Below the pieces are notes generated by a model. The model made no database searches, was not told where the DNA came from, and saw nothing but the letters and a program-made list of their open reading frames with translations. DNA of 26,605 bases from a virus (Duplodnaviria; Caudoviricetes), in IMG/VR virus record IMGVR_UViG_3300027367_000010, positions 1 through 26,605 of that record; one strand, written 5' to 3'. The translations under genes and the position numbers were made by a program. Positions 1 to 26,605 of the stretch are shown here, piece after piece. Every line of letters begins with the position of its first letter. Position 1 is the stretch's first letter.

Positions 1-222
1 CCCGTTATCCAATTGTTCGCCAAGAGGGGTTGTGGATGTAAATACAACAGATTCGTTTCGCAGATTTACATGATCAGTGTCAGTATACTCAGCAACTGTC
101 GGTACTGGTATTTGACCAGCCCACGCGATCTTAGCGCTACCACCACCGCCAGAAGCGGCAAGGGCTTCGGCCACAATTGTTGTTACGGCCTCTTTGTTCG
201 TACTAGCTCCGTATATCGGCAT
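1..222 (-). CDS. Hypothetical protein, probably late/virion; 3' end runs off the window
   Basis: Not in the ORF track. ATG at 222 follows AGGAG; the frame MPIYGASTNKEAVTTIVAEALAASGGGSAKIAWAGQIPVP... is open to position 1. Lies downstream of the late promoter at 546-553. Confidence 0.7.
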   Translation of the reverse strand, partial: MPIYGASTNKEAVTTIVAEALAASGGGGSAKIAWAGQIPVPTVAEYTDTDHVNLRNESVVFTSTTPLGEQLDNG

Positions 223-234
223 ATCTTTCTCCTA

Positions 235-513
235 TTAGCCGTACATTACCACGTAATCGGCGGTAAATGTTAAATCACAAATAAAATTAACAGAACTAAT
301 AATTTCTGCATTGCTTTCATATGAGCCGCCAGCCGGAATAAGTATACCTTCTGTAACCGTTGCGGCTGCGCCATACATTACGTATAATGGCTGGGTTGTA
401 GAACGATTTTGAATTAATAGATATTTCAATCTTGGATTTGCTGGTAGTACCTCCGAAGATACTGCAGTGGCAGTACCTGAAATATGTATGGGTGCTATCT
501 TTTTCTCTGACAT
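235..513 (-). CDS. Small beta-rich hypothetical protein (92 aa), probably virion-associated
   Basis: Start reassigned to MSEKKIAP (ATG 513, GAGG RBS), just downstream of TATAAATA. Confidence 0.7.
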   Translation of the reverse strand: MSEKKIAPIHISGTATAVSSEVLPANPRLKYLLIQNRSTTQPLYVMYGAAATVTEGILIPAGGSYESNAEIISSVNFICDLTFTADYVVMYG

Positions 514-545
514 GATAATTCCTCTTTTCTTTATATAGTTACATG

Positions 546-553
546 TATTTATA
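546..553 (-). promoter_or_regulatory. T4-type late promoter TATAAATA
   Basis: Exact gp55 consensus about 33 nt upstream of ATG 513. Confidence 0.75.
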
Positions 554-557
554 TGAT

Positions 558-854
558 CTATAATTTTGCTTGTGCATCTGGGCCATATGTAAAGTGTGCC
601 CATTCATCTATCTGGTCTTGGGTTTCTTCTAAGAAGTAACCACACTCATGCAAACTGCCGATGAAAATTACATCACCGTCTTCGTTCTCAATATAATGAG
701 TATCAACGGTTCGGTCAAGCATAATAGGAATATCAAGATGATAAGAATAACTAAGGCCAATGATATAAGCTGACCGGTTTCCATTCACATCAGAAGGACC
801 CGGAAGCTCCCGTATATTCAATTTCATTGCTGCTAGTATTTCTAACATATTCAT
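558..854 (-). CDS. Hypothetical protein (early cluster)
   Basis: 98-aa ORF packed against its neighbours (stop/start overlap at 854). Confidence 0.6.
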   Translation of the reverse strand: MNMLEILAAMKLNIRELPGPSDVNGNRSAYIIGLSYSYHLDIPIMLDRTVDTHYIENEDGDVIFIGSLHECGYFLEETQDQIDEWAHFTYGPDAQAKL

Positions 855-1003
855 TAACTGAGATCCAATGTCAATGTAATCTGTGTTGGTGGGGCTCCTG
901 AAAACGCTGTCTTCTCAATATATACAGAAGGGACTGCTTGCCCTGACGCTTCGTATACATGCTTATTCTTTGTTGATTTGGCATATGTCATTGTGATTTC
1001 CAT
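854..1003 (-). CDS. Small hypothetical protein (49 aa)
   Basis: Start MEITMTYAK at 1003 abuts the upstream stop at 1005, with a GAGG RBS. Confidence 0.6.
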   Translation of the reverse strand: MEITMTYAKSTKNKHVYEASGQAVPSVYIEKTAFSGAPPTQITLTLDLS

Positions 1004-1004
1004 A

Positions 1005-1262
1005 TTAATAACCCTCATCTTCGGGATACAATTCATCCCATTGCTTTGGTGTGATACCAGTAATTAGTAGTTCACGTTCATCTACATTTAGTCGTGGGAA
1101 TGCTTTTTGAATATGAGCTCCCTCGATCCAAGAAGTCAATTCCGCTAAGGTGAAATCCAGGAAATGTACTGATATTTCCATCGTAAAATTGTTCATTATA
1201 GTGCATCGTGCAGGTGTGTCTTTCTCAAACCATACATCAATTAATGCGCCTTTGCGTAACAT
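1005..1262 (-). CDS. Hypothetical phage protein
   Basis: 85-aa ORF with GAGG RBS, first gene after the promoter at 1300-1328; IQKAFPRLNVDERELLITGIT segment. Confidence 0.7.
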   Translation of the reverse strand: MLRKGALIDVWFEKDTPARCTIMNNFTMEISVHFLDFTLAELTSWIEGAHIQKAFPRLNVDERELLITGITPKQWDELYPEDEGY

Positions 1263-1299
1263 AATAACTACCTCTATTTTAATTTTGTTCGTATAATAT

Positions 1300-1328
1300 A
1301 TTATAACACACTAATGAAGAAAGGGCAA
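1300..1328 (-). promoter_or_regulatory. Sigma70-type early promoter
   Basis: TTGCCC-17 nt-TATAAT with GTGTGT before the -10, as in the other cassettes. Confidence 0.7.
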
Positions 1329-1342
1329 CTGTTAATTGCCCT
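1315..1342 (-). terminator. Probable intrinsic terminator after the cytochrome gene
   Basis: AGGGCAA-7 nt-TTGCCCT hairpin followed by TTCTT; the 3' arm overlaps the next -35. Confidence 0.55.
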
Positions 1343-1349
1343 GTTTATA

Positions 1350-2165
1350 TTACTTGGCGTGACATGCCAAACATAATTGTGAACCTACATTGCCTGAAGG
1401 CGCTCGTAAGAACTGTGCACGATCGTTATGAGGATCATGACAAGAACCACATTCAACAAATCCCGTACTATTTCTAGTGTATAACATCAAATCTACTTTG
1501 GTGCGTGCCCCGTCATTTGTATCATCCGTAGCGCCATTAACAGGATCGAATTCCAACCACCAAACTTGTTGACCACCAATAATACCAGTATCAGGGACTC
1601 GGAAATCTGAATCACCAAATTCTGAAACCGAAGGCGTGTCATCTAATCCGCCGCCAGCAAACGGGATTGCAACAGGATGGTCGTTATTAAGGTTTGTACC
1701 TAAGTTCGGAACAGTATTGTCGGCACCGGCCATAATCCCACCAATACCTGCTCCTGTCCACGTGCCAGACATTGGCGAACCAGTTGCATTGTAGCCATAG
1801 TCAGTTGCGCTTGAGGTTGCGTTGATAACAGTATTCATAGCTTGTGTGCCATCGTGACACGACAGACATGCTAATGATGGGGAACCAGCTAATACCGCTT
1901 CACCATCCATTGTTGTGGATGTATATGGTGTTAGACTAGATGCCGTACCAATAATTCTGTTCCATAATGGAGCTTCAGAAGCTGAGCCGTGAGGTGTATG
2001 ACAGAATACACAAATCTCAGTAGTACCGTCAAACTTGGTAGCTGCCAATGAATTTGCTTGTAAGTTGTGCTTTGAATCTACAATGCCAGCTGCTACCGAA
2101 GTATCAACAATTGCAATTGTCCCTACTGCAATTGCTAAGCAAACTGCGATATATTTCAATTTCAT
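1350..2165 (-). CDS. Secreted tetraheme c-type cytochrome, OmcE-like / paired-CXXCH family
   Basis: Sec signal peptide; four CXXCH motifs (CVFCH, CLSCH, CGSCH, CLACH); four extra His (SKHNL, CHTPH, NDHPV, CHDPH); PLWNR and NLGTNLNNDHP motifs. Confidence 0.9.
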   Translation of the reverse strand: MKLKYIAVCLAIAVGTIAIVDTSVAAGIVDSKHNLQANSLAATKFDGTTEICVFCHTPHGSASEAPLWNRIIGTASSLTPYTSTTMDGEAVLAGSPSLACLSCHDGTQAMNTVINATSSATDYGYNATGSPMSGTWTGAGIGGIMAGADNTVPNLGTNLNNDHPVAIPFAGGGLDDTPSVSEFGDSDFRVPDTGIIGGQQVWWLEFDPVNGATDDTNDGARTKVDLMLYTRNSTGFVECGSCHDPHNDRAQFLRAPSGNVGSQLCLACHAK

Positions 2166-2197
2166 TTTTAATTTCCTTTAGTCAAGTGTGTTATAAA

Positions 2198-3271
2198 TTA
2201 TAAATCCTTAGGTTTCCAATTTTTAAGTTTTGCCTTGAACAAAACGATATCAGCTGCTACAGATTTCAAATCATGGTCTAATCTATACAACATATTCTTC
2301 GCGCCATACTTCCAATCATCATGATCATCATTTGGGTTTATTGAATTGCCGCGCTCATTCTTTGGTGTAAATTTTCCAGATAATGAGTTCGGTACAAGAA
2401 TCGTAATATCTGCAGGATCCTTATAGGCCATCTGCTTTTTCAACTCTTTGACTTGTCTTTGTGTTCGTTTCTCAAAATTAGCCAATTCAGGAATGTAATG
2501 TTTGATAGCAACAGAGGAGGTACCAATATCCGGATAATCAACACCAAAGCATTCACCTATCAGATATCCAATTCCAGGTCTGTGATAACCATGCTTGACC
2601 ATCTTACCATTTTTGAGGACATGATCTCTATCGCAAATAGCACACTTTCCCAATACCTGGCCTGTCTTTGCTACACGCTCTTTACGAGCATTTGGATCGA
2701 AAACTGCTTCGCCGCGAATCTTGGCAAGCTCACGAAAGAAGTCAGTTTCCTCAGCCCACTTATAAAATGATGAAAGATCCTGTGTACCCTGCCAATTGAA
2801 TGTTAGGCTATTAGGAGCTGTAATTTCAGTCACTTTTGAATCTACTGTCCATTGAACCCATATGCCTATACGTCCACGGATTTCATCAGTCTTATCATCC
2901 ATTGATTTGAGATGATAACCTTTAAGCTTTAGATCAGTAACAGCTTGAATGAGTAATGGCAGTTCTTCTTGATATTCTTTGCCTTTGAAAACACTTACAA
3001 ATACGTATCCTTCAGCCTTTCCACTATCGACAGAATTCATATCAGAGACTTGTGGACTCAGAACTGTATTTGCCAATGCCGTTGTGATTGGCCGTATAGA
3101 GTTGGGACCTGATGGCCATCTAAAATAATTGACCGGCACTTCCTTTGACTTCTTTGCAATCTTCCAGCCTTTCATATCGTTCAGCAATGTATTTGAAAGT
3201 GCCTTGAAATTAATGCCAGTCAAACCATGGCGTGACATCTTTCTTAATAGTTCACTCTGCTTCGCATCCAT
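2198..3271 (-). CDS. Hypothetical protein with a putative Zn-binding Cys/His motif
   Basis: 357-aa ORF containing GKCAIC...KHGY...GECFG. Confidence 0.75.
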   Translation of the reverse strand: MDAKQSELLRKMSRHGLTGINFKALSNTLLNDMKGWKIAKKSKEVPVNYFRWPSGPNSIRPITTALANTVLSPQVSDMNSVDSGKAEGYVFVSVFKGKEYQEELPLLIQAVTDLKLKGYHLKSMDDKTDEIRGRIGIWVQWTVDSKVTEITAPNSLTFNWQGTQDLSSFYKWAEETDFFRELAKIRGEAVFDPNARKERVAKTGQVLGKCAICDRDHVLKNGKMVKHGYHRPGIGYLIGECFGVDYPDIGTSSVAIKHYIPELANFEKRTQRQVKELKKQMAYKDPADITILVPNSLSGKFTPKNERGNSINPNDDHDDWKYGAKNMLYRLDHDLKSVAADIVLFKAKLKNWKPKDL

Positions 3272-3726
3272 TATTGTGCCTCTACAAGTTCTTGGGTTCT
3301 GCCATCAGTCAATACACGATGGCCAATTTCAACTGCAAGCTTAGCCATAAATTCTTCTTGATCCTTTGGCATTTTACCGCCATGCATAAAATTATTTGTA
3401 CGTTTCTTCAAATCTTTCTGTAATGCCACCAAAGTCTCCGTTGAAGTAAGTTCCCACTCTTCTACAGTATCTTCGACATTATTTATATAGTACTTTTTGT
3501 ATTCAAGCAAAGTTTCAATCATTGGTGCGAACTTTGCATCCTTACCAGATTTTTTATAACCCAAAGCAGTCATCTTACACCAGTTCATTACGCGCTCATA
3601 ATTATGTACATTTTTGTTATGTTGTAAGAACTGAATTACATGAACAATCTTCAACTCAACGTCTTTGAGTTCGCGTGCCTGAAGCCGTGTAATCTGCCAT
3701 TGTAAGTTAAATTTATTTACTTTCAT
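3271..3726 (-). CDS. Hypothetical early protein (151 aa)
   Basis: Start reassigned to MKVNKFNL (ATG 3726, AAGGAG RBS); the longer track ORF overlaps the promoter. Confidence 0.75.
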   Translation of the reverse strand: MKVNKFNLQWQITRLQARELKDVELKIVHVIQFLQHNKNVHNYERVMNWCKMTALGYKKSGKDAKFAPMIETLLEYKKYYINNVEDTVEEWELTSTETLVALQKDLKKRTNNFMHGGKMPKDQEEFMAKLAVEIGHRVLTDGRTQELVEAQ

Positions 3727-3753
3727 AGTATACTCCTTCGATTCAATATAATA

Positions 3754-3782
3754 ATTATAACACACTATTGAGGTAATGTCAA
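3754..3782 (-). promoter_or_regulatory. Consensus sigma70 early promoter
   Basis: Perfect TTGACA-17 nt-TATAAT. Confidence 0.85.
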
Positions 3783-3794
3783 CCCGGCAAGCAT

Positions 3795-3820
3795 AAAAAA
3801 ACCCGCAAAAGCAGGTTTTT
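3795..3820 (-). terminator. Intrinsic terminator (same hairpin as at 9622-9651)
   Basis: ACCTGC-TTTT-GCGGGT hairpin followed by a T tract. Confidence 0.8.
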
Positions 3821-3833
3821 ATTTCAATGGAAT

Positions 3834-4400
3834 CTATCGATATCTAAATGTTATTGGCATGTACTTCATACCCAAGGCCTTAGCAATTGCCAATCGATGA
3901 TTGCCTTCTCCCAAGTATACTTCAATATCACCGTCTTTTAGACGAGTCATATTGATTACTCCAGCATCACGAATACCATCATCTTCAATGGATTTTCTAA
4001 GTGCTTCAAATTCATCTTCTGTGTTCGTGCCAGTGCCATAACCCGGGATTACATTTCGATCCCATTCGCGGACATTGTATACTTCATCGATATCGATATT
4101 CAATACAATACTTTCTGTAAGGCGAACATTATGCAAACCAAACAATTTGATGATACCAGGAAGATTAAGCTTCTTTATATCATAGTCCTTCATGTAACCT
4201 TTGATAGCTGACTCGCCTCTGATCCATTCAGGAAATGCGTTAGTGGGATGAACCTCACCAACATACAATGCCTTTTTCTTGATCTTCTCTGCAAACTTGT
4301 TTGTCAGTACTTTGGCCTGTGGTTTATCCTGAACAAAGCCTTCAAGATCACCTACAAGATCATCAAGAAACCCTTCTCTAAATTGACTGAATGTTTTCAT
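3834..4400 (-). CDS. ParB/Srx N-terminal-domain protein with a capsid-targeting-like leader
   Basis: FEALRKSIEDDGI...YLGEGNHRLAIAKALG motif; start MKTFSQFRE at ATG 4400 with AAGGA RBS. Confidence 0.75.
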   Translation of the reverse strand: MKTFSQFREGFLDDLVGDLEGFVQDKPQAKVLTNKFAEKIKKKALYVGEVHPTNAFPEWIRGESAIKGYMKDYDIKKLNLPGIIKLFGLHNVRLTESIVLNIDIDEVYNVREWDRNVIPGYGTGTNTEDEFEALRKSIEDDGIRDAGVINMTRLKDGDIEVYLGEGNHRLAIAKALGMKYMPITFRYR

Positions 4401-4464
4401 TTGCAAGTTCCTTTATAAAATTTTCTATATATGATTCATTCAGATAATCGGTGAAAGAAAGCAT
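4378..4464 (-). other. 28-codon mini-ORF, orphan capsid-targeting-like leader
   Basis: AGGAG RBS, then MLSFTDYLNESYIENFIKELANENIQSI*; overlaps the start of the ParB-like gene in another frame. Confidence 0.5.
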
Positions 4465-4473
4465 TTATATCTC

Positions 4474-4806
4474 CTAGCTAAATGATAGCTCAACCCAGAC
4501 ATCACCGCCATCAGGTCCTGAAAAAATCTTAGAGTGATCATTCAAGCCAGATTTTACAACCTTGATCTTAACACCCAACTCTTCTTCAATAAACATACCA
4601 TAGGTACCATCAGAAGACCAATCAGCAATCCATGATTTCAATCGCTTTTCACCACCAGTATTGAACGAAGTATATATCAAAAGGTTTGCGCCTTTTACAA
4701 CAACTTGCTTCTTTGTCAATCCAAGGTCATCGCCAGTGACGAATTTCAGCACTGTCTTATTAATAGCTGCTTCGTTCAAGTCGGTCATTAGTTCTTTAAA
4801 TTTCAT
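4474..4806 (-). CDS. Hypothetical protein, candidate internal head protein
   Basis: 110 aa; leader MKFKELMTDLNE/A; GAGG RBS. Confidence 0.7.
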   Translation of the reverse strand: MKFKELMTDLNEAAINKTVLKFVTGDDLGLTKKQVVVKGANLLIYTSFNTGGEKRLKSWIADWSSDGTYGMFIEEELGVKIKVVKSGLNDHSKIFSGPDGGDVWVELSFS

Positions 4807-4822
4807 AGTTGGTGCCTCTTTC

Positions 4823-5446
4823 TTATAGTTTAACGTGATTTGATGAACGTTTATTATATGTCATATTACGGAGTATGTCATCTACTCTTGGTAATGTTAA
4901 TTGAATCTTATCCCAGATCATTTTTAATTCTCGATTGTATGTAATTTCATCTGATTGGAATTGTTGAAGGTAGCCAGCAATAGTAATGTCAGTCAAAAAC
5001 CCGTCCTTAGACTTTGGATTCTTAAGAATCTTTGCTACTGGCTCAGCATCTTTTTTGGCCCAATCACCAATAACCTTTTCGCAATTGGCTTTAAGCTTAT
5101 CAACATTATCGTCAAATTTACGATCCTGTCGTCCTGTAATCCATTCAGCACCTTCAAACATCTTTGAGATTTGTTTGTTAGTATCATTAACCCCAATATA
5201 CATTTGGTTAATCCACTGTCTTGCAGCGCTCGCAACAATCCATTCATATCCCTTATCAAGAGATTTTAAATGGTCATTAAGAAGAAACCATTCCTGTACA
5301 TTTTTGTCTTTCCAAAAAGGTGCTTTACGAATGGCATCTTCAAGACTTCCATTCATGATATATCCAAACCATCTATCGGCTGCTGAATATACCTCTTTTT
5401 TTGAAGAGGATTCTTTGAGGCTCATTTGTAATTCATGAAATTTCAT
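4823..5446 (-). CDS. Hypothetical protein, candidate internal head protein
   Basis: 207 aa; leader MKFHELQMSLKE/S. Confidence 0.7.
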   Translation of the reverse strand: MKFHELQMSLKESSSKKEVYSAADRWFGYIMNGSLEDAIRKAPFWKDKNVQEWFLLNDHLKSLDKGYEWIVASAARQWINQMYIGVNDTNKQISKMFEGAEWITGRQDRKFDDNVDKLKANCEKVIGDWAKKDAEPVAKILKNPKSKDGFLTDITIAGYLQQFQSDEITYNRELKMIWDKIQLTLPRVDDILRNMTYNKRSSNHVKL

Positions 5447-5449
5447 ATG

Positions 5450-5683
5450 TTATACTACCTGTTCAATTGTTTTCTTATAGGCTTTATATAGCTTGAGTAG
5501 ATCTGAGTATATAGATTCATACTTACGTTTTTCATCATCAAGCCCAGTTTTTTGAGCTTGCAACATGCCATGTCGATACAACTCCAAATTGTCGCGCATC
5601 AGTGATAATACAGAATTGTTTGTATCCCTTAATTCCCATTCCTGTTCACCAGACAACACAGACCAATCCAATTTAATTTTCAT
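5450..5683 (-). CDS. Hypothetical protein
   Basis: 77-aa ORF, AAGGA RBS, tightly packed. Confidence 0.65.
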   Translation of the reverse strand: MKIKLDWSVLSGEQEWELRDTNNSVLSLMRDNLELYRHGMLQAQKTGLDDEKRKYESIYSDLLKLYKAYKKTIEQVV

Positions 5684-5692
5684 GCTTAATCC

Positions 5693-6232
5693 TTATTCAA
5701 GTGCGTGTAAGTAACGTTCATATATCATCCTGCTTGTTGCCGTGGTTTTTTTGACCAAAATACCAGAGATATAGAATGTGTGTGAAACGAGGCCAGTAAA
5801 ATTATCCGCCAACTCAAAGAAAATCTTTTCTTGTCTATCGCCTTCTAAGATAATGGGTGATTCGAATTGGTGATATACCTTGACAAACGTGTTACCTGCG
5901 CCAAAGCTTATCGGTTCAACTGATTGCGCGTATCTGACATAATCGCCATTAGTTTTAATAGGGGTGCCATTTGTAAGGTTACCTATTAGCCCATCAACAT
6001 CAGAGATACCCATACTTATGCCATTAGTCAATACTAATGCATTACCATATTTACCGGAATCGGGAGCACCTATATCTTCTATTGCAATAGATAGCTTTTG
6101 TATAATTGCGATGTAACCGGCTGGTGCTGTATATGAAATTGTTCTTGGCGTTATTGAATAATCACCTATATGCGATGTTTCAGTGCCAGTAGCTTCATCC
6201 TTTAAGAAACCCGATAGTAGAGTAGTTGACAT
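5693..6232 (-). CDS. Hypothetical beta-rich late protein
   Basis: 179-aa ORF, first gene after the late promoter at 6262-6269. Confidence 0.75.
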   Translation of the reverse strand: MSTTLLSGFLKDEATGTETSHIGDYSITPRTISYTAPAGYIAIIQKLSIAIEDIGAPDSGKYGNALVLTNGISMGISDVDGLIGNLTNGTPIKTNGDYVRYAQSVEPISFGAGNTFVKVYHQFESPIILEGDRQEKIFFELADNFTGLVSHTFYISGILVKKTTATSRMIYERYLHALE

Positions 6233-6244
6233 GAGATTGCCCTT

Positions 6245-6463
6245 TTAATCATTAGTACCTTTATTTATACTATTTGAAAAGTCCGTTTCGTACAAGTCTT
6301 CGCCTTCACTAACATGAAGGGTTTCTTGAATGATATGTATAATCTCCCGAACTTTATCATTATTGCCTGCAATGCTTGAGTAATAAATTTCATCAACTAC
6401 TGAGATGCACCATCTTGTATATTCTTCACGTGTTTTAAATTTTGGCATCGATCTATGCCTCAT
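6245..6463 (-). CDS. Hypothetical protein
   Basis: Track ORF 6245..6502; start tentatively moved to ATG 6463 to minimise overlap. Confidence 0.5.
   Translation of the reverse strand: MRHRSMPKFKTREEYTRWCISVVDEIYYSSIAGNNDKVREIIHIIQETLHVSEGEDLYETDFSNSINKGTND
6262..6269 (-). promoter_or_regulatory. T4-type late promoter TATAAATA
   Basis: Exact consensus 30 nt upstream of ATG 6232. Confidence 0.75.
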
Positions 6464-6776
6464 TTCGAATCTTTTCTTTAAGCTTGGCAGCTGCCCGCCC
6501 ATGCTCTTTCATGAAGATTTCAAAATCTGTCAGATAATCATCTGCGACCATCTTCCAACCGAGTACGTACTCGTTGAAATACTCAGTGTTCTCCACGAAC
6601 TTGTGTTCGTTTTCAGCGAAGATTTCTGGACCAAAGTCCAATTCATCACCATAGATGCCTTCAACGTAATACGTGTTGCCGCCTTTTGCTTTCCAACGCT
6701 GCGGACATTCGCCTTCGCCATCCCATGCATGTGCGCCGTAGTTTTCCATGATCTGAGTTTCGATAAGCATTTTCAT
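6453..6776 (-). CDS. Hypothetical early phage protein
   Basis: 107 aa, ENYGAHAWDGEGECPQRWKAKGG; first gene after a promoter cassette. Confidence 0.75.
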   Translation of the reverse strand: MKMLIETQIMENYGAHAWDGEGECPQRWKAKGGNTYYVEGIYGDELDFGPEIFAENEHKFVENTEYFNEYVLGWKMVADDYLTDFEIFMKEHGRAAAKLKEKIRNEA

Positions 6777-6845
6777 AATATATTTTCCTGTGTATGTTCC
6801 GATTCAATATAATAATTATAACACACTTTCAGGGACATGGCCACA
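6774..6845 (-). repeat. Early promoter + 5' leader + RBS cassette, copy 1
   Basis: Near-identical to 9003-9074 and 9540-9610; TGGCCA-17-TATAAT (6843-6815), then ATATTGAATCGGAACATACACAGGAAAATATAT-ATG. Confidence 0.85.
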
Positions 6846-6857
6846 GGTTTTTGCAAT

Positions 6858-7130
6858 TTAAGTGAAAAAACCTTTAAAAAAGACGTATAATGCGTCCATG
6901 AATAGAATCTCCAAAGCCAACAATCCTAATGCCGTAGCCACTAGGACCATGCAATATAAGGCAGGCCTTCGAGCATACTTCAAATCTTCTTTAAGTTCAT
7001 CAGCAGTGTCTGCTTTGTAGCTACGTGGCATGTGTAAGTTGATCCAATGAAAGGATAATACAGCCAATCTAAATTTAATTTTATCAAACATAATTATTAT
7101 TAATCCTATAAAAAGTATGAATCCTTTCAT
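6858..7130 (-). CDS. Small predicted membrane protein
   Basis: 90 aa with hydrophobic N- and C-terminal segments. Confidence 0.55.
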   Translation of the reverse strand: MKGFILFIGLIIIMFDKIKFRLAVLSFHWINLHMPRSYKADTADELKEDLKYARRPALYCMVLVATALGLLALEILFMDALYVFFKGFFT

Positions 7131-7137
7131 TTTTGCC

Positions 7138-7145
7138 TATAAATA
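7138..7145 (+). promoter_or_regulatory. T4-type late promoter TATAAATA (plus strand)
   Basis: Exact consensus upstream of the GGAGG RBS and ATG 7183; TATAAATACATGTAA is identical to the site at 539-553 (-). Confidence 0.75.
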
Positions 7146-7182
7146 CATGTAAAGTTAACTTATATTTATCCGGAGGAAAAAA

Positions 7183-7467
7183 ATGGCAACTACTAAAGAT
7201 TGGCCACAGGCCTGTTACAACGAAGTAAGTATGTGGGTTACTGCAGCATGTAAGGAATATATCGAAACAGTATATTATCCCACATTAACAACTACCACAG
7301 TTACTACCACAGACACCACAACTACTGCCGAGCAACCACCTATTACGGATACGGTTTTCCTTGCTGGCCCAGCTCCAGTGTTTGGAACAGGAATTATTCC
7401 TTCTCTTTTCATTGCGATATTTGCGTACGGTCTTTTGAAATGGCGGAAACGGGTCTTTTCCGGGTAA
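7183..7467 (+). CDS. Small Thr-rich membrane-anchored protein with a PEP-CTERM-like tail
   Basis: GGAGG RBS and own late promoter; Thr run; GPAP-xxG-hydrophobic helix-KWRKR C-terminus; fills a gap with no opposing gene. Confidence 0.75.
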   Translation: MATTKDWPQACYNEVSMWVTAACKEYIETVYYPTLTTTTVTTTDTTTTAEQPPITDTVFLAGPAPVFGTGIIPSLFIAIFAYGLLKWRKRVFSG

Positions 7468-7472
7468 GGCGA

Positions 7473-8354
7473 TTAGATCGCCATCTTACCCTTAATTGCG
7501 GGCCAGTGTACATATCCAGCTAATTCAAAATCCTTCATTTTGAAGTCATCAATATTCTTGACTCCATTTTTCAATCTTAGATAGCATGGAGCATATGGCT
7601 TGCGATCCAATTGCTCATTTACTGCCTCTAAATGATTTTCATATATGTGACAATCTCCACCACTCCATATAAATTCACCAACATCGAGACCTGTACATTG
7701 AGCAATCATATGAGTCAACAAAGCATACGATGCGATGTTAAATGGAACACCCAAAAACATATCAGCAGATCGTTGATATAAATGACATGACAATTTACCA
7801 TCACGCACGAAGAATTGAGATAGTACATGGCATGGTGGTAAAGCCATGTAATGCAAATCAGATACATTCCATGCAGATAAAATATGTCTACGTGAATAAG
7901 GATTTACCTTGATATCCTCAATCAATTTAGCAATTTGATCAAATTGCACCCACTCTTCACGTTCGAGATTTGCACCGCCATCGAAACTTTGGTTCCAATC
8001 TCGCCACTGCGACCCATATATAGGTCCAAGCATTCCTTCTGCGTAACCTAAAGCTCTGCCTTGGTTCTCTGCATTATCTGTCCAGATGGTTCGTTTGCCT
8101 GTTAATTCACTTCTAGGCTTTCCGTAATGAATTTCTGCAAGACGTCTCTCGTCAGTGGAGCCTTCTAAGAACCACAGTAGCTCCGATACCACGGATTTGA
8201 ATGCCATCTTCTTGGTAGTTAGTAAAGGAAAGCCTTCTTGAAGGTCGAACCTCATTTGAGTACCAAATATTGAAAATGTGCCAGTGCCAGTTCGATCGGG
8301 AGTATATATCCCCATCTCTTGCACTTTAGCTAATAAGTTAAGATACTGTCTCAA
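7473..8354 (-). CDS. thyA: Thymidylate synthase
   Basis: DRTGTGT, FPLLTTKK, ELLWFL, MALPPCH, YQRSADMFLGVPFNIASY, GDCHIYENH. Confidence 0.98.
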   Translation of the reverse strand: MRQYLNLLAKVQEMGIYTPDRTGTGTFSIFGTQMRFDLQEGFPLLTTKKMAFKSVVSELLWFLEGSTDERRLAEIHYGKPRSELTGKRTIWTDNAENQGRALGYAEGMLGPIYGSQWRDWNQSFDGGANLEREEWVQFDQIAKLIEDIKVNPYSRRHILSAWNVSDLHYMALPPCHVLSQFFVRDGKLSCHLYQRSADMFLGVPFNIASYALLTHMIAQCTGLDVGEFIWSGGDCHIYENHLEAVNEQLDRKPYAPCYLRLKNGVKNIDDFKMKDFELAGYVHWPAIKGKMAI

Positions 8355-8357
8355 TTA

Positions 8358-8606
8358 TTAATCCTCTAGAGTAAAATGTTGCTGTGACAAAATCATCGGA
8401 CTTTTAGATTCATGTAACTTAGACCTTTCTTCGTCTTCACTAACCCACATCGTTACAATAGAATCTGTAGTAATTCTTTCATTTTCAAATCCATCATATC
8501 GCACAAGATCCAACGCGATATTCGCTGTTTCAGCTGAAACAATGAATTTGAATTTGGACTTTACACCTTCATAACTTGTTAATGTTAACACTTTCCATAC
8601 TTTCAT
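8358..8606 (-). CDS. Hypothetical protein
   Basis: 82-aa ORF, tightly packed. Confidence 0.6.
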   Translation of the reverse strand: MKVWKVLTLTSYEGVKSKFKFIVSAETANIALDLVRYDGFENERITTDSIVTMWVSEDEERSKLHESKSPMILSQQHFTLED

Positions 8607-8608
8607 AC

Positions 8609-8884
8609 TTAACCCACCAATGTTTTAGATACGTCAGGAAAGATTTGGTTGCGGATTCTTTTGATCTCAACCATATCCAGTTCAACATAGCCTTCAGCTA
8701 CATCAAGAATATACATCGCATTCGAGCGAAGGGTTCTGATAGCCTTCTCTTGTGATTCAACATATTCAGGTTGGGTGTTATTACGGAACCCGATTAGGTC
8801 ACGTCCCAATTCTGCAGCACGGTCATTTGCTTCAGAGATACAAGCACGATATACGCTGTCTAACATTACCAATTCCTTCATCAT
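8609..8884 (-). CDS. Hypothetical protein
   Basis: 91-aa ORF, GAGG RBS. Confidence 0.65.
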   Translation of the reverse strand: MMKELVMLDSVYRACISEANDRAAELGRDLIGFRNNTQPEYVESQEKAIRTLRSNAMYILDVAEGYVELDMVEIKRIRNQIFPDVSKTLVG

Positions 8885-8888
8885 ATTC

Positions 8889-9005
8889 TTAACCTCTGGC
8901 CGGATGTTTGATTTTGATTTTGCGAGATGGAACTTGGGTGATCTTACCTTTGGCAGCCAAGAACTTAGCTACGTCTGATGATACATTCTCTTTTTTGATA
9001 TTCAT
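8889..9005 (-). CDS. Small basic early protein (38 aa)
   Basis: Not in the track. MNIKKENVSSDVAKFLAAKGKITQVPSRKIKIKHPARG* starts at the cassette ATG. Confidence 0.65.
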   Translation of the reverse strand: MNIKKENVSSDVAKFLAAKGKITQVPSRKIKIKHPARG

Positions 9006-9074
9006 GATATATTTTCCTGTGTATGTTCCGATTCAATATAGATATTATAACACACCTTTAGGGACATGGCAACA
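9003..9074 (-). repeat. Early promoter + leader + RBS cassette, copy 2
   Basis: TTGCCA-17-TATAAT (9072-9044) plus the shared leader. Confidence 0.85.
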
Positions 9075-9179
9075 CTTATTTTCATTTAGCCTAAGTTCTT
9101 TTGAAAGTATCCGGATATTGATAATATCCATGTTCTACATATACTTGTACTTTATAACTCATCATGTCATTTCTCCAGG

Positions 9180-9332
9180 TTAGAAACAAATTGCAACACG
9201 GCCGATGATCGCCTGTACGAAGCTATTATCCATCAATGCCATATCCTGACCGATTGACAAACCGATGAAGAAAGGTACAACAGACGCTACGATAGATACT
9301 AGTACGATGAAGGCGATATGTTTGATTTTCAT
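9180..9332 (-). CDS. Small membrane protein (50 aa)
   Basis: Not in the track. MKIKHIAFIVLVSIVASVVPFFIGLSIGQDM...ICF*, preceded by the same AGGAAAATATATC RBS as the cassettes. Confidence 0.6.
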   Translation of the reverse strand: MKIKHIAFIVLVSIVASVVPFFIGLSIGQDMALMDNSFVQAIIGRVAICF

Positions 9333-9344
9333 GATATATTTTCC

Positions 9345-9542
9345 TTATGCATGACGGAGATTGTACATGTGAATTTCATCAATATGAAGTTTAAGGTGAC
9401 GACTATATGCTTCGACTGCTTCAATTTGATTAAGCAGTTCCGAATCCGATTCATAGTCATTGACGCCTAATTGTGATTTTAATTCTTTGACGTCTGTAAC
9501 AGATTGATCCAACTCGCGCTGATAATAATCTAATTTAGTCAT
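9345..9542 (-). CDS. Small coiled-coil early protein
   Basis: 65-aa ORF starting at the cassette ATG. Confidence 0.7.
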   Translation of the reverse strand: MTKLDYYQRELDQSVTDVKELKSQLGVNDYESDSELLNQIEAVEAYSRHLKLHIDEIHMYNLRHA

Positions 9543-9651
9543 GATATATTTTCCTGTGTATGTTCCGATTCAATATAATAATTATAACACACTTTCAGTG
9601 ACATGGCAACCCGGTAAGCATAAAAAAACCCGCAAAAGCAGGTTTTTTTTT
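9540..9651 (-). repeat. Terminator + early promoter + leader cassette, copy 3
   Basis: Terminator 9622-9651 matches 3795-3820; TTGCCA-17-TATAAT (9609-9581); shared leader. Confidence 0.85.
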
Positions 9652-9655
9652 GACT

Positions 9656-10354
9656 TTAATCTTCTAAGACATCCATTATATCTTCGCCATGCTTACGATT
9701 CCATGCCTCCGTGAACAAGTCTTCCGGATTCGGAACAGCGATTTCCGGCACTTCTTCAGGCACTTCTTCATCTAGTACGGCCGTTAGTTTCTTAACTCGC
9801 GCCTTTAAACGTTTAATAACTTCATCAGCATCCATGTAGATATCTTTATTGTCAAGGATTTCTTTAATTTCCTTTTCTGTCAAGAAGTCTTTATATAATG
9901 ACGTTAGAAGATTGGTAGACCACATCCGATCATGCGATACTTGGTCATATAATTCCCCACCTTTGCCGATCGCGCCACCGGAATAATTGTGGAACATGAA
10001 TGATGAGTGATCAGCAATCTCAATTGAATCTGACATCATCAACGGGATTGTCGCTGCTGAAGCGCACTCGCCTTCTACATGAACGACGATATTTGCTGGT
10101 GTTTCTTGTAGTACTCGGTAGAACTGAATTGCAGTAAACAAGTCACCGCCGCCAGAATTGATATGGATATTGACCGTATCCTCTGGACTTGCGGTACGGA
10201 TTACATGGAACCAATCCGTATATTCAGATGCTTGCTGGATAGTACCCACCAAATAAAATGAGTGAGAGTATCCAATTGGTACGTATGTATATGCCTTCTG
10301 CTCGCGTTCGCCTGTAATAGAACGTGACATATCTTGCTGTCTAAAGTTTTTCAT
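9656..10354 (-). CDS. ClpP-like serine protease
   Basis: IHINSGGGD, VEGECASAAT (catalytic Ser), FMFHN (His), KDIYMDADE. Confidence 0.85.
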   Translation of the reverse strand: MKNFRQQDMSRSITGEREQKAYTYVPIGYSHSFYLVGTIQQASEYTDWFHVIRTASPEDTVNIHINSGGGDLFTAIQFYRVLQETPANIVVHVEGECASAATIPLMMSDSIEIADHSSFMFHNYSGGAIGKGGELYDQVSHDRMWSTNLLTSLYKDFLTEKEIKEILDNKDIYMDADEVIKRLKARVKKLTAVLDEEVPEEVPEIAVPNPEDLFTEAWNRKHGEDIMDVLED

Positions 10355-11015
10355 TTACGTACCTCTCAATTGTTTCCATTAATGGTTTAGCCCATGTATT
10401 TCGGTCTTCAATAAAAATCTGTGTATCACCACCATCAACACCAATTATGGTTACAAGCTTACGAATAGGTTCACCAGTAAGTTCTTCCCACATGATAGCA
10501 TATGCGGTTTCTTGCATAAAATAACTATGACACCATTCTGCTATTTTTGGCTTGCTGGATGTCTTGTAATCGATAATAGCAAGTTCACCATCCCATTCGG
10601 CTATCAAATCAACGCGGCCTGCAAGTCCTAAGAATTCTGAATAAAGAGGAATCTCTTGGCCGCGAACATTATCTACATGTTCAACCAATACATCAGATAC
10701 CTTATTAAACAAAGACGATACAGGAGGCATTGACTTTTCTTGATGTATTTCCTTGCCATGTACAAAGTCTTCAAGTAACTGGTGTACCGCAGAACCACGA
10801 TCCGAAGCTAATCTTGAAACTCGATTAGCTTCTGCCTCGCCTACATTCTGCCTCCACTGTTTAATAGCTTCCTCAGATAAGATTGACAGGCATGTAGTTA
10901 CGGATATTAACTTACCTTTTGGCGTTTCATATACACGACCCAAATCTGTGGTTATTGATTTCAAATTTGAATATGGTAATTCATATCCTATAGTTTTAAA
11001 ATAATGTTGTTTCAT
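10341..11015 (-). CDS. PD-(D/E)xK exonuclease (T4-like marine phage type)
   Basis: SVTT, RGSAVHQLLE, AGRVDLIA...IIDYKTS, YFMQETAYA. Confidence 0.88.
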   Translation of the reverse strand: MKQHYFKTIGYELPYSNLKSITTDLGRVYETPKGKLISVTTCLSILSEEAIKQWRQNVGEAEANRVSRLASDRGSAVHQLLEDFVHGKEIHQEKSMPPVSSLFNKVSDVLVEHVDNVRGQEIPLYSEFLGLAGRVDLIAEWDGELAIIDYKTSSKPKIAEWCHSYFMQETAYAIMWEELTGEPIRKLVTIIGVDGGDTQIFIEDRNTWAKPLMETIERYVNEKL

Positions 11016-11018
11016 AAT

Positions 11019-11735
11019 CTATACCTTTTTTGCGTATATTTCCTCACATCTTAAAAAGTCACGAACTAGGCCCGAACGTACCGAATCTGCTTGCGTGAAG
11101 TCCACACATGTAAATCCAGTCATCATGTCAATGATAGATCTGAAATGATCAACGGCATGCGTGGTATTCTCTTTATATGAGACCAAGTCAATCTGTTTTG
11201 TATCACCTGCGAAAATTACTTTTGTATATTCTCCAAGTCTGGTAATACAGGATGCCAATTCGTGATATGACATATTTTGATATTCATCTACAACAACAAC
11301 AGCGTTATCAATTGTAACTCCGCGAATGTATGATGTGGTCATAAACTCAACCAATCCACCCATCTCCAATGCACTCCAAAGACGATCTGTTTCATATATT
11401 CCAAAAAGTACAGTAAACAGCTGTTTATATGGAGCCATAAACAATGCTTCTTTCTCTTCTTTAGTGCCCGGCATAAATCCCATGTCCTTAGTAGGTACTG
11501 CCGTTCTAACGATTACTACCTTTTCGTAAGGGGTTTCACGATTTAATACTTGTTCCATTGCAAGGTATAATGCCAAGAATGTTTTACCAGTACCAGCTGA
11601 TCCCGACAAGACTAGATTTGAAGGTGCCGCTCCGTTTTGAAATGCATCTAATGTGATTTTCTGGTTTTCTGTTAATGCCTTGATAGTCTTTAAATGTGAA
11701 ATGTTAAACTTCTTTGGGAAAGCAATCGATGACAT
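11019..11735 (-). CDS. phoH: PhoH-like ATPase
   Basis: GSAGTGKTFLA, MGFMPG, YIRGVT, VVDEYQN, ITRLG, GDTKQID, VRSGLV. Confidence 0.93.
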   Translation of the reverse strand: MSSIAFPKKFNISHLKTIKALTENQKITLDAFQNGAAPSNLVLSGSAGTGKTFLALYLAMEQVLNRETPYEKVVIVRTAVPTKDMGFMPGTKEEKEALFMAPYKQLFTVLFGIYETDRLWSALEMGGLVEFMTTSYIRGVTIDNAVVVVDEYQNMSYHELASCITRLGEYTKVIFAGDTKQIDLVSYKENTTHAVDHFRSIIDMMTGFTCVDFTQADSVRSGLVRDFLRCEEIYAKKV

Positions 11736-11738
11736 ATA

Positions 11739-11993
11739 TTAATCCTTAATTGTGGTTCGTTTACCTGCGCCCTTTTTCTTAGCACGCAATACTTCTTCCC
11801 AACCTTTGCCAGCTATCCGTCTGGTAGATTTGTGAGTCGCGCCAAATACCGCCGCCGATAATACAATAGCAACTTCCCCCGTCACTGTACATTCAGGACA
11901 AGGGTTATCACACGGCATTGCACGATCATCTATTTTATGTAGTTCTTCAAAAGAATGACCACATTTATTACACCCATACACATAAACTGGCAT
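11739..11993 (-). CDS. FmdB-like zinc-ribbon protein
   Basis: MPVYVYGCNKCGHSFE...CPEC. Confidence 0.8.
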   Translation of the reverse strand: MPVYVYGCNKCGHSFEELHKIDDRAMPCDNPCPECTVTGEVAIVLSAAVFGATHKSTRRIAGKGWEEVLRAKKKGAGKRTTIKD

Positions 11994-12004
11994 TGGCTGT
12001 TTCC

Positions 12005-12223
12005 TTATGCTGTTAGAAGATATTTAAACTCCAACTCATCAATAGAATCATCAATGAGTTGTTGTTTAGTTCGCATGATATGGATCTTATCATACTTGCT
12101 TTTCTTTTCAAGACGTTTTATATAATGACCCAATTCCCGCGAATCTTTACGCAAACGTTCTATTTGGTTTGTACTCATACCAGTATAGCTCAATGACTCC
12201 CTTTTATTTTTATTTGAACTCAT
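12005..12223 (-). CDS. Hypothetical protein
   Basis: 72-aa basic helical ORF within the operon. Confidence 0.65.
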   Translation of the reverse strand: MSSNKNKRESLSYTGMSTNQIERLRKDSRELGHYIKRLEKKSKYDKIHIMRTKQQLIDDSIDELEFKYLLTA

Positions 12224-12254
12224 TTACGCGCAACCTCTCTGAATATATTACATA

Positions 12255-12716
12255 TTATAGTTCAATCAGATTCGGCCAAGTTGATTGAACTAGCCTTTTT
12301 GTAATTCCCTTATACAATTTATTTAACTCCTTGTCTTTCATTGCTACTAGAACAGCGGCATCATCAACATGCACATTCTCTAGCATACTTTGAAACATTG
12401 CTTCCTTTTTCATTCGAGTGATGTTAGCTCCTGACTTATGTCCTTTGACAAAGTACTTTAACTTACCACACTCTTTAGCCATCTGGCCAGGCTGTAGACC
12501 AACCGGACCATCATCTGCTTCGAAAGGCGGAGCGCCAATCGGTAGATCCCATTCAATAGCATCATCAAAAGAACCCTTTAAGATATCTCTTAATGCTAGG
12601 CTATTATATTCACGCAGCAATTCACTTTTAGTTTCATTCTTTCGTGTATGAGATACCAATGCCAGGATCTCAGATATAGTCATATTCTTTTTTTGCTTTG
12701 CCATGATAAACTCCAA
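12255..12716 (-). CDS. Conserved hypothetical protein of T4-like phages
   Basis: WDLPIGAPPF...KKEAMFQSMLENVH pattern; adjacent to RNase H. Confidence 0.75.
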   Translation of the reverse strand: MEFIMAKQKKNMTISEILALVSHTRKNETKSELLREYNSLALRDILKGSFDDAIEWDLPIGAPPFEADDGPVGLQPGQMAKECGKLKYFVKGHKSGANITRMKKEAMFQSMLENVHVDDAAVLVAMKDKELNKLYKGITKRLVQSTWPNLIEL

Positions 12717-12719
12717 TTT

Positions 12720-13613
12720 TTAAAAAAAGTCTTGTACACATTCTACCAATAGACGATGTCTGTTGGCCATTAGGAAAGGCATTAATTTGCCCTTGTCCGT
12801 TCGGTTTGAATTTTGCGTTTCATAATCCTTGTAGATATCTTCGACAATATCTTTCGGAATCTGATCGCAAAGATCCATCATTTTTGTATTACGTATAAAG
12901 TTTTTAATCTGCGCATCATCAAGAAAGTCTTCCAATTTTCCGAGGTCAAATTGAATGACACCAGAAATTTTGGCAATTAAGTCTTTACTGACAGATTTTT
13001 GACGAGGCGAATTTTCAGCTACAAACTGATCGTCAGGCGAGTGGATATTTGGAATGCCATCTTTTGATTGTCCACGCATAATATTTTCAATAAGATATGT
13101 GGTAGGACCATTTTCAGGAACCATCATTTTCTTATTAAGAACAGAGTATTGTTGGACATTCTTGAATCGCTGCAGTTGTTGGAAATCCGAATCTGATGAT
13201 ACGATCATCACAGGATTACCACGTCCAAAGGCCTGAGTATATTTAACCATTGCGGCTATACAATCATCGGCTTCAGCGCGTTCATGTTGTAGAAAAATAT
13301 ATGGCGAATTTTCACGTAGTTCTTCTACGATCTGGTTCAGCATAGAGTATACGTTTTCCCAATCAAGCTTAGGTTTCTTCTTCACATCCTTTCGATTGGC
13401 CTTGTATTGTGGAAATACTTCTTTTCTCCAAGACCTGCCTTCAAGGCAAACAACCATTCGTGTATCATCAGAAGTAGAATAATGTTCACGGAATTTGAGG
13501 TTATACTTTCGCAATTCATTAAGTATAAAGACTCGTAAGTCGTCAATGTCTTTATCCATTTTCTGAGAAATGATCTGGCCGATCATCGCTCCGTTAAAGT
13601 CAATCAAAATCAT
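12720..13613 (-). CDS. rnh: T4-type RNase H (5'-3' exonuclease)
   Basis: MILIDFN, SWRKEVFPQYKANR, AEADDCIA, IVSSDSDFQQL, DGIPNI. Confidence 0.93.
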   Translation of the reverse strand: MILIDFNGAMIGQIISQKMDKDIDDLRVFILNELRKYNLKFREHYSTSDDTRMVVCLEGRSWRKEVFPQYKANRKDVKKKPKLDWENVYSMLNQIVEELRENSPYIFLQHERAEADDCIAAMVKYTQAFGRGNPVMIVSSDSDFQQLQRFKNVQQYSVLNKKMMVPENGPTTYLIENIMRGQSKDGIPNIHSPDDQFVAENSPRQKSVSKDLIAKISGVIQFDLGKLEDFLDDAQIKNFIRNTKMMDLCDQIPKDIVEDIYKDYETQNSNRTDKGKLMPFLMANRHRLLVECVQDFF

Positions 13614-13645
13614 AATCTACTCCAATTAATTTATCCCATATAACT

Positions 13646-13674
13646 ATTATCACACATAATACATCAAAAAGCAA
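13646..13674 (-). promoter_or_regulatory. Sigma70-type promoter for the rnh operon
   Basis: TTGCTT-17-GATAAT with TGTGT upstream of the -10. Confidence 0.55.
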
Positions 13675-14113
13675 CGTTTATTTTTTCAATCAAAGCCTCT
13701 TTATGTTTATTGAGATGGGCCCTTCTGACCTTGCACTGGATCCAATCATTATAGTAATCGTCGGATATGATGGCATCACGAAGAAATTGCTCTCTGGCTT
13801 CCAAGTACCCACACTCTGATTTGGTAGTGCACAAGTGTAATATGACTCGTGAGAAGTTTTCCTTCCCATGTTCTTGAATGTCTGCACTGAATCTTTCAGA
13901 TGATCCATAATATTTCTCCCAATCCGATACAGCTTTATAACGTTTGCCTTTACCTTTAACTTGCTTTCTTTTAATTGATACAAAAAATTTCTTTCCAATG
14001 TACTTCTTCCCGTTTAAATTATTGGTGATCATGTATACAAAGCCAACATAAACAGGCTTAGAAGGGTTGAAGTCTTCCGGTAAGGCGAAGACTTCGTTTT
14101 GATAATTCCACAT
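13664..14113 (-). CDS. Single-domain GIY-YIG (Seg-like) nuclease
   Basis: GFVYMITNNLNGKKYIGKK, YYGSS, YLEAREQF, YYN. Confidence 0.85.
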   Translation of the reverse strand: MWNYQNEVFALPEDFNPSKPVYVGFVYMITNNLNGKKYIGKKFFVSIKRKQVKGKGKRYKAVSDWEKYYGSSERFSADIQEHGKENFSRVILHLCTTKSECGYLEAREQFLRDAIISDDYYNDWIQCKVRRAHLNKHKEALIEKINVAF

Positions 14114-14159
14114 AATATATTTTCCTTGTTTATTATATGGAATTATTTATGTTAGGTAA

Positions 14160-14411
14160 TTACCATTTGGTTTTAGAAACCCAGTTCTGTAATGCCATGT
14201 AATCACCAATTACCTGTTCTTCATCTGTTCCAAGATCCTTAATAATATAAGGTACAGTCCGTTGCCCTGGATACATGATAGCGAAGTTTGCAGTAGTGAT
14301 ATCATCCCCCAGCACTTGCTCTTCATAATCAATTCCACGGTTGTTCATTAACGCTTTCGCATTAATGCATGAAGGACATGCTGGTGATTTTCTTGTGTAT
14401 ATTGTAATCAC
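14160..14411 (-). CDS. Glutaredoxin
   Basis: CPSC active site, RTVPYI, IGD; GTG start with AGGAG RBS; follows the RNR gene. Confidence 0.9.
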   Translation of the reverse strand: MITIYTRKSPACPSCINAKALMNNRGIDYEEQVLGDDITTANFAIMYPGQRTVPYIIKDLGTDEEQVIGDYMALQNWVSKTKW

Positions 14412-14458
14412 ATTATTCTCCTTAAAAATTTCTTGTGTATATCGTAATCATATTATTT
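14389..14458 (-). repeat. Duplicated 5' end of the glutaredoxin gene (mini-ORF MITIYTRNF*, 14451-14422)
   Basis: AATAAT(A/G)TGATTAC(G/A)ATATACACAAGAAA occurs twice, 40 nt apart. Confidence 0.85.
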
Positions 14459-14461
14459 TTC

Positions 14462-16726
14462 TTAAAAGTCAATTTCGCAATTACCACCAGCACATGCCGA
14501 TGATCCTAATGTATCTACGTCAATAAATTTCTTATCATGCAATTCCTCAACCCAATTAATTGGCTTTTGATTTGCAATAATCTTCTTCCACTTATGTAGG
14601 ATATAAGCATCTTTGAGGCATAGCTCGGTCATTTTCTTATCGCCATTCATGTAGTTATCAGCGAACCTATTGAACCGGCGAACCCAATCAGATTTCTTAG
14701 CATTCTCAGAACTTTCAAGTGAAATGTCATCACCCATGCCTACTGCTGTAGAACAAGCAGCCCAGAGATTACTGAATACTGATAGGCCATCTACCACCAA
14801 TCCGCTAGCAAAGATAGCGCCATCGCCATACTTCTCAACCATCTCTTCAGCAGTATAAACCGCAGTATTTGGAGCTTGGTTGTAATCGCGATCGCCTGTC
14901 ATTGACAAGAAGGAAATGCCAGAGAAGCTATAACGATTCTCAAATACATACTCTTCTACTTCATCCCAGTCATCAACAATAATCGTATTGGATACATTAT
15001 GTCGTAGACCTTCATCTGCACACAAATCAACATCTGTTCCCGCCTCAATCCAATGCTTCTGGACTGCAGCTACCTTAGCTAAGTGATCAACACCCAACAA
15101 GTCATTTTTGAAGATTGAGCCTTCATTTGGTACAATTGGAAATGAGATGACATAATCAGAATTTGTTGATGACCATACAGAATCTTCAACCATATGCGGA
15201 TTAGTTCGTTTGATCAACGCACCAACTTCAGAGTCTTTGGTGATCTGTACATTTCTCAAATAACGAGCAGAGTGTTCAGCATGAATACCAGATGCTGTTT
15301 TCAATAGAACCGAGGCATTACCAGATGGCTTCACGCAAGTGGTTCTGGCAGCAGGATTAATACCAATCAACGCAGCAAGTTCTTTATTCACTTCCTTAAT
15401 GATTGTTGCACCTTTTTCAAGAATCTTTTCATCAAACAAGATATCAGGACTATTCATCCAACCTGTAATCGATGCGCCAATCAATGCTTCACGTTCAAAG
15501 ATTTTCTGAGTAGTTTCTGGCAAGAATTTGAAGTCAGTATATCCTGCCTGCAATGTACCCAAGATAGCTGAAGCACGACAAGCCTTATAGAAGTCTTCTT
15601 CAGTAAGACATAATGATCCATTGATCTCTGTAAGATTACATCCCTGCCAACCAGACACACCATCGATTTGAGGAAACATGCCAATCTCAACACACGGATT
15701 TACTGTATGTTCACGTGACTTAACCAATACAAATCCAGGCTCTCCAAACTCACGTACCATTTTCATTGCTTCTGCAAATTCTGGTCTTGTAATTTCATCA
15801 CGTACAATGACCACTGAATTATTTGACCTGCCGCGCTGCGGATTGTCATTAAACCAATTACCTGTCTTGGCTGTAAGCATTTCCATATCGTCTGGCGAGA
15901 AAAGACAAATTGTAGCTGATCTACGAACGCCACCAGATAGTACTGCATCAGCAATAAACATACAGATATCATATACATGGATAGGGCGCAATTTAAGTGA
16001 ACCAGATTCAGATTTATTCAACAGACCTTGTACCAGATGTTCAATATGATCCAAACACTTACGTAATCCTTCAGGTCCAGGTGCTTTAAATCCACCTGAA
16101 ATCATTGAACCTTTTGGACGAATTGAATTCAAATCAAAGAATACTCTTCGACCATTAAATTCAGAATGCTTACCACCTTCCTCTATATAAGAAGATACTA
16201 ATACATCAATAGCCGTAGCCCAACCTTCAATTGAGTCTTCAACTACATGCGTTTTTGGTGCTTTCTTACGAACAGCGATAGTAGGCATTTTGGCAACGTG
16301 ATGTTTCTGTACAGAGAAACCAGCTCCAGCTCCACATAATAAAATGTAGAAGAATTCGCCAAAAAATTCAGGTCTATCAGCATATGATGATGTACAGTTA
16401 TACATTCTCATTTGATGTTTAAGTAACTGATCACCACCAAACTGCAAACTTCGTTGCGCTCCAAGCACACGCTTTTCTTTATACCCTTGTCTTGCCTCTT
16501 CAATAAAACTTACAATCTTATCAATTGACTTTGCATAGAAATTAGAATGCATAGCCATCACACGATCTACTGCTTCATCCCATGTTTCATATCGATTCAG
16601 CGAATCATTAAATCTCGCATATGAGTCAAAGAATTTTGTATCCGACATCATTTGTCTGGCATCCGTCAATCTATCAGCACGAATAGATACCATTGATTTC
16701 GGGCGTGGAGAGAGTTTTACGGTCAT
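14462..16726 (-). CDS. nrdJ: Class II (adenosylcobalamin-dependent) ribonucleotide reductase, monomeric RTPR-like
   Basis: YNC, GAGAGFSV, GGVRRSA, NPCVEI, CNLTEIN, TCVKPSG, C-terminal ACAGGNCE; no nrdB alongside. Confidence 0.88.
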   Translation of the reverse strand: MTVKLSPRPKSMVSIRADRLTDARQMMSDTKFFDSYARFNDSLNRYETWDEAVDRVMAMHSNFYAKSIDKIVSFIEEARQGYKEKRVLGAQRSLQFGGDQLLKHQMRMYNCTSSYADRPEFFGEFFYILLCGAGAGFSVQKHHVAKMPTIAVRKKAPKTHVVEDSIEGWATAIDVLVSSYIEEGGKHSEFNGRRVFFDLNSIRPKGSMISGGFKAPGPEGLRKCLDHIEHLVQGLLNKSESGSLKLRPIHVYDICMFIADAVLSGGVRRSATICLFSPDDMEMLTAKTGNWFNDNPQRGRSNNSVVIVRDEITRPEFAEAMKMVREFGEPGFVLVKSREHTVNPCVEIGMFPQIDGVSGWQGCNLTEINGSLCLTEEDFYKACRASAILGTLQAGYTDFKFLPETTQKIFEREALIGASITGWMNSPDILFDEKILEKGATIIKEVNKELAALIGINPAARTTCVKPSGNASVLLKTASGIHAEHSARYLRNVQITKDSEVGALIKRTNPHMVEDSVWSSTNSDYVISFPIVPNEGSIFKNDLLGVDHLAKVAAVQKHWIEAGTDVDLCADEGLRHNVSNTIIVDDWDEVEEYVFENRYSFSGISFLSMTGDRDYNQAPNTAVYTAEEMVEKYGDGAIFASGLVVDGLSVFSNLWAACSTAVGMGDDISLESSENAKKSDWVRRFNRFADNYMNGDKKMTELCLKDAYILHKWKKIIANQKPINWVEELHDKKFIDVDTLGSSACAGGNCEIDF

Positions 16727-16757
16727 AAGTGTTCCTCATTATTTTTAGTGATTATTA

Positions 16758-16786
16758 ATTATACCATAGAAAGTGGCATAATACAA
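16758..16786 (-). promoter_or_regulatory. Sigma70-type promoter for nrdJ
   Basis: TTGTAT-17-TATAAT with an extended -10 TG. Confidence 0.65.
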
Positions 16787-16807
16787 CATTTATTTTCTTG
16801 ATAGGAC

Positions 16808-16832
16808 AAAAAAAGCCAGACCGAAGTCTGAC
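16808..16832 (-). terminator. Intrinsic terminator with a cUUCGg tetraloop
   Basis: GTCAGAC-TTCG-GTCTGGC followed by T7. Confidence 0.88.
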
Positions 16833-16851
16833 CTTTTATTGAAACTGAGAT

Positions 16852-17325
16852 TTACTTAGATGATGAATTTTTCTTTTCGAATGCTCGATTGCCGAACCAA
16901 AAAGATATAACTGCAGCAAAGATCGCTTGTGTTTCAGGATCCCATACTACATCCATCGCAGCTAATAATGTATCACCCGAACCAACAATTTCAATTATCA
17001 GGGCAACTTTCATTGCTGTAAAGAGGCCCATGAACATATATGTGATTACAGGTCGGACTGATTTTCGTAGTCCACCAAAGAAACCAGAATCGTTTGACAT
17101 AGAAGTATCATGTGCAATCAAACGCTCATGTTCTTTGTCAGCAGCCTTAGTTTCATATGTTTTTAATTCCAATGCCACACCCTTCTCAAGAGCCTGTAGA
17201 TCAAGCTTCTTCATTTCAGCAGTGTGCTTATTGGCAGTTTTTTGCTTGTGAATATCTACTATAGTAGGTAACGCGGAACCCGCGAAACCCACCAAAGAAG
17301 AGATGATAGACGTTAATGCAATCAT
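16852..17325 (-). CDS. Holin-like membrane protein (3TM, GTA-holin-like)
   Basis: N-terminal hydrophobic helix, coiled coil, SVRPVITY-TM, TM-FWFGNR, basic tail. Confidence 0.65.
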   Translation of the reverse strand: MIALTSIISSLVGFAGSALPTIVDIHKQKTANKHTAEMKKLDLQALEKGVALELKTYETKAADKEHERLIAHDTSMSNDSGFFGGLRKSVRPVITYMFMGLFTAMKVALIIEIVGSGDTLLAAMDVVWDPETQAIFAAVISFWFGNRAFEKKNSSSK

Positions 17326-17336
17326 ACGATTACCTC

Positions 17337-17948
17337 TTAATCTAAGCTAATCAGTGATAAATCAGTTGCGACCCATATTCTCTCGTCTTTTTCTGATGTA
17401 TACTGGATAACGTCTTTGCCTGTTTTGTTATTTTTGCCGGTGCGTCCAGGACCAAAGTACTCAGTACCTCTAACGACTATGTAAGAGACTGAATCAGGAA
17501 ACTTCTTTTCCCAATTTTTATCCTTTGAAACTGCTTTCCAAAGATAAAATTCTACGTTCTCAATTTTCTCTTTGTTGTTCCAATCAATTACTTTGATTTT
17601 TTTTTTACGGCATTGTCATCTACTGCAGATTCCACAGCTTCTTCAACTGCTTCATCGGTCTCGCGCTTGCGCTTTGAATCTTTAAACTTGCCAGTGTTTG
17701 ACTTAGTCTTCAACTCAATCTTGTTGGGCTTTCAACAACTCCAGTGCTTCATCCTTATAATCAACAGGAATTACAATTTCAGACATTTCGTCACGATCGC
17801 CCGGCTCTGCAGGAATTTTAGCCTTGTCAAATAACTTCAAACGGGCTTTGGCTTCCTTATCATCTTTGGCTGGAACAAGACGCAATGTCATCTCATCAGG
17901 GCCTGCCTTAGCTTCTTTCATATACAAATACTTTTCTAGTAACGACAT
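17337..17948 (-). pseudogene. Gene read across two compensating frameshifts (+1 near 17726, -1 at A10 17597-17606); recoded, broken or mis-assembled
   Basis: Track ORF stops at 17715; the +1 frame continues NKIELKTKSNTGKFKD...EAVEEAVES; the original frame reopens IKVIDWNNKE...LSLISLD* with no start codon of its own. Confidence 0.6.
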
Positions 17949-17963
17949 TACATTCTCCTAAGA

Positions 17964-18221
17964 TTAATACTTATTACCGGATTGTTTTGAGATATCCATA
18001 TCGATATCATTCCAAATATCAGCTATCTGATCAATAAGCTTTTTCATTTTCGCGAAATCTTTACTATATCCTGCACCCATACTCTTTTGGATACCAGATG
18101 AAAGATTGCTTTTTGGATCAAGGGATTTACCAAGACGTTCAATCATCTCTGCAACGCCTTTATATCCTATAGATTTAGTATACTCTAATACCTGTTGATA
18201 TTCCTTGTCCATCATTTTCAT
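17964..18221 (-). CDS. Hypothetical protein, candidate internal head protein
   Basis: Leader MKMMDKEYQQVLE shared with the upstream gene. Confidence 0.7.
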   Translation of the reverse strand: MKMMDKEYQQVLEYTKSIGYKGVAEMIERLGKSLDPKSNLSSGIQKSMGAGYSKDFAKMKKLIDQIADIWNDIDMDISKQSGNKY

Positions 18222-18235
18222 CGGTTTATTCCTTG

Positions 18236-18547
18236 CTACTTAACTTTGAATTTAAAGTCTGTGCCTTTTTGGATCTCAGAAATAAATTTGACGAATGATT
18301 TGTGGCTGTTATTTATCCAGGCCATGGCTTCAGCATGTTCACTAGGCTTAGAAAATTGAATTACTTGTTCAGCTTCATAAGTGAGGTCTTTTACCAAGTC
18401 ATCCATTTCATCAACTAAGGTTCTAACGCCCGAAGATATCATAGAAGCAATAACATCATCGCCGAAAAATTCGTATGCGGTACCCTTTGCTTCAACTACC
18501 TTTTCTTTTTCTAATACCTGTTGGTATTCCTTATCTAACATTTTCAT
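18236..18547 (-). CDS. Hypothetical protein, candidate internal head protein
   Basis: Leader MKMLDKEYQQVLE; AAGGA RBS. Confidence 0.7.
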   Translation of the reverse strand: MKMLDKEYQQVLEKEKVVEAKGTAYEFFGDDVIASMISSGVRTLVDEMDDLVKDLTYEAEQVIQFSKPSEHAEAMAWINNSHKSFVKFISEIQKGTDFKFKVK

Positions 18548-18603
18548 TGATTTATTCCTTATGTTTCTTTATTATTGACAGACCAAATATTTGCTAGATC
18601 TGT

Positions 18604-18639
18604 AGCTTTAGCTAAAGCTTAAAACTTTAGCTAAAGCTT
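18604..18639. repeat. Tandem palindromes CTTTAGCTAAAG
   Basis: 16-bp perfect palindrome AGCTTTAGCTAAAGCT (18604-18619) and a 12-bp copy (18625-18636), intergenic. Confidence 0.8.
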
Positions 18640-18656
18640 TTCTCAGAAGCCCTTTA

Positions 18657-18920
18657 TTAAAATTTCATACCGAATACTTTTTCACATACTTTGATGATAT
18701 GATCTTCTAACTTAGAAAGTTCCTTATCGCCTTTGCTATCTTCTTCGTCCTGACAGAAAGCTCGCAAATTTGCGGTACCTTCAAGAATATATTCACCCAC
18801 CATTTCACCAATATCATCTTCATAATCTTCATAATCAACTGCTTCTACTAATCCTTTTTTTGCTTTTGCTAGCTTTGCTTCATTCATACGATCACGATAC
18901 TTATCTGCTAAATTTGACAT
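18657..18920 (-). CDS. Small acidic hypothetical protein
   Basis: 87-aa ORF in the late block. Confidence 0.7.
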   Translation of the reverse strand: MSNLADKYRDRMNEAKLAKAKKGLVEAVDYEDYEDDIGEMVGEYILEGTANLRAFCQDEEDSKGDKELSKLEDHIIKVCEKVFGMKF

Positions 18921-18923
18921 ATA

Positions 18924-19562
18924 TTACCCCTTCATTTTAATTGTATTTTTCTTTTTATTCTTATTCTTCAGCTTATTTTTCTTAGCCTTCTTAAGAATCT
19001 GGACTCTATTCTTTTTATAATCAAGGCGGGCTGCCTTGCGATCTTTGTTAGCTTCCGCACCCTTACGTTTCTTTTTTACGATGACCTTTTCGTCAACTTC
19101 TTCATCGTCTTCTTCATCATCTACTTCGATTTCAACTGCTTCTTCCTTGACTTCTTCTTCCTTGGCTTCTTCAACTTCTGCCAAGGCAGAAGCTTCTAGA
19201 AGGACTTCTTCAAGTTCGGCAATTTCAGCTTCAAGAATAGAGATCTCTTCATCAATCTTTTCTATACTCTTATTATACCGCTCTTCTTTAATTAAAGCAA
19301 CCTTTTTCTCATGATCAATCTTTTCTATACTCTTATTATACCGCTCTTCTTTAATTAAAGCAACTCTTTTCTCATGTTCAGAGACAGATTCTTCAACTTC
19401 TTCTTCGTCTTTCTTTTTTGCAGGAGTAGTATCTACTGCATCGCCTGTAGAGTTCGTAGGCTCTTCTTTGATTTTACGTTTTTCTTCTAAAGCTTTTCTT
19501 TCTTCTAATGGCAATGTATCTTCCATTGCTTTTAGAACTTGATCTATTAATGCATTTGACAT
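18924..19562 (-). CDS. Glu-rich protein with a Lys-rich tail, prohead-core-like
   Basis: Highly charged; many I/L/V-x-E sites; internal 21-aa duplication. Confidence 0.6.
   Translation of the reverse strand: MSNALIDQVLKAMEDTLPLEERKALEEKRKIKEEPTNSTGDAVDTTPAKKKDEEEVEESVSEHEKRVALIKEERYNKSIEKIDHEKKVALIKEERYNKSIEKIDEEISILEAEIAELEEVLLEASALAEVEEAKEEEVKEEAVEIEVDDEEDDEEVDEKVIVKKKRKGAEANKDRKAARLDYKKNRVQILKKAKKNKLKNKNKKKNTIKMKG
19251..19376 (-). repeat. 63-nt in-frame tandem duplication
   Basis: HEK(R/K)VALIKEERYNKSIEKID twice, nearly identical at nucleotide level. Confidence 0.92.
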
Positions 19563-19578
19563 TTTATTTTCCTCGAGG

Positions 19579-20148
19579 TTATCTTAATATATCGCCAGCT
19601 GTTATCATAATTTTACGTGTTGTTGGCATATGAGTCACCTGATATATGTTTGCATTAAACACAGTATCTACTGGCTCTAAATTTTCAGTAACCCTGATTC
19701 GGGTACCTTTTGCAGCAATGACATCTCCAGTTATTGGGTCAGCCACATCCTTTACTAAATGATAGAAACCGGCAATCAGGTTGCCTTCTTCTACATAAAA
19801 GCATTCTTTTAATTGATGATCAGTTACACTAACACCCATCTTCTCCATCGTCTCAACAATAGATTTTTCTGACATACCAGTTGCTTCTTTGACGAGGTAT
19901 AATGCAGCAGCATAAGATGTAATAGAAGCTCCTGGCATTTTACCTAACAACCTTCGTACATTAAATACCAATTTATGAAAGTATGTATATGCAGCTTTTT
20001 GATCACCCGATACTGGCTTTTTAATTACCTTTCCTTTCTCGTCAATTAACCCTTGCTTATATGCCGCGGTCTTTTCCCAAGGCATTGTTAATAAACGCAG
20101 AAATCTTAACGCATATATCGTATCAGCAGCTCTTGATAATAATCCCAT
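19579..20148 (-). CDS. Conserved hypothetical (probable virion) protein of T4-like phages
   Basis: YALRFLRLLTMPWEKTAAYKQGLIDEKG...AYTYFHKLVFNVRRLL pattern. Confidence 0.75.
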   Translation of the reverse strand: MGLLSRAADTIYALRFLRLLTMPWEKTAAYKQGLIDEKGKVIKKPVSGDQKAAYTYFHKLVFNVRRLLGKMPGASITSYAAALYLVKEATGMSEKSIVETMEKMGVSVTDHQLKECFYVEEGNLIAGFYHLVKDVADPITGDVIAAKGTRIRVTENLEPVDTVFNANIYQVTHMPTTRKIMITAGDILR

Positions 20149-20525
20149 TATACTTCCCTTAATTTAGATACCACATGTTTGTCTAATGGTATTTCTACCA
20201 TATCATTATCATCTAGAAAACTTAATAAGATGAGAAATGGCTTTATAACAGGCCAATTCTGTTCATCTTGAAATTTAAACTTCATCATTTTATGTGCTGC
20301 ATCTATACCAAATACATTATAAATGATTGTTATATGATTTAATATAAGGCGTTCTTGAAGGTCATCTTTCGATTTCATATACCTACCAAGAAGCCTTTTC
20401 ACATATTTAAACCGATGTAAGTCTTCATAAAATTCCTCTATATTTTGACATTGAGGATTTTCATAATGATTCATAGCAAATAAAACAAAGTTTTCTTCAT
20501 TTATTACATCAAAAAGTCTAGTCAT
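20148..20525 (-). CDS. Conserved hypothetical protein of T4-like phages
   Basis: NFVLFAMNHYENPQC...EFYEDLHRFKYVKRLL...ERLILNH pattern. Confidence 0.8.
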   Translation of the reverse strand: MTRLFDVINEENFVLFAMNHYENPQCQNIEEFYEDLHRFKYVKRLLGRYMKSKDDLQERLILNHITIIYNVFGIDAAHKMMKFKFQDEQNWPVIKPFLILLSFLDDNDMVEIPLDKHVVSKLREV

Positions 20526-20560
20526 AATTCCGCCAATAAGTTACTGTATGTACTTATTTA

Positions 20561-20875
20561 TTACTTCTTTTTACGGCGACTTTTCTTCTTAGGAGATACA
20601 ATTTCTTCAACCACTTCTTCAACCACTTCTTCGATGACTTCTTCAATTACAACTTGTAATGGTTCGTCAACTACATCGACAATCAGTTCTTTTTCTGGAG
20701 TCGGCATTACTTCGGTTAAGAGCACTTTTTCGTTATTCCACTCTGCAACAAATTCTTCGGATAGACGAATACCTTTCATCTTCTGATTACCACGGAAGAA
20801 ACCGTTTGGTGATGCTTTTGTACCAGCCAACAAATCCTGTTTGCGATACTGTGCTACTTGTTCTTTTACGCTCAT
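20561..20875 (-). CDS. Hypothetical protein with V(I/V)EE repeats and a basic tail
   Basis: 104 aa; GGAG RBS; 12-nt repeats at about 20602-20652. Confidence 0.7.
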   Translation of the reverse strand: MSVKEQVAQYRKQDLLAGTKASPNGFFRGNQKMKGIRLSEEFVAEWNNEKVLLTEVMPTPEKELIVDVVDEPLQVVIEEVIEEVVEEVVEEIVSPKKKSRRKKK

Positions 20876-20876
20876 A

Positions 20877-21662
20877 TTAGTCTTCCTTTATATTGGTGAG
20901 GTCTGTTACCCATTTTCTTGTGGATCTACCATCTGCATGCTCAACAATTACATAATTGGTGGCAAGTCTGGTGATGGTAACTACTTCTTCTGTTGTGGCG
21001 ATTTGAACTTCTTCGCCGACATTAAATAAATCTCCGCGCTTATATGCTTCACGTTCTTCTGAGATTGGCTCAAATTTAACCTTACGTCTAAAATCTTCTA
21101 CTTCTTCTAAGCCCATGTTCGTACGAATTGAATTATACATTTCATGAACATAATCAGAATCGACAGGCATCTTAGTCATAAATTCATCTACATTATTATC
21201 TTCAACAGACTTATATAATGTATCATCAGCAACAGGTTGAAATCCCATTACACTGATATTATGAAAGTTAAAATACCCATGTCTGTCAGTTAAGCCATTA
21301 TGTTCATGCAGCAGGTCGAGAATATCATTTTTTCTACTCTCTTCAACATATACCATGATATCCCCATATCCGGATTCAAAGTATTCGGTTGCCTTTTCAA
21401 GCACAACCTCTTGCTCTGTCCCTGTGCCTGATCGAAACGAACGAGCATGGCGAGGAAATAATTTTCGGTAATGTTTGACCATATAATCTTCAGCGATATC
21501 GAAAATGCGATAATCAGTGTTAAGTTCGTTCGAGGTAGTATTTATCTTATCGAACAATTCTAAGTGTTCGTTAGTAGGTATTTTAAAATCGCCCACACCA
21601 AACACTGCCAGCTTACCGCCAGTTCTTGTTTGAAAAAAATCAGTAAATTTTAACATCTGCAT
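20877..21662 (-). CDS. Degenerate cytidyltransferase-like domain plus C-terminal beta-barrel-like domain
   Basis: VFGVGDFKIPTNEHLEL aligns with TFGRFNPPTIGHLKL; HNGLTDRHGYFNF aligns with YNGVEAKHGYYKF; EREAYKRGDLFNVGEEV tail. Confidence 0.7.
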   Translation of the reverse strand: MQMLKFTDFFQTRTGGKLAVFGVGDFKIPTNEHLELFDKINTTSNELNTDYRIFDIAEDYMVKHYRKLFPRHARSFRSGTGTEQEVVLEKATEYFESGYGDIMVYVEESRKNDILDLLHEHNGLTDRHGYFNFHNISVMGFQPVADDTLYKSVEDNNVDEFMTKMPVDSDYVHEMYNSIRTNMGLEEVEDFRRKVKFEPISEEREAYKRGDLFNVGEEVQIATTEEVVTITRLATNYVIVEHADGRSTRKWVTDLTNIKED

Positions 21663-21685
21663 ACCTTACTTTAAATTGATATAAG

Positions 21686-21693
21686 TATTTATA
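21686..21693 (-). promoter_or_regulatory. T4-type late promoter TATAAATA
   Basis: Exact consensus overlapping the upstream stop codon. Confidence 0.75.
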
Positions 21694-22288
21694 AGCCCAT
21701 TCCATCACGAACTTCTTGCATTAATTCGTCTGCATTGACGTGATTTGGAAGGCCTTGAGTAAATTTTTCTATATCATTATCCATCGCTGCCGCTCTCATT
21801 TTAGAAGCGGACATTCCAGCGGCACCATCCTGATCAGGATCTCTCTCGCCAGCGGATACGACATCAACACCGCCTTCGAATTTATAATACCCATGTTTTG
21901 CTTCAACGCCATTATATTTGTTGACCATACCGTCAAAAGCTTTTACTCGATCAGAACCGACAACCATTGTTAAGTGACGTGTTCCAGAGTTATATTCCTT
22001 TACAAGAATATCGAAGACATGTTTTACTGACATGTCATCCAATATCTCATTTTTCATTTTAAAAATCTCACGCATCCACTTGATCTTGGTACTGAATTTT
22101 AAAGGATTTTTTGCGGGGTCATGGGACTGAGATGCGTATATATGAATCTTTCCGCGCTTCTTAGACGCTTCTTTTTTCATTGCATTGACCAACTTTAAAT
22201 GGCCAATGGTCGGTGGATTAAACCGGCCAAAGGTCATTACAACTATGTCATCCTTAGATTCTCTGAAAAACTCGAAAAACGTCTTCAT
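21689..22288 (-). CDS. Cytidyltransferase-like (HIGH-superfamily) nucleotidyltransferase
   Basis: FGRFNPPTIGH, KNPL, VVGSDR, SAGERDPD, MSASKMR. Confidence 0.88.
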   Translation of the reverse strand: MKTFFEFFRESKDDIVVMTFGRFNPPTIGHLKLVNAMKKEASKKRGKIHIYASQSHDPAKNPLKFSTKIKWMREIFKMKNEILDDMSVKHVFDILVKEYNSGTRHLTMVVGSDRVKAFDGMVNKYNGVEAKHGYYKFEGGVDVVSAGERDPDQDGAAGMSASKMRAAAMDNDIEKFTQGLPNHVNADELMQEVRDGMGL

Positions 22289-22349
22289 ATCTTAGCCCTA
22301 TTTATTTTTATATATTATATCATATTTCTTATATGATGACAACAGTTAT

Positions 22350-23588
22350 TTATCCGCGGTTTGGCGATTCCCAACCCTTAATGATATCAGGACTAAAATT
22401 ATTAGATGAAAACTCCAATCTATCAACTAGTTTGACAGCGCCGGCTCGAGCAGTAATCGATACAAACCCTTCTGCACCTGTAACCTTAAAGCCATTTTTA
22501 GTCTTAACAAAAGTATTTATACCGCCAATTTGACTAAGCTTTTTGATCAAAACCAACTTGGCATCGACCAAAGCATTTTGTAAATCGAAGATAGAGACAA
22601 TAGAAGAAGTGGAATGTTTAGTAAAAAATGATAATGTTTCATCTCGCTTTTCCTGCCATACCAATTTGGCCTTTTCAGTCTTAACCTTATCAATGCTAAC
22701 TTGATACTTAGCTTCAATATATTTTTGTAATTCCTTAACATGATTCTTTGTATCTGTAATACGCTGACCTTTACGCACATATGTGTTATTGAACGTATTG
22801 GTCATGATGTTAAGGTCTTTCATGTCAGACATATCTTTTAACGCATTAGAAGAAACCTTACTGAACAACTTACCGGCATTTGATAGGTGCTTTGTAACTT
22901 CATCAGTATCTGCTTTGGTCATTGTTACTGTTCCAGACAGATCATGCAAGTGTGCATCTTGTTGCCATACAGAAGAAACATTCTTTAATTTGGAGGCATC
23001 GACATTAAATGATGCTGACAAGCTCTCGAATGAATCGCCTGAATATGCCGTATGCCATACAACACCAATCTTAGCAGCTTTAATTTTCTTTGCTAGATCA
23101 GATGAAGCTGGCACCGCATACAGGATTGTATTGGGATGAAATGTAATATACTTCTCACCTTCAATCGTCTCTGAACCAAGGTCATTGGTGAACATGAGAT
23201 CACCTTGCAAGATTCCTTTGATACCAACCTTTGGCAACTCTTCAAGAGCTACCTTCAATTTGGCGTTTAAATCACCTGAAGTATCATCATCAATATCCTG
23301 TGGTGTTTTATATACCTTTGGATTCTTGTTGAATATACCTTTCTTGGCAACAAAGAATTTGCCATCAGTAGGATCTGTCCCGGCAAAAATCGCCGGAGCT
23401 CCATCCCATTTAACAGTAATGTCTTGTTCTGTAGTAGTACTGCCAGCTAACATATCGCGTAACGATCGAAGAGCATTGATCGCATTTCTTGCGCCATTAA
23501 CGCCACCATCGATAACTAGATCCTCTAGTCAAAGGTGCGTCATATGTGAATTCTTTGCTTCAGTAATAAACTGTTTGAATGATTTCAT
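22350..23588 (-). CDS. Ligase-fold covalent nucleotidyltransferase-like protein (DUF6267-like), interrupted by an in-frame TGA at codon 20
   Basis: AAGGAGG RBS and ATG 23588: MKSFKQFITEAKNSHMTHL*LEDLVIDGGVNGARNAINALRSLRDMLAG..., in frame with the track ORF; motifs TVKWDG, LQGDL, EGFV, VKLV. Confidence 0.8.
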
Positions 23589-23614
23589 AATCGGCTGTAA
23601 CCTCCTTTTTTTAT

Positions 23615-23719
23615 CTAGACGCTTTGTTTCTTGAACGTCCTACCTCTACGGTATGATTCTGATTGAGTACCTTCAGGAACATATATTGTATCAATTCCAT
23701 CAGTATACCATTTTAATTT
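23615..23719 (-). pseudogene. Remnant resembling a homing endonuclease C-terminus
   Basis: Start-less frame KLKWYTDGIDTIYVPEGTQSESYRRGRTFKKQSV*, similar to the W-Y-x-x-G...R-G-R tails of phage Seg/HNH endonucleases. Confidence 0.55.
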
Positions 23720-23754
23720 TTAGCTTCTGTGATAAATTCTTTAAATGTTATCAT
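23713..23754 (-). other. 13-aa mini-ORF MITFKEFITEAKN*, an abortive copy of the downstream gene's N-terminus
   Basis: Starts 2 nt after the upstream stop; matches MKSFKQFITEAKN at 10 of 13 residues. Confidence 0.75.
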
Positions 23755-23756
23755 AT

Positions 23757-25094
23757 TCAAGATACCTTAATGAATGTAGAAGAGATAGGCAATGATGAAG
23801 AAGCAAAGTCAATCATCGACTGTAGAAAAGCAGTCTTTTGAGCTTTCTTCATTTTCAACATAGCCATTCCAATCTCAGCTACTTGGTATTTTGAAACAAC
23901 ATATGATAAGGTATTGTCTTTGAGCAATATCACAGATCGGTATTCTTCACGAGTATATTTCTTCATCGATCTTGGATCTAACTGCTTGCCCATGCTAAAC
24001 AATTCATCTGTAACATTGGCAAAGTCAGTTTCAAACCGTTTGATGATCTTTTTAGTATCGGTGATCTTGTATTTTGAAACAGATTTAAGTGCATTCATTA
24101 CGCCAGTATTACCGATCTTACCCATCGCCGAATTGGCGCCTTTAATTTCGCCCTGAATTTTACCAGCAGCATTGAAGCTACGAAGTTGAATAGATCGGCC
24201 ACCATTAAAATACATGTACATATCCATTGACTGGTCAAATCCGCGTTTGCCCATTTCAAATCCTTCAAACTCAATAGATAACCGCGAATCTGGATGGTTA
24301 TACATCGCAATTGAGGCAGTTCCTTTGACCTTCTTCAACGACACACCAACAAGCTTTTGTTGATCAAAAAGTTCAGTAATCACATCATTCAATACTGCAA
24401 TTGAAGTATACTGATTCCAGTCATGGTTTTCTACAGAAGAATGTACCATCCATACATCGGAAGGATTCCACTTATCAAGACCAATAGAAGATCCTGCATT
24501 TGAAATGCAATTCTTAGCAGCTTTGGATAGGTTTGTTATGAATGTAGATTTTGAACGTTGATGGATTGTATAGTCACCAGCATGTTGAGAGCCTGCAATA
24601 GTCCTTGCACAGATTTGAGAGGACTCTACCCATGATTCTGGGGCCTTTTCCATCAAATCTTCGATCGTATACTTAGACATAACTCGGCTTGATGCCTTCA
24701 GTAGATCAGCCATTCCAAAATCAGTATTTGGGTTTTTAAGTGCGGCGGCAATATGGTATGCTTGTAAAGATTCATTTTCGTCAGTATTGAGGTCTTTAGA
24801 TGCGTCAGGTTTCATTACAAGATTGATACCATAATATGGTGAAGTCTCATCAAACCCTATAGCACCAGCACTAGACCAGTTAAGGGCTTTAACAGAATCA
24901 TCTTTATACGAACCTGGGATTTCCTTTAATACTTTCTTATAAGCAGCATCTCGATCCGCTACGTATATATTGATACGTGTTTGGGTGGGCATTTTTGTCT
25001 TGCCAAATCCAAGCGAATCGAGAACGCGTTTAATATTAAGCATACCGGCATTATTACCGACAGCCTCTTCCATGTAGTCTTTAAACGATATCAT
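23757..25094 (-). CDS. Candidate head-packaged protein with PD-(D/E)xK-like nuclease motifs
   Basis: Leader MISFKDYMEE/A; TDENES, DKWNPSDVW, LVGVSLKK. Confidence 0.65.
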   Translation of the reverse strand: MISFKDYMEEAVGNNAGMLNIKRVLDSLGFGKTKMPTQTRINIYVADRDAAYKKVLKEIPGSYKDDSVKALNWSSAGAIGFDETSPYYGINLVMKPDASKDLNTDENESLQAYHIAAALKNPNTDFGMADLLKASSRVMSKYTIEDLMEKAPESWVESSQICARTIAGSQHAGDYTIHQRSKSTFITNLSKAAKNCISNAGSSIGLDKWNPSDVWMVHSSVENHDWNQYTSIAVLNDVITELFDQQKLVGVSLKKVKGTASIAMYNHPDSRLSIEFEGFEMGKRGFDQSMDMYMYFNGGRSIQLRSFNAAGKIQGEIKGANSAMGKIGNTGVMNALKSVSKYKITDTKKIIKRFETDFANVTDELFSMGKQLDPRSMKKYTREEYRSVILLKDNTLSYVVSKYQVAEIGMAMLKMKKAQKTAFLQSMIDFASSSLPISSTFIKVS

Positions 25095-25124
25095 GAATTC
25101 AAATTCCCATATAAGTTAAATATA

Positions 25125-25142
25125 TATTTATATGTATTTATA
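25125..25142 (-). promoter_or_regulatory. Tandem T4-type late promoters
   Basis: TATAAATA at 25142-25135 and at 25132-25125. Confidence 0.75.
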
Positions 25143-25146
25143 CATA

Positions 25147-25662
25147 CTAGGTTTTACGCACCATCTCCAAGTATTGTGTATTATCCTTCGTGGTAATGCG
25201 CTTATCTACACTAAAGTTCAAGAATATATATTCCAAATCAATCGAACGATCAGTTTCTTCTTCTGTATCAAAAATAGTCAGATAAAACTTATCAATCGAA
25301 TCAATGGCAGTATATATCAAACTGGAACCACCGATGAAGTATGCGTCATCCATACCCGAAATAATCTTGACTCGATGTAAATTGGAGTCGAGGTAATCAA
25401 TGATAGATGCTGTGGTCCATTTCTCATCATATGTATCTTTATTCAAATTATTTCGATCCGATACTACGACATTGAACCGTCCAGGTAAAGGACCGTTTAA
25501 TGATTCCCAAGTCCCAGAACCCATCACCACAACGCTACCGGTAGTTAACTCTCTAAATCGAGCCATATCACGCGCATGATCATCGGTATAAATTTTCCAG
25601 GGTAGGCGTCCTTCAAATCCATATCCACCCAACTTATTCACTGCCATTATTCCATAATTCAT
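25147..25662 (-). CDS. frd: Dihydrofolate reductase
   Basis: GRLPW, DMARFRELT, VVMGSGTWESL, PLPGRFNVVVS, FIGG. Confidence 0.93.
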   Translation of the reverse strand: MNYGIMAVNKLGGYGFEGRLPWKIYTDDHARDMARFRELTTGSVVVMGSGTWESLNGPLPGRFNVVVSDRNNLNKDTYDEKWTTASIIDYLDSNLHRVKIISGMDDAYFIGGSSLIYTAIDSIDKFYLTIFDTEEETDRSIDLEYIFLNFSVDKRITTKDNTQYLEMVRKT

Positions 25663-25671
25663 AATACTCTC

Positions 25672-26604
25672 CTAAAAATTAAAACTACCAAAGTCAGATG
25701 CTGGTGCCTTTCCTGGAACGAATACATCGATATTATCAGATGCCTTACCGCGAGGTTCAGATGATAAACCTGCCGTTGGCTGATCACAATCAAAGAACTT
25801 CATCTTCGCTCGATCTACACCTAAATTGAACTTTGGCATATCACCTGGATCTGAGTATCTATTTTTAAGCTGTTTTACAACAACTTGATTCATTCTCTTT
25901 AACTCGTCTGTCGCAATCAAAGCGAACATCAGATCGGCTGTTGCTGGTAGACCAAAAGATTCAGATACATTGGTCAAGTCAACATCACTATTACCATATC
26001 CTTCGCGGTTGGTTTGAGTCGCAGTAATTACCGGAACATCAAATTCAATCGCCAATCCACGCAATTCTTCCGCAATAGATTTAACCAATGTATATGAATT
26101 GACGTTACCATTATTCTTCATTCGAGCACTTGCACATATATTTAGATAGTCTACAAAAATGACATCTGGCTTCATATTCTGCTTATGCTTCAACTCATTT
26201 AATAAGTGTCTGAAGTGACCTACATGACATGAGCCTGTAGGATATTCTTTAATTACCAATCGGCCTTGAGTTTTGGCCTTGATCTTATCTACCTTACTTA
26301 TAAACATATCACGTGACATATTTTCAATATCATTCAATGGAACATTAAATAAATTCGCATCGATACGTTCTGCAATCTTTATCTCAGCCATTTCCGCTGT
26401 AATGTAAAGTACGTCATGTCCCATTTTCAGAGCCGATGCTGCAGAATGACACATAAACATACTTTTGCCAACACCAGTTCCTGCGAGGATTACTGTTAAC
26501 GTTTTCCGGACATAACCGCCTTTGGTTATTCTATTGATCATTTCGAGATCGCTAGGAATTTTCGCTACTTCAAGATTGTAGTATTCATGACGCTCTACAG
26601 CATC
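25672..26604 (-). CDS. T4 gp41-like replicative helicase (5' part outside the window)
   Basis: LAGTGVGKS, YITAEM, IKEYPT, IFVDYLNI, IAEELRGLA, SESFGLPATAD, QLKNRY; the frame is open to the window edge. Confidence 0.95.
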   Translation of the reverse strand, partial: DAVERHEYYNLEVAKIPSDLEMINRITKGGYVRKTLTVILAGTGVGKSMFMCHSAASALKMGHDVLYITAEMAEIKIAERIDANLFNVPLNDIENMSRDMFISKVDKIKAKTQGRLVIKEYPTGSCHVGHFRHLLNELKHKQNMKPDVIFVDYLNICASARMKNNGNVNSYTLVKSIAEELRGLAIEFDVPVITATQTNREGYGNSDVDLTNVSESFGLPATADLMFALIATDELKRMNQVVVKQLKNRYSDPGDMPKFNLGVDRAKMKFFDCDQPTAGLSSEPRGKASDNIDVFVPGKAPASDFGSFNF

Positions 26605-26605
26605 T

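Follow-up and report, generated by a model that had tools for sequence, protein, structure and literature searches.

A candidate natural stop-hop across six nucleotides in a mobile homing-endonuclease cassette of a marine phage

An interrupted DUF6267 gene and its empty allele

On the minus strand of the window, the whole stretch of 26,605 nt analysed here, a reading frame starts at ATG 23588, runs for 19 codons ending in CAC CTT, meets a TGA codon followed by CTA, and then stays open for 391 more codons, to the TAA at 22352-22350. The first-pass annotation had described an AAGGAGG-type ribosome binding site (RBS) ahead of this ATG, the CTT-TGA-CTA arrangement and the continuation of the same frame to 22350, all of which are confirmed in the sequence; ATG 23453, which it had regarded as having no RBS, indeed has no Shine-Dalgarno (SD)-like sequence upstream. 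A promoter scan found nothing on the strand of this gene. The features of the locus, in the direction of transcription, are:

23713..23754, minus strand: original gene start, left as a 13-codon mini-ORF (MITFKEFITEAKN, stop) equivalent to P0001 residues 1-13
23517..23714, minus strand: cassette of 198 nt replacing 26 nt of the uninterrupted allele, as defined by contig joints
23615..23713, minus strand: C-terminal remnant (~32 codons) of a GIY-YIG (Seg-like) homing endonuclease, from tblastn
23607-23600, minus strand: strong SD sequence of the replacement start, AAGGAGGT
23532..23588, minus strand: replacement 5' end of the reading frame, codons 1-19, including the first half of the HxxH[IL]ED motif
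23532..23534, minus strand: putative take-off codon CTT (Leu19)
23529..23531, minus strand: in-frame stop TGA
23526..23528, minus strand: putative landing codon CTA, a landing codon also found in L212
23513..23531, minus strand: 8 bp hairpin covering the stop and landing codons
22350..23525, minus strand: DUF6267 body (PF19782, phrog_455; E 4e-103 and 5e-89), codons 20-410 of the inferred product
21689..22288, minus strand: downstream cytidylyltransferase-like gene, the usual neighbour (PF01467, phrog_3041, phrog_395)

The body matches the DUF6267 family with 346 bits against a cut-off of 27. This family is present in 464 cultured phage records, mostly cyanophages, the best match being the Kyanoviridae phage C48C1 (54% identity), in which a cytidyltransferase lies two genes downstream of DUF6267 and the site, read in this best-matching record only, is intact. 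The CTT-TGA-CTA sequence (23534-23526) falls within the conserved HxxH[IL]ED motif of the gene. Of 128 stored proteins, 121 carry HxxH[IL][ED]D uninterrupted, the remaining seven being without the N-terminus, and H18 and D21 are invariant across 112 aligned homologues; skipping the six nucleotides gives 410 aa, the length of P0001, the product of a 99% identical uninterrupted allele. The suggestion that these are six extra nucleotides, rather than a point nonsense mutation, is borne out both by the homologues, none of the 121 proteins with an N-terminus having extra residues at this position, and by an empty allele of the same phage.

In a structural model of the protein (pLDDT 85.9), residues 1-15 are disordered and residues 19-45 form a helix, at the start of which the gap is positioned. 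The best structural match is an RNA editing ligase, 1xdn (Z 7.7, rmsd 4.8, 181 aligned; VIA-align), with several other RNA ligases at Z 6.4-6.8 among helical bundles of similar Z, and Foldseek returned nothing at E 0.001 or better, its top rows being DNA ligases at E 0.06. The KWDG and EGxV motifs, which we take to be those of the ATP-dependent ligase superfamily, are invariant in the aligned homologues, and we lean, weakly, towards a ligase-like nucleotidyltransferase fold for the modelled protein. As its leader resembles the T4 capsid-targeting sequence, the DUF6267 protein may be packaged in the capsid and injected.

The six bases are real sequence. An assembly error is ruled out by gap-free contigs spanning the site in four of four DNA runs (depths 30, 38, 7.6 and 5; the confirmation comes from contigs rather than raw reads, the window may derive from one of these runs, and all of them may stem from a single campaign) and by occurrence in other assemblies (L001, L040 and L047). 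An alternative genetic code or a suppressor tRNA in the window is likewise ruled out: the code in the window is standard, with three of 44 ORFs ending in TGA and 103 TGG codons, no tRNA gene is found in the window, which is part of a genome only, and three different stops occur among relatives.

These bases are part of a 198 nt cassette. The empty-allele joint, at which 23516 is connected to 23715 through 26 other letters, is present in runs X1 and X6 (depths 30 and 16), with matching loose ends in X2, X3, X4 and X17, and both alleles coexist in the same runs. Three RNA runs (X14, X16 and X17) gave one contig each, none of them over the site, that of X17 representing the empty-allele junction. 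Uninterrupted products are P0001, P0122, P0123 and P0125; P0001, the top homologue, begins with the 13 residues of the mini-ORF at 23754-23713, which sits 166 nt upstream of the new ATG. The content of the cassette is the remnant of the GIY-YIG homing endonuclease, the new, strong RBS, and a replacement gene start consisting of recoded codons 1-22, including the gap.

The remnant matches residues 200-230 of the 232 aa endonuclease of L005 (tblastn, E 9e-13), and its tail, together with the spacer, is identical to the full-length gene in L073 at 118 of 127 nt. Both full-length proteins score above the cut-offs for PF19835 (SegE) and PF01541 (GIY-YIG); the window remnant alone has no Pfam or PHROG family match. 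The endonuclease tail is 93% identical to L073, compared with 65% for the new leader and 67% for the first 120 nt of the body, a disparity that points to movement of the cassette by horizontal transfer. Since the old start and the endonuclease tail have a short look-alike stretch in common at their junction, it is likely that most of the window's endonuclease gene was lost, or never copied, through recombination there. This context, with the six nucleotides inside a mobile homing-endonuclease cassette and the empty allele in the same samples, was absent from the first-pass annotation, and would explain the hop that it proposed.

Codons flanking the stop among relatives

Related loci were collected by pattern scans. 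In the first, with the flanking codons free and the middle codon restricted to TRR, the same amino acid was encoded on both sides of the stop in seven of seven DUF6267 loci. Later scans left the middle codon free, the viral scan allowing 1-30 extra nt, and the matches identified as DUF6267 by BLASTP comprised 8 of 13 from viral sequences, 25 of 61 from metagenomes and 3 of 3 from a further viral set. Across these 36 loci, some of them duplicates and one of them, L078, probably the record of the window itself, the middle codon is always a stop and never a sense codon; the other 41 free-middle matches have no DUF6267 match. The scan patterns demand conserved flanks, so the gaps sampled are those in a conserved context. 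Clustering at 90% nucleotide identity gave 21 versions, to which L212, L213 and L215 are added, such that the search for other phages with a matched codon-stop-codon, recommended at first pass, yielded 24 distinct versions, which share descent and are not 24 independent trials.

Fourteen of the 24 clusters have CTT-TGA-CTT and four CTT-TAG-CTT, with single clusters of CTT-TAA-CTT, CTG-TGA-CTT, CTT-TGA-CTA, CTT-TGA-CTC, CTT-TAG-CTA and ATT-TGA-ATT. In every cluster the flanks are readable by one tRNA, being CUN/CUN or, once, AUU/AUU, and the CTT/CTA pair of the window differs at the wobble base. Hence the stop varies between TGA, TAG and TAA, never to sense, and the flanks vary either at the wobble position only or both together. 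TTA and TTG are absent from all 48 flank positions, though they make up 38% of the Leu codons in these genes, and mixed Leu/Ile flanks are absent from the hop clusters, though the intact site accepts both residues. Only 7 of the 27 possible single changes keep the pattern, yet all four single-step variants do so (~0.005 by chance), and the complete bodies of the 13 hop versions compared are 47-80% identical. Judged from these sequences, the flanks and stops look as they should under a requirement for a single tRNA to pair at both codons, and not as they should if Leu-X-Leu were needed in the protein.

Downstream of the gap, the frame remains open for 386-396 codons in 13 of the 14 clusters in which it ends inside the locus; of the 21 clusters as a whole, seven extend past the end of the locus, and L043 meets a stop after 146 codons, inside an intein-like insert recognised by eye. 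A further DUF6267 gene, L209, has a 7 nt tandem duplication with no stop directly after it and no endonuclease; this was taken as a mutation or error and not counted.

The first-pass annotation had placed the stop and landing codons in a hairpin (23531-23513) extended by lower CACC/GGUG pairing. Both the 8 bp hairpin and the lower pairing are present in the predicted fold of the window, but the folding of this region does not exceed what chance gives (z -1.40; equalled by 21 of 200 shuffles). Nor is the hairpin conserved: 64% of its cells are paired, a level reached in 75 of 500 shuffles, and its sole compensatory cell is the window's own CTA pair. RNAalifold gave no consensus structure for 21 representatives. 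Hop alleles fold slightly better than intact genes with a simulated insert (mean z -1.19 vs -0.58, p 0.027), and a hairpin just 3' of the landing codon, 88% paired with no compensatory change or covariation, is modestly enriched among them (5.3 vs 4.6 of 6 pairs, p 0.003), both differences being confounded by shared descent.

Other stimulators and recoding routes were considered. An internal SD sequence of the type that acts in the release factor 2 model was rejected, anti-SD pairing before take-off being no different from that in intact genes (p 0.26); after landing, this pairing is -5.1 kcal/mol in hop alleles vs -4.6 kcal/mol in intact genes, and a 6 nt gap leaves no room for an SD sequence of its own. 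The leader, where a nascent-peptide stimulator would act, is already under constraint from the protein it encodes. A conserved +1 or -1 frameshift product was also rejected, as these frames either reach a stop within ~30 codons or lack conserved sequence. Bypassing over a long distance, from the last codon of the old start to its counterpart in the new one, has no support, and would leave the 6 nt hop still necessary.

Linkage, selection and alternatives to a hop

In 16 of 21 hop clusters (15 by tblastn and L043 by eye) an endonuclease gene or remnant lies alongside, vs none of 77 intact loci, which are those found intact among the 80 best of 593 confirmed relatives. One intact locus, L154, has a single weak endonuclease match ~1 kb away. 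For a 251 aa ORF preceding L082, Pfam gave nothing above cut-off, and this ORF was not counted as an endonuclease. Four clusters without an endonuclease gene retain the RBS and the gap. On a maximum-likelihood tree built quickly from the bodies of 15 hop and 68 intact versions, from which six short clusters were left out, the hop needs nine changes, at least seven of them forced by well-supported branches, and the label is more clustered than in shuffles (0 of 500 as low). On this sequence evidence the cassette occurs in scattered parts of the host-gene tree and outlasts loss of the endonuclease.

In the 21 hop clusters, pN/pS is 0.083 over the nine codons before take-off and 0.25 over the 23 after landing, compared with 0.12 and 0.29 for the same segments of 52 intact clusters; these values are uncorrected and close to saturation, and recapture of sequence from intact genes could account for part of them. 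As no internal Met occurs in most versions until after the post-landing segment, that segment appears to be translated. A GGAGG sequence precedes the start in 20 of 21 hop clusters vs 3 of 52 intact clusters, an enrichment that may either make up for infrequent hopping or merely have come along with the cassette. Separately, codon 17 ends in G in 21 of 21 hop clusters vs 8 of 52 intact ones, with L212 an exception; this signal is unexplained.

These data bear on the alternative that the insertion is a tolerated knockout or split, in which a non-essential gene is disabled, or its body produced from an internal start near Met45, with the codon pattern persisting as a founder relic. The two alleles coexist, and the window's body is almost identical to that of the empty allele, so that a recent invasion would leave an intact-looking body even without selection; gene callers, moreover, begin several of these proteins at internal codons, yielding the truncated forms P0098, P0121 and P0124. 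However, all of the variant 9-mers obey the codon-stop-codon rule, including the double change to ATT-TGA-ATT, and the leader is saturated at synonymous sites with its protein sequence conserved. The internal ATG has no SD sequence, cluster L064 has no Met until codon +166, a start at Met45 would drop nine invariant residues together with helix 19-45, and the gap is retained by the four clusters without an endonuclease. We consider this alternative unlikely; if the hop is real, such loci explain a class of misannotation, the internal-start, truncated forms.

A sister clade, ~37% identical to P0001, provides gaps of other lengths. A search with the endonuclease found 18 loci, and 12 of 12 full-length genes with downstream DNA, that of L005 among them, abut DUF6267; four of these 12, together with L200 from a further gap scan (30 matches, six of them DUF6267), make up five gapped contigs. 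Their gaps follow the Glu codon of the same HxxH[IL]ED motif, open with TGA, and each sits behind the same endonuclease family. Three contigs have a 4 nt gap (GAG, TGA and a landing GAA overlapping the stop) and two an 8 nt gap (GAG or GAA, TGA and a landing GAA), with take-off and landing codons matched in five of five. Going by the sequences, a matched-codon hop is able to cover the 4, 6 and 8 nt gaps alike. In 7 of the 12 full-length endonuclease loci, representing three distinct sequences, DUF6267 is ungapped but has a deviant motif, which suggests that motif substitution may be a second route to endonuclease resistance, and means that a gap is not obligatory for persistence of the endonuclease. 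The cultured matches listed for the endonuclease are at most 39% identical.

Readthrough or recoding of the stop, giving a 412 aa protein with Leu-X-Leu, would suit the in-frame gap of the window, and UGA followed by C is a weak terminator. According to the accessible text of a 2016 review, the products of a hop and of readthrough differ by only two residues (Atkins 2016, PMC5009743). Such decoding is nevertheless very unlikely here, because TGA, TAG and TAA are all used, and a tolerated insertion should allow a sense codon, which is seen in 0 of 36 loci, or residues in homologues, seen in 0 of 121. It would further leave the absence of TTA/TTG and of Leu/Ile mixes unexplained, the window's code is standard, and the 4 and 8 nt gaps change the frame, such that readthrough cannot account for the sister clade. 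Least probable of all is removal of the six bases at the RNA level, by a micro-intron, cutting and religation, or polymerase slippage, which would equally restore the protein and protect the DNA, and for which the closeness of the protein's predicted fold to RNA ligases might be cited, but which requires no in-frame stop immediately following the last codon and no decoding-matched flanks, and is opposed by a direct repeat of only 2 nt in the window, variation at wobble positions, no conserved structure, and gap lengths of 4, 6 and 8 that all fit codon re-pairing.

A proposed mechanism and its relation to known systems

The core of the hop is supported by every comparative test that was run, namely the homologues, the free-middle stops, the use of three stops, the flank change, the sister-clade gaps and the intact bodies, and these likewise favour the CUU to CUA tRNA-Leu hop, restoring HMTHLED in a 410 aa product, that was originally proposed. 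We regard it as highly probable that this is a natural matched-codon stop-hop over 6 nt, likely to break an endonuclease target while keeping the protein. Nothing points to the accompanying proposal that it sets the ratio of free leader peptide to enzyme.

By this stop-hop mechanism, a free-standing GIY-YIG endonuclease would cleave empty alleles in the stretch that encodes the conserved HxxH[IL]ED motif, and its gene would enter by copying, bringing along an RBS of its own and replacement codons 1-22, the insert making the cassette allele resistant to cutting. The gap would have to be skipped, as two extra residues between the invariant H18 and D21 would presumably not be tolerated. While the stop codon waits in the A site, the peptidyl-tRNA-Leu would lift off CUU and re-pair on CUA six bases on, with translation resuming at GAG to give 410 aa with a single Leu; this assumes a tRNA-Leu reading both CUU and CUA in the host. 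Hopping is probably inefficient, and the strong RBS probably offsets this. The endonuclease gene would then decay, leaving the hop in place; here it would do so by deletion between short look-alikes, one within the old start and one within the tail of the endonuclease. Unstimulated stop-hops are described as low-level in the accessible text of a recent preprint (10.1101/2024.12.09.627546) and no shared stimulator was found, so the yield of full-length protein may be small.

The locus works like the MobA/gene 60 system of T4 but is not a member of it. In the available description of that system, the 50 nt bypass protects from nicking by MobA, and is often retained after loss of the endonuclease (10.1101/2022.08.31.505936). 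The resemblances to what is described there are a free-standing endonuclease that carries a 5' gene segment along with it, a gap that opens with a stop and is bounded by matched codons within a conserved motif, insertion more than once at a single site with decay of the endonuclease and retention of the gap, and take-off and landing codons that vary within the reading of one tRNA. The differences lie in the gap (6 nt in frame here and 4 or 8 nt in the sister clade, vs 50 nt), the enzyme (GIY-YIG Seg-like vs HNH, although some metagenomic MobA elements are described in the same source as having GIY-YIG or VSR replacements), the target (DUF6267 vs topoisomerase) and the leader (19 codons vs 46); unlike gene 60, this locus has no conserved stem-loops or gap SD sequence that could be found.

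Synthetic stop-hops, in which nine nucleotides are read as one amino acid, were reportedly described by Weiss in 1987. These are characterised, in the accessible passages of later work, as low-efficiency laboratory constructs (PMC5009743; 10.1101/2024.12.09.627546), and share with the window an identical geometry of matched codon, stop and matched codon, whereas the layout here is natural, conserved and mobile. The consulted part of the 2016 review knows of no occurrences of natural in-frame stop hopping (Atkins 2016, PMC5009743), and a literature search, covering largely open-access papers and the main texts of preprints, turned up neither this locus nor any natural stop-hop that stays in frame, with 0 papers for DUF6267.

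The nearest short natural case in the accessible literature is the 10 nt bypass in the gene that encodes terminase in Streptomyces phage Hau3, found by mass spectrometry in Escherichia coli after changing UUA to UAA (PMC10732093). It too is a brief natural insertion, lacking in relatives, within a phage gene, and has a slow A-site codon; however, as described in that source, it involves a hungry UUA sense codon, changes the frame and is proposed to be regulatory, while the window has a stop and remains in frame. The term 'homing endonuclease' is absent from the text of the Hau3 paper (PMC10732093). Similarly, the Seg enzymes of T4 are described as free-standing GIY-YIG endonucleases engaged in intronless homing (PMC2988022), and, as in that description, the relatives found here are free-standing GIY-YIG genes between conserved genes, matching the Pfam SegE and GIY-YIG families. 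By contrast, Seg cleavage sites are placed hundreds to thousands of bp from the gene, compared with ~55-85 nt from the gene's end for the site inferred here, and the accessible text of that source pairs no Seg enzyme with a recoding signal. The byps of Magnusiomyces mitochondria, as portrayed in the available parts of two sources (10.1101/2022.08.31.505936; PMC5009743), are also mobile inserts neutralised by matched-codon bypassing, but are 27-55 nt long, have an unused sense codon in the A site, involve a specialised mitochondrial ribosome, and have no endonuclease gene alongside.

Natural bypassing is established for very few genes, and shorter-distance counterparts of gene 60 have, in the portion of the review available, long been expected (PMC5009743). 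This marine phage locus offers a direct test of whether a bare stop-hop is used and selected in nature, with a natural mutant series comprising three stops, wobble variants, a Leu-to-Ile switch and gaps of 4, 6 and 8 nt, as well as an almost isogenic empty allele and full-length endonucleases. More generally, it is probable, with somewhat less assurance than for the single locus, that GIY-YIG endonucleases in T4-like phages protect their own allele by a minimal coding gap of 4, 6 or 8 nt, hopped by ordinary bacterial ribosomes without RNA structure, representing a natural, selected in-frame stop-hop in at least 24 versions. If so, the endonuclease-plus-bypass strategy would extend beyond the T4 topoisomerase, and a trick so far shown only in synthetic constructs would have a natural case; selfish genes of phages would then commonly gain immunity through minimal bypassing, concealed in databases by annotation as truncated genes or pseudogenes.

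Sequence preferences at 6 nt and frame-changing gaps

Two codons upstream of the inferred take-off codon, the third base of codon 17 of the DUF6267 gene (23540-23538 in the window) was G in all 21 hop clusters, the versions of the gene carrying a codon-stop-codon gap, as compared to 8 of the 52 intact versions; the relative L212 is an exception. The codon itself was ACG in 17 hop clusters and GAG in the other four, and the sequence ACG CAT CTT also precedes the gaps of the sister clade. A second family of gaps, which alter the reading frame, was found in this sister clade, a distant one within DUF6267, downstream of endonucleases from the same family as those associated with the 6 nt hop loci.

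Frame-changing gaps in the distant DUF6267 clade
4 nt gap (L166, L173 and L174): Glu codon, TGA, GAA landing site
8 nt gap (L167 and L200): Glu codon, TGA, GAA landing site

Presence, loss and possible replacement of the endonuclease

At seven loci (L164, L165 and L168-L172), a full-length endonuclease lies directly upstream of an ungapped DUF6267 gene with an unusually divergent HxxH[IL]ED region, possibly representing resistance through substitution. At four others (L022, L064, L071 and L076), the endonuclease is almost wholly deleted but the RBS and gap are retained, with a duplicated old start still present in L071 and L076. Apparent non-ATG start codons were observed in L022 and L041 (both GTG) and L056 (CTG). 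Upstream of the CTT-TAG-CTT gap in L082, the endonuclease position is occupied by a different 251 aa ORF (373-1125, minus strand), which had no match above the cut-off in Pfam and may be a replacement nuclease.

In sequencing run X1, one record and a loose end behind position 23721 show that the sample also contains a longer form of the endonuclease, as well as the same endonuclease tail fused to a different, L004/L073-type start of DUF6267. A lineage that is a likely donor thus occurs in this sample as well.

Other variation in the window and in DUF6267

Several window genes, starting at 25094, 23754, 23588, 22288 and 4406, open with a similar leader, M-x-x-F-x-x-(F/Y)-x-x-E, which resembles the T4 capsid-targeting sequence. 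Two further ORFs were identified by eye:

1350-2165, minus strand: 271 aa ORF that opens with a signal peptide-like segment and contains several CxxCH motifs, as in multiheme c-type cytochromes; such an ORF is unusual for a phage contig
13664-14113, minus strand: 149 aa ORF with a GIY-YIG-like motif (GFVY...YIGKK), upstream of and adjacent to an RNase H-like gene

Within DUF6267, a variant C-terminus ending KGFDLRR (L040 and the stored homologues P0124 and P0125) occurs in both a gapped-type allele and an empty one, suggesting either recombination or an additional polymorphism at the 3' end of the gene. In L043 and L215, the frame diverges just after the putative catalytic motif, KWDG; in L043 the divergent stretch appears intein-like by eye, and the DUF6267 frame closes there after 146 codons. 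A single gene may thus be host to two mobile elements.
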